Shown: one piece after another, positions 1-40,021 of the stretch
Position numbering within the stretch: position 1 is the stretch's first letter
How the letters are laid out: every line of letters starts with the position of its first letter
Source of the DNA: a virus
IMG/VR virus record: IMGVR_UViG_3300045988_095718
Coordinates: 1-40,021 of that record
DNA: 40,021 nt
Reading direction: 5' to 3' (one strand)
The notes under the pieces: model-generated
What the model was told of the DNA's origin: nothing
The model's input: the letters and a program-made list of their open reading frames with translations, nothing else
Database searches by the model: none
Made by a program: the position numbers and the translations under genes

Positions 1-36
1 GGCACTTTTGGAAACCGCCAGAGATGGCGGTTTTCC
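1..36 (+). repeat. Left copy of 36-bp perfect terminal direct repeat (att core or terminal overlap of a circular assembly)
   Basis: GGCACTTTTGGAAACCGCCAGAGATGGCGGTTTTCC is identical to 39986-40021. It contains a hairpin (GGAAACCGCCA / TGGCGGTTTTCC) followed by TTTATT, i.e. terminator-like. Confidence 0.9.
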
Positions 37-66
37 TTTATTCTCCAACGGTTTTCAGACTTTCCT

Positions 67-93
67 AATTCACTCCAATTCACTCCAAATCAC
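67..93 (+). repeat. Tandem 10-bp repeat AATTCACTCC x2 plus a partial third unit (AAATCAC); candidate arm-type recombinase site
   Basis: Read directly: AATTCACTCC AATTCACTCC AAATCAC, located 30 bp from the terminal repeat. Confidence 0.7.
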
Positions 94-111
94 GTCATTT
101 CTCTATAAAAC

Positions 112-129
112 GTGGGCAAAATGTGGGCA
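112..129 (+). repeat. 18-bp repeat GTGGGCAAAATGTGGGCA (internally a TGTGGGCA-type doublet); candidate arm-type integrase-binding site
   Basis: Exact second copy at 39887-39904 in the same orientation. On a circular map the two copies flank the 36-bp core. Confidence 0.7.
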
Positions 130-134
130 CGGAA

Positions 135-641
135 TCACCAGACCATCGGCAGTCCGAGGCATTGGCGCGCCCACTGTTCCACGGCACGATTCTCCTCGTC
201 GTCGCCAAGCAGCAATAAGTATCCGGCGTTCTTTCCGAGGGTGGCGGGCTGTAGACATTTGATGAGTCCTTGGTCGCGGAGGAATTTCCATGCTTGGACG
301 ATTCGGACCTTGGCGGTGCCTTCACGTGCTTTCATCGCGGCTTCCACCTCTTCTTCCGACTTGCCGATGACTTGCTCGGGGGAGAGTGCCATCATTCCGT
401 GGTCTTCGGCAAGCGTCTTCCAGCCCTTCGTGTAGTAGCGGCATGGATAGCCCTTGAATTTAGCGTCGCGGATTGGCTCTTGGTGTTCTCTGTCCCAGTC
501 GTAGCTTGAGAGCGCCATGTCGATGAGCATGAGTTCCGCCATCGTGTGCACCGTGATCTTGCCGCCTCGCGGCTTGAGCAGTTTTCCTGCGCGGCTGAGC
601 TCGTAGACTGCTCCAGCGTTGCGGTATCCCATCTTTTCCAT
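135..641 (-). CDS. Hypothetical protein, 168 aa (att-proximal accessory gene)
   Basis: ORF 135..782 trimmed to ATG 641, which is preceded by GGAGAGGAAAG. No family recognised by eye. Confidence 0.6.
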   Translation of the reverse strand: MEKMGYRNAGAVYELSRAGKLLKPRGGKITVHTMAELMLIDMALSSYDWDREHQEPIRDAKFKGYPCRYYTKGWKTLAEDHGMMALSPEQVIGKSEEEVEAAMKAREGTAKVRIVQAWKFLRDQGLIKCLQPATLGKNAGYLLLLGDDEENRAVEQWARQCLGLPMVW

Positions 642-782
642 CGCTTTCCTCTCCACGCCTAGAGGTAGAATCTTACGTGGAGACGCTAGTCCGTTTCCTG
701 CCCTTGGCGTGAGGTTTGAAGAGCACGCCAAGGGCTTTTCCTTATGTGAAATAATATACCACATGAGGTGTATTAAACACAC

Positions 783-957
783 CCACAGAGATAGATTATT
801 TTAAAACTCATAGGGATGTTTAAATATCCTATATACATGTATTACATGTGTTTATATATTTCTTTTACAAGAGCGCCAATGCACCGAAGAAAGGAAGAAT
901 CGGCACGTTCCAATCCCCATCTGTGGTAGCTTGAAGCAGAGAGAAGGAAGGGGAAAA
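783..957. promoter_or_regulatory. AT-rich divergent intergenic/promoter region
   Basis: Sharp GC drop. Imperfect inverted repeat ATAGGGAT..ATCCTAT (810-832) and TACATGT x2 (834-849). Lies between divergent genes 135..641(-) and 958..1743(+). Confidence 0.5.
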
Positions 958-1743
958 ATGAAGAAACTGATTTACTTCGTGCTATCCGTGCTGTGTGCAA
1001 TCTCCGGTATCTACGGCATATACGACACCATCACCACGCCGAAGTACGATCTGGCCACAAGCATCATTGCGGTTCTGCTCCTCGCATTCCTCGCATGGCT
1101 TTTCATGCATCTCTTCCTCAAGCCTGAGCCACGCCATAAGCATCAAGCGGAGAGTGCCCCTGAATCATCGTCGGAAGCCGTCTCAGACGCTCCAGCAGTG
1201 GAAACGGTACCAATCACTCATGCCGACACGAATGATGGCGTGGAGGACGATTACGTGGCCATCGACATCGAGACCACGGGATTGGGCAGAAGCGCTCGAA
1301 TCATCGAGCTAGGAGCCGTGAGAATCAGGCACGGACGCAAGGTCGCGTCATTCAGCCAGCTCGTCAACCCGCAGATTCCGATACCGGCCAAGGTCACGCA
1401 GATCAACGGCATCACCGACCGGGACGTCAAAGGCAAACCCACCATCGACAAAGCGCTACCCAAGTTCTACGCTTTTTGCGGTCATGATACGTGGATAGGG
1501 CACAATATTCGCCGCTTCGACCTGCCGGTCATCGCCCGCGAAGCCGAAAGAGCGGGCGTCGGCATGCCGGACGTCAGCTTCTACGACACCTTGGAAATCT
1601 CTCAGACACTCTTGCCGCAGCTTGACCGCCATAGGCTGCTCGACCTCATCCGCTATTTCGGCATCGCCAAGACGGAGCGTCATAGGGCCGCCGACGATGC
1701 CGCACAGACGGCACAGGTATTCGAGCGCCTGAAGCAAATATAA
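958..1743 (+). CDS. Membrane-anchored DEDDh (DnaQ / Pol III epsilon-like) 3'-5' exonuclease
   Basis: ATG 958 follows GAAGGAAGGGG. Two N-terminal hydrophobic helices (LIYFVLSVLCAISGIYGIY; IIAVLLLAFLAWLFMHLFL). Exo motifs DIETTGL, GHNIRRFD and HRAADDA. Confidence 0.85.
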   Translation: MKKLIYFVLSVLCAISGIYGIYDTITTPKYDLATSIIAVLLLAFLAWLFMHLFLKPEPRHKHQAESAPESSSEAVSDAPAVETVPITHADTNDGVEDDYVAIDIETTGLGRSARIIELGAVRIRHGRKVASFSQLVNPQIPIPAKVTQINGITDRDVKGKPTIDKALPKFYAFCGHDTWIGHNIRRFDLPVIAREAERAGVGMPDVSFYDTLEISQTLLPQLDRHRLLDLIRYFGIAKTERHRAADDAAQTAQVFERLKQI

Positions 1744-1772
1744 GCTTTATAAAAACTTATAAGACAATATAA

Positions 1773-1795
1773 AAGCCCCACAGATTGTGGGGCTT
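1773..1795. terminator. Bidirectional intrinsic terminator between convergent genes
   Basis: AAGCCCCACA-GAT-TGTGGGGCTT, a 10-bp stem flanked by an A-run and a T-rich run. Confidence 0.75.
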
Positions 1796-1802
1796 AATGC
1801 TT

Positions 1803-2093
1803 TTAGAGACTGTTCACGGCATTATAGAATTCCTGCGCGTCCTCGGCTTTTTTGAATTTCAGCGGCAGTGAGCGCAACGCACTGTATTTCCATGTGACGG
1901 TGCGCTTCTTGATCGTCACTCCTTGCAGGTCGCTCACCTGGTATGCTTCGGTCTTCTTGTACCGGTGCAGGTACGTCGTGCAGACATCCAATTCCAGGCG
2001 ATTGGCATACAGGCGGATACCCATAAACAGCGGGTCGTCAAGCCTTTCGCACTCGTAGATCGCGTCCGGTGCTGGCTGTGGTCTCTTCGCCAT
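1803..2093 (-). CDS. Hypothetical 96-aa protein, third gene of the repressor-protease operon
   Basis: GAAGGGAG RBS. Lies 37 nt downstream of the ImmA-like gene on the same strand. Confidence 0.7.
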   Translation of the reverse strand: MAKRPQPAPDAIYECERLDDPLFMGIRLYANRLELDVCTTYLHRYKKTEAYQVSDLQGVTIKKRTVTWKYSALRSLPLKFKKAEDAQEFYNAVNSL

Positions 2094-2130
2094 GATTGCT
2101 CCCTTCTTCTTTTCTCCTTGATTCTATTGC

Positions 2131-2580
2131 TCAAATGATGCAGACTCGCTCAGACATTGCCAGTCGGAAGTCTCCGAGCACCTGCTGGGTCACCTCCAGT
2201 TCCTGGGAGATGTTCCACGAATTCCCTTCGTACATTTGTTCCAGCATGCCGTAGCGGAGTGGGTCTATCAGCGTCAAGGCAGTTTCGCGTCTCGCCCGCC
2301 GCTCTAATTTCGAACTATCGTTCGAACAGCCGGTGTCGCCATGCCGCCAGTGCAACAGCTCGTGAACGAGCGTGCACCGTTTCGCCGCATAAGTGAGCCG
2401 ACGATCAATCAGGATGACGCGGTTTTCGTCGTCGTAACAGCCCCATAATCCGTCCGGCAGTATGGCGCTGGATACGGCGACGGGCAGGCCGATGATGGCG
2501 CGGCGCATGGCCCCGTATGTCATGCGCCGGTCGATCGGCAGGTCAGGCAGGCTCGTCGTAATCCGGCCCAGCCTCTCCAT
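2131..2580 (-). CDS. ImmA/IrrE-family zinc metallopeptidase (anti-repressor protease)
   Basis: HEXXH motif in LVHELLHWRHGD. ATG 2580 is preceded by AGGAGG. The gene overlaps the 3' end of the repressor gene. Confidence 0.85.
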   Translation of the reverse strand: MERLGRITTSLPDLPIDRRMTYGAMRRAIIGLPVAVSSAILPDGLWGCYDDENRVILIDRRLTYAAKRCTLVHELLHWRHGDTGCSNDSSKLERRARRETALTLIDPLRYGMLEQMYEGNSWNISQELEVTQQVLGDFRLAMSERVCII

Positions 2581-2905
2581 TGATGGCCTCCTGCTTGCCA
2601 GCAGCGTCATAGGCGGCAAGACCATAACCGCCTGCCTGCGCTTTCCTCTCGGCGGCTTCGACCGCATGGCGTTTGGAGTCCATAACGATGTCTCCGATGG
2701 ATACGCCGGTCACTTCGCTGATGCGTTCCAGGTCACTCAGGTTGAGCGGGAGGCTGTAGTTTGCCCTCGTGTACCAGTAGACCTCGCCGAAGCCGCAGGC
2801 TTTGGCGAATTCCTTTATGGTCATGCCGCTTTGCTTTTGGAGCCTGACGCATTCGTCCATGACCTGCTTGGCGAAATGCGTGACCTCCTGTGCTTTTCTT
2901 CCCAT
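2543..2905 (-). CDS. XRE-family HTH repressor (CI-like)
   Basis: HTH segment MTIKEFAKACGFGEVYWYTRANY. Divergent from the Cro-like gene across an operator-containing intergenic region. Confidence 0.85.
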   Translation of the reverse strand: MGRKAQEVTHFAKQVMDECVRLQKQSGMTIKEFAKACGFGEVYWYTRANYSLPLNLSDLERISEVTGVSIGDIVMDSKRHAVEAAERKAQAGGYGLAAYDAAGKQEAINGEAGPDYDEPA

Positions 2906-2912
2906 GCTTCAA

Positions 2913-2995
2913 ATTATAGCTAATTGCGTAGTCATATGTGCATAAATCGTGAAGACTACGTAATTACGAATACAAGAAACTTCGTAATTACGTAT
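2913..2995. promoter_or_regulatory. Immunity switch: three operator sites built on palindrome CGTAATTACG, plus a TATAAT 7 nt upstream of the repressor ATG
   Basis: CGTAATTACG at 2959-2968 and 2983-2992. Variant GCTAATTGCG at 2919-2928. Minus-strand TATAAT at 2918-2913 with no SD before ATG 2905, suggesting a leaderless repressor mRNA. Confidence 0.7.
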
Positions 2996-3023
2996 ATTAA
3001 AAACCGTCGAAAGGAAAAACGAG

Positions 3024-3152
3024 ATGTTGAGCACCAAAAGAACCAAGACCCCCGACCACTACCCATGCGGCCACATGCGCGGCCCCGGCTGGCACGACTG
3101 GCGCGCATGCCTCACCAAGCAGGGAATCGAGGAGGATGAATGGCCGGTCTGA
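3024..3152 (+). CDS. Small Cys/His-containing protein, 42 aa (below the ORF-track cutoff)
   Basis: ATG 3024 follows AAAGGAAAAA. Very high third-position GC. Sequence MLSTKRTKTPDHYPCGHMRGPGWHDWRACLTKQGIEEDEWPV. Confidence 0.45.
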   Translation: MLSTKRTKTPDHYPCGHMRGPGWHDWRACLTKQGIEEDEWPV

Positions 3153-3388
3153 CGGAAACAGCCACCAGAAACCTCAAAGCGGAACTCGCTAGACACGACA
3201 AGACACCAAAAGACCTAGCAAAAGCATGGGGCCTCGAAATCAGAGCCGTAAACAACAGGCTCAAAGGCCACACGCCACTCTCGACAGACGAAATCGAAAA
3301 AGCGGCATCCATGCTCGACATGGAACCCGAAAACCTCGTCATGCTCCTCATCCAGCCGATCGACAGCATCAAACAATTCAAAGCCTGA
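3140..3388 (+). CDS. Cro-like / XRE-type HTH early regulator
   Basis: GAGGAGGA RBS. HTH-like segment PKDLAKAWGLEIRAVNNRLKG. Divergent from the repressor. Confidence 0.75.
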   Translation: MAGLTETATRNLKAELARHDKTPKDLAKAWGLEIRAVNNRLKGHTPLSTDEIEKAASMLDMEPENLVMLLIQPIDSIKQFKA

Positions 3389-3411
3389 AACCCACACCAA
3401 AGGAGCGTCCG

Positions 3412-3636
3412 ATGGACAGCAAGACCTACACCAAAGACCTGCGCAAAGCCTGCGTGAAAGCCGTCTTCGACGAATTCGCCGAGCATGGCGACATGATTCG
3501 CCCGCAATACGCGGGACAGTGGAATGAAATCGACGCTAGCCGATTCCTGGGCCACATCACCGGACCGATGGACATCGACGTGACCGACCTCGTGGACGTC
3601 ATCATCGACACGATCGCCAAGGAAGCACAGAAATGA
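3412..3636 (+). CDS. Hypothetical early protein, 74 aa
   Basis: AAGGAG RBS, ATG 3412, in frame with ORF 3226..3636. Confidence 0.65.
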   Translation: MDSKTYTKDLRKACVKAVFDEFAEHGDMIRPQYAGQWNEIDASRFLGHITGPMDIDVTDLVDVIIDTIAKEAQK

Positions 3637-3863
3637 GCGGACAACTGCTTAACCCGCCAGCGCCGCCCGAACAGCGGAAGACGGTCTTCGACCCGCGGAC
3701 GATCATGCTCGGCCTGACCGGCTACGCCATCCAAGTCGGCGAACACGACGCCAGACTCGTCAGACTCCACGAGGACGGGAAGACCATCCTCACGGAAGTG
3801 GACGCCAAAACCACAGAAACATTCGCCTACCACCTTTATGACGCGATAGGAGGAACACGATGA
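3633..3863 (+). CDS. Hypothetical early protein, 76 aa
   Basis: ATGA start-stop overlap with the upstream gene. Confidence 0.65.
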   Translation: MSGQLLNPPAPPEQRKTVFDPRTIMLGLTGYAIQVGEHDARLVRLHEDGKTILTEVDAKTTETFAYHLYDAIGGTR

Positions 3864-4066
3864 GCCTCACCACGGATGGAAGCCTCTACTTCGAAATCCT
3901 CGATGACGGCACCACTCGCAGCGACCATTCAGCCGTCATCCAGCTCGCCATCGACACGTGCGACAGCCACGCGCGATACCTGCTCACGCAGACAGACCTG
4001 GCGAACATCCGCCGCGACTGCAACCGCATCTTGAAGGAACTATCCGAAAGGAGGATGGCGAAATGA
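3860..4066 (+). CDS. Hypothetical early protein, 68 aa
   Basis: ATGA overlap with the upstream gene, implying translational coupling. Confidence 0.65.
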   Translation: MSLTTDGSLYFEILDDGTTRSDHSAVIQLAIDTCDSHARYLLTQTDLANIRRDCNRILKELSERRMAK

Positions 4067-4287
4067 CCGACCACGACTACTGGCGCGAAGACCAGCGGGA
4101 GAAGACGCGGAAGCCGAACTACACGCTCCGCCGCATCCTCTTCGCCATCGTCAGCATCGGCCTCATCTCCAGCCTGACTATCATGCTCACATGGCATGGC
4201 GGCAGCACCACCGCCGCGCTCATGGTGGAAGGCGTGTACATCGCCACCGCATTGTGGCTGATCGTCAGATTCGCGCCACGCGACTAA
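4063..4287 (+). CDS. Small membrane protein, 74 aa, two predicted TM helices
   Basis: ATG 4063 overlaps the upstream stop. Hydrophobic segments ILFAIVSIGLISSLTIMLTW and VYIATALWLIV. Confidence 0.65.
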   Translation: MTDHDYWREDQREKTRKPNYTLRRILFAIVSIGLISSLTIMLTWHGGSTTAALMVEGVYIATALWLIVRFAPRD

Positions 4288-4724
4288 AAGACTTCCCACC
4301 AGCCGACAGTCCAACAAAACAAACCAATTAGGGACGTTTCGCGGACATCCACGTTCACCATTGTCGGCTAGCGGGAACCATAACTGAATATCGACAAACA
4401 ACAAATCCGCCACGGCGTTTACATACACCATTCTGTCGTGGCTTCGGCTGGGCGACGGTTCGCCCGTCCACGGATTCCAATCTCTTCTCTCTCTCTATCA
4501 AAAACGCAGGCACTCCGGCGCCTGCAAACCCTTTCAAGTCCGCCTGACGGCTTTCAGTCACCGTCGGCCACGCCACCGGCCGCGAACGCGTTCAGGTCGC
4601 GTTCCAACAGTCAAAGGGGCGTTCGGAACCCACGGACGGCATCGGTTCGACTCCGACGCCAGCCACTCAGCCCCATCCACTCGTCAGGACGGGGCACACA
4701 ACGTCAACAAGCAAAGGAAACACA
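4288..4724 (+). other. 437-bp ORF-poor, hairpin-rich gap (candidate ncRNA or cis element)
   Basis: Only arginine/proline-rich spurious ORFs. At least 6 stem-loops, a CT tract at 4481-4499, and a T-arm-like GGCATCGG-TTCGACT-CCGACGCC followed by AGCCA. Confidence 0.4.
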
Positions 4725-5030
4725 ATGGACGAAAACAAACAACAGGTGGCAACATGGGTGCTCTGCGTCGGCATCGACCCAGACAACCCGGAATCCGACC
4801 CAATGTTCGTCGCCGCACTTGACATGCCGCTGGACGGCGGCCTGATCAGCGTCACCCTGCCCGGCAACAGACTCGGCAAAGCAACCGCGCTTGCCTCCCG
4901 AACCGCGTGCCAGGCCATCGACAAGGCGCTCAAACGTCACCTCGAACGCGGAGGTGACAGCGACACCCCGGAAATGCTCACCGGCCTCCACATCGACCCG
5001 ATGGGCGACATTCAGGACGGCAGGCCATGA
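4725..5030 (+). CDS. Hypothetical protein, 101 aa
   Basis: AAAGGAAA RBS and ordinary amino-acid composition. Confidence 0.65.
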   Translation: MDENKQQVATWVLCVGIDPDNPESDPMFVAALDMPLDGGLISVTLPGNRLGKATALASRTACQAIDKALKRHLERGGDSDTPEMLTGLHIDPMGDIQDGRP

Positions 5031-5245
5031 CCGATCTGCTTACGCCAGCCGAACTGGCCGTCATGCTCGGCATGAGTCCACGCACCCTCGCCAACTGGCG
5101 GAGCACCGGCAAAGGCCCACCATATTTGAAAATCGGCGTGGAACCGCCCGAAGGCCATCAGGACAGGCGCAAAGTCCGCTACCAGCGTCAAATCGCGGAA
5201 CGGTGGGCTTTGGCGCACGAGTACCGGAGGACGGTGGCGAGATGA
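5027..5245 (+). CDS. Xis/AlpA/MerR-like HTH DNA-binding protein (excisionase-type fold)
   Basis: LLTPAELAVMLGMSPRTLANWRSTGKGPPY is a typical excisionase-family HTH. Confidence 0.7.
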   Translation: MTDLLTPAELAVMLGMSPRTLANWRSTGKGPPYLKIGVEPPEGHQDRRKVRYQRQIAERWALAHEYRRTVAR

Positions 5246-5421
5246 GAAACGGAATGTTCGTTCCGGCGACACAGTGCAAAAGCCATCCAAACGTCAAAAG
5301 CGATGGGAAAGCACGCGTCGACACCGGCAAGCCGACCCTCACCCAGCAGGGAATGGACGTGGACGGGTTCATCCGCGAAAACCACGCGCTCATCGAAAAA
5401 CTCAGGAAAGGAACACGTTGA
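5242..5421 (+). CDS. Hypothetical protein, 59 aa
   Basis: ATGA overlap with the upstream gene, in frame with ORF 4891..5421. Confidence 0.5.
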   Translation: MRNGMFVPATQCKSHPNVKSDGKARVDTGKPTLTQQGMDVDGFIRENHALIEKLRKGTR

Positions 5422-6056
5422 AACACGAATACACGTTCGAGGAACTCGCCGAACTGAAGAAAATCTACGACGAGTCAGGTGAAGCGGGGCTCGAACTCGA
5501 CGAAATGCGGGAGTTGCGCAAGGCCGGACTCCTCACGCATGGCCTGCCGGAGAAACCGTCGAAACGAGACCTCATCCTCGCGCACTGCAAAAACCGCATC
5601 GACCAAGGCCAGCCGTTCGACGGCAAGGAAACCGCCGAAGCGCTCGGCATGAGCCAGAAAACAGTCGGCAACATTCTCAGCCAGCTCCGCAAGGAAGGAC
5701 TATTGCCGGCCTTCGACAAGCACTCGCCACGCAGCAAAGCACAGAAAACAACCACAAGCGGAAAGAAGAAAGAAACCATGACCACCACATCGAAAATCAC
5801 AGCAGCCGACGTCACCGAATCGAAACTTACGCCAAACGACATCACCACCGGAACTACCACCAGCACGCCACAAGCCACAGCCGACCCACGCGCCATCATC
5901 TCCAACGCATTGACCGGCATTTTCGACGCCATCAGCGCACTGCAGAAAAACGCGTTCCAAACCAACGACAAAGTCGTCTACAGCTTCGCCACGAAACTCC
6001 TTAACGGCGAATTGATGGACTTGAAAGCCAACTACTCGAAGGACACGGCGAAATGA
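5418..6056 (+). CDS. HTH/winged-helix DNA-binding protein with a Thr-rich linker
   Basis: TTG 5418 follows AGGAAAGGA and overlaps the upstream stop (TTGA). HTH segment ETAEALGMSQKTVGNILSQLRKEGLL. Confidence 0.6.
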   Translation: MKHEYTFEELAELKKIYDESGEAGLELDEMRELRKAGLLTHGLPEKPSKRDLILAHCKNRIDQGQPFDGKETAEALGMSQKTVGNILSQLRKEGLLPAFDKHSPRSKAQKTTTSGKKKETMTTTSKITAADVTESKLTPNDITTGTTTSTPQATADPRAIISNALTGIFDAISALQKNAFQTNDKVVYSFATKLLNGELMDLKANYSKDTAK

Positions 6057-6211
6057 GACTCAATTTCAACAGCAAGGATGGCGTTTTCACCATCAAGTCC
6101 GAAAACGAAGAGGAAAAAGCCCAGCTCAAAACGTCGGCGGTCGCCATCTGCAATCTCATTATCGATTTTTTCGACGGTGAAGTCCAAGAAATGAAGGCGG
6201 CGAAGGAATGA
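6053..6211 (+). CDS. Hypothetical protein, 52 aa (below the ORF-track cutoff)
   Basis: ATG 6053 lies inside the 19-nt junction AAGGACACGGCGAAATGAG, which recurs at the rusA start. Confidence 0.5.
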   Translation: MRLNFNSKDGVFTIKSENEEEKAQLKTSAVAICNLIIDFFDGEVQEMKAAKE

Positions 6212-6239
6212 AACGCATCCCACTCAAGGACACGGCGAA

Positions 6240-6716
6240 ATGAGCTTCGACACGCTCGGCCTACCATCATGGCCGTCCACCTGCAGGCTGACAATCCCAG
6301 GAGACCCGCAGTCAAAAGGCCGGCCACGCGTCTACAACGGCCACGGCATCACACCCGAAGCCACGCGGAAAGCGGAAAATCGCGTCTACTCGGAATGGCG
6401 ACGACAATACCCGGACCTGCTCCCGTACAAAGGCCCGGTCGCCATCACACTCATTTTCTGGACCATGACCCGGCGTGGGCGCGACTGGGACAATCTCGCG
6501 AAACTCTTCACCGACGCGCTCAACGGCGTCGCATACGAGGATGACCGGCAGATCATCGACGCGAACGTCCACGTAAGACGCCCCGACAAGCTCGTACCCG
6601 GCACGCGCGGACCCCGCAAACGCAAGACCGGCGACCCACTCACCTGGCACGGCAGCCCCTACCAGCCATGCACGCAGGCAATCATCAACTTCCAACAGGA
6701 ATACATCCCAAAATAA
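6240..6716 (+). CDS. rusA: RusA-family Holliday junction resolvase
   Basis: GDPQSKGRPR ... DWDNLAKLFTDALNGVAYEDDRQI matches the RusA signature. Confidence 0.85.
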   Translation: MSFDTLGLPSWPSTCRLTIPGDPQSKGRPRVYNGHGITPEATRKAENRVYSEWRRQYPDLLPYKGPVAITLIFWTMTRRGRDWDNLAKLFTDALNGVAYEDDRQIIDANVHVRRPDKLVPGTRGPRKRKTGDPLTWHGSPYQPCTQAIINFQQEYIPK

Positions 6717-6730
6717 AGGAGAACTGACCA

Positions 6731-7066
6731 ATGGCAGAACAGCAGGAACTGGCCACGCTGGCAAGCAGATACGCGGAAATCCTCGACCGAATCCACCAAC
6801 TGCAGGAACAGGCCGACAGTCTCAAAGCACTCATCATGGAAAACCGCGAGCCCGGCGAATACGCGGCCGGACCATTGACCGTGAAAATCCGCAAAGGCAA
6901 ACGCAACCTCGACGCCAAAGCATTCGAAAAACACTTCCCAATCCAACAGCATGCGGACTGCTATCAGGTCAAACCGAAAGCATTGTCCGCGATCATCAAA
7001 CTGGTCGGCGAAAACGCTTTGCAGGATTGCGTGAAAGTCGGCGCGGCAAGCCTGGTGGTCGAATGA
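6731..7066 (+). CDS. Hypothetical coiled-coil protein, 111 aa
   Basis: AAGGAGAA RBS. Confidence 0.65.
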   Translation: MAEQQELATLASRYAEILDRIHQLQEQADSLKALIMENREPGEYAAGPLTVKIRKGKRNLDAKAFEKHFPIQQHADCYQVKPKALSAIIKLVGENALQDCVKVGAASLVVE

Positions 7067-7233
7067 TGGGCGACAAGATCATCAGACAACACTTCAACCA
7101 CGCGCTGAACAACGCGCTGGACGCCTACGACAAGTCCTTAAGCGAGAACGTGTATCTCATCGACGCGGACGACCTCGGATACTTTTCCGACCTCCTGTAC
7201 CGCTACCTATTCGACGTGAAATGCGAGGCATGA
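7063..7233 (+). CDS. Hypothetical protein, 56 aa
   Basis: ATGA overlap with the upstream gene. Confidence 0.55.
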   Translation: MMGDKIIRQHFNHALNNALDAYDKSLSENVYLIDADDLGYFSDLLYRYLFDVKCEA

Positions 7234-8195
7234 AAATGGCCAGCGAACTTGACATTGAAGCAGTCATGGCCGCAAACCAGACCACACCGGAAACGACGCC
7301 GGCCCCCACGGTGGAGCCGACGGAATGGGATGAGATACGCGGCATCATCGAAGACCACATCACCAACCAGCCGAGAAGCCTGCAAAAGGAGATCGGACCA
7401 TCGGAACTCGGCACCGACTGCCTCCACTGCCTCGCAGCCAGACTCGCAGGATGGGAGAAACGCCAGTCGGCCGCATGGCTCCCGTTCATCGGCACATGCG
7501 TCCACGAACGATTCGAACACCTGTTCAACAAGCGCAAGGACGAATTCACCGTGCCAGACGACGATGGGGGAGAACCATGGGCCGTGAAACGCTTCGAAGC
7601 CGAAAGACACGTCGACGTCGGCGCAATCCACGGACTCCACGGCCATCAGAAAATCCACGGCAGCATCGACCTGTACGACGCGCAAAACAACACGACAATC
7701 GACTGGAAAATCACCGGCACAACCACGATCCGCAACGTCAAAGCCAACGGGCCAAGCCAACAATACCGCATCCAGGCGAGCCTGTACGGCATCGGATTGG
7801 AAAACGACGGCGAACCATGCAAAAAGAACGCCATCTACTTCCTGCCCAGGAACAATGTCAGTCTGGCCGACGCACTGCCAATCGAATTCGACTTCGACCC
7901 GAAACCCGGCAAATGGGCTTTAAGCCGCGCGCAGCTCATCGTCAACCTCCTCGACCTCATCGAACAGGAGGACGGCGTCGAAATGCGTGACGCGTGGATA
8001 CACGCCCTGCCGACCAGTCCGACCCACTGCTTCCAATGCGGCACATGGCCGGACGACCAGCTCGGCGACCTCGCCGAAATCAACCAAAGCCAATATCCGG
8101 CATTGCCGGACAAATGGGGGCAGCTCGTCGGGCTGCTCGAATCCACCTACAACAACAAGCAGAAAGGTAAAAAACACAATGTTCGGAACGAATAA
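7230..8195 (+). CDS. PD-(D/E)XK Cas4/RecB-like exonuclease with Cys cluster
   Basis: N-terminal CLHC...C, C-terminal CFQC, catalytic IDLYD...IDWK and QYRIQASLYG motifs. Confidence 0.8.
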   Translation: MKMASELDIEAVMAANQTTPETTPAPTVEPTEWDEIRGIIEDHITNQPRSLQKEIGPSELGTDCLHCLAARLAGWEKRQSAAWLPFIGTCVHERFEHLFNKRKDEFTVPDDDGGEPWAVKRFEAERHVDVGAIHGLHGHQKIHGSIDLYDAQNNTTIDWKITGTTTIRNVKANGPSQQYRIQASLYGIGLENDGEPCKKNAIYFLPRNNVSLADALPIEFDFDPKPGKWALSRAQLIVNLLDLIEQEDGVEMRDAWIHALPTSPTHCFQCGTWPDDQLGDLAEINQSQYPALPDKWGQLVGLLESTYNNKQKGKKHNVRNE

Positions 8196-8925
8196 TTACG
8201 GTGGCGGATTCACCCAGCAAGGCGGAGCCAGCTACCGGCCACAACAGGCGCAGCAGCAGTCCGCCGAAGCGTTGAGCCTAGACGACGTGATGCAGGGCGG
8301 AGCGCCCAGCGCGTTCAGCAAGGACGATCCGATCGGCACCAGCGTGGAAGGCGAAATCGTCGAAATCCGCGCGGAACAGCAGACAGACTTCACCACCGGC
8401 GAACCACTGTTTTATCCGAACGGCAAGGCGAAACCGCAGGTCGTCATCCACTTGCAGACCAGCCTGCAGGACCCCGACAGGGTCGGCGACAGCGGCATCC
8501 GCGGCGTGTACGTCAAAGGCTACAACATCGGCCAATTGCGCCTCGCATGCCGTCAGGCCGGAGTCGGCGACCATCCGAACGTCGGCGACCATCTGAAAGC
8601 CACGTTCGCCCGCACGCAGCCAGCGAAGACCCGCGGATACAACGATGCGAAGATCTACGACTACGTCGTCACGCCGAAGAAACAGTCCGATCTGAACGCG
8701 GCGATGAACGACCCGCAGGCAGGACAGCAGCAGTATGCGCCACAGCAGCCACAACAGTCCGCTTACGGCCAGCCGACCGGATTGACCGCGAGCGACAGGC
8801 AGACCATAGGCCAGCTTGCAGCGGCAGGAAAGAACGCGCAGGAGATCGCAGGACTCCTCGGCAAGCCGGTCGAACAGGTCACTAACGCGCTCGGCGCAGG
8901 AAGCAGACAAGAGCCTGAATTCTAG
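8179..8925 (+). CDS. Gln-rich protein with a C-terminal HTH-like segment; possible ssDNA-binding/annealing partner of the exonuclease
   Basis: ATG 8179 in ORF 7987..8925. The functional guess rests on position after the exonuclease. C-terminal segment QTIGQLAAAGKNAQEIAGLLGKPVEQV. Confidence 0.6.
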   Translation: MFGTNNYGGGFTQQGGASYRPQQAQQQSAEALSLDDVMQGGAPSAFSKDDPIGTSVEGEIVEIRAEQQTDFTTGEPLFYPNGKAKPQVVIHLQTSLQDPDRVGDSGIRGVYVKGYNIGQLRLACRQAGVGDHPNVGDHLKATFARTQPAKTRGYNDAKIYDYVVTPKKQSDLNAAMNDPQAGQQQYAPQQPQQSAYGQPTGLTASDRQTIGQLAAAGKNAQEIAGLLGKPVEQVTNALGAGSRQEPEF

Positions 8926-8944
8926 GCCGGTCATGAATTCGACA

Positions 8945-8976
8945 GCGTCCGCCTCGGACACGACGACGGCGGACGC
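8945..8976 (+). terminator. Stem-loop after the recombination genes (weak terminator)
   Basis: GCGTCCGCC ... GGCGGACGC, a 9-bp stem followed by TTGTT. Confidence 0.4.
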
Positions 8977-9020
8977 TTGTTCCAAACATGACGAGTTTCT
9001 TCGAGAGGAAACCTATGGAA

Positions 9021-9218
9021 ATGGCACAGGTGTGCACAGTGGAACAGCTCCCATCATCAAAAAACGGCACATGTGCCATTCTGTGCCAAAGCTTTGGCAC
9101 AGTGAAAGTGCCGGAATTTCAACCATATATAAACAAACAACCAATGTTCCATTGTTTTTTATATATGTATTTATTTTGTTTGTTTTGTGTTGTGTGTTAT
9201 GGGCGTGGAACGGCACAG
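9021..9218. promoter_or_regulatory. Origin-like region: GGCACAG-type iterons, two perfect palindromes and an AT-rich unwinding stretch
   Basis: GGCACAG or its reverse complement at 9023, 9033, 9066, 9081, 9096 and 9212. 12-bp palindrome at 9066-9077 and 22-bp palindrome at 9081-9102. AT-rich stretch at 9121-9200, directly upstream of the primase-helicase gene. Confidence 0.6.
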
Positions 9219-9237
9219 CGAAAAAGGAGGTGAAAAA

Positions 9238-11643
9238 ATGAGGGACTATCGCCAATACCAGCCGATACCAACCGAAGACCTGCCAGCAAAATTCGCAGGA
9301 ATCTTTCACATGCTCGCACTCACCTTCACGCCGGCGAACGACCACACGATCGTCACGACCATCACCGGCCACAATCTTGAGCTCGTCTGCCAAGGCGGCA
9401 CTGAGGAAGACCACCGCAAAAAAGAGCCCGTCGTCGCGGCGGGCTACCAGAAAGCCATATGGGAACTCCGCGAAGGCCATCTTCGCTACTGTCCGTCACA
9501 GGACAGGCTATGGCGCCGCGATCCAGACATGGCCGACCATGAAGGCGAACGACTGCTGCTCAACAGCTGGCATCCAGTGAAGACCATCGAGGATGAATAC
9601 CATATCGGCGGCAACGCGCGCAGCAGCGAACGCAATCCGCTCTACTCGGCAACGATCCTGCGCGAGGCGAAGCGGAGCCAATGGTTCGACCAAGTCGAAC
9701 GCGGCGTGCGCTGCGACCCCTGCGTGTGGGTGCGCCGTGATGGCAAAGTCGTTTGCCTGCGGGATGAGCCGGACATCGCCGTCACACAGACTTTCTCGCC
9801 TGCCGGCATGGGCAATCAGGCGTTGAAGGACGCTGAACGGATACTCAGATGGATCACCGTCGACGAGAGGTCCTATGCGAATCTATGCCGCATGTTCGCA
9901 ACCCCATGGCTGGAACCATTCAAACAACTGTCCTATGTGTTGTCCGGGCATGGCGGTGACGGGAAGACGCTGATCGCCCGCCAGGCTTTGCTTGGCGTGT
10001 TGGGCGTCGGCAAGGTGTTTCCCGGTTTCAGCGTGCAATCGTACTGCGCTGGCGGTGGATATACGCTTGGCCGCGAATCGATGAATGATGAGATGGACGG
10101 CAAAGCTTTCGCCGTTGATGACGAGGCCTGCGCGGTCACTGAGGACATGTTGCCTTTACTGCGCGCGTTGTCGACCGGCTCGCAGGTCAATGCCCGCGTC
10201 ACCGGCGGTCGTTATCGCGTGATGACGCCATCTGCGACGTTGCTGATTCTGACGAACATGCAGTTCGCGGATTCCGGTGAGAATTCGGACGTGCGACGCT
10301 TCATCAAGGTGGAATTCCACCAGTCGAAGGGTCGTTCGTATGACGAATATCATGCGATCGAGGGATTCTGCAAGCATCATCCTGCCGCGTTTTTCGTCCT
10401 GTCGTGCCGTCTGTGGGAGAGGTCGGACGCGCCGGAAATCGTGAATCTGAGTCCTGCCCGCAACATCTCGGATGAGATGTATTGGCTGATCAGCGAAATC
10501 GCGTCGAACGAAGAGCAGTACGGTGACCCGGTTGCCGTGAAAGGCGACTACCGCAAGGAATTCCACACGACCATCCCTCAGTCCCTTATGGATGTGCTTG
10601 GTCTGGAGAACGCGCGTTCTCGCGCATTGCCTGGCAAGGGACAGCCTCGTGTCGTCCGTGTCGTTAACCGTGATCGTTTCGACGTGTATCGGAATTCCGC
10701 TCTTAACGACGAAACCAGACCGGAAGATAACTGGGTGCAACGTGCATTGTCGAAGCCGTCTCGTGACAGTCTGCTCCCGTTGGATGATGTGGGCGATTGT
10801 CAGGATCTGGCCGGAATCGTCGAATCGGCGTTGGACGGCCATGTCGGTTTCGCTCCATGCGAAGGCAAGGCACGAAAGGCCGGAGGTCCGGTCGACGGGA
10901 AGGTGTCGTTGTCGTGGAAGCGGTTGAATCCGTCCGACGATAGCCACGTGGACGCATCGTTTATCACCGGTCAGATGAGCAGGTATGCGGTCGTGCCGCT
11001 CGGCGACTGTTTCGTCATCGACTGCGACAAGCCGACCGAGGATGGCGAGCCTGACGGCTGGCAGTGCTTGCAGGCGTTGACCGGCGACTACGGTACCGAT
11101 AATCTGCCGGCCACGTTGGTCACGAAAACGCCGCATGGCGTGCACCTGTACTATCGCATGCCGGCCGGCATGGATATCGGACTGTTGAAGAACGCGGTGC
11201 ATGAGCAGAATCTGCCGATTGATCTGCGTGTGAGCAATAAGGGTTATGTGCTTGGCCCCGGCAGCGTCATCGACGGCAAACGGTATGAGCTGGTGGATCT
11301 GCCTGCCGGCGTGGTGCCGGAGGCGAGTGAGGCGGTCATGCGCATGCTCAAGGATTTCGGTTACACGAGCGAGCCGAAGCCGGACGCGCCGCAAATGAGT
11401 CTGGACGATGTCATGGCCGACAGGCGTGCCACGTCGATTTCCAATGGCATGCCGGATATGACGCCGGTGCCGGAGGGCCAACGCAATAGCACGCTGCATG
11501 CGTGGGCTTACGGGCGTTTCAAAAATCATCCGGAAAACGAACATCAGATCCACGATGACCTGCTGAAGCGCGGTAGGGATAGTGGATTGGCCGATGCCGA
11601 ACTCGACCAGATCTGGAAATCAATCAAACGAAGCCTCAACTAA
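9238..11643 (+). CDS. Primase-helicase: D5_N/SF3 P-loop helicase module first, then AEP prim-pol plus PriCT-1 module
   Basis: AAGGAGG RBS. Walker A GHGGDGKT, Walker B VDDE, motif C ILTN. Prim-pol motifs VIDCD, TPHGVHLYY and DLRVSNKGYVLGPGS. PriCT-like GQRNSTLHAWAYG. Confidence 0.85.
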   Translation: MRDYRQYQPIPTEDLPAKFAGIFHMLALTFTPANDHTIVTTITGHNLELVCQGGTEEDHRKKEPVVAAGYQKAIWELREGHLRYCPSQDRLWRRDPDMADHEGERLLLNSWHPVKTIEDEYHIGGNARSSERNPLYSATILREAKRSQWFDQVERGVRCDPCVWVRRDGKVVCLRDEPDIAVTQTFSPAGMGNQALKDAERILRWITVDERSYANLCRMFATPWLEPFKQLSYVLSGHGGDGKTLIARQALLGVLGVGKVFPGFSVQSYCAGGGYTLGRESMNDEMDGKAFAVDDEACAVTEDMLPLLRALSTGSQVNARVTGGRYRVMTPSATLLILTNMQFADSGENSDVRRFIKVEFHQSKGRSYDEYHAIEGFCKHHPAAFFVLSCRLWERSDAPEIVNLSPARNISDEMYWLISEIASNEEQYGDPVAVKGDYRKEFHTTIPQSLMDVLGLENARSRALPGKGQPRVVRVVNRDRFDVYRNSALNDETRPEDNWVQRALSKPSRDSLLPLDDVGDCQDLAGIVESALDGHVGFAPCEGKARKAGGPVDGKVSLSWKRLNPSDDSHVDASFITGQMSRYAVVPLGDCFVIDCDKPTEDGEPDGWQCLQALTGDYGTDNLPATLVTKTPHGVHLYYRMPAGMDIGLLKNAVHEQNLPIDLRVSNKGYVLGPGSVIDGKRYELVDLPAGVVPEASEAVMRMLKDFGYTSEPKPDAPQMSLDDVMADRRATSISNGMPDMTPVPEGQRNSTLHAWAYGRFKNHPENEHQIHDDLLKRGRDSGLADAELDQIWKSIKRSLN

Positions 11644-11654
11644 GGAGGAACACC

Positions 11655-11918
11655 ATGGTAACGAACGTGAGTGAAAAAGACAAAGCATTGCAGGAAGTCA
11701 TCGACTGGTGCGAACAGCTAGAAGTGGAAGGACTGAGATTAGCGAACGCTCTTCTGATGCAGCATGAAATGGACGCATACGGTGTCGTGAAGGGACAAAT
11801 CAACGCATACGAAAAGACAGCCGACCACTGCCGTTCCATGCTCGGCTACAGCGGCTCCATGCCGTCCGAAGTGCCTAATCAAATCGAGGACACGAATGTG
11901 AAGGCGGTAGACAGATGA
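11655..11918 (+). CDS. Hypothetical protein, 87 aa
   Basis: AAGGAGG RBS. Confidence 0.65.
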   Translation: MVTNVSEKDKALQEVIDWCEQLEVEGLRLANALLMQHEMDAYGVVKGQINAYEKTADHCRSMLGYSGSMPSEVPNQIEDTNVKAVDR

Positions 11919-12049
11919 ACAAGACGATCAGGTATGTGGAATGCGCGCATTGCGGAGAACGTGTCGGAGCATATTACGTGACCTGCCCATACTGCGGCTA
12001 CAGGCTCGTGGAGGCGTCCGACGGTTTTTGGAAGCGACTGATGGGATGA
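11915..12049 (+). CDS. Zinc-ribbon protein, 44 aa (below the ORF-track cutoff)
   Basis: CAHC...CPYC motif. ATGA overlaps on both sides. Confidence 0.5.
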   Translation: MNKTIRYVECAHCGERVGAYYVTCPYCGYRLVEASDGFWKRLMG

Positions 12050-12531
12050 GCAGGAAACCGCCACAGTGGATGCGCCGGTTCGCTCCGGAAGGCAATCCGG
12101 CGCATCTCTTTCCGGTCGTGTGCTCATGCGGCCGGTGGATTTTCAGCGAAAGGGACGTGGTCTGGCAATCGTGGGACGCGGGAATCATCGAAGGTGACGA
12201 CCTGGTCACTGCGATCATCCTTGACAGGCCGCTTATACGCATCCGGCACGTGTCCCACATGGACATCGTCAGATTGGAAACCGTCGCCGGACCATTAGGC
12301 ATCAGTCCGGACGGCCAATATTTGGGCGCGCACGAATGCGGCCTGATGCCCGTCAGCGTCAAGCCGGCGGAAGTGGGCGACAACGGATTCCATTATTCGA
12401 CGCTTCCTGGTTTTCCGAAAATGCGGCCGGTGCCCGGCAATCCTGATCCGTGGGCCGGACTGCCGGTGGATGACCTATCGGATTTCGGATGGCCGCAATC
12501 CGAAGACAGCGAACAGCAAACACTTTTCTAA
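12046..12531 (+). CDS. Hypothetical protein, 161 aa
   Basis: ATG 12046 in ORF 11941..12531, coupled to the upstream ORF. Confidence 0.6.
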   Translation: MSRKPPQWMRRFAPEGNPAHLFPVVCSCGRWIFSERDVVWQSWDAGIIEGDDLVTAIILDRPLIRIRHVSHMDIVRLETVAGPLGISPDGQYLGAHECGLMPVSVKPAEVGDNGFHYSTLPGFPKMRPVPGNPDPWAGLPVDDLSDFGWPQSEDSEQQTLF

Positions 12532-12543
12532 CAAGGAGAAATC

Positions 12544-12702
12544 ATGAAACACGACGAACCGGAAACCATGTACAGCCTGGAATGGTTGGAACACGAGCGC
12601 CGCAAAGCATGGCAGGAAGGCTACGCCGCCGGATGGAAAGACCAGGAATGCGACTTCCCGCAATATACAAGCGAAAACCCATATCTGGAGGCCACCAAAT
12701 GA
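12544..12702 (+). CDS. Hypothetical protein, 52 aa
   Basis: AAGGAGAAA RBS, ATG 12544. Confidence 0.5.
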   Translation: MKHDEPETMYSLEWLEHERRKAWQEGYAAGWKDQECDFPQYTSENPYLEATK

Positions 12703-12842
12703 AGAAAATCCTTGAGGAAATGATCCTGAAATGGCATGAGGACGGTATCACCCTGGAAGAAACCGCCAGACTCGTACCGCAAGTGCCAAAAGCCGAAATC
12801 ACCGCCATAATCCACCAGCACGACAAGGAGACCAGACTTTGA
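12699..12842 (+). CDS. Hypothetical small protein, 47 aa
   Basis: ATGA overlap, in frame with ORF 12489..12842. Confidence 0.5.
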   Translation: MKKILEEMILKWHEDGITLEETARLVPQVPKAEITAIIHQHDKETRL

Positions 12843-13594
12843 CCGACTGCCAGCACTGCCACAAGCCCATGAAACCGGCCGCCGCGAACCTGCTCTGCGC
12901 CAGCTGCCGTGAAACCTACTGGCAGCTGATCCGCCAACTCGGACACGTCCAACTGCCCGCCCTGCGAAGCATCATGCTCCGACAGGCCCGCATCGGCACC
13001 CCAACACACACGCCAAGCCGAGGCAACGCGCCAATGCCAATCGACACCCACGCTCAACAGCTCATAGCCGAATCGGAAGCCTGGCTAGCCGAACAGGCAG
13101 GGAAAATCAGAACGGCATACGCTGGATTCGACTGGCGGAAAGCATGGTACGCCATCATCAGCAACCGGCACACCATCCTCAACATGAGCACCGCCGCCGA
13201 CGACTACGCCAGCCTGCAACACATCGTCCGACGCAACGAACAAGCCCTCACACCAGAAGAAGAGCTCATAATCCTCGGCACCTGCCCAAACTGCCACAGC
13301 ATGCTCACCGGCACGCCAGAAGCAGAATCTGTCACCTGCCAGCACTGCCGCACCGAATGGCCGGCACCAGCAATCAAAGCAGCCCGAGACGAAAGACTCT
13401 GGCAAGTGCAAATCACCGGCACACCCAGCGACGCGGCCAAAGAGCTGAAACGATACGGCCTGACCGTATCACGCAACCTCATCAGCCAATGGCTCAAACG
13501 CGGCAAACTGTCGCACGCCACGCCGACAGAACACAAGCGGCAGTACACGTTCAACCTCGGCGAGTTGGCCGCACAACTTGACTGTCACCGTTGA
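12839..13594 (+). CDS. Zinc-finger plus C-terminal HTH protein; candidate late-gene regulator
   Basis: TTG start follows AAGGAG. CQHC..CASC and CPNC..CQHC motifs. HTH-like AAKELKRYGLTVSRNLISQWLKRG. It is the last gene before the late promoter. Confidence 0.65.
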   Translation: MTDCQHCHKPMKPAAANLLCASCRETYWQLIRQLGHVQLPALRSIMLRQARIGTPTHTPSRGNAPMPIDTHAQQLIAESEAWLAEQAGKIRTAYAGFDWRKAWYAIISNRHTILNMSTAADDYASLQHIVRRNEQALTPEEELIILGTCPNCHSMLTGTPEAESVTCQHCRTEWPAPAIKAARDERLWQVQITGTPSDAAKELKRYGLTVSRNLISQWLKRGKLSHATPTEHKRQYTFNLGELAAQLDCHR

Positions 13595-13605
13595 AATGCT
13601 ATACT
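13578..13605 (+). promoter_or_regulatory. Near-consensus sigma70-type promoter (TTGACT, 16-nt spacer, TATACT)
   Basis: -35 at 13578-13583 and -10 at 13600-13605, read directly. Confidence 0.6.
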
Positions 13606-13621
13606 GTCGTATGTTCGTAGA

Positions 13622-13654
13622 ATGGTTCAGCCAGAAAATGGTTGGACCATTTTT
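13622..13654 (+). terminator. Intrinsic terminator/attenuator hairpin between the promoter and the tRNA-like gene
   Basis: 11-bp stem (ATGGTTCAGCC / GGTTGGACCAT, two G-U pairs), 7-nt loop, then TTTT. Confidence 0.6.
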
Positions 13655-13662
13655 CATATTCA

Positions 13663-13817
13663 GCTTCGGTAGCTCAGCGGTTAGAGCACAAGGGATAGCA
13701 CAGATACCTAGGACGGATACCTTACCGGCCATGGCTTCATGATTCTTTGCGAATGCCCGTAATCAGAGATAGTGCATCCCACACCATGCGCTGGTTCGAC
13801 TCCAGCCCGAAGCACCA
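13663..13817 (+). tRNA. tRNA-like gene with about 80 extra nt in place of a normal anticodon/variable region; encoded CCA
   Basis: Acceptor GCTTCGG/CCGAAGC pairs 7/7. D arm GCTC-AGCGGTTA-GAGC. T arm GCTGG-TTCGACT-CCAGC. Discriminator A followed by CCA. 101 nt lie between the D and T arms, with no canonical anticodon arm found. Confidence 0.6.
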
Positions 13818-13832
13818 CAAGGCGGTGATCGT

Positions 13833-14141
13833 ATGCCAGGAAGAGCACGCAAGACCAGCCGCCAATTCGAAAAAGACAAGGCCGCATTCTTCAACCAATG
13901 CAAGGCACAGCATGCAGTCTGCTGGCTCTGCGGCATGCCGATAGATTATTCAGCACCGAAGAACACAAGCGATGACAGCTTCAACCTCGACCACCTCTAC
14001 CCAGTCTCGAAGCACCCCGAACTCCAATTCGACCCAGCAGGCTTCAAACCAAGCCACACCAGCTGCAACCGACTAAGAGGTAACAGTGACCCGCCCGCAC
14101 CAATCGGCACACTCTCAAGACAATGGATAACAACAGCATGA
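13833..14141 (+). CDS. HNH endonuclease (packaging-associated)
   Basis: CWLCG ... NLDHLYPVSKHP ... HTSCN motifs. Located upstream of the terminase genes. Confidence 0.85.
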   Translation: MPGRARKTSRQFEKDKAAFFNQCKAQHAVCWLCGMPIDYSAPKNTSDDSFNLDHLYPVSKHPELQFDPAGFKPSHTSCNRLRGNSDPPAPIGTLSRQWITTA

Positions 14142-14152
14142 GCAAGGAGACA

Positions 14153-14419
14153 ATGATGCCACAGCAGCCAGTCACGCTAGAGCTCACCGCCACAATCAGC
14201 GACAAGACATTCCCAATCAGCTCATTCACCGTCAACATCCCAATCAACGTCACCCACAACGAAGTCAACACCTTCAAGGTCGGAGACACATACACCACAC
14301 TCATCACTCCAAAACCACCAAACACAGACGAACTCATCACACGATTCACAAACGCAATCAAAGCATTCAAAACAGCATTCGAAACCAACCCCGACGGGGT
14401 AGGGGCGGTGAAATCCTGA
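14153..14419 (+). CDS. Hypothetical protein (start uncertain: 14123, 14138, 14153 or 14156)
   Basis: ORF 14123..14419. AAGGAG lies at 14144-14149. Confidence 0.55.
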   Translation: MMPQQPVTLELTATISDKTFPISSFTVNIPINVTHNEVNTFKVGDTYTTLITPKPPNTDELITRFTNAIKAFKTAFETNPDGVGAVKS

Positions 14420-14530
14420 AAACCACCCCGAACCGACCCACGTCCCGCGTGGTTGGTCTTCCTCTCCCCGCTGCGTTCGGTACCCCATCGCGCGCGTGAG
14501 GGGCGTTAATGATGAAAGGAGAAGGTGACG

Positions 14531-15136
14531 ATGAATCTTGAGGTGCGGGAGTTCCCGATTTCCGAACTCCACACGTATCGTCGTAATCCACGTCGCGGTG
14601 ACGTGGATGCCATCGCATCCTCTCTGCGCAAGCGTGGCCAGTATCGTCCGATTGTGGTGAATATCGGCACGAACGCTTCGAAGCAGATGGAGATTCTAGC
14701 CGGCAATCACACGTATCTCGCTGCGAAGCAGCTCGGCTGGAAGACCATTCAGGCAACCACGGTCGATGTTGACGACGATCAGGCTGCACAGATCGTGCTG
14801 GCTGATAATCGTCTAGCCGATTTAGGTGGCTATGACGAGGCTGATTTGGCTGTCATCCTCCAGTCGGTGTCCGACCTTGAGGGCACTGGATATTCCGAGG
14901 ATGATTTGAAGACGATTCTTGCATCCGCAGGCAAGCCGTCCATATTGAATGACCCCGATGATGCGCCAGACGTGCCCGATGATGCGCCAGACGTGCCCGA
15001 TGATGGCAAGACGTTCACCAAGGAAGGCCAGATTTGGGAGCTAGGCGACAGTGTTCTCGCCGTCGGCTCCTGCACTGATGACGCTCTCGTGGACAAAGCG
15101 TTTTTTTGGGGGGCAGGCGGATTGCGTCTGGACTGA
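14531..15136 (+). CDS. ParB-like N-terminal nuclease/DNA-binding domain, upstream half of a frameshift-split ParB-methyltransferase
   Basis: ParB-N-like RRNPRRGD and ILAGNHTYLAAKQLG. The frame ends 9 codons after the T7G6 tract. Confidence 0.75.
   Translation: MNLEVREFPISELHTYRRNPRRGDVDAIASSLRKRGQYRPIVVNIGTNASKQMEILAGNHTYLAAKQLGWKTIQATTVDVDDDQAAQIVLADNRLADLGGYDEADLAVILQSVSDLEGTGYSEDDLKTILASAGKPSILNDPDDAPDVPDDAPDVPDDGKTFTKEGQIWELGDSVLAVGSCTDDALVDKAFFWGAGGLRLD
14957..15006 (+). repeat. 21-bp in-frame tandem repeat x2.4 (encodes DDAPDVP) in the ParB-MTase linker
   Basis: GATGATGCGCCAGACGTGCCC at 14957-14977 and 14978-14998, then a partial unit GATGATGG. Confidence 0.9.
15101..15113 (+). repeat. 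Homopolymer tract T7G6 at the ParB/MTase frame junction
   Basis: TTTTTTTGGGGGG read directly. Loss of one T or one G, or a +1 slip, fuses the two frames. Confidence 0.9.
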
Positions 15137-15785
15137 CCCGCCGTATGGCGTCTCGTATGAAGGCAAGACGAAGGATAAGCTGACCATTCAGAACGATTCC
15201 GGCGTGGATTTCCAGGAGGTAGTCGCCGACGCCTTCCTTCAGATAGTCCGATGCTCCAAGCCTGGCACTCCGGCATATGTGGCTCACTCCGACACGGCAA
15301 GGCCGTTCTTCCAGGAGGCGTTCGAGGCCGCAGGCTGCATGTTCCGGGAGAACCTTGTCTGGGTAAAGAACACCATCGTCCTTGGTCATTCCGACTACCA
15401 GTGGAAGCATGAGCCGATTCTTTACGGGTTCACTCCCGGTGGCACCGGAAGGCTTGGCCGTGGCGGCGACCACTGGTACGGCGATAACAAGCAGGCCACG
15501 GTATTCGAGTTTGACAAGCCCTCACGCAACGCGGAGCACCCGACCATGAAGCCAGTCGGGCTTATCGAGGCGATGATAAGCAACTCATGCCCGCCTGGCG
15601 GCACCGTTTTCGACCCGTTCGGAGGATCGGGAAGCACTCTTATAGCCGCATATGATTTGAAGATGCGCGCCGTGCTTTGCGAGCTTGACCCTCGATATGG
15701 CGATGTCATCTGCCGACGTTTCCAAGAGCACACTGGCATCATTCCACGCTGTGACGGCAAGGAGCATGATTTTACCACTGAGTGA
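15108..15785 (+). CDS. Beta-class N6-adenine (DPPY) DNA methyltransferase domain, downstream half of the split ParB-MTase
   Basis: Motif IV TDPPYGV precedes motif I FDPFGGSGST. The reading frame is open from 15051, with no independent RBS seen. Confidence 0.8.
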   Translation, partial: GGQADCVWTDPPYGVSYEGKTKDKLTIQNDSGVDFQEVVADAFLQIVRCSKPGTPAYVAHSDTARPFFQEAFEAAGCMFRENLVWVKNTIVLGHSDYQWKHEPILYGFTPGGTGRLGRGGDHWYGDNKQATVFEFDKPSRNAEHPTMKPVGLIEAMISNSCPPGGTVFDPFGGSGSTLIAAYDLKMRAVLCELDPRYGDVICRRFQEHTGIIPRCDGKEHDFTTE

Positions 15786-15793
15786 GGTGTCCG

Positions 15794-16420
15794 ATGCCTG
15801 CTGACAAGGACAGGAAAGCACTGAAGCTGTTCTCCGCTTCCATGAGCATTGCCGAGATTCGTGACGAGCTGGGGTTCCGCGACGTTAAGTCTGCCGAGAA
15901 CGCGATCCGTCGCGTTTTGAAGGAGAATCAGCGTGGTAAGGATGTGGATACTGAGCGGCAGGTGGAGCTTGACCGCTTGGATAATCTTTATCGCGCAGCG
16001 TATCCGCGTGCGCTCAAGGGCGACGCGAGGATGATTGACAAGTGTCTTTCCATCGGCGAGCAGCGCATGCGTCTGCTTGATGCTCCAGAGAAGCGTGAGA
16101 ATGGTCTGCTGCAGGCGTATGAGAAGACGATCGATGGGCTGGGGGAGTCTATCGGAGATGCTGACACGGCTCTTGTGCAGTCCGGTCGTATGATTTGTGC
16201 GCAGATCGATTACGCGGTGGCGCATGGTACTGGGGTGGAGGTGACGAAGGCCCTGTATCTGGTGCCGCATTTGATGAATGTGCTCACGCAGCTTGGTGCC
16301 ACGCCTTCTTCTCGTAACGCTTTGGCTGGCGAGGCTCGGCAAGCCACGTCTAATACCGCTTCGTTATCTTCCAGTTCGAAGATCGTGCAGATGGATGAGT
16401 TTATGAAGCGTTTCGGCTGA
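15794..16420 (+). CDS. Terminase small subunit
   Basis: N-terminal HTH-like SIAEIRDELGFRDVKSAENAIRR. Located immediately upstream of the large terminase gene. Confidence 0.65.
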   Translation: MPADKDRKALKLFSASMSIAEIRDELGFRDVKSAENAIRRVLKENQRGKDVDTERQVELDRLDNLYRAAYPRALKGDARMIDKCLSIGEQRMRLLDAPEKRENGLLQAYEKTIDGLGESIGDADTALVQSGRMICAQIDYAVAHGTGVEVTKALYLVPHLMNVLTQLGATPSSRNALAGEARQATSNTASLSSSSKIVQMDEFMKRFG

Positions 16421-16430
16421 GGAGGTTGCG

Positions 16431-18050
16431 ATGGCGTCTGAGAATCTTACGGTTTTCGGTGCCATCGACGATGAGAGGCATGGCGTGACCCTGCCGCGCA
16501 TCTTCACTCCGCCGCTCAGGCCGTTGACGAGGGAGACGAGCAATGGTTTCGCGGTGATCGCGTTCGCGGAAATCATGCTGCACGTGCATCTCTATCCGTG
16601 GCAGCAGTGGCTGCTCGTCCATGCGCTCGAACTGCTGGAGGATGGCAGCTATCGTTTCCGCAAGGTCATCGTGCTTGTGGCCAGACAGAACGGCAAGACC
16701 ACGCTGATGGGCGTGCTGGCCGCATGGTGGCTGTTCGTGGACTCCAACAAGCATCCCGACCGAGTGCCGCCGGTGAAATTCCTCGTGGTCGGTGCCGCGC
16801 AGACATTGGACAACGCGAAAGGTCCTTACAATCAGGTCAAGGAATGGTGCAATCCTCAGCCTTCTACCGACGAGGAAGCGGATCTGGTGATTCCGGATCT
16901 CGCCGCGATGACGCAGAAATTCGTGAACACGAACGGCGAGGAAGCGATCATCACCCGCTCGAAGGCGCGGTACATAGTCCGTGCCGACAAGAACATTCGA
17001 GCCAAGTCGGCGGCGCGTGTCGTGTTCGATGAGTTGCGTGAGCAGCATACGGACGATGGCTGGAATGCGGTGTCGCAGACCACGAAGGCCGTCTGGTCGA
17101 GCCAGTTGTGGGGCATTTCGAACGCTGGCGATTATCGCAGCGTCGCGCTTCGCAAGCAGGTGGACAAGGGCCGAAAGCTTGTTGACGAGTGGACGCGTCT
17201 GAGTGCAGACGGTGGCAATCCGGCCGACGTGTTCCTGTCCGGCGAACAGGACGGCAGCTTCGGATATTTCGAGTGGAGTGCGCCTGACAAGTGTCCGGTG
17301 GATGACGCCGATGCTATTCGCCAGGCGAATCCGTCGCTCGGCTATGGGCCGATGACTGTTATGTCGGTTCGGTCCGATATCGATGGCATGACCGAGGCCG
17401 CGTTCCGTACGGAAGTCCTGTGCCAGTGGGTCACGGCTGACATCATTCCTTTCATCAACCCGAAAATGTGGGCCAGCGGCATCGACTCGCGTTCCACGAT
17501 TCCGAATGAGAATCGAGTGGTGCTGTCCGTGGATACGAGCGCGGACAGGAAGACCACGTATGTGGCCGCAGCTGGAATGCGTGCGGACGGTTTGCCGCAT
17601 GTGGAGTTGATCGCTCGCCGTGACGGCATGCTGTGGGTGCCGCATTATCTCGACCTGCTGCAGGAGCGTTGGCCGCATATCACGGAGATCGCCGTGCAGG
17701 GCAAAGGCTGTCCGGCAGTGGACTTCATCGACCCGCTCGCCGAAAAAGGGTGGACGGTGCATCTCATCGAAGGCTTCCGCCTCGGCGCGTGCTGCGGCCG
17801 CTTCCTGGACCGTGTGCGCGAGGGCAAACTACGGCATCTTCCGCAGCCCGCCATCGAACAGCAGGTTCCCGTGGCCGTGTCACGGCGTCTTGGCGAGGTC
17901 GAGGTGTGGGACCGCACCAAGTCCGCATTGCAGATTTCCGGCTTGGTGGCCGAATCGCAGGCATTGTACGCCTTGGAGACCATGCAGGCCGTGGATGTCG
18001 AACCGGCGAAGGCTTCCGCCTATTCGGGGCATGGATTGATGATTCTTTGA
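16431..18050 (+). CDS. Terminase large subunit
   Basis: Walker A VARQNGKT. 539 aa. GAGGAGG RBS. Synteny with the portal gene. Confidence 0.85.
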   Translation: MASENLTVFGAIDDERHGVTLPRIFTPPLRPLTRETSNGFAVIAFAEIMLHVHLYPWQQWLLVHALELLEDGSYRFRKVIVLVARQNGKTTLMGVLAAWWLFVDSNKHPDRVPPVKFLVVGAAQTLDNAKGPYNQVKEWCNPQPSTDEEADLVIPDLAAMTQKFVNTNGEEAIITRSKARYIVRADKNIRAKSAARVVFDELREQHTDDGWNAVSQTTKAVWSSQLWGISNAGDYRSVALRKQVDKGRKLVDEWTRLSADGGNPADVFLSGEQDGSFGYFEWSAPDKCPVDDADAIRQANPSLGYGPMTVMSVRSDIDGMTEAAFRTEVLCQWVTADIIPFINPKMWASGIDSRSTIPNENRVVLSVDTSADRKTTYVAAAGMRADGLPHVELIARRDGMLWVPHYLDLLQERWPHITEIAVQGKGCPAVDFIDPLAEKGWTVHLIEGFRLGACCGRFLDRVREGKLRHLPQPAIEQQVPVAVSRRLGEVEVWDRTKSALQISGLVAESQALYALETMQAVDVEPAKASAYSGHGLMIL

Positions 18051-18076
18051 TTTTTTGAAGCGATTGGAGGTGCCTT

Positions 18077-19588
18077 ATGGGCCTTTGGAGCGCCTTGAGG
18101 AACGTTTTCCAGCCGCGCTACAGCATTTCCTTTGATTTGTCCGACCAGATGGCCGTGATTCAGGGTCAGACGGAGGCCGAGCTTTTCAAGACACAGCCGC
18201 ATTTGCGTACCGTGATTACTTTCCTGGCGCGGAATGTCGCTCAGGTCGGCTTGAAGGAATTCGAGCGTGTCAGCGATACGGACAGGCAGCGTGTGACCGA
18301 TGATGTGCTGATAAATCTGCTGAAGCAGCCGAACGGCACGATGACGGGCTATGAGTTGATGCGTCAGCTTGTGGCTGACTTGGCGCTTTACGATAACGCC
18401 TACTGGGTTGTCATGCAGACGCCTGATCGGGATGCCGATAAGTTCGGTAGCTGGCAGATTCAGCCGATTCCGCCATGCTGGGTGCAGGCGAAGCGTGATG
18501 GCAGTGTGTTCCAGCCGGCCTATTATCGCGTTTATCCTAATTTGGGCACGTCATACTATGATGTGCCGGCCGACGACATGCTTGTGTTCCACGGGTGGAA
18601 TCCGGACGACCCGACGCAGGGCGTTACTCCCGTGAGGGCCTTGAAGGACATTATCAGCGAGCAGATTCAGGCATGGTCGTATCGCACTCAGGTGTGGAAG
18701 CGCGGCGGCCGTATCGGCAGCGTGCTGGTGCGTCCGAAGGATGCGCCGGAATGGAATGACGCCGACCGCGAACGTTTCATGCGCGGGTGGAAGGAATTCA
18801 CCGACAAGGGAGCGCAGGCCGGTGCCACGCCATTGCTTGAGGATGGCATGGAGTTGAAGCGTTTGGGCTTCAATGCTCGCGAGGAGGAATTCAGCGAGGT
18901 CACGAAGCTTTCGCTGTCCACCGTCGCAAGCGTCTACCACGTCTCGCCTGTCATGGTCGGCATCCTTGATAACGCAAATTTCTCAAATACCAAGGAATTC
19001 CGCAAGATGCTGTATTCCGAGACGCTTGGTCCGACCATGCGCATGATCGAGGACAGGATAAACACTTTCCTCGCTCCGAAGGTCGGTGCGCCGGACGCGA
19101 ATTACATCGAATTCGACATCCGCAGCAAGCTTTCCGGCGATTTCGAGGAGCAGGCCAGTGTGATGAGTACTTCGGTGGGAGCTCCGTGGATTACGCCGAA
19201 TGAGGCGCGCGCCAGTCAGAATCTGCCGCGCGTCGATGGCGGTGACGAACTGGTTGTGCCGCTCAATGTCACCAAGGGCGGCCAGTCAAGTCCGCAGGAT
19301 GGAGGTGACCCGTCGCGTCCAGCCGACGGTTCGGCCATTGAATCGGATGACGGCGAGAAAACAGCCGTCATCGTCAATACTTGGCATGACCGCCTGGAGA
19401 AGAGCGTCAGATCACGTTTCGGCGCCGGTATGGGCGTCGATGACATCAAATGGCTCAAATGGCAGAACGAACTGCAGGCCGACCTGACCATCAAGGCCGG
19501 TTTGGGGCAATTCGATGCCGGTGTGAGGGCATTGCAGGAGACGGAGGACATGCGAACGCATTTCAAGGAGGTGCATGATGCACTTTAA
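18077..19588 (+). CDS. Portal protein (HK97-type)
   Basis: 503 aa, located between the terminase and the prohead protease. Confidence 0.8.
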   Translation: MGLWSALRNVFQPRYSISFDLSDQMAVIQGQTEAELFKTQPHLRTVITFLARNVAQVGLKEFERVSDTDRQRVTDDVLINLLKQPNGTMTGYELMRQLVADLALYDNAYWVVMQTPDRDADKFGSWQIQPIPPCWVQAKRDGSVFQPAYYRVYPNLGTSYYDVPADDMLVFHGWNPDDPTQGVTPVRALKDIISEQIQAWSYRTQVWKRGGRIGSVLVRPKDAPEWNDADRERFMRGWKEFTDKGAQAGATPLLEDGMELKRLGFNAREEEFSEVTKLSLSTVASVYHVSPVMVGILDNANFSNTKEFRKMLYSETLGPTMRMIEDRINTFLAPKVGAPDANYIEFDIRSKLSGDFEEQASVMSTSVGAPWITPNEARASQNLPRVDGGDELVVPLNVTKGGQSSPQDGGDPSRPADGSAIESDDGEKTAVIVNTWHDRLEKSVRSRFGAGMGVDDIKWLKWQNELQADLTIKAGLGQFDAGVRALQETEDMRTHFKEVHDAL

Positions 19589-20378
19589 GGATTTCGATTG
19601 CCGATTCAAGGCAGACGGCGAGGACGCGGCGCTCAAGGACGGCGAATTCATCGCCTACCCTTCCACTTTCACCCGCGAACCCGACTGTTACGGTGACGTG
19701 GTGGCGAACGGCGCGTTCGACAAGACGATCAAGGCATGGCAGGACAGCGGCAACACGCTGCCGGTATTGTATGGGCATCGTATGGATGACCCCGATTACA
19801 ACATCGGCGGCGTCGATTCGATGGGCGAGGACGATCACGGCTGGTGGATTAAAGGCCATTTCGACATGGACTCTCCGAAGGCCGCGCAGGTCTACCACCT
19901 GATCAAGGAAAAGCGTCTGACACAACTGTCCTTCGCATTCGACGTGGTGGACGAGGGCGAGGTTGAGCTTGATGACGGCACCAAGGCAAACGAACTGCGC
20001 GAATTGAAGGTGTATGAGGCATCCTTCGTCCCGATCGGCGCGAATCAGGATACCGGCATCGTGGACGTGAAGGACGCGCTGAGCCGGTTGAAGACCGGAC
20101 GCCCCCTCTCGCAGAAGAATCTAGACATTCTCTCGCAGATCGCCGATGACCTGACAGGTCAGGCGAAGAAGCTCAAAGATTTCGTGGCTGAGAACACCAC
20201 TCAGTCCGACAACAACAATGACAATGACCAGAGTGACGATGCGAAGGCATCGGATGCCGGTGCAGCCAAGAACGAGGAGCCTGAAGGGGTCAAGTCCGAG
20301 GAGCCGGACGGTTTTTCCGAAGCGGAAGCGTTGCAACTCGCAATCAAGATTGCCCGCATCGGGCGGAAAGGGGAGTGA
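19575..20378 (+). CDS. Prohead (HK97-type) serine protease with an acidic C-terminal tail
   Basis: FIAYPSTF..DCYGDVV..GAFDKT..LPVLYGH resembles the HK97 protease family. Located between portal and capsid genes. Confidence 0.8.
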   Translation: MMHFKDFDCRFKADGEDAALKDGEFIAYPSTFTREPDCYGDVVANGAFDKTIKAWQDSGNTLPVLYGHRMDDPDYNIGGVDSMGEDDHGWWIKGHFDMDSPKAAQVYHLIKEKRLTQLSFAFDVVDEGEVELDDGTKANELRELKVYEASFVPIGANQDTGIVDVKDALSRLKTGRPLSQKNLDILSQIADDLTGQAKKLKDFVAENTTQSDNNNDNDQSDDAKASDAGAAKNEEPEGVKSEEPDGFSEAEALQLAIKIARIGRKGE

Positions 20379-20383
20379 CCGCA

Positions 20384-21568
20384 ATGGCATCTCTCAAGGA
20401 AAAGCGAGCCGCGCTTGTCAAGCAGCTCGAAGAGAAGCAGGGTCTGCTGGCCGCTGGCAAGGCGGATGGCGACACCATCGCATTCGTGAAGAACGCGCTG
20501 GCTGAGATCGAGGGCATCGACCGTCAGATGGACGGTATGAAGCAGACCGATGACCTGCTCACGCAGATCGGACAGCTCAATGCCAAGTCTGGCGTGCAGC
20601 ATATCGGTGGCTCCGATGCCATCCATGCCAAGAGCGTCGGCGAATATTACGTCAAGTCCATGCAGACGGCGGGCTTTGACGTGAAGTCCGCCATCGCTCA
20701 TGGCTACGAGGTCGAGTGCAAGGCGAACACCGACACCAATGTCGAGGGTGCGCCGTCTGCCGGTTACACGCCGTATCTGACCCAGACTGATACCGAGCCT
20801 GCTCGCCCGTATCAGCGTCCGCTGGTTGTGGCCGACCTGTTCTCTACCGGCGCCATCACCGGCACCGTCCTGCAGTATCCGGTTTTCGATGAGCTGGAAG
20901 GCAACGCCAAGATGGTCGAGGAGACCGGCGCAGCCCCGCAGGTCCATTGGAAGGACCCGACTTGGAAGCAGGACAAGATCGGCAAGGTGGCCAGCTTCTT
21001 CGGCATCAGCGAGGACATGATGGATGATCTGTCCTGGGTCATCGGCGAAATCAACGACGCCGCGCAGTATGACCTGAAGCTGCAGGAGGAATCGCAGCTG
21101 CTGTCCGGCGATGGCAGTGAAAACAATCTGACCGGCCTGTTCAACCGTGGAATTCAGACGATAGATAAGGATGAACTGTCCGACGCCGACCGTCTGTCCA
21201 AGGCGGCCCTGCAGATCACCACCACCACCAACTTCCAAGCCGACGCCTACGTGATGAACCCGCTTGACTTCTGGAAGCTGACCATCGCCAAGGATGCGAA
21301 CGGCAACTACCTCAACCTGACCGATGGGGCCAAGCTTTGGAACATCCCGACCGTGGCCACCGCCGCCATCACCGAAGGCACCGCGCTGGTCGGCGCCTTC
21401 AAGAGCGCCAAGGTGCTGCGCAAGGGCGGTCTGGTCGTGAAGATGACCGACTCCGACACCGACGATTTCCTGCACTTCAAGCAGAAGTGCCGCGTCTCCG
21501 AGCGTCTGGGCCTGCAGGTCAAGTATCCAAAGGCCTTCGTGAAGGTCACTCTCGGTAAGGCGGCCTGA
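20384..21568 (+). CDS. Major capsid protein (HK97 fold)
   Basis: ATG 20384 follows GGAAAGGGGAG. N-terminal coiled-coil delta-like region. 394 aa. Synteny. Confidence 0.85.
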   Translation: MASLKEKRAALVKQLEEKQGLLAAGKADGDTIAFVKNALAEIEGIDRQMDGMKQTDDLLTQIGQLNAKSGVQHIGGSDAIHAKSVGEYYVKSMQTAGFDVKSAIAHGYEVECKANTDTNVEGAPSAGYTPYLTQTDTEPARPYQRPLVVADLFSTGAITGTVLQYPVFDELEGNAKMVEETGAAPQVHWKDPTWKQDKIGKVASFFGISEDMMDDLSWVIGEINDAAQYDLKLQEESQLLSGDGSENNLTGLFNRGIQTIDKDELSDADRLSKAALQITTTTNFQADAYVMNPLDFWKLTIAKDANGNYLNLTDGAKLWNIPTVATAAITEGTALVGAFKSAKVLRKGGLVVKMTDSDTDDFLHFKQKCRVSERLGLQVKYPKAFVKVTLGKAA

Positions 21569-21570
21569 TC

Positions 21571-21807
21571 ATGACGCAGAAGTACGTGCGCTTCGCCACT
21601 CCGAAAGAGACGAACGTCGACAAGACACAGGACGTGGCGGAGCTTGTGGCGCTTGACGCCAAGGGCAAACCGGTCACCATCGGCGGTGCCGCCTCTCTTC
21701 CGGTGGCGAAGAATGTGCCAAAGGCAGCTTCTGACGCGCCGACCAAGCAGGAATTCGATGCGCTTATCGATTCTCTGGTGGCCGCTGGCCTGATGGCAGC
21801 CAAGTAA
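21571..21807 (+). CDS. Small head-associated protein, 78 aa
   Basis: Located directly after the capsid gene. Confidence 0.55.
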   Translation: MTQKYVRFATPKETNVDKTQDVAELVALDAKGKPVTIGGAASLPVAKNVPKAASDAPTKQEFDALIDSLVAAGLMAAK

Positions 21808-21824
21808 GTGATTGGGGGTGCGGC

Positions 21825-22370
21825 ATGACTGCCGTGATTGGTGATCTGATTCCAAGCGCCGACTCTTTCCAAGTCGATGCCGGTTTCAAGATGAGGGCCG
21901 CTCAGGCTGCGATTCGCAAGTATTGCGGCTGGCATGTCGCGCCTTCCGTCACCCGCACGATTCGCTTGGATGGTCATGGCGGCGACTCGCTGCTCTTGCC
22001 ATCCAAGCATGTGACCGCGCTCTCGAGCCTCAAGCTCGATGGCGTGGAGCACGTGCAGGACGCGCGTTTCGGCGAGGCTGGGAGCCTCGTGCTGGTCAAT
22101 GGCGTCGCCTTCCCTGATCTGCCGGGGAGTGTGGAAGCGACCATCACTGATGGCTGGGATTTGGAGGATGTGCCGGAAGTGCAGATGATCCTGCTGGACA
22201 TCGCGTCTCGTGTGATGCAGGTGCCCGGCACGGTATCCTCCCAATCCACGAATGGCTCAAGCGTCACCTACCGGTCGGGTTCCGATGGTGGCGTGCCTAA
22301 CGTGGCGCTTTTCGATTCCGAGAAGCGCACGCTGCAGCCTTACCGCTTGTCGTGGGGGGTGAAGCCGTGA
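21825..22370 (+). CDS. Head-tail connector/adaptor protein
   Basis: Call based on position and size within the connector block. Confidence 0.6.
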   Translation: MTAVIGDLIPSADSFQVDAGFKMRAAQAAIRKYCGWHVAPSVTRTIRLDGHGGDSLLLPSKHVTALSSLKLDGVEHVQDARFGEAGSLVLVNGVAFPDLPGSVEATITDGWDLEDVPEVQMILLDIASRVMQVPGTVSSQSTNGSSVTYRSGSDGGVPNVALFDSEKRTLQPYRLSWGVKP

Positions 22371-22762
22371 CTTCCGCGTTGGATTATCTCGGCCATGGCT
22401 CGTCCTTCAGCATGCCGGGCGCCACCAAATGGCGGCGACTGCGTGCGAGGAAAGTCGATGACCCGTATTCCGGCGAGCAGGCTGGCGAGGACTGGTCCAA
22501 TCCGGAAACTTTGGATTTCACCGGCGCCCTCGCCAGCTCCAGCAGCACGCGCACGCCCGACGGTCTGCGCGAGCATACCACGAGCACGGCTTACCTCACG
22601 TCTCCTGACACGTCCTTGGACATCATGCCGGGTGACAGGATTCGAGCGTTGCCGGATGACGGGCGATGTTGGGAGGTCAGCGGCTATCCGAGTCGTGACG
22701 CGAATGCTTTCGTGTCATGGCAGCCGACGGTCGAGATTCCACTATCCGAGTACAGGGGGTGA
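22367..22762 (+). CDS. Head closure / head-tail joining protein
   Basis: GTGA overlap start and synteny. Confidence 0.55.
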   Translation: MTSALDYLGHGSSFSMPGATKWRRLRARKVDDPYSGEQAGEDWSNPETLDFTGALASSSSTRTPDGLREHTTSTAYLTSPDTSLDIMPGDRIRALPDDGRCWEVSGYPSRDANAFVSWQPTVEIPLSEYRG

Positions 22763-22766
22763 CGTG

Positions 22767-23045
22767 ATGGGTGTGATGGTCAAATTCAATGACCGTTATT
22801 TCGACGAATTGATGAATTCGGCTGGCGTCAAGGCCATGACCCGTCGTGCCGCCGAGAAGACGCTCGCATATGCGCAATCGCATGCTCCGGTTGATACTGG
22901 AGCGTATCGCGATGGCCTCCAAATCGAGGAGGTCAAGCACGCGCATCGAACCACATGCATGGTGGTCGGCACTGATCCGAAGACCCTGCTCGTGGAATCG
23001 AAGACTGGCAATCTCCGCAAGGCGTTGAAGGCAGGCAAGTCGTGA
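22767..23045 (+). CDS. HK97 gp10-like tail completion protein
   Basis: HAPVDTGAYRDGL motif and synteny. Confidence 0.6.
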   Translation: MGVMVKFNDRYFDELMNSAGVKAMTRRAAEKTLAYAQSHAPVDTGAYRDGLQIEEVKHAHRTTCMVVGTDPKTLLVESKTGNLRKALKAGKS

Positions 23046-23461
23046 CCATGGTCCTGCCACCGGATCTTGAGCTTTGGCTGTGCTCGTATCTGCGCGCACG
23101 GTTGAAATCGTCTTTCCCGACGATCATCGTTTCGAATCGTGAGCCGGACGATTACGACGGCTCACGGCCGCTCGTCGTGGTGCGTGATGATGGCGGATCG
23201 CAGTCGAATCGCGTGCTCTTCGACCGGAGCGTCGGCGTGACCGTGCGTTATGGGGCTCGTGCCGCTCCGAAATCCTGCCGTGACTTGGCGGCACGGATCT
23301 ACGGCATGCTCACCGACCCCGATATTTGCTCGCTTGATGGTTCTCCGATCGCGGGCATTGATGAGGCTGGGTGCAATGGTCCGTATTTCGTGGCCGAGGA
23401 CGCGAATATCGCCAGATGCTATCTGGCTCTCGAATTCTCCGCTATTGGAAAATTCCAATAA
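23042..23461 (+). CDS. Tail terminator-like protein
   Basis: LPPDLELWLCSYLRARL N-terminus. It is the last gene before the major tail gene. Confidence 0.6.
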   Translation: MTMVLPPDLELWLCSYLRARLKSSFPTIIVSNREPDDYDGSRPLVVVRDDGGSQSNRVLFDRSVGVTVRYGARAAPKSCRDLAARIYGMLTDPDICSLDGSPIAGIDEAGCNGPYFVAEDANIARCYLALEFSAIGKFQ

Positions 23462-23481
23462 TTCAATAATTCTTAATTTTT

Positions 23482-23518
23482 AGGCGTTGAAACGTTTGTT
23501 TCAGCGCCTTTTTTGTTT
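23482..23518 (+). terminator. Strong stem-loop plus T-run immediately upstream of the major tail gene
   Basis: AGGCGTTGAAAC-GTTT-GTTTCAGCGCCT, a 12-bp stem followed by TTTTTGTTT. Confidence 0.65.
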
Positions 23519-23531
23519 GAAAGGACAAAAT

Positions 23532-24185
23532 ATGGCAGCTGATTCAGCAGGCAATGACCTTAGCGCCGCGAAGATCGTGGTGACAAGCGCCTTCTACGTC
23601 GCACCTTATGATGCGACGCAGAAGCTGACCTCCAATCTCATCGCGCCGACCGTGGCCGACGTGAAGACCAGCTTGGACAAGATTTTCACCAAGGGTGGCT
23701 TCGTCGGCCTTATCACCGAGGATGGTGCCCCGCAGGACAGCCGTGACGCCGATGATGCGATCAAATTCCACCAGCCTGGATATTCGATTAATGGCAAGGC
23801 GTCGCTGACCACGCAGTTCACCGTGGCCGAGGATAACGACATCACGCGCCAGATGACCATCGGCAAGCCGGACTCCAGTGGCGTGTATCACGTGACCGAT
23901 GTGATTCAGGACGGCAAGTGGTTCTGTTATCAGGAGACGGTGTTCAAGAACGGCACGCACCGCCGCCGTCTGGGTGTCGTGAATCTGACCGGCAACGAGC
24001 AGGGTCAGGAGACCTCCGGCAAGAACACCGGTGACGCTTGGACCATCGAATGGATTCAGGACGACGCCTGCGATTCCGGCAACAGCAAGTATTTGGAGTC
24101 CTTCGTGACTCCGACTGTTTCATCCGGTCCTCATACCGATGGTCATCAGGCTGATGATTCCGAGTCTCAGCCGGTCACCGACTGA
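23532..24185 (+). CDS. Major tail protein
   Basis: ATG 23532. Call based on size and position upstream of the chaperone pair. Confidence 0.7.
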   Translation: MAADSAGNDLSAAKIVVTSAFYVAPYDATQKLTSNLIAPTVADVKTSLDKIFTKGGFVGLITEDGAPQDSRDADDAIKFHQPGYSINGKASLTTQFTVAEDNDITRQMTIGKPDSSGVYHVTDVIQDGKWFCYQETVFKNGTHRRRLGVVNLTGNEQGQETSGKNTGDAWTIEWIQDDACDSGNSKYLESFVTPTVSSGPHTDGHQADDSESQPVTD

Positions 24186-24300
24186 CGTTGATTCTTCCCA
24201 TCATGTGTTTCTTTCTTCCTTTCTTCGCATGTGCTGGGATTCTTCCTCTTCATCCAGTGAAGCAAAGGAAAAATTTTTAGTCGTTTGAAAGAAGGAAGAA

Positions 24301-24720
24301 ATGACCAAGAATGTGATGCCCTCCGCCGCCGATTTCGGAGCCTGGACTCAGGAGGACGAGGAGAAGGCGCTTGAAGCGTCGGCCGAGCGGATGAAGGTGA
24401 AGCACCTCATCAAGGACGACGGCGTGTGGTTCCTCGCACCGCACGGCCACATTTACAAGCTGCCTCTGAATCTCAGCATCGATGATTTCGTGCGCCTGTC
24501 CGACCTGCAGTCCAACACGGAGCAGATTCAGACTTTGAAGGATATTCTCGCGGCTTTTGCTGGCGAGGATGCGGCCAAGGAGTTGGCGAAGGAGCCGGCA
24601 ATGGTTCCATTCAACATCCTCAACGATTACGGCGAGGTTTTGGCGAAGATTCAGGGTGTGGAATTGGGAAAATCGTCGGCTTCTGCCAGCTCCTCCAAGG
24701 AGACGGTGGCAGTCGAATAA
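24301..24720 (+). CDS. Tail assembly chaperone (gpG-like)
   Basis: Acidic 139-aa protein directly upstream of the tape measure gene, with a slippery site near its 3' end. Confidence 0.8.
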   Translation: MTKNVMPSAADFGAWTQEDEEKALEASAERMKVKHLIKDDGVWFLAPHGHIYKLPLNLSIDDFVRLSDLQSNTEQIQTLKDILAAFAGEDAAKELAKEPAMVPFNILNDYGEVLAKIQGVELGKSSASASSSKETVAVE

Positions 24721-25037
24721 GGGCTGATTTCGCGGCTCGCGGGTGGAGTCTGCAGGCTGATTTAGGCGGCAGACTCCGCTACTGCGACGCGATCGCATTG
24801 TGGGAGAACCTTTCGGCCGACCCGAACACTTACACCGGCATGACTGCGGTGCATATGGTGCTGCCGATGGATGCGACGGCTATCATCACCGCGATTCAGG
24901 CTGGCGGCACGTCGATTCTTGGCGACCTCGCGCCGGAAAAGGCTGGGGAGAAGCATGTCGAGGTGGCCGATGAGGAGCGTCGTGCGGCTTTGGCGTCGAT
25001 GAGCAGCATCTTCGGCTTCAAAAAAACAAGTGAATAG
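24301..25037 (+). CDS. Tail assembly chaperone -1 frameshift product (gpGT-like)
   Basis: G_GGA_AAA lies in the zero frame at 24666-24672. The -1 frame is open from there to 25037. Confidence 0.7.
24666..24672 (+). promoter_or_regulatory. Programmed -1 ribosomal frameshift heptamer GGGAAAA
   Basis: X_XXY_YYZ phasing checked against the ATG at 24301. Confidence 0.7.
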
Positions 25038-25048
25038 AGGAGGCTGTC

Positions 25049-28018
25049 ATGGCTGGCGGTAGCGAGCTTGGATCCGCGCATGTGAGCATTTTCCCGCAGA
25101 TGAAGGGCTTCCGCCAGAATGTGGCCAAGGAGACCGGCAAGGCCGTCTCCGACATGAAAAACTCCTTCACGAAGGGCTTCAATGGCGCGCAGCAGGGCAA
25201 GCAGATCGGCAGCGCCTTCAAAAGCGGTTTCAACAGTGGTGCGGCCGAGCTGAATTCCGAAGCCCTGAAGTCCTTTAAAAAGGACGTGGCGCAAGCCTCG
25301 CAAAAGAATACGGACGCCTTGCTGAAATTCAAGGCGGCTGGCGTGCAGGTGCAGGCCGCTCAGGAAAAGCTGAACGCGGCCACACAGAAATATGGCGCGG
25401 ACAGCACGCAGGCTCAGGCTGCGGCCATCAAACTCGAACAAGCTCAAATCAAACAGAAGACGGCGGCTGACAATCTCAAGGCGGCGTCCGACAATCTCAA
25501 GACGGCGCAGGGACGGCTCAAGGACCTCGAAACGCAATTGGCGGACGAATCCGACAAGTCCAAGAATGCGTTCAGCCGTCTGGCGTCCGGCTTCACCTCA
25601 ACGGCACAGCAGATCGTCGGCAAGATTCCAGGCGTGAACGCGGCGGTGCAGAAGATCAGTTCGACGGCTGGCGATGTCACGTCCAACATCAAAAGCAAGT
25701 TTTCGGCTGCTTGGAATGCTTTGCCGGAGGGTGCGCGTAATGCGGCCGCGAAGGCCGGTAATGCGTTGCATTCGGGTTTGAGCAAGGCTTCCGGGTTCGC
25801 TTCGAAGGCGGTGTCCGGCATCGGCAAGGCGGCTAAGGGCATGGCCACCGTCGTGTCCGGCGCCGCTGCCGCCGCTGGCGGATATCTGGTGAATTTCGGC
25901 AAGCAGGCCGTGGATGCGGCTCTCAAGGCCGGTGAGGTGACCGCGAAATTCCAGCAGGTCGCCAAGAACAATAACTGGAGTGATGAAGAGCAGAAGTCGC
26001 TGCTCAGCCTGAATAAGACGCTTGGACAGACCGGCGTCATATCCGGTGGCACACTCAAGGCCGCTCAGGCGCAGTTGGGTACTTTCGCGCTGACCGCCGA
26101 TCAGGTCAAGACTTTGACGCCCGCTTTGGCGGACATGATAGCCAACAACAAGGGCTATAACGCGACGGCTCAGGATGGCGTGCAGATCGCGAATCTGCTC
26201 GGCAAGGTCATGACCGGCAGCGCTACCGCGCTGAGCAAATATGGCGTGACCATGACGGACGCGCAGAAAAAAGTCCTTCAGGAAGGTAGCGCGTCCGAGA
26301 AGGCCGCCATGGCCGCGAAGGTCCTGGAAGCGAATTTCGGCGGCATCAACAAGGCCCTGGCGGACACGCCGCAGGGCAAGATGACCATCCTACAGCATGA
26401 GATTGCCGGTTTGAAGACTTCGGTCGGCAATGATCTCATCCAGGCTTTCGGTGGTGTCGGTGGCGCTGTCATCAAGATGGTGCAGGCCGTCGAACCGCTC
26501 ATCACCGCGCTGTTTGACAAGATCGCTCAGCTGGCGCAGAAGATCGGCCCGCCGCTTGAAAAAGTGTTCGGCGCTGTCGCTGACAAGATCAGCAAAATCA
26601 ATTTCAGCGGCTTCACGGGCCAATTGTCTGGATTGTCCGGCCCTATCGCAGCCGTGACTGGTCTGCTTGGCGCGGCTGGTCTTGGCGGCGCTTTGAGCGG
26701 ATTGAGTGGCGTGCCGGTGATTGGCGGATTGCTGTCGAAGTTCGGCGGCGTCCTGAGTGGTCTTGGTGGTCCTGTCACTTTGGTGATTGGCGCTCTGGCC
26801 GGCCTTATCGCCACGAGCCCGCAATTGCGCAGCGAATTCGGCACGATGCTGCAGAACGTTTTCGTCAGCTTGCAGCAGGCATTCCAAATGCTTCAGCCGT
26901 CGATTCAGACGCTCATGACGGCTTTGAGTCAATTGGCGGCAGCTGTCATGCCGGTAATCACCAATCTCGTCGGCCAGATAATCCCGTTGCTGACGCCGAT
27001 AATCTCCACGCTTGTGGGTGCTTTGGTGCCGGCCATTCAAGGCATTCTGACCGTGGTGACCACCGTCATTCAGGCGATAACTCCGGCCATCCAAGGAGTC
27101 CAGCCGGTTGTCACGGCGGTGGTCGCGGCCATCACGGCTGTGATTCAGGCGCTCATGCCGGTCATCTCGCAGATCAGCAGTCTCATCACTGACGTGGTGG
27201 CTGCCATCACGCCGGTGATTCAGGGCCTTGAGCCTTTGGTTACGACGGTGGTGCAGGAGATTACCAGCGTGATTCAGGCTCTGGTGCCGGTGATTCAGGC
27301 TCTCGCGCCTTTGGTGTCCACCATTATTTCCGCGATTGTCGGCTTCATTAGCTCGACGCTTCTGCCGACCGTGCAGGCCATGCTGCCGTTCATCCAGGGC
27401 GTCATCAACGGGATCGCTTCGGTCGTCAGCGGCATTGTCAATGTGATCCAGGGCGTCATCAACATGGTGACTGGCATCATCAACGGCAATTGGTCGCAGG
27501 CGTGGAATGGATTCAGGCAGATCGTGCATGGTGCCGTACAGGGCGTGCTTGGCTTCCTTGGCGGCATCGGCAGCGCCATCATGGGCTGCTTCTCCGGTGC
27601 TGGCGCATGGCTGTGGAACGCTGGCGCGAGCATCATCAATGGTCTGCTCAATGGACTGAGATCCGCATTCGGCCGAGTGAAGAGCTTTGTGAGTGGCATA
27701 GGCGATTGGATTGTCAGGCATAAGGGTCCGCTCAGCTACGACAAGGTGATGCTTAAGCCTGCTGGCTTGGCGATCATGCAGGGCTTTGACAAGAGTCTCA
27801 AGGCTGGCTGGAAGGACGTGCAGCGCACCGTGAATGGCATGAATGCGCAGATCAATGGCGGTTTCGACGTGGATGCGTCGAAGTCGGGGCGCGCGAATGT
27901 CAGCAATGGCGGTGGTTCGACCACGTATGTCCAGCAGACCTTCAACTATCCGGCGATCGCTCCGACGAGCATCAGCACGCAGCAACGATTGCAGACGGCG
28001 GCGATGCCGCAATGGTGA
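25049..28018 (+). CDS. Tape measure protein
   Basis: 989 aa. Ala/Gly-rich with periodic VIQA..P.I repeats. Located after the chaperone pair. Confidence 0.9.
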   Translation: MAGGSELGSAHVSIFPQMKGFRQNVAKETGKAVSDMKNSFTKGFNGAQQGKQIGSAFKSGFNSGAAELNSEALKSFKKDVAQASQKNTDALLKFKAAGVQVQAAQEKLNAATQKYGADSTQAQAAAIKLEQAQIKQKTAADNLKAASDNLKTAQGRLKDLETQLADESDKSKNAFSRLASGFTSTAQQIVGKIPGVNAAVQKISSTAGDVTSNIKSKFSAAWNALPEGARNAAAKAGNALHSGLSKASGFASKAVSGIGKAAKGMATVVSGAAAAAGGYLVNFGKQAVDAALKAGEVTAKFQQVAKNNNWSDEEQKSLLSLNKTLGQTGVISGGTLKAAQAQLGTFALTADQVKTLTPALADMIANNKGYNATAQDGVQIANLLGKVMTGSATALSKYGVTMTDAQKKVLQEGSASEKAAMAAKVLEANFGGINKALADTPQGKMTILQHEIAGLKTSVGNDLIQAFGGVGGAVIKMVQAVEPLITALFDKIAQLAQKIGPPLEKVFGAVADKISKINFSGFTGQLSGLSGPIAAVTGLLGAAGLGGALSGLSGVPVIGGLLSKFGGVLSGLGGPVTLVIGALAGLIATSPQLRSEFGTMLQNVFVSLQQAFQMLQPSIQTLMTALSQLAAAVMPVITNLVGQIIPLLTPIISTLVGALVPAIQGILTVVTTVIQAITPAIQGVQPVVTAVVAAITAVIQALMPVISQISSLITDVVAAITPVIQGLEPLVTTVVQEITSVIQALVPVIQALAPLVSTIISAIVGFISSTLLPTVQAMLPFIQGVINGIASVVSGIVNVIQGVINMVTGIINGNWSQAWNGFRQIVHGAVQGVLGFLGGIGSAIMGCFSGAGAWLWNAGASIINGLLNGLRSAFGRVKSFVSGIGDWIVRHKGPLSYDKVMLKPAGLAIMQGFDKSLKAGWKDVQRTVNGMNAQINGGFDVDASKSGRANVSNGGGSTTYVQQTFNYPAIAPTSISTQQRLQTAAMPQW

Positions 28019-28042
28019 CACACAAGTGAAAAGGGTGGTGCA

Positions 28043-28861
28043 ATGATTCTCACGGATTATCTCATCAATGGTCAGCAGCTGACTGGTGAGCGTTCGAGTC
28101 TGATAGTCGGCACCACCCATTTCACGAGCATCAGCCCGCGTATTGATTCCGTGACGGTGAACGGCCGGTCCGGCGTCATGCTTCCGGCTGGGCCGGTGGC
28201 TTTCGATGCGCCGGAAATCACGTTGAAATTCATTACGGGCGGGCTTGATGCGGATACTTTGATGCACCGCTTTTATCGGCTCTGCCGCCTTGCGTCCGAG
28301 TTGACTCGTGTGGAGCGTGACGTGTCCACTGGTCTGACGCGACGCATGACCGCCAAGGCCGTGTGCACGTCCTGTCAGCCGGACGGTGACGAAATACCAT
28401 GGAGCAATCATCGTGCCGCCACGGCGGTCTTTCAACTGCTTGACGTGTTTTGGCAGGGTGATTGGCAGATTGCCACGCTTCCCGCTGTGGGCGGTGTCTT
28501 GATTCATGGCAAGGCCAAGCCCGGCAGTGAGGGGTGGTATTCCAATGCTCCGCTGCTTAATCTCATCCTCCGTTTTTCGAACGTGTCGTCCGTGACGGTG
28601 ACGGACCAGGTGACCGGCACGGATATCAAGTGGAGCGGGCCGAATGCGTCGAATCTTTATCTTGATGCTGGTAATCGTCGCGCATGGACCGCAGGCGGCA
28701 ACAACGCTTGGACTGGCGGCACTGATGTGACGTCCGGCGTCAACTGGACGAGCGAACCGTTGCAGGTGTGGCCTGCCGTCGATTCCTGCAGCTACTCGCT
28801 GCAGGTTAAACAGTCCGGCGCGTCTGCTGTGACGTGCCGTTACAAACCTTCGTGGGAGTGA
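28043..28861 (+). CDS. Distal tail protein (Dit-like)
   Basis: Call based on position after the tape measure gene. 272 aa. Confidence 0.65.
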   Translation: MILTDYLINGQQLTGERSSLIVGTTHFTSISPRIDSVTVNGRSGVMLPAGPVAFDAPEITLKFITGGLDADTLMHRFYRLCRLASELTRVERDVSTGLTRRMTAKAVCTSCQPDGDEIPWSNHRAATAVFQLLDVFWQGDWQIATLPAVGGVLIHGKAKPGSEGWYSNAPLLNLILRFSNVSSVTVTDQVTGTDIKWSGPNASNLYLDAGNRRAWTAGGNNAWTGGTDVTSGVNWTSEPLQVWPAVDSCSYSLQVKQSGASAVTCRYKPSWE

Positions 28862-28863
28862 TT

Positions 28864-31800
28864 ATGGCTAAATCTTTGCATGCTCGTCTCGTGGCCTACA
28901 GGCCTTTCGGCGCAAGAATCGGAGTATTGGCGGAGCCGGTGAGCTTCAGCGCGTCCATGCTCCACGATGATGACGGCGCTATCTCGATCGAGTATTCGAT
29001 GCTGTCGGGTGACGCTCAGGCATTCGACCGTGAGCTGACCGATGGCCTTGAAGTGGCCGTGGAAGTGTCGGACGGTAGTGGCTTCAAGGAGCCGGATAAT
29101 GCGCGTTTCGTCATCACGGGCCGCTCCGGCAAGACCGATGACCGGACTCGCACCGTCACATACAGCGGACAGTCGATCAGCTGGCTGCTGAGCAAGGCGG
29201 AGAACAATGATTCTTCGCATCTGCTCGCGGATGGTGACAACAAAGGCAAGAGGCCATTCTATTCGTCGGATCCGGGTGTGATTCTCAAGACACTGCTCGA
29301 CGAAAACAAGGCGCGTGGCGGCGTGGCCACCGGTCTGACGCTCGGCTTCGACACCGCCAAAGATTCGAATGGTGATGCCTGGAACAGAAAATACACTTTG
29401 TACTATTCGCTCGGCACGGATCTGCAAACGATCCTGTCATCTCTTGTCAATGGTGGCGGATGCGACTGGCGCACCACAGGTAGGACGCTCAAGCTTTGGA
29501 ATGCGGACAGCACGGCGTTGAGTCGTGATCTGAGCAAGCAGGTCGTGCTCCGGCTTGCTCGTGACATCGGTGAGGCTCCATACGAGGAGAGCATCAGCGA
29601 TTTGGCCAGCACGATCCTCGTGGAGGGTGACAATAATCTGCTTTTCCGTATGGATAATCCGGCTGCTCCTACGCCTTGGGGCAAGTGGGAGTCCTACAGC
29701 TCGCAGGGTGGCGTGTCCGACAAGGATACGGCACAGGCGTTCATGCAGTCCACGCTCGATGATGCGGCAAGGGTGCGCGGCCAGTACACGCGCAATCTCA
29801 TCGTTTCCGACGTGGACAGTCTGCCGCTCGTCGACTATCATGCCGGCGATTGGATTACCGCGCCAACAGTCACTCACGGCGAGAAGGTGCGCGTGCAGGA
29901 AATCGACCTGAGCATGCGCCAGGGCGAGGGACTATCCGTCAGCATCGCACTGAACGACATCAAGTATGATGCCTCGGTCAAGCAGGCGAAGAAGATAAAG
30001 GGCATCACGGGTGGCGCCGCGTTGGCCGGCAGCGAGGGCGGCACGACCGCCTCGTCCGACCGTGACCATCGCGTGCCGGAGGCCCCGCAGGGACTTGTCG
30101 TGCAGACCGACGCCTATATAGGCTCGGATGGCTATGCGCATGGCTTGGCCACGGCCATGTGGTCCGCCGTGACCGAGGCGACCGACAATACGGCAATCGA
30201 GATCTCCAATTATTCGGTCGAGTGGAAACTGCACAAGGATGGCGCGCCCTGGCAGGCTGCAGGCAACACCGATAAGACGCAGCTTGGATTCGGTGGTCTT
30301 GACTGCGGAACCATGATAGAGATCAGGGTGCGCGCCGTGCCGACGTATTCAGATAAGCTCGGCGAATGGTCAGAGGTTTCCGTGATCACGGTCGAATCGG
30401 ACACGACGCCATGCTCCGTGCCATCCAAACCGGCCGTCACATCGAAATTGGGCGTGGTGACCATCCACTGGGATGGCAGGACCGCAGCCGGCACGTCGAT
30501 GGAATCGGATTTCGACCATATCGAGGTCGGTGAGGGTGCGACGGCATCCAGCATGAAGGTCGTGTCATCGACGCAAGCCGGTCAGGGAGACTACATCGTC
30601 GCCGGCCTGGGCATAGGCAGCCAGCACAGTTACGCGCTACGCTCAGTGGACCATGCCGGCAACAAGTCCGGCTGGTCGTCCATCGCCTCGGTGACCGTGG
30701 CCAGTGTCATCCCGCAGGAGACCTTGGATTCCATCAATCAGGACATCGCCAAGGCCGAGGCCGAGGCGAAAGCCGCGAAGACCACCGCAGACGGAAAAAA
30801 CAAGGTGTTCACCCAGGCTACGGAGCCCGCGCATGCCGGATTGACAAATGGCGACCTGTGGCAGAAGCTCGACTCCAGCGGACACATCTCATCCGTCAAC
30901 GTATGGAACGGCACGAAATTCACGGCCTACAGCCTCGTGGCCGACAGTCTGCTCGTCCCTGGCAGCGTGAATGGCGGCGTGCTCATCAAGGATGGCAGCA
31001 TCGAGGCGAAAAACGTGCACATCGGCAACGGCGAAATTTTGACCGAGCTGCTTAAGGCTCGGAAGATTGTGACCGATGACGTTGAGGCGGGCCAGTTCAA
31101 GGGATATGTGTTTACCGGCGCGATATTCCAGAGCTCCGAGGCCGCGAACACTGGCGTGAAGCTCAATTCGACCGCCCTGCAAATGTGGGATTCCAACCAT
31201 AAACAGACCGTCTATCTCGACGGCGAGGGCAAGTCGAACGTTCTGACGGGCACGTTCCAAACCCGCACGAGCGGGCACAGAATCCGAATCAGCCCGGATT
31301 ACCAGTCGTATGCGATCAGTGGCTCGGAGACGTTCGTGGGCGACGGCATTGAATTCCCCGCCTACAACGGCTCGACCGGCTACTACCGGTATCCGGCCAT
31401 CGCGTCGATTATCAAGTCGAGTGAGGTCGGCACGATGAGCGAGCTGGACTTGTGGAGCGGACATGTGGCAAAGAACGATCCGGGCACGCAGCTCCGACTC
31501 CAGTCGAGGCCACGGTCGATGGGCGCGACCGGCAGCGGCATCACCTCGAAGGCATACCTCTCAGCTAGCACGAACTGGGAAGAGGCGGACGCCAGCAAGA
31601 AGAGCAGTGCCATGCTCGACATGGAGGGCGTCGGCGGATCAGGCGCAAGCGCGTATTTGGAAGTGCGCAGCGATTCTGGATCGCTCTGCGAAATCGGCGT
31701 CAAGGCATACGGTGCGAAAGCGAAGACGTGGTGCACCGCGTCGGACGCGAACGGCGAGGTCGGCGTGGTCTCGGACATCAGCACCGGATACGTGTATCTT

Positions 31801-32100
31801 GGCGGCTATCTCGGCGGCATCAACGGCCGCCACACATTCCAAAGAACCAATTGGCGAATCTATACGAACGCGTCACTGCCTGCCGATTTCACGATCCCAC
31901 AGACCACGTGGTCTTGGACGCCGGCGAAATACGGGCGCTACTACGGCGTGTGCAATTCCGATCTTGGCTGGGGGTCGATCTTCATGCACGTGTGCAACAC
32001 CGGCGGCGCTGGATCGTTGCAGGTCATGGGATACAACGCCGGAAGCGGCACCTACAAGGGCGACATGTACGTTAACGCGTTCGCATGGCTCACAAAATAA
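28864..32100 (+). CDS. Tail-associated large protein (Tal / baseplate hub-like)
   Basis: ATG 28864, 1078 aa, located after the Dit-like gene. Confidence 0.65.
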   Translation: MAKSLHARLVAYRPFGARIGVLAEPVSFSASMLHDDDGAISIEYSMLSGDAQAFDRELTDGLEVAVEVSDGSGFKEPDNARFVITGRSGKTDDRTRTVTYSGQSISWLLSKAENNDSSHLLADGDNKGKRPFYSSDPGVILKTLLDENKARGGVATGLTLGFDTAKDSNGDAWNRKYTLYYSLGTDLQTILSSLVNGGGCDWRTTGRTLKLWNADSTALSRDLSKQVVLRLARDIGEAPYEESISDLASTILVEGDNNLLFRMDNPAAPTPWGKWESYSSQGGVSDKDTAQAFMQSTLDDAARVRGQYTRNLIVSDVDSLPLVDYHAGDWITAPTVTHGEKVRVQEIDLSMRQGEGLSVSIALNDIKYDASVKQAKKIKGITGGAALAGSEGGTTASSDRDHRVPEAPQGLVVQTDAYIGSDGYAHGLATAMWSAVTEATDNTAIEISNYSVEWKLHKDGAPWQAAGNTDKTQLGFGGLDCGTMIEIRVRAVPTYSDKLGEWSEVSVITVESDTTPCSVPSKPAVTSKLGVVTIHWDGRTAAGTSMESDFDHIEVGEGATASSMKVVSSTQAGQGDYIVAGLGIGSQHSYALRSVDHAGNKSGWSSIASVTVASVIPQETLDSINQDIAKAEAEAKAAKTTADGKNKVFTQATEPAHAGLTNGDLWQKLDSSGHISSVNVWNGTKFTAYSLVADSLLVPGSVNGGVLIKDGSIEAKNVHIGNGEILTELLKARKIVTDDVEAGQFKGYVFTGAIFQSSEAANTGVKLNSTALQMWDSNHKQTVYLDGEGKSNVLTGTFQTRTSGHRIRISPDYQSYAISGSETFVGDGIEFPAYNGSTGYYRYPAIASIIKSSEVGTMSELDLWSGHVAKNDPGTQLRLQSRPRSMGATGSGITSKAYLSASTNWEEADASKKSSAMLDMEGVGGSGASAYLEVRSDSGSLCEIGVKAYGAKAKTWCTASDANGEVGVVSDISTGYVYLGGYLGGINGRHTFQRTNWRIYTNASLPADFTIPQTTWSWTPAKYGRYYGVCNSDLGWGSIFMHVCNTGGAGSLQVMGYNAGSGTYKGDMYVNAFAWLTK

Positions 32101-32111
32101 GGAGGCACATT

Positions 32112-32663
32112 TTGCAAACGGTTTTCGAGGACGGCAACCTCATCATCAGAGCGGAAACGGAAGGTGAGCGGGGGCTTGTGTGCGGCATGGACGCTATCGC
32201 CGCATGGTGGGCGCTGCTCGGCACGACGAGCGTCGCCGAAACCTGCGCGGCCATGATGCAGGCAAGGGAAACGGCCGACTCGTACGATCCGCAGACAGGA
32301 CGGAACGCGTACACGACCGCCTATGAGGGATTGGAATCGGCCTTGTCGGATACCGCGGCGGAATCCGTGTCCATGATGTCCGACAGTGGCGAGGTACAGG
32401 ACGATCCGATGACGGCCGCACGCAACCGGACGAGGACGGCTTTGGGACTGCCATCGATCACCAACGATGCGGACGCGGCCGTCCAGACGGCCATGCTGTC
32501 GGATGAAGCGGCCAATGCGACGCCAACCACCGGCATCGACACGGATTGCGTGGACGCCAAGGCCATCGGAAGGCTTTTCGACACCGACGAAATGCGTGCT
32601 GACTTGGACGAATGCGAGGAACGATTCTTCGCTTCGCTCATGCCACCAATAAAGGAGGGATGA
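32112..32663 (+). CDS. Hypothetical tail-region protein
   Basis: TTG 32112 lies 7 nt after AAGGAGG. Confidence 0.5.
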   Translation: MQTVFEDGNLIIRAETEGERGLVCGMDAIAAWWALLGTTSVAETCAAMMQARETADSYDPQTGRNAYTTAYEGLESALSDTAAESVSMMSDSGEVQDDPMTAARNRTRTALGLPSITNDADAAVQTAMLSDEAANATPTTGIDTDCVDAKAIGRLFDTDEMRADLDECEERFFASLMPPIKEG

Positions 32664-32824
32664 TGCAGCAGATTCCTGCTGACGCGAACGAGGTGATCGG
32701 CCAGCTTTCCATGCAGGTCGGCCAATTTTCCAAGGAGATCGCGATTTTGAAAAGTCAATTGTCGGCGGCGATGAAACTGATCCCAGCCGACGTGCTCGAA
32801 GCCATGGGCAAGGAGGGACATTGA
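32660..32824 (+). CDS. Hypothetical small protein, 54 aa
   Basis: AAGGAGG RBS and ATGA overlap. Confidence 0.5.
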   Translation: MMQQIPADANEVIGQLSMQVGQFSKEIAILKSQLSAAMKLIPADVLEAMGKEGH

Positions 32825-33474
32825 CGAGGATACGATTTCGTTTCCGCACGCCGGATGGTCTGACTGACGGCGGCTCATCTCCACGTGGACTGGTGGTCTG
32901 CTCGCCGACGAGCCGCGTCGTCCAAAAGGATGAGAGCATCATGCTGCCGTTGCCGTTCGTGGCGCGTCTGCCGGACGACGGGAGCGATCTGGTCGTCTCG
33001 TTGCAGCCGACCGGCAGGGACTGGTGTTGGACCATCCGCGAGCAGGTCGGCGGCTACACGCATGTGCGGCGCGTGATCGTGCCGGACAGCGTGCAGACGT
33101 TGGATTACGCGACGCTTGGCGAGGCGTCGTGGGCTTCGTCCGCAACGGCTGGCGGTCTCGTGCACAGCATGCGAGTGTATTCCGGCGTTATCACGTTGGA
33201 CGCGCATGTGCCCGCCGCCAGTCTGAAACCGTCCGATAACGTGACGGTCGGTGACACGTGCGTGGATTCGACGGGCAGGGTGTGGATGATAACCGGCCTT
33301 GTCGATTCGGACGTGGTGTTCGGCGTGGACACCGGGGTGACGCTCGGCGGCAAGGGCGAGCGTGGCGCGAGTTTTCTCAGCGGCATGGGCAGGCCGTCCG
33401 ACCTGACGCAAGGCATCATCGGCGACACTTATATCGACCTTGAGACCGGTGACGTATATCAGCTTCAGCTCTGA
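32821..33474 (+). CDS. Minor tail / fibre protein with C-terminal YIDLETGDVYQ motif
   Basis: TTGA-coupled start. Its C-terminal motif is shared with the next fibre gene. Confidence 0.6.
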   Translation: MTRIRFRFRTPDGLTDGGSSPRGLVVCSPTSRVVQKDESIMLPLPFVARLPDDGSDLVVSLQPTGRDWCWTIREQVGGYTHVRRVIVPDSVQTLDYATLGEASWASSATAGGLVHSMRVYSGVITLDAHVPAASLKPSDNVTVGDTCVDSTGRVWMITGLVDSDVVFGVDTGVTLGGKGERGASFLSGMGRPSDLTQGIIGDTYIDLETGDVYQLQL

Positions 33475-33530
33475 CTTTTCACAAATCTCATAAAAATAAA
33501 ATAATTCGATTTCCAAGGAGGAATTACAAA

Positions 33531-34175
33531 ATGGCATGGACTGCAACAGGCGGCAACCTTAAAGGACCCAAGGGCGATCCAGGTACGGACGGCGCGAAGG
33601 GAGATGCGGGCACGAGCCTGCACGTCGCCAACATCAGCGTCTCAAGCAACAGCGACGTGGCGACGAGCGTGCTCTCGCCATCTGCTCCGATTACGGTAGG
33701 AGATCTGATCTCCGACAACAACGGAGACTTATTCACGATCACTTCCATCGTCAACGAGACGACCGTCCACGTTTCCAACGTCATCAGCGGCGTGAGCTTT
33801 AAGGGACCGCAGGGTGAGAAAGGTACGGACGGAGCGCCCGGCAAGGACGGTACTGGTGTTACCATTCTCGGCTCGTATGATTCACTCGAAACGTTGAAAG
33901 CCGAACATCCAACTGGTAATGCAGGCGACGCTTATTTGGTTAACGGCCATCTGTACGTTTGGGATACGGTCGGCTCAGACTGGAAGGACGTCGGCACCAT
34001 CCAGGGACCGAAGGGTGATAAGGGCGAACCCGGAACGGATGGAACGGATGGTACGCCTGGCAAGGACGGTCTCGGATGGTCCTATGGACACGGCGTGCCA
34101 TCATCGACCGGAGTGCCGGTTGGCAGCCTATATCTCGACCTTGATACCGGCAACGTATATGCATTTAACGCCTAG
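33531..34175 (+). CDS. Collagen-like tail fibre protein
   Basis: G-X-Y runs GPKGDPGTDGAKGDAGT, GPQGEKGTDGAPGKDGTG and GPKGDKGEPGTDGTDGTPGKDG. C-terminal YLDLDTGNVYA. Confidence 0.75.
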   Translation: MAWTATGGNLKGPKGDPGTDGAKGDAGTSLHVANISVSSNSDVATSVLSPSAPITVGDLISDNNGDLFTITSIVNETTVHVSNVISGVSFKGPQGEKGTDGAPGKDGTGVTILGSYDSLETLKAEHPTGNAGDAYLVNGHLYVWDTVGSDWKDVGTIQGPKGDKGEPGTDGTDGTPGKDGLGWSYGHGVPSSTGVPVGSLYLDLDTGNVYAFNA

Positions 34176-34184
34176 GGGTGGAAT

Positions 34185-35084
34185 ATGACATGGTCCAATG
34201 TCGGAAATTTGAAAGGACCCAAAGGCGACGTGGGCGAGACCTCCGACGGTATTCCGCAGGGAGCGATCGTCTTAGCCTACAATGCCAGTCCAACGTATAA
34301 GTTACTGCAGGCAAGCGACGAATGGATCGAATCTGGGAATTTCACCATCGGAATAAACCGGCCAGCCTATGATAGCAGCGGCAATCCGACGCTGAATGAT
34401 ACCGGTTCAGGACAACGTCGGCTCGTCCTGTTCGCCAAGGCATATCCCGCATATACCGAAACAGTAGATGTCTTCATCGGCGATTCAACCACGGCGATTT
34501 GTGATACAGCACCGGTGGATAAAAACTGGACGACTCTGATCGCAAACGCTGACGGGATCAGCCCCGTCAATGTCGCGGTCTCCGGCGCTGGGTTCCTGAA
34601 CGATGCGGGCATAAAGCAGGCATACCCCGATCAGGTCACGACCGCAATCCGCAAGACGCAGGGAAAGACCGTCCGTCGAGTTTTCCTCGTCGGACTGTGG
34701 AATGATGAATACAGCATCAAATCAGATATGGATGCCGTGATAAATGCCATGACGAAGACCGCAGACATGATTAAATCCGCGTGGCCCGGAGCGCAGCTGA
34801 TCTACATCGTCGAGGTTGCGCCGCAGACCGAATATTCTAAGGGTATAGTTAAAGCATTCAGCAGCGTCTTTGATAAGGTGTACCAACTGTTCGAGAGCAA
34901 GGGCTTCAATGTCACGCGCGACTGGTTCGACTGGCTGCCGGATGGCAAGGCGAATGGATATATGCACGATAACATCCATCCTAATGCCAAAGGCATGAAT
35001 GTCGCCGCACACAAAATCCGTGAATGGGTCAACACGCTTTCGGGACTGAGGATTGACGGCGAGATTCCGGCATGGAGCGAATGA
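34185..35084 (+). CDS. Fibre-anchored SGNH/GDSL-type esterase
   Basis: N-terminus NLKGPKGDVGE resembles the preceding fibre gene. SGNH blocks FIGDST, GLWND and HDNIHPN. Confidence 0.75.
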   Translation: MTWSNVGNLKGPKGDVGETSDGIPQGAIVLAYNASPTYKLLQASDEWIESGNFTIGINRPAYDSSGNPTLNDTGSGQRRLVLFAKAYPAYTETVDVFIGDSTTAICDTAPVDKNWTTLIANADGISPVNVAVSGAGFLNDAGIKQAYPDQVTTAIRKTQGKTVRRVFLVGLWNDEYSIKSDMDAVINAMTKTADMIKSAWPGAQLIYIVEVAPQTEYSKGIVKAFSSVFDKVYQLFESKGFNVTRDWFDWLPDGKANGYMHDNIHPNAKGMNVAAHKIREWVNTLSGLRIDGEIPAWSE

Positions 35085-35150
35085 TTTTCATGGCATGCCG
35101 GATTGTCACTCGCGTTCGCCGCCTCTGACCCCACGTATTAACCAATATCA

Positions 35151-35176
35151 AAGCCCCGCCATGCGCGGGGCTTTTC
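35151..35176 (+). terminator. Intrinsic terminator after the tail module
   Basis: AAGCCCCGC-CATGC-GCGGGGCTT followed by TTCC. Confidence 0.7.
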
Positions 35177-35193
35177 CATAAAGGAGATGTAAT

Positions 35194-35583
35194 GTGCTGC
35201 AAAATTTTCTAGCCGGTTTCGGGGGTGTGGGTGGCGCGTGTGCCCTCATCACGCTCGGCCTTAAAGTCTGGCCGGGGGCGCTCGAATCATTGGCTACTGG
35301 GCTTTATGCCCACGTCAATCCCGAGCGCTTGCCGTATAACAGCGTGCTTTCCCAGCATTTCGCCAAAACTCGCCAATTAGGCGAACGCACGGAACGCTTT
35401 GACGGGCGGCTGGACGAATTGTGCAGGGACACGATAAAAAACACGTTGATTTCCCTGATTTACGGCGACCAGTCACACGACCACAGTGAGGCCGTCCGCT
35501 ACGAGCTGGCGAAGCTTGAGAAATTGGACGCGCAATGCTGGATCATCTCAGCCGCCGAAAAATACTTGGAGGAACGGCAATGA
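35194..35583 (+). CDS. Membrane-anchored protein, 129 aa (lysis-cassette associated)
   Basis: GTG start lies 7 nt after AAGGAG. N-terminal TM segment FLAGFGGVGGACALITLGL. Confidence 0.6.
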   Translation: MLQNFLAGFGGVGGACALITLGLKVWPGALESLATGLYAHVNPERLPYNSVLSQHFAKTRQLGERTERFDGRLDELCRDTIKNTLISLIYGDQSHDHSEAVRYELAKLEKLDAQCWIISAAEKYLEERQ

Positions 35584-35666
35584 CACACCTCGCCATCGCC
35601 GGAGGAGCCTACCTGCTGCTCCTCGCGCTCATCATCATGTTCAACCATGGCGCGCACATGCGCTGA
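35580..35666 (+). CDS. 28-aa hydrophobic peptide (below the ORF-track cutoff)
   Basis: ATGA overlap. Sequence MTHLAIAGGAYLLLLALIIMFNHGAHMR. Confidence 0.4.
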   Translation: MTHLAIAGGAYLLLLALIIMFNHGAHMR

Positions 35667-35685
35667 AACCGATTTTCACAACCGC

Positions 35686-35718
35686 AAGGCCATCTCTTCG
35701 GAGGTGGCCTTTTCTATT
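35686..35718 (+). terminator. Intrinsic terminator
   Basis: AAGGCCATCTC-TTCG-GAGGTGGCCTT followed by TTCTATT. Confidence 0.7.
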
Positions 35719-35747
35719 GCCCCGTGAGGGGCGGGAAGGAGGCCGTC

Positions 35748-35867
35748 ATGGACGAAGTGACCATGACGCCGGAAATGACACCGCAGGGTGATTCGATGCC
35801 GCCCGAAACCATTCAGGTCGTGTCCGAGGAGGACGCGGCCAAGGCTGTCGAGGGATTGGAGGCCTGA
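35748..35867 (+). CDS. Acidic 39-aa protein
   Basis: AAGGAGG RBS, located directly upstream of the lysin gene. Confidence 0.45.
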   Translation: MDEVTMTPEMTPQGDSMPPETIQVVSEEDAAKAVEGLEA

Positions 35868-35868
35868 T

Positions 35869-36663
35869 ATGGCAAGCGTAAGCGCTTTGATTAACCGTAT
35901 GCGCTACTGGTGCGCCGTCGCTAACATGGGCTATTCGCAGGCGGACCGCTGGAACTTCAACGCGTCTGCTGGCAACTGCGACTGCTCCAGTCTGGTAATC
36001 CACTGCCTGCGCGAGGCGGGCTTCAACACCGGCTCGGCCACCTACACCGGCAACCTCTCCGGTGAGCTGACCAAGCGCGGCTGGGCCCGTCTGCCCGCGA
36101 ACGGCAACCCGCAGCCGGGCGACATCCTGCTTAACGACGTGCACCACGTGGCCTTGTATTTGGGCGGCGGCAAGCTCGCGCAGGCGTCCATCAGCGAGCG
36201 TGGCACAGCCTACGGCGCGGCTGGAGACCAGACAGGCCGCGAAACCAACATCCGCGCCTACTACAACTATCCGTGGAGCTGCTACCTCCGCTACGGCGGC
36301 GGAAACACCTCTTCGGCATCCACTGGCGCATTGGCCGTGGATGGCAATGTCGGCCCGGCCACTGTGCGCCGTTGGCAGCAGGTGATGGGCACTGCGGTGG
36401 ATGGCATCATCAGCGGCCAGCAGGTGCCTGACGGCAGGACCTACGCGCGTCCCGCAATCGACAGCTCGGTGGTCCGCTACGGTGCTGGCGGCAGTGACTT
36501 GATCCGCGCCGTGCAGCGTCGCCTGGGCTGTGGTGTTGATGGTCTGCTCGGACCGGCCACCATTCGCGCCATCCAAGCGCATTACGGGTTGGCTCAGGAC
36601 GCGAGCTTCGGCCCAGCGACCGCACGCGCCTTGCAGACCGCGCTCAACCAGGGACGATTCTAA
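35869..36663 (+). CDS. Endolysin: NlpC/P60- or CHAP-like cysteine peptidase plus peptidoglycan-binding repeats
   Basis: Catalytic-type NCDCSSLV and GDILLNDVHHVALYLG. Three VDG..GPAT..A.Q repeats of PG_binding_1 type. Confidence 0.8.
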   Translation: MASVSALINRMRYWCAVANMGYSQADRWNFNASAGNCDCSSLVIHCLREAGFNTGSATYTGNLSGELTKRGWARLPANGNPQPGDILLNDVHHVALYLGGGKLAQASISERGTAYGAAGDQTGRETNIRAYYNYPWSCYLRYGGGNTSSASTGALAVDGNVGPATVRRWQQVMGTAVDGIISGQQVPDGRTYARPAIDSSVVRYGAGGSDLIRAVQRRLGCGVDGLLGPATIRAIQAHYGLAQDASFGPATARALQTALNQGRF

Positions 36664-36675
36664 GGAGGAGGACAG

Positions 36676-36954
36676 ATGGCAGAACATGCAGCGCCAACGA
36701 CTTTAGAGACCACGGTCAATAATCTGACCAACGAGTGTGAGGATGGTCAGGACAACCAGCCGCCGGACGCGTATACGCCGGTCTTCAGCAAGCAGGTTAG
36801 GACCGTGGTCTACGTGCTTGGCTTGGTCGCCTCTTGCGTCGGCCTCGGCTTCATGACCTTTGGTGATGCGGCTGTCGGCGGCTACATTTCGACCGTGGCC
36901 GGCTTCATCGCCAGCGGTCTCGGCGTCGCCTACAATCCGCTGCGCCGTGATTAA
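36676..36954 (+). CDS. Holin-like protein with two TM helices
   Basis: AAGGAGGAGG RBS. TM segments VVYVLGLVASCVGLGFMTF and GYISTVAGFIASGLGVAY. Located directly after the lysin gene. Confidence 0.7.
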   Translation: MAEHAAPTTLETTVNNLTNECEDGQDNQPPDAYTPVFSKQVRTVVYVLGLVASCVGLGFMTFGDAAVGGYISTVAGFIASGLGVAYNPLRRD

Positions 36955-37062
36955 TTTTCTGGCGTGAAACTCAAACTCGCGCCGGAGACTCAACCTCGGG
37001 TGTGGAAAAATTTGCGGAATTATAGTGTCCGTGGAATTTTTTACACCCGTTTTTTAACATTT

Positions 37063-37100
37063 GCCCCTCTCTCAGCATTGCTGGGGGAGGGGCTTTTCTT
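37063..37100 (+). terminator. Very strong intrinsic terminator ending the late/lysis transcript
   Basis: 14-bp stem GCCCCTCTCTCAGC / GCTGGGGGAGGGGC, loop ATTG, then TTTTCTT. Confidence 0.85.
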
Positions 37101-37454
37101 GTTATTCGGCGTGTTTGCGTGGTCGTCCGCCGCCGTCGCGGCGGCCCGGTGGTTTTGTGCGAATACCGTCTGGATCACGCTCACGGCGAGACGAATGTCC
37201 GCCGTCATGGGGTATCGTTGCAATTGAACTTGAGACCCGGACCTGCTTTGCTGGTGGGCAGGGTTTCGGGTTCGAAGCGTGTGGCTGGCTGCCGCAGGCA
37301 TCCGATGGCGAGTCGATGCGCCATCAGCGAGAGCTGGATGTCTCGCCCAACGGCTGGGCCAGACGGTTGAGACCAACCGGAGCCGTGACCCTTCCCGCGC
37401 AAACGGGACGCTAGTCATGCAGAAGACTGTAAAAAGATCAGCCACACGGCTTCG
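37101..37454 (+). ncRNA. Candidate structured non-coding segment bracketed by two terminators
   Basis: No ORF with an RBS or plausible composition. Hairpins at 37235-37271, 37304-37325, 37328-37346, 37364-37379 and 37393-37408. Ends at the terminator at 37455. Confidence 0.3.
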
Positions 37455-37489
37455 GAGGGGCGCTTGGTCGGTGCCCCTCTTTTAATTTT
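37455..37489 (+). terminator. Intrinsic terminator directly upstream of the orphan gene
   Basis: GAGGGGCGC-TTGGTCG-GTGCCCCTC followed by TTTTAATTTT. Confidence 0.8.
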
Positions 37490-37506
37490 CTGGGAGGATT
37501 CCGGGC

Positions 37507-38061
37507 GTGAACGTGACCGAGGCGAAGCGGCGGATGCTTGGCGAGGCCCGAAAGGCAGCCCGACTATACGCCAATCTCGTCGGAACGATCACGAGAATCG
37601 CGTGCGACGACGGGATGACGCTGGACATCCAATGGAAGGCCTCGAACTTCGCCCACCTATGCGGCCTGGAATACTACGCCGACGACAACCGCACCCGCAG
37701 ACTTCCCGCCCGACGCCTGTACACCGACCTCCTGTCCGGCCATGGGATCTCGGTGAAAAGGGTCGCGCCCACCGGAGACGCGCGATGGCTCGCGAGGAAG
37801 ACCGACGTGATAGCCAGCGCATTCGCACTGAACGACGCATCCATGGTGGTCGAATCAGGCAACAGCCGGATACGCCTCTACATGGGAAACACAGTCTGGT
37901 GCATCGGCCTCGGAAGAAGCGGAGAGGGCGGCCCCTACTATCCGCAATCCCTACGCAAGGGGAACGCGGCCAAGGAAAAAATGCCAGGAACCCAGATCCA
38001 CCATGTAGTCTCGATCAAATACCTGAACACGGCACAGTGCCACCCATCGATCCAAGACTGA
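37507..38061 (+). CDS. Orphan moron protein, 184 aa; possibly a toxin/RNase-like fold (unverified)
   Basis: GTG start lies 8 nt after GGGAGGA. Located between the lysis cassette and the integrase. The resemblance to phage BECR-type nuclease domains is from memory only. Confidence 0.65.
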   Translation: MNVTEAKRRMLGEARKAARLYANLVGTITRIACDDGMTLDIQWKASNFAHLCGLEYYADDNRTRRLPARRLYTDLLSGHGISVKRVAPTGDARWLARKTDVIASAFALNDASMVVESGNSRIRLYMGNTVWCIGLGRSGEGGPYYPQSLRKGNAAKEKMPGTQIHHVVSIKYLNTAQCHPSIQD

Positions 38062-38086
38062 CAACATCCAACCTCCAACAACAAAA

Positions 38087-38120
38087 CCGCCCCGGCGCTC
38101 GCGGATGAGCGCCGGGGCGG
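38087..38120 (-). terminator. Terminator of the minus-strand small-gene operon
   Basis: 14-bp perfect stem CCGCCCCGGCGCTC / GAGCGCCGGGGCGG. The T-run is on the minus strand (AACAACAAAA on the plus strand). Confidence 0.8.
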
Positions 38121-38123
38121 ACG

Positions 38124-38330
38124 TCACTCCGCCGGATGCTTGCGCGGCCTGCCACCGCCGACTCCGCGTCCGGGGCGTTGCGCGTTCCACCGGTCGATGG
38201 TCTCTGGCAGCCAGCCGCGCGTGCGGCCTATTAGGGCGTCCGGTTGGGGGAGCTTGTAGGCGCTGACGGCGGCTGTGCTGATGCCGAGGCGCTTGGACAC
38301 GTCGGTGACGCTCAGGTATTCGATGGTCAT
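38124..38330 (-). CDS. Excisionase-family HTH DNA-binding protein
   Basis: LSVTDVSKRLGISTAAVSAY..GWLPETIDRW is a typical Xis/MerR-type HTH. Close to the integrase gene. Confidence 0.75.
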   Translation of the reverse strand: MTIEYLSVTDVSKRLGISTAAVSAYKLPQPDALIGRTRGWLPETIDRWNAQRPGRGVGGGRPRKHPAE

Positions 38331-38331
38331 G

Positions 38332-38472
38332 TCAGTCCTTCCTTCCGGCGATGAGCGCGAATACGGCGCTGACGACGGCGCATCCGGCGGTGAGCGCGAA
38401 CGGCCAGCCGAACCATGCGCTAGCGGCGGTTCCGAGCGCGAACACCGCGCTGACTATCGATTCCGTTCTCAT
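38332..38472 (-). CDS. 46-aa two-TM hydrophobic peptide (below the ORF-track cutoff)
   Basis: Sequence MRTESIVSAVFALGTAASAWFGWPFALTAGCAVVSAVFALIAGRKD. Its stop is 1 nt from the ATG of the HTH gene. Confidence 0.5.
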   Translation of the reverse strand: MRTESIVSAVFALGTAASAWFGWPFALTAGCAVVSAVFALIAGRKD

Positions 38473-38500
38473 GATGTCCCATGGCATAATCGGAGATATG

Positions 38501-38545
38501 GGGTTCCGGCCCCCAGGTCTGGCCGGAACCCTTTCTCACTTTTTC
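38501..38545 (+). terminator. Plus-strand-oriented intrinsic terminator with no plus-strand gene to terminate
   Basis: 11-bp stem GGGTTCCGGCC / GGCCGGAACCC followed by TTTCTCACTTTTT. Overlaps the stop codon of the 39-aa minus-strand ORF. Confidence 0.55.
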
Positions 38546-38655
38546 CTCTTCGGCTTCCGCCTCATCTCCTTGATGAGTCCGGTCACGGCTTTGATGAGGG
38601 CCGCGAGGCTCGCGACGAGGAGCGAGATGCTGGTGATTATCTCCGATGGTGTCAT
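38536..38655 (-). CDS. 39-aa peptide with one TM helix and a Lys/Arg tail (type I toxin-like)
   Basis: Strong AAGGAGG RBS. Sequence MTPSEIITSISLLVASLAALIKAVTGLIKEMRRKPKRKK. Confidence 0.55.
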   Translation of the reverse strand: MTPSEIITSISLLVASLAALIKAVTGLIKEMRRKPKRKK

Positions 38656-38782
38656 GTTCACCTCCTTTCCTTGATATAAACTATATTAGCGCAGTAAATA
38701 AAGTAATGCAAGCCGAAACACGAAAAACATAAGAAAAACAGCGGATTGATAGACTTGATGCCACGCAAACGAAGGGGCAAGC

Positions 38783-39952
38783 ATGGCCTACACGATCCGC
38801 CAATACCAGACGAAAAGCGGAAAAAGATACGAAGTCAGATACCGTAAGCCGGACGGCACGGACACCGGCAAACGCGGCTTCAAACGCAAAATGGACGCCG
38901 ATGCCTGGGGCGCAGCGAACGTGACCACAGCTAAAAGCGTCGGAGCGTACATCGACCCACAAGCCGGAAGACGCTTGGTCGAAGACTTCTGGGAGCCATG
39001 GCTGGCCGCAAAAAAGACCAAGGCCAAACCAAGCTACATCAAGTCGCTGGAAGACGCTTGGCGAGTGCATGTGGAGCCGCAGTGGGGCATGAGGGAGATG
39101 CAGTCAATCACGCGCGACGAAGTGCAGCGGTGGGTCACCGATCTGGCAGGACGACGCAGTGCGTCGGTGACGATTCGCGCCGAGAATCTGCTTCGCAGCC
39201 TCATGGAGAGAGCAAAGGCCGATCGGTGCATCCACGACAATCCATGCGACGGCATCGAGCTGCCGCGCAAGCAGGTGCGGAAGCATGTCTATCTGTCGGC
39301 CGATGAATTGTCTCGTGTGGCGATGCAGTGCGGGTGGCGTGAGCCGATTGTGCTGACCTTGGGCTTGTGCGGCATGAGGTGGGGTGAGCTCGTGGCGCTC
39401 CGTGTCGAGGATGTCGATCTGCAACGCTGTCGACTGCATATATATAAGAGCATCACGCGTCTTTCCAGCAGGATGGTGGAGACCGACCCGAAGACCCATG
39501 ATGGACGTTCGGTGATGTTCCCCCTGGTGTTGCGTCCGCTGCTCGCCAGGCAATGCGAGGGGCGCGAGCCGTCCGATTTCCTTTTCACCGCCCCCGGCGA
39601 GCCTTTGGACGAGCCGATGGGCAACGGCTGGAATCCGACGCGAAGCGATGGGTGGTTCGCGGTGGCTCTTCGTCGCGCGGGCGTGGACCGTGGCCACATG
39701 ACGATTCACGATCTACGCCATACGGCCGCTAGTCTCATGGTGCAGTCGGGCGCGAACGTCAAGACAGTGCAAAGGCAGTTGGGGCACAAGTCGGCCGCCA
39801 TGACATTGGATGTTTACGCCGATCTCTTCGATGATGATCTGGACGAGTTGTCGGAGAGGATGGGTGGTTTGCTTTTTTCGCGGAATGTGGGCAAAATGTG
39901 GGCAAACGTGACGCAAGGTGTCGATGAAACCGTTGAAACGGTTGGTGTCTGA
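38783..39952 (+). CDS. int: Tyrosine integrase
   Basis: C-terminal catalytic region HDLRHTAASLMVQSGANVKTVQRQLGHKSAAMTLDVYADLF. N-terminal SAM-like arm-binding region. Confidence 0.92.
   Translation: MAYTIRQYQTKSGKRYEVRYRKPDGTDTGKRGFKRKMDADAWGAANVTTAKSVGAYIDPQAGRRLVEDFWEPWLAAKKTKAKPSYIKSLEDAWRVHVEPQWGMREMQSITRDEVQRWVTDLAGRRSASVTIRAENLLRSLMERAKADRCIHDNPCDGIELPRKQVRKHVYLSADELSRVAMQCGWREPIVLTLGLCGMRWGELVALRVEDVDLQRCRLHIYKSITRLSSRMVETDPKTHDGRSVMFPLVLRPLLARQCEGREPSDFLFTAPGEPLDEPMGNGWNPTRSDGWFAVALRRAGVDRGHMTIHDLRHTAASLMVQSGANVKTVQRQLGHKSAAMTLDVYADLFDDDLDELSERMGGLLFSRNVGKMWANVTQGVDETVETVGV
39887..39904 (+). repeat. Second copy of GTGGGCAAAATGTGGGCA, inside the 3' end of the integrase gene
   Basis: Exact match to 112-129. 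Confidence 0.7.
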
Positions 39953-39989
39953 GGCTTTTCGCCGGTGGGTTCGAGTCCCGCTGGAGGCA
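39953..39989 (+). tRNA. tRNA 3' fragment only (variable region, T arm, acceptor 3' strand, discriminator); att-associated
   Basis: GTGGG-TTCGAGT-CCCGC T arm, then TGGAGGC and A. No matching 5' acceptor strand (GCCTCCA) lies upstream. Confidence 0.65.
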
Positions 39990-40021
39990 CTTTTGGAAAC
40001 CGCCAGAGATGGCGGTTTTCC
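39986..40021 (+). repeat. Right copy of 36-bp perfect terminal direct repeat
   Basis: Identical to 1-36. Its first 4 nt are the last acceptor bases plus discriminator of the adjacent tRNA 3' fragment. Confidence 0.9.

Follow-up and report, generated by a model that had tools for sequence, protein, structure and literature searches.

The DNA analysed here, hereafter the window, is the whole 40,021-bp IMG/VR record IMGVR_UViG_3300045988_095718, which is classed as 100% complete with direct terminal repeats. The genes and features of its left arm, together with the integrase located at the other end, are as follows:

1-36, no strand: 36-bp direct terminal repeat, att core and prophage end, with an identical copy at 39986-40021
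135-641, minus strand: ORF168, divergent neighbour of the exonuclease gene, existing as three alleles (~95%, 52% and 35% identity)
642-957, no strand: divergent intergenic region with an AT-rich block, a promoter-like site, a palindrome and a leader with ribosome-binding site (RBS)
958-1743, plus strand: gene of the predicted membrane-tethered DEDDh exonuclease (P0001), a stop-free frame of 261 aa
1773-1795, no strand: bidirectional hairpin terminator, called on both strands (10 pairs, 6 of them G-C)
1803-2093, minus strand: ORF96, last gene of the immunity operon, variable cargo
2131-2580, minus strand: ImmA/IrrE-type metalloprotease (PF06114, phrog_87)
2543-2905, minus strand: XRE-type repressor (HTH hits)
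38783-39952, plus strand: tyrosine integrase at the opposite prophage end (PF00589, E 2.9e-20)

The att repeat doubles as a terminator-like hairpin at 10-35, and in the circular phage form the integrase adjoins the cargo slot across att. The resulting gene order is integrase, att, ORF168 (minus), exonuclease gene (plus), ORF96 (minus), ImmA (minus), repressor (minus) and rightward early genes, ImmA and the repressor (2131-2905) constituting the right-hand border of the slot. Homologues of the exonuclease gene are present in Bifidobacterium chromosomes (B. adolescentis being the NCBI name) and, in the chromosomal copies, the left-arm block abuts host genes, which is a DUF3052 gene on three contigs and, on one other, an MFS transporter gene. 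The att repeat, the integrase and these host-gene junctions together indicate that the window is the genome of a temperate Bifidobacterium phage, opened at its att core. The first-pass annotation of this DNA had placed the exonuclease gene in the att-to-repressor interval, beside the immunity operon and outside the replication module, a location that the gene order confirms.

The ATG of the exonuclease gene is closely preceded by the Shine-Dalgarno-like sequence GAAGGAAGGGG. Its product is organised as follows:

967-1119, plus strand: two-helix membrane anchor (residues 4-22 and 32-54, with a loop at 23-31)
1120-1248, plus strand: acidic, Ser-rich disordered linker (residues 55-97, ~43 aa)
1249-1740, plus strand: DEDDh 3'-5' exonuclease domain, identified by PF00929, motifs and fold
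1264-1284, plus strand: ExoI motif, DIETTGL
1498-1521, plus strand: ExoII motif, GHNIRRFD
1681-1701, plus strand: ExoIII motif, HRAADDA

Kyte-Doolittle analysis with a 19-residue window delineated two hydrophobic segments, at residues 4-22 (2.03) and 32-54 (up to 2.71). The AlphaFold2 model of the protein, for which the input comprised 44 sequences, contains helices at residues 2-26 and 32-53, disorder at residues 56-94 (pLDDT <50) and a domain at residues 99-259 with pLDDT >90. Hydropathy and model therefore agree with the two N-terminal hydrophobic helices, preceded by KK and followed by KPEPRHKH, that had been read from the sequence, and the structure prediction that had been proposed as a check returned the helices, the disordered linker and a confident exonuclease domain. 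Regarding topology, MKK stands ahead of helix 1 and KPEPRHKH behind helix 2, and the interhelix loop is neutral to acidic. Because K/R residues flank the hairpin, the positive-inside rule predicts that both termini are cytoplasmic and that the exonuclease faces the cytoplasm; the charge distribution is thus in line with the cytoplasmic termini proposed initially. From these features we infer that the two-helix hairpin would hold the exonuclease at the cytoplasmic face of the membrane. The acidic and Ser-rich linker, first estimated at about 45 aa, comprises ~43 aa and is disordered in the model; its length varies between alleles, which encode proteins of 251-264 aa.

The exonuclease domain matched the Pfam family PF00929 (RNase_T) over residues 100-255 with an E-value of 4.5e-34 and 118.8 bits against a cut-off of 24, and the match extended over profile positions 1-164 of 164. 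In an alignment of 44 sequences with identities down to 32%, D103, E105, D188, H242 and D247 were invariant. The complete DEDDh domain announced by the first-pass annotation is thus present, with all five catalytic residues and the full-length profile. Foldseek returned the DnaQ domain of Streptococcus (8h2f) as the best structural match (E 2.2e-13, TM-score on target of 0.87, rmsd 2.1), other top matches being the PolC exonuclease (9qpc/2p1j), the ssDNA-bound DinG exonuclease (9ii8) and Pol III epsilon (2ido). Profile, five catalytic residues and an RNase H-like alpha/beta fold were all found, which assigns the predicted protein to the DEDDh superfamily, and the gene product is predicted to be a 3'-5' exonuclease of the PolC/DnaQ/DinG-exonuclease type whose DEDDh catalytic site is intact. 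It shares its fold and the five catalytic residues with the PolC-type, DnaQ (epsilon) and DinG N-terminal exonuclease domains, which are its best sequence and structure matches. Unlike these soluble domains, found in polymerases, helicases and the replisome, it would stand alone on a membrane anchor.

To what extent each region is constrained was estimated from 61 distinct alleles by pooled Nei-Gojobori dN/dS. The ratio was 0.11 for the exonuclease domain, 0.37 for helix 1, 0.39 for helix 2, 0.51 for the linker and 0.86 for the outer loop. The exonuclease domain is strongly constrained, the linker and the loop are nearly free, and the constraint on the anchor is at the usual level for hydrophobic helices. 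The value obtained for the exonuclease domain argues against decay of the gene.

The N-terminal helices are retained in more than 200 full-length homologues with 77-93% identity, and the gene family is very common in metagenomes of the human gut, hundreds of member sequences falling into single clusters at 90% identity. A search of 1.84 billion representatives yielded further proteins of ~240-270 aa combining two transmembrane (TM) helices with a DEDDh domain (2TM-DEDDh), 37-61% identical to the query. In these distant relatives the 2TM hairpin is followed, after helix 2, by a basic K-x-DPEARF-x-(R/K)n sequence and the positive-inside charge pattern is stronger than in the query protein; their linker is shorter and basic, the acidic linker not being conserved. 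The conservation of the helices in more than 200 homologues and the 2TM hairpin of the distant relatives indicate that the architecture is beyond chance. Four relatives had usable contigs (B. animalis P0283, P0129, P0282 and P0284, with a mutual identity of 45-54%), and all four lie between the integrase and the early genes of different Bifidobacterium prophages, which answers in the affirmative the question, raised at first, of whether TM-DEDDh fusions recur in prophage accessory slots. One of them adjoins a further DEDDh protein, 520 aa long, and a protein that matches the PADLOC candidate PDC-S22 over its full length (E 9e-107); a different one adjoins an HSDR_N protein.

Among the 139 nearest 50%-identity representatives of the exonuclease clade, hydrophobic segments were present at the N-terminus of 25 and at the C-terminus of 4. 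On a maximum-likelihood tree the N-terminal anchor label changed at least 16 times, a number to be read with the weak backbone of the tree and with the possibility that some TM-less neighbours are truncated calls. Even so, membrane anchoring is recurrent and not exceptional in this clade. The initial statement that DnaQ-type domains are normally soluble was overstated in view of these 25 N-terminal and 4 C-terminal anchors, and TREX1 provides a further case. Searching contigs with exonuclease-domain patterns retrieved mostly unrelated multidomain DEDDh genes from many phyla and was uninformative on the anchor. A protein search of INPHARED returned no record spanning more than 68% of the query, and two of its hits, labelled 'Bacteriophage sp.' (H1) and 'Listeria phage' (H5), were rejected as fragments of bacterial PolC genes. 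Likewise, gp33 of the C. difficile phage phiCDHM11, a soluble DEDDh protein encoded in the lysogeny region and devoid of any hydrophobic segment, was considered a parallel and not a member. Whole-query matches in BFVD, comprising a Siphoviridae sp. protein and exonucleases of Mycobacterium phage Omnicron and of Gordonia phages GMA5 and GRU3, hint at possible further anchored relatives.

With the conserved ImmA protease as bait, 80 related phage loci were collected, 67 of which covered the full interval from ImmA to ORF168. The full exonuclease gene occupies the slot in 37/67 loci, an in-frame remnant in which residue 17 is fused to residue 201 is found in 3/67, and the gene is absent from the other 27. 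DNA alignment of locus L208 revealed that merely the last ~60 nt of the gene are left, and by this alignment the locus is a deletion derivative. At two loci (L179 and L200), an unrelated ORF of 234-244 aa, for which the search gave no family match, is inserted between the same 5' leader with its RBS and the same terminator hairpin. Two lipoproteins, a TM plus coiled-coil protein, an HSDR_N nuclease-like protein and a bPH_2 protein are further occupants of the interval. The leader and terminator shared by swapped ORFs point to a fixed expression site with exchangeable cargo. Comparison of these loci further shows that the exonuclease gene is dispensable, as it is absent or broken in 30 of the 67 related phages. 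Presence/absence variation, deletion remnants and cargo swaps all speak for the accessory slot that had been postulated. The gene is accessory, lies in the lysogeny region, has the layout of an independently transcribed gene, varies in presence and takes part in cargo exchange, as morons do, and it can be regarded on this genomic evidence as a single-gene accessory cassette (moron) of a temperate Bifidobacterium phage.

The sequences surrounding the gene are consistent with a transcription unit of its own. The GC content drops to 0.31 at positions 751-900 versus 0.57-0.60 in the flanking coding DNA. A weak sigma-70-like site with 9/12 matches was detected at 832-860 on the plus strand, promoter-like sites being only modestly more numerous here than in shuffled sequences, and a palindrome is found at 830-854, upstream of the exonuclease gene. 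The leader of ~100 nt, RBS included, is conserved over 55 distinct upstream sequences and is common to the alternative cargo of L179. A structured RNA within this leader was rejected, since no Rfam match was obtained at E <0.09 and the fold energy equalled that of shuffles (z = 0.00). Downstream, the hairpin at 1773-1795 serves both the exonuclease gene and the convergent ORF96, and is kept in loci with the exonuclease gene, in loci without it and in loci with alternative cargo. The gene is flanked by oppositely oriented genes. The GC dip, the promoter-like site and the both-strand hairpin correspond to the AT-rich promoter region and bidirectional terminator that had been ascribed to the gene, and the layout supports its status as an independent transcription unit. 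The repressor operator palindrome occurs solely at 2959 and 2983 and not by the exonuclease promoter, which argues against control of this promoter by the repressor. It is from the gene layout only that we infer lysogenic transcription of the gene, driven by a promoter of its own.

Neither of the adjacent genes appears to be a dedicated partner of the exonuclease gene, both being found with and without it. ORF168 is present in every member of the phage group, and each of its alleles occurs in loci that carry the exonuclease gene and in loci that do not. The suggestion that it may be a partner or regulator was therefore not borne out, there being no co-variation between the two genes. ORF168 gave no match in Pfam, PHROG, NCBIfam or PADLOC, and its AlphaFold2 model (pLDDT 90) had no significant match in the PDB, the best Foldseek hit (E 0.3) being local and winged-helix-like only; as a recognisable regulator or partner it was rejected. 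ORF96, which has no family match in Pfam, PHROG or PADLOC, is carried by roughly half of the loci: it accompanies the exonuclease gene in 28, is missing beside it in 9 and occurs without it in 12.

Two experimentally characterised systems provide a precedent for a nuclease acting at the membrane. SNIPE (PD-lambda-1), a GIY-YIG nuclease of E. coli with a TM anchor, cleaves the DNA of lambda while it is being injected (Saxton et al., Nature 2026, PMC13190303). Without its TM region SNIPE is toxic and attacks the chromosome. Location provides the discrimination between self and non-self; its DUF4041 domain is essential and binds both DNA and the tape measure protein, and its homologues possess one or two N-terminal TM helices with low sequence conservation (PMC13190303). 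The exonuclease protein resembles SNIPE in combining an N-terminal membrane anchor with a cytoplasmic nuclease, as predicted here from helices and charges. It differs in being a DEDDh exonuclease, joined to its anchor by nothing but a disordered linker and carried as prophage cargo, instead of a GIY-YIG endonuclease with DUF4041; Pfam searches gave no match to GIY-YIG or DUF4041 and PADLOC none to the PD-Lambda-1 profile. In Mycobacterium smegmatis, Mpr (multicopy phage resistance) is a 3'-5' exonuclease anchored in the membrane, and its defence against phage D29 requires both the anchor and the nuclease activity; it is chromosomal, its nuclease region resembles no known nuclease and its C-terminal DUF4352 is required (PMC12596739). 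Unlike Mpr, the exonuclease protein has a recognisable DEDDh domain, is prophage cargo and lacks DUF4352, which found no match in the Pfam search. That the putative enzyme works in the manner of SNIPE and Mpr while belonging to neither family is, by analogy, a proposal for which we see balanced prospects.

Other known proteins share single traits with the exonuclease protein. Mammalian TREX1 is a DEDDh 3'-5' DNA exonuclease, tail-anchored in the ER and facing the cytosol, that removes unwanted cytosolic DNA; it is eukaryotic and dimeric, with a C-terminal single-helix anchor. Both would be DEDDh exonucleases on a cytosol-facing membrane. The anchor predicted here is unlike that of TREX1 in being N-terminal with two helices, and TREX1 is not the nearest relative, although its homologue Plex9.1 was among the Foldseek matches (E 4.8e-10). 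The membrane proteins Sie2009, Ltp and P22 SieA are involved in superinfection exclusion. In an actinobacteriophage prophage, the RexAB-like Sbash gp30/31 defence acts through membrane depolarisation (PMC6426596). The exonuclease gene resembles such prophage defence genes in its position as cargo close to the end of the prophage, with the repressor and an IrrE-like gene as neighbours, and cargo of this sort frequently encodes membrane proteins; unlike it, none of Sbash gp30/31, Sie2009, Ltp and SieA is a nuclease of this type. The PADLOC candidate PDC-S48 and Cas2-DEDDh (PDB 8fy9) have the DEDDh domain in common with the query, and the PADLOC matches are at the domain level only, with E-values of 6.5e-30 and 2.6e-37, covering positions 4-166 of the 411 of PDC-S48 and positions 8-179 of a profile of 512. 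PDC-S48 was rejected because of the partial profile match and Cas2-DEDDh because no cas gene lies nearby, the neighbours ORF168, ORF96, ImmA and repressor having no Cas match. Literature searches for a characterised membrane-anchored DEDDh or DnaQ-like defence protein retrieved none.

These comparisons lead us to propose that the exonuclease gene encodes a putative exclusion or defence nuclease, expressed by the lysogen, that attacks the ends of incoming DNA, a function to which we attribute an even chance and which the two experimental precedents, SNIPE and Mpr, render plausible. In the lysogen, the cassette would be driven by a promoter of its own, and the exonuclease, confined to the membrane, would encounter no free 3' ends of DNA other than those exposed at this site by linear molecules crossing the envelope. 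The cos ends of actinobacteriophages are 3' single-stranded extensions. Trimming of the ends would block circularisation and expose the DNA to further degradation, with the result that superinfecting phages would be excluded and the end-less chromosome left unharmed. Selectivity for linear incoming DNA would follow from the confinement of the exonuclease to the membrane, given that the chromosome offers no free ends.

In favour of such a defence are the predicted intact enzyme, the conserved anchor, the purifying selection acting on domain and helices, the independent and accessory nature of the gene, the recurrence of membrane anchors in the exonuclease clade, the envelope- or nuclease-type nature of the other slot cargo and the position of the distant relatives, one of them beside PDC-S22. 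Soluble DnaQ-like proteins of temperate mycobacteriophages, moreover, are cytotoxic and not needed for lytic growth. The proposal is weakened by the fact that, unlike SNIPE, the protein has no additional domain for DNA binding or tape-measure recognition. Furthermore, single-stranded 3' ends are the preferred substrate of DEDDh enzymes in this clade, and genomes with blunt ends or 5' overhangs might therefore escape, and the promoter evidence is modest both in its match (9/12) and in its excess of sites over shuffles. Tentatively, the anchored plain 3'-5' exonuclease may represent a minimal immune device free of recognition, in which geometry and DNA topology alone would separate self from non-self; we regard this extension as possible but doubtful. 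Such a device would attack only free ends at the membrane and strip the 3' cohesive ends of incoming actinophages. It would be a bacterial counterpart of TREX1 and the exonuclease analogue of SNIPE, traded as a swappable cassette by gut Bifidobacterium prophages and with many origins within the exonuclease clade.

Other functions have to be weighed against exclusion of phages. The target could be other incoming DNA, either the ssDNA of natural transformation, which in Gram-positives enters 3' end first, or conjugating DNA, in which case the host of the prophage would be shielded from other mobile elements. Architecture and position fit this equally, and the nearest structural relatives (PolC exonuclease, epsilon and ssDNA-bound DinG exonuclease) act on single-stranded 3' ends. 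We nevertheless judge it quite unlikely, as the data contain no link to competence or conjugation genes, the other cargo of the slot resembles phage-exclusion genes and SNIPE left plasmid transformation unblocked (PMC13190303). It is also unlikely, if a little less so, that the protein benefits the phage, in lytic growth or in establishment, rather than the lysogen, for instance by degrading the DNA ends of host or competitors, removing defence-triggering ssDNA or recycling nucleotides. The exonuclease gene does lie on the strand of the lytic genes, and DnaQ-like genes are accessory in temperate mycobacteriophages. However, the oppositely oriented immunity operon, ORF168 and the att hairpin separate the gene from the lytic operons, it has its own terminator, and a lytic function would leave the conserved membrane anchor without a reason.

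A latent abortive-infection toxin, in which the membrane-held exonuclease would be released upon infection, e.g. by cleavage of the disordered linker, and would then degrade cellular and phage DNA, appears improbable. The long, disordered and fast-evolving linker, the ImmA-type protease encoded nearby and the toxicity of soluble DnaQ-like proteins and of TM-less SNIPE would agree with release, but the linkers of the distant relatives are short and basic, ImmA is present in related phages regardless of the exonuclease gene, and an exonuclease requires pre-existing DNA ends. Least credible, and disfavoured, is a standard subunit for replication or proofreading whose N-terminus was mispredicted, or else a functionless decaying gene. 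Source names such as 'PolC-type DNA polymerase III' or 'epsilon subunit' and the phrog_192 annotation 'DNA polymerase exonuclease subunit' would point to replication. Every NCBIfam equivalog score was, however, far under its cut-off (PolC, 135.7 vs 873; dnaQ_proteo, 62.4 vs 222.7; PRK05711, 58.2 vs 196). The gene stands outside the replication module, and the ten early/middle ORFs scanned, which include a recombination exonuclease, a primase-helicase, a ParB-like protein, a methylase and a terminase (RusA being found separately), gave no match to any DNA polymerase family. This result, together with the absence or breakage of the gene in 30/67 related phages, makes a replication role unlikely. 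The RBS backs the start codon, and purifying selection acts on the anchor, which speaks against a mispredicted N-terminus, as the dN/dS of the exonuclease domain does against decay.

Taken together, the sequence data describe a well-conserved but dispensable cassette encoding a predicted membrane-tethered DEDDh exonuclease, a putative defence of the membrane-localised-nuclease kind. Cleavage of entering phage DNA at the membrane has been demonstrated only recently, for SNIPE. If exclusion of incoming phage DNA is indeed the function of the exonuclease, this principle would extend to another class of nucleases, an exonuclease without recognition domain, to the Gram-positive Actinobacteria and to a type of prophage cargo that metagenomes of the human gut contain in great numbers. 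The cassette slot itself offers a ready list of further candidate exclusion genes. Such a function would also help to explain why Bifidobacterium strains resist infection and transformation, which matters for probiotic strains.

The slot between the prophage end and the immunity operon, which in the window holds the exonuclease gene, is occupied by other genes in several of the phage and prophage loci compared with it. Two such occupants are listed here with their positions:

L179:6936-7640 and L200:7255-7989, minus strand, a protein of 234-244 aa replacing the exonuclease, with the common 5' leader and RBS upstream and the common terminator downstream
L172:6485-7573 and L248:2743-3843, an HSDR_N protein of about 362-366 aa, recurrent in the exonuclease-gene slot

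The HSDR_N domain corresponds to the N-terminal part of the type I restriction R subunit and is PD-(D/E)xK-like. It should be noted that in L248 the HSDR_N gene immediately adjoins a gene encoding a 2TM-DEDDh protein. Regarding the protein of 234-244 aa, searches of Pfam and PADLOC returned no match, and its gene is a candidate exclusion or defence gene distinct from the exonuclease gene.

In another locus, L245, the 2TM-DEDDh relative faces a further exonuclease-like gene:

L245:7759-10266 region, convergent with the 2TM-DEDDh gene, a second DEDDh protein (520 aa), with a C-terminal half that has no assignment

This second protein is adjoined by a KilA-N protein that matches the PADLOC candidate PDC-S22 over its full length (E 9e-107).

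The exonuclease gene is also found as a remnant. In the L074 locus (positions 1080-1310), an in-frame internal deletion leaves an ORF of 76 aa, to which helix 1 contributes its first 17 residues, fused to the last 60 residues of the exonuclease protein. The same deletion remnant is present in L075-L078 and L230-L232, and the deletion junction is identical across several phage records. Among the unverified INPHARED records labelled as phage that match the exonuclease domain, two were inspected along their length, OR846923.1 and MT837494.1. Both were rejected as phage exonucleases; they are bacterial PolC gene fragments, with open reading frames 675 and 1164 aa long.

ORF168, the divergent neighbour of the exonuclease gene (window 135-641, minus strand), is conserved at the prophage end. 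It occurs there in three allelic forms, with identities down to 35% and a near-identical C-terminus in common (GDDEENRAVE.WARQCLGLP). Its AlphaFold model is confident (pLDDT 90, pTM 0.83), and comparison with the PDB gave no significant match by sequence or by fold. Two repeats lie between the two genes:

window 700-735, a perfect 12-bp inverted repeat (GCCCTTGGCGTG / CACGCCAAGGGC) in the ORF168 leader
window 830-854, a near-palindrome (TATATACATGTA/TACATGTGTTTA) overlapping the -35 element of the promoter-like site of the exonuclease gene

The near-palindrome may be an operator. Elsewhere in the window, the ParB-like gene carries a perfect 21-bp tandem duplication (14954-14995, two copies of CCCGATGATGCGCCAGACGTG). 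At 33549-34247, within ORFs close to a GDSL-lipase-like gene, a 48-nt unit occurs in four diverged copies at intervals of 201-240 bp, and every copy contains a short motif rich in G (Gly-codon-rich). The latter region is possibly a collagen-like tail-fibre or receptor-binding region.

On one Bifidobacterium contig (L162:9185-11127), the ImmA gene is directly followed by the portal, protease and capsid genes. This locus has the appearance of a prophage whose entire early region has been lost, with ORF168, the exonuclease gene, ORF96 and ImmA retained.

What the first reader, a model, noticed from the sequence alone, without database searches (positions are those of the whole stretch)
37063..38061. 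Moron locus: about 350 nt of ORF-poor, hairpin-rich sequence between two strong terminators, immediately upstream of an orphan 184-aa gene
The late transcript ends at a 14-bp-stem terminator (37063-37100). A second plus-strand terminator (37455-37489) lies 18 nt before the RBS of an orphan gene (37507-38061). The roughly 350 nt in between have no ORF with an RBS or believable composition; all three plus frames and the minus frames give Arg/Pro/His-rich products. The segment contains at least five stem-loops: 37235-37271 (nested), 37304-37325, 37328-37346, 37364-37379 and 37393-37408. Two adjacent hairpins have loops ending in GATG. The layout of RNA, then terminator, then protein is the architecture of type III toxin-antitoxin/abortive-infection loci. 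However, I see none of the tandem repeats those antitoxin RNAs carry, so if functional this would be a different kind of RNA-protein pair. The position between lysis cassette and integrase is the classic prophage slot for lysogen-expressed defence or fitness genes. The protein loosely reminds me of phage BECR-type RNase toxin domains, but that is unverified memory.
Basis: partly seen in the sequence, partly recalled or inferred. Interest (0 to 1): 0.65.

Follow-up and report, generated by a model that had tools for sequence, protein, structure and literature searches.

The report
Conserved structured RNA paired with RNase gene
A Bifidobacterium prophage carries a self-contained cassette in which a roughly 265-base, intricately folded RNA that matches no catalogued RNA family always sits just in front of a predicted toxic RNA-cutting enzyme, an arrangement that most resembles RNA-antitoxin/toxin defence modules but is built from different parts.

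Summary
The conserved element is not the whole 350 nt. It is a ~265-nt RNA (37226-37489) with its own -10 box (37213-37218), ending in the second terminator. It folds far better than shuffles (z = -5.9). Across 17 variants, 53 of its 75 modelled base pairs show compensatory changes. The fold has a 15-bp long-range closing helix, an H-type pseudoknot and a GNRA-capped hairpin. It matches no Rfam 15 family and has no tandem repeats.

The 184-aa gene is a Pfam PBECR4 member (a predicted BECR-fold RNase). The predicted catalytic His and Ser are conserved across the family.

Every distinct RNA variant I recovered has this gene 17-45 nt downstream, apart from one locus with a truncated gene. All five distant protein homologues I checked (27-39% identity) carry a diverged copy of the RNA. 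The RNA is more conserved than the coding sequence.

Best reading (about 0.45): a type III-like, AbiF/RCd22-like RNA-antitoxin/RNase-toxin moron. It fails the membership tests for the known type III families (no repeats, different toxin fold), so I call it a new variant. Function is untested.

The parts
37063..37100 (+). Terminator 1: a 14-bp stem plus T-run. It insulates the cassette from the lysis operon and marks the left edge of the module shared with a prophage that has a different lysis cassette.
   Evidence: -28.4 kcal/mol, z = -6.0. In one search, identity to L008 begins here.
37190..37218 (+). Putative promoter of the RNA: -10 box TATCGT at 37213-37218, and a weak -35 (GACGAA, 37190-37195) 17 nt upstream.
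   Evidence: A TAnnnT hexamer lies at the same position in 15 of 16 lineages. L232 has a canonical TTGACT-18-TATACT. The strict sigma-70 scan did not call a promoter in the window itself, so this part is inferred.
37226..37489 (+). The conserved structured RNA, about 264 nt, running from the inferred transcription start to the end of the U-tract.
   Evidence: z = -5.9. Covariance model R1 scores 298 bits here and 20-78 bits on distant members. 94.1% of cells are paired and 53 of 75 pairs covary. No Rfam match.
37226..37273 (+). P0: the 5' long hairpin. The inner helix is 37242-37248 with 37256-37262.
   Evidence: helix 1: 9 of 15 pairs covary. The register of the outer part is ambiguous.
37273..37287 (+). 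P1 5' strand. It pairs with 37439-37454 to form a 15-bp long-range helix, with one bulge, that closes the multi-helix core.
   Evidence: helix 2: 14 of 15 pairs have changes on both sides.
37297..37342 (+). P2 (37297-37303 with 37336-37342), P2a hairpin (37304-37310 with 37319-37325) and P2b (GC-GAGA-GC, 37327-37334, with a GNRA-type loop) form a three-way junction.
   Evidence: helices 3-5. The loop reads GAGA, GAUA or GUAA in the alignment.
37345..37386 (+). H-type pseudoknot. P3 is 37345-37348 with 37356-37359. The P3 loop (37350-37355) pairs with 37381-37386. P4 hairpin (37364-37368 with 37375-37379) is nested inside.
   Evidence: 95.9% paired, 8 of 10 pairs covary, slid controls 25-45%. 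P3 was not part of the model used to make the alignment.
37393..37408 (+). P5: a variable hairpin whose length and sequence differ between lineages.
37413..37437 (+). P6 (AGUC-AUGCAGAA-GACU) plus the A-rich strand GUAAAAAGA. This is the most conserved stretch. It is a candidate protein-contact or cleavage site, which is an inference.
   Evidence: It is invariant except for two transitions in the 14 Bifidobacterium variants, and recognisable in distant members.
37454..37489 (+). Terminator 2 (11-bp stem plus U-tract), directly abutting the P1 3' strand.
   Evidence: and 75 (helix 10: 8 of 10 pairs covary). No conserved antiterminator partner.
37492..37497 (+). Ribosome-binding site GGGAGG, 9 nt before the GTG start.
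37507..38061 (+). Gene for a solo PBECR4-family protein (184 aa), a predicted metal-independent BECR-fold endoRNase.
   Evidence: Pfam PF18813, E = 5e-7, 30.6 bits against GA 27. Family-wide invariant residues H50, L51, G53, G127, G134 and P146, with S148 nearly invariant. AF2 model pLDDT 82.7.
38087..38120 (.). Bidirectional terminator (14 bp, 13 G-C pairs) that closes the cassette against the converging HTH/excisionase-like gene.
   Evidence: -35.6 kcal/mol.

Best explanation
The locus is a self-contained two-part cassette carried as a prophage moron. A constitutive, -10-dominant promoter drives a ~265-nt highly structured RNA. Most transcripts stop at the intrinsic terminator (37454-37489), so the free RNA is in excess. 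Occasional read-through yields the mRNA for a PBECR4 endoRNase.

I propose that the RNA binds its cognate RNase directly and holds it in check, acting as an antitoxin and also limiting its synthesis. This would work like ToxI/ToxN, and especially like RCd22/AbiF of the C. difficile phi027 prophage. Loss of the RNA supply, for example through transcription shut-off on phage infection or loss of the element, would free the RNase and arrest the cell.

Shown here: the RNA's existence as a conserved fold, its boundaries, the terminator, the family assignment of the protein, and the strict co-inheritance of the two. Inferred: transcription, toxicity, RNA-protein binding and the defence role.
For: 1. 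The RNA is real.
- z = -5.9.
- 94.1% of cells paired, against 36-46% in slid controls; 53 of 75 pairs have compensatory changes.
- The pseudoknot helix P3 was not in the model and still covaries.
- Non-3n indels rule out coding.

2. The RNA is under stronger constraint than the gene: 70-89% nt identity against 62-73% for the CDS in all 10 comparisons.

3. The partnership is exclusive.
- All 28 distinct RNA variants from viral, genome and metagenome scans are followed by the PBECR4 homologue. The one exception, L156, has the gene truncated after about 10 codons.
- 5 of 5 distant protein homologues (27-39% identity) carry a diverged RNA that the covariance model detects at 20-78 bits. Nothing was found in 9 control loci.

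4. No other partner gene is conserved. Neighbours include lysis genes, integrases, ABC transporters, glycosidases and an RM-like methylase. A predicted RNase toxin therefore has no protein antitoxin candidate.

5. The active-site residues expected for PBECR (His in the N-terminal helix, C-terminal Ser/Thr; PMC5512222) are conserved: H50 and S148.

6. P1 and the terminator are adjacent and compatible, and no positionally conserved antiterminator exists. That fits a constitutive leaky terminator.

7. The architecture is identical to the experimentally characterised RCd22/AbiF system: SigA promoter, ncRNA, terminator, RBS, toxin, in a prophage. [quoted passage not shown]
Against: - There are no expression, toxicity or binding data.
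- The RNA is much larger and more elaborate than any known RNA antitoxin. Its multi-way junction, pseudoknot and GNRA loop look more like a riboswitch or ribozyme-class fold.
- It has no repeats and no evidence of processing.
- PADLOC has no model for the protein.
- The BECR fold could not be confirmed against solved structures. There was no PDB hit, and only two unnamed viral models matched.
- The window's own -35 is weak, and the strict scan calls no promoter.
- In L232 the separate terminator hairpin is missing and P1 itself precedes the U-run. That would also fit folding-coupled attenuation.
Confidence: 0.45

Rival explanations
1. The RNA is a purely cis-acting leader. The structured 5' UTR is the feedback target of its own RNase, as with the rne, rnc and pnp leaders. 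Alternatively it is a protein- or folding-dependent attenuator that sets how often RNA polymerase reads through into PBECR4. In this reading it has no trans antitoxin role.
For: - The RNA sits directly in the 5' leader, with a terminator 18 nt from the start codon.
- Exclusive association with one RNase family is also what autoregulatory leaders show.
- In L232, P1 itself is followed by the U-run, which couples folding to termination.
- RNase autoregulation through structured leaders is established biology (my knowledge; not tested here).
Against: - A strong, apparently constitutive terminator with no conserved alternative pairing would leave the gene nearly silent.
- If the protein is a toxin, feedback alone gives no protection.
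- The RNA is more conserved than the protein, which is unusual for a mere leader.
Confidence: 0.2
2. The RNA is a riboswitch-like sensor. It binds a small molecule or another signal, for example a nucleotide second messenger made during infection, and controls terminator read-through into the RNase gene.
For: - The size and complexity fit: closing helix P1, multi-way junction, pseudoknot, GNRA loop, and highly conserved unpaired nucleotides.
- A terminator lies immediately downstream.
Against: - The P1 3' strand and the terminator 5' arm do not overlap.
- The best antiterminator partner changes position between lineages.
- The RNA is linked to a single gene family rather than a pathway.
- It matches no Rfam riboswitch.
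Confidence: 0.12
3. The RNA is a positive cofactor. It forms an RNP with PBECR4 that is needed for the enzyme's activity, stability or target choice, rather than inhibiting it.
For: Strict co-inheritance and the high conservation of the RNA fit an obligate RNP equally well.
Against: - There is no hypervariable guide-like segment. Near-identical loci have 99.6-100% identical RNA.
- Other PBECR domains occur as solo versions or fused within polyvalent phage proteins, and no RNA partner is reported for them (PMC5512222).
Confidence: 0.1
4. The element is a decayed or unrecognised protein-coding gene, or chance GC-rich hairpins with no function.
For: Several mechanical ORFs of 65-134 aa cross the segment. 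Gene callers sometimes extend the PBECR4 ORF through it, as in P0007 (270 aa), P0018 (245 aa) and P0023 (220 aa).
Against: - Non-3n indels.
- No family hits.
- The ATG inside the invariant 25-mer is ACG in five lineages.
- Strong covariation and z = -5.9.
Confidence: 0.02

Closest known systems
AbiF/RCd22 system with the abiF RNA motif (Rfam RF03085) of the C. difficile phi027 prophage (bioRxiv 10.1101/2025.04.15.648962)
   Same: It is prophage-borne. The order is sigma-A promoter, structured non-coding RNA, Rho-independent terminator, RBS, toxic RNA-targeting protein. A short RNA predominates, with rare read-through. The RNA is not cut into repeat units. The RNA neutralises the protein in cis and in trans.
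   Different: RCd22 is 100-130 nt and is built from two copies of a ~35-nt hairpin motif. The RNA here is ~265 nt and single-copy, with 10 helices and a pseudoknot. The protein there is Abi_2/AbiD/F, which that paper links structurally to ancestral Cas13 proteins; here it is PBECR4. No RF03085 match.
Classical type III toxin-antitoxin systems (ToxIN, CptIN, TenpIN)
   Same: An RNA gene, a terminator and an endoRNase toxin gene lie on one strand. The systems are carried by mobile elements and have abortive-infection roles (PMC5772629 and PMC8860590 abstracts).
   Different: Those antitoxins are tandem repeats (36-nt units in ToxI) that the toxin processes and that assemble into cyclic complexes. 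Here there are no repeats. Pfam assigns the toxin only to PBECR4 and PADLOC has no model for it. From my own knowledge, the ToxN fold is Kid/MazF-like.
PBECR4 domain family, PF18813 (Iyer et al. 2017, PMC5512222)
   Same: The protein scores above the gathering threshold. [quoted passage not shown] It is a solo version in a (pro)phage.
   Different: The paper describes PBECR domains mainly inside virion-delivered polyvalent proteins and reports no RNA partner. This subfamily is small: 62 clusters at E<1e-3 among 1.84 billion representatives. Its named members are all Bifidobacterium. It is always preceded by the RNA.
Large prophage-associated structured ncRNAs and RNA-protein gene pairs (GOLLD, ROOL, HEARO-IscB)
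   Same: These are long, intricately folded RNAs with pseudoknots and long-range helices, found in prophages or mobile elements. HEARO is tied to one protein family. This comparison rests on my own knowledge.
   Different: No Rfam 15 model matches. The partner is an RNase rather than an IscB nuclease, and there is no guide-like variable region.

Membership tests
Type III toxin-antitoxin (ToxIN/CptIN/TenpIN) | RNA gene directly upstream of the toxin gene on the same strand, separated by an intrinsic terminator | tested here: met
   The arrangement is conserved in homologous loci.
Type III toxin-antitoxin (ToxIN/CptIN/TenpIN) | Antitoxin RNA made of tandem direct repeats | tested here: not met
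   TRF found 0 arrays at minimum score 30. There are no direct-repeat families inside the RNA.
Type III toxin-antitoxin (ToxIN/CptIN/TenpIN) | Toxin belongs to the ToxN/AbiQ, CptN or TenpN protein families | tested here: not met
   Pfam gives only PBECR4. PADLOC, NCBIfam and PHROGs give no hit.
Type III toxin-antitoxin (ToxIN/CptIN/TenpIN) | The protein is toxic and is neutralised by direct binding of the RNA | not testable with these tools
   Needs expression, rescue and pull-down experiments.
abiF-motif RNA / AbiF system | RNA matches RF03085 and the protein is Abi_2 | tested here: not met
   cmscan at E<=1 found nothing in the window or in 5 related loci. Pfam shows no Abi_2.
PBECR4 (PF18813) | HMM score above Pfam's gathering threshold | tested here: met
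   30.6 bits against 27, E = 5.2e-7, residues 16-141. Most homologues carry a precomputed PF18813 hit. NCBI names the B. biavatii and B. pseudolongum proteins 'PBECR4 domain-containing'.
PBECR4 (PF18813) | [quoted passage not shown] | tested here: met
   H50 (NFAHLCGL, in model helix 45-52) is invariant. S148 (P-x-S) is S or T in all 17 sequences, at 27-65% identity to the window protein. A late His (H166) is present in most.
PBECR4 (PF18813) | BECR fold (a helix followed by a 4-5-stranded sheet), confirmed against a solved structure | tested here: inconclusive
   The AF2 model has pLDDT 82.7 and alpha+beta topology. No PDB match reached E<0.1. The PDB sequence-profile search found nothing. 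Two unnamed BFVD models match at TM 0.65-0.71.
Transcription-terminating riboswitch | Mutually exclusive terminator and antiterminator pairing that overlaps the aptamer's closing helix | tested here: inconclusive
   P1 and the terminator abut without overlap. The best partner of the terminator 5' arm falls in the same region in 9 of 17 sequences and elsewhere in the rest.
Transcription-terminating riboswitch | The same aptamer upstream of several functionally related gene families | tested here: not met
   Only the PBECR4 subfamily follows the RNA.
Any Rfam 15 family | Covariance-model match | tested here: not met
   There were no relevant hits at E<=1. The only hits were chance-level: CC2171 at 38501-38677, E = 0.21, and a miRNA model in L233.

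The most novel reading that the evidence does not exclude
This is the founding example of a new class of RNA-toxin module. A large, single-copy, tertiary-structured RNA (long-range helix, H-type pseudoknot, GNRA loop, invariant 25-mer) directly neutralises or gates a BECR-fold RNase. It would be a type III-like toxin-antitoxin/abortive-infection system assembled from parts unrelated to ToxIN, CptIN, TenpIN or AbiF. It would also give the first RNA partner and the first regulatory logic for the PBECR RNases.
Probability: 0.4. Interest if true: 0.8.

Novelty: new variant of a known kind. Interest (0 to 1): 0.72.

Why it matters
- It would add an uncatalogued large structured RNA class, about 265 nt with strong covariation.
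- It would extend RNA-antitoxin systems to the BECR superfamily of RNases.
- It would give the first testable handle on what solo phage PBECR nucleases do. They have only been predicted to be RNases since 2017.
- It would explain a very common accessory cassette of human-gut Bifidobacterium prophages. The 184-aa protein cluster alone has 672 member sequences, and more than 100 metagenome and virome contigs carry the RNA.
- Such a module could affect prophage maintenance and phage resistance in an important commensal and probiotic genus. It could also supply a compact RNA-controlled RNase for engineering.

Tried and rejected
1. Protein-coding readings of the spacer. Five ORFs were scanned against Pfam, PHROGs, PADLOC and NCBIfam with no result. 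Indels and the ATG-to-ACG change also argue against a small peptide MQKTVKR....
2. Known RNA families. Rfam at E<=1 found nothing in the window or in 5 related loci. ARAGORN found no tRNA or tmRNA.
3. Tandem repeats as in ToxI: none.
4. A conserved antiterminator: the partner's position is not conserved.
5. A solved-structure relative of the protein: none by sequence profile or by Foldseek against the PDB.
6. Homologues in isolated phage genomes or plasmids. blastn and tblastn found none.
7. A protein-pattern scan of GTDB genomes failed. The DNA 19-mer of the RNA then found three Bifidobacterium species plus nine chance hits, which served as negative controls.
8. The segment 37094-37225 and the 55-aa minus-strand ORF 37041-37208. 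There is no structure signal (z = -0.4 and -1.0), no family hit, and no conservation outside near-identical loci.
9. The strict sigma-70 scan finds no promoter for the RNA in the window, L001 or L049. The promoter call rests on the conserved TAnnnT box and on L232.
10. The Minerva preprint (10.64898/2026.09.22.753630) could not be opened. Term counts show it mentions neither Bifidobacterium nor (P)BECR.
Full report
**Setting.** The window is a tailed-phage prophage. It has a portal gene at 18077-19588, an ELLD/NlpC-P60 endolysin at 35788-36663, a 92-aa membrane protein in the holin position at 36676-36954, and a tyrosine integrase at 38783-39952. Named homologues of the gene under study are all from Bifidobacterium: B. 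biavatii, B. samirii, B. miconis, B. margollesii, B. pseudolongum and 'uncultured Bifidobacterium'.

**Checking the observation.**
- Terminator 1: 37063-37093 plus T-run, 14 pairs, -28.4 kcal/mol, z = -6.0.
- Terminator 2: 37454-37480 plus T-run to 37489, 11 pairs, -20.4 kcal/mol, z = -4.2.

GGGAGG at 37492-37497 and GTG at 37507 open the 184-aa ORF. A 14-bp bidirectional terminator at 38087-38120 closes it. The spacer contains mechanical ORFs on both strands, but none matches any of four profile libraries. There are no tandem repeats.

**What is conserved.** I fetched loci that encode homologues of the 184-aa protein at 46-99% identity. The ~265 nt immediately upstream aligns at 70-89% nucleotide identity. 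That exceeds the 62-73% identity of the coding sequence in every one of ten comparisons.

The alignment contains 1-, 2- and 4-nt indels, and conservation is not codon-like. The segment is therefore not coding. Conservation starts about 30 nt upstream of 37226, at a TAnnnT hexamer (37213-37218 in the window) that is present in 15 of 16 lineages. Some lineages add a good -35, and L232 has a canonical TTGACT-18-TATACT.

It is spacer plus promoter. The RNA proper is 37226-37489: MFE -132.7 kcal/mol, z = -5.9, 0 of 200 shuffles as good.

**Structure.** RNAalifold on seven sequences predicted a 5' hairpin (P0), a long-range helix (P1) enclosing several hairpins, and the terminator. 22 pairs showed compensatory changes. 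I refined this by hand and built a covariance model of 267 positions and 75 pairs. I then aligned 17 variants to it.
- 94.1% of cells form standard pairs, against 36-46% when partners are slid by 1-3 columns.
- 53 of 75 pairs show changes on both sides.
- The covariation score is 0.432, against 0.05-0.10 for slid controls, and 0 of 500 shuffles reach it.

P1 (37273-37287 with 37439-37454) covaries at 14 of 15 pairs. The loop of P3 (37350-37355) pairs with 37381-37386. P3 itself was not in the model, so the alignment was not fitted to it. Even so it is 98.5% paired, with 3 of 4 pairs covarying. This is a genuine H-type pseudoknot.

P2b carries a GNRA-type loop (GAGA, GAUA or GUAA). The stretch 37413-37437 (AGUCAUGCAGAAGACUGUAAAAAGA) is invariant apart from two transitions across the Bifidobacterium variants. 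The fifth (37328-37346) conflicts with the covarying helix P2 and is not conserved. The alignment was fitted to the model, which inflates the pairing percentages. The slid controls, the unfitted P3 helix and the earlier MAFFT-only analysis all point the same way.

**The protein.**
- Family: it is a Pfam PBECR4 member (30.6 bits against GA 27). PBECR4 is one of the 'phage BECR' predicted RNases defined by Iyer et al. 2017.
[quoted passage not shown] In 17 sequences at 27-65% identity to the window protein, H50, L51, G53, G127, G134 and P146 are invariant. S148 is nearly so, and a late His is usual.
- Structure: the AF2 model is confident (pLDDT 82.7). It has no relative in the PDB by fold or by sequence. 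Two unnamed viral models match it.
- Distribution: the subfamily is small, with 62 clusters at E<1e-3 among 1.84 billion representatives. It is absent from isolated phage genomes and plasmids.

**The partnership.** A 19-mer from the invariant stretch was scanned through viral, GTDB-genome and metagenome collections. A profile search of the hits gave 28 distinct RNA variants. Each is followed, 17-25 nt after the terminator, by the PBECR4 homologue.

The single exception is L156. There the gene is truncated after about 10 codons while the RNA is intact.

In the other direction, I examined five distant protein homologues (P0039, P0040, P0044, P0046 and P0048; 27-39% identity). All have a diverged copy of the RNA upstream. 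The model detects these copies at 50.6, 78.1, 20.3, 34.9-45.3 and 51.5 bits respectively. Nine chance-hit control loci gave nothing.

Flanking genes are unrelated from locus to locus. They include lysis cassettes of three kinds, integrases, an ABC transporter, glycoside hydrolases, an RM-like methylase, and NUDIX/ROK genes. In L001 the cassette is inverted relative to the lysis genes. The mobile, co-inherited unit is therefore promoter, RNA, terminator and PBECR4. No conserved protein partner exists.

**Mechanism.** A predicted RNase toxin has no protein antitoxin. It is preceded by a more-conserved RNA, and a terminator that shows no conserved alternative pairing separates the two. This matches the logic of type III toxin-antitoxin systems. 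It is closest to RCd22/AbiF of the C. difficile phi027 prophage. There the same promoter, ncRNA, terminator, RBS, toxin layout yields mostly short RNA, and the RNA neutralises the toxin in cis and in trans without being cut into repeats. I take this as the best explanation, at about 0.45.

Rivals are as follows:
- A purely cis autoregulatory or attenuating leader (0.2).
- A ligand-sensing riboswitch (0.12). The tertiary complexity favours it. The lack of terminator overlap and the single-gene-family association count against it.
- An activating RNP cofactor (0.1).

Chance or coding origins are effectively excluded.

**Membership and novelty.** The locus fails two defining tests for the known type III families: repeat RNA and a ToxN/CptN/TenpN toxin. 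It also fails the abiF-motif/Abi_2 test, so it should not be filed under any of them. The protein does pass the PBECR4 tests. No Rfam 15 model matches the RNA. In the held literature, no paper connects BECR or PBECR proteins with an RNA partner. One recent preprint on ncRNA-protein co-evolution could not be read. Large-scale motif catalogues from gut metagenomes could contain this RNA unnamed. I rate it a new variant of a known kind. The RNA-antitoxin reading is inferred, not shown.

Noticed in passing
window 36951-36968 and 37482-37511: An exact 12-nt direct repeat, TTAATTTTCTGG, lies just after the holin stop and again at the end of the RNA's U-tract. Each copy is followed by ..GGCGTGAA, with GTG as a start codon (the 87-aa ORF 36964-37227 and the PBECR4 start). 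This may be an illegitimate-recombination scar from capture of the cassette.
   Followed up: partly
window 37976-37981 (A6 run in the PBECR4 CDS): Homologous contigs carry A7 or A8 here (L162; L047/L075). Protein clusters of 199-200 aa (P0002-P0005, P0009, P0028) diverge from the 184-aa form exactly after residue 158, losing the conserved C-terminal strand with the late His. P0006 shifts frame earlier. These are either natural toxin-inactivating frameshifts or assembly errors.
   Followed up: partly
L156 4561-4870: The RNA is intact, but the PBECR4 gene is truncated after about 10 codons (TTG AAC GTC GCC AAG GAG...). A 734-aa ORF next to it looks like a restriction-modification methylase from its sequence; I did not scan it. 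This may be an orphan RNA or a recent deletion.
   Followed up: partly
window 37196-37212 and the same position in L001, L051, L007 and L053: An inverted repeat sits in the promoter spacer (e.g. TCCGCAT-G-ATGCGGA in L001, TCCAAG-TGT-CTTGGA in L007). It is absent in L084/L096. It could be an operator or a DNA/RNA hairpin.
   Followed up: no
L053/L054/L055 (P0007, 270 aa), P0018 (245 aa), P0023 (220 aa): Gene callers extend the PBECR4 ORF upstream through the RNA and terminator. In L053 the called start coincides with the start of the RNA, so this looks like an annotation artefact.
   Followed up: partly
L232 1100-1141: In this lower-GC (47%) distant member the separate terminator hairpin is missing. 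The long-range helix P1 is followed directly by UUUUACCUUGAUUUUCUU, so P1 itself may act as the terminator stem.
   Followed up: partly
window 37041-37208 (minus strand): A 55-aa ATG ORF (MTADIRLAVSVIQTVF...) lies inside the 134-aa mechanical ORF. It runs from the RNA promoter through terminator 1. It has no SD sequence, no family hit and no conservation outside near-identical prophages.
   Followed up: partly
L008 1-867 versus window 37062 onward: A prophage with a different lysis cassette (GH25+CW_7 lysin, Dp1 holin) and an RVT_1 reverse transcriptase (possibly a DGR) shares the window's sequence at about 100% identity, starting exactly at terminator 1. In L008 the small genes downstream are followed by tyrS instead of the integrase.
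   Followed up: partly
window 38124-38661 (minus strand): A 68-aa HTH protein (phrog_597 DNA-binding protein, E = 4e-25, with weak excisionase and Cro-like hits) is followed by 51-aa and 41-aa hydrophobic ORFs. They converge on the cassette and travel with it in L008/L009.
   Followed up: no
window 34185-35084: A GDSL-family lipase/acylhydrolase gene lies just upstream of the lysis genes in the prophage.
   Followed up: no
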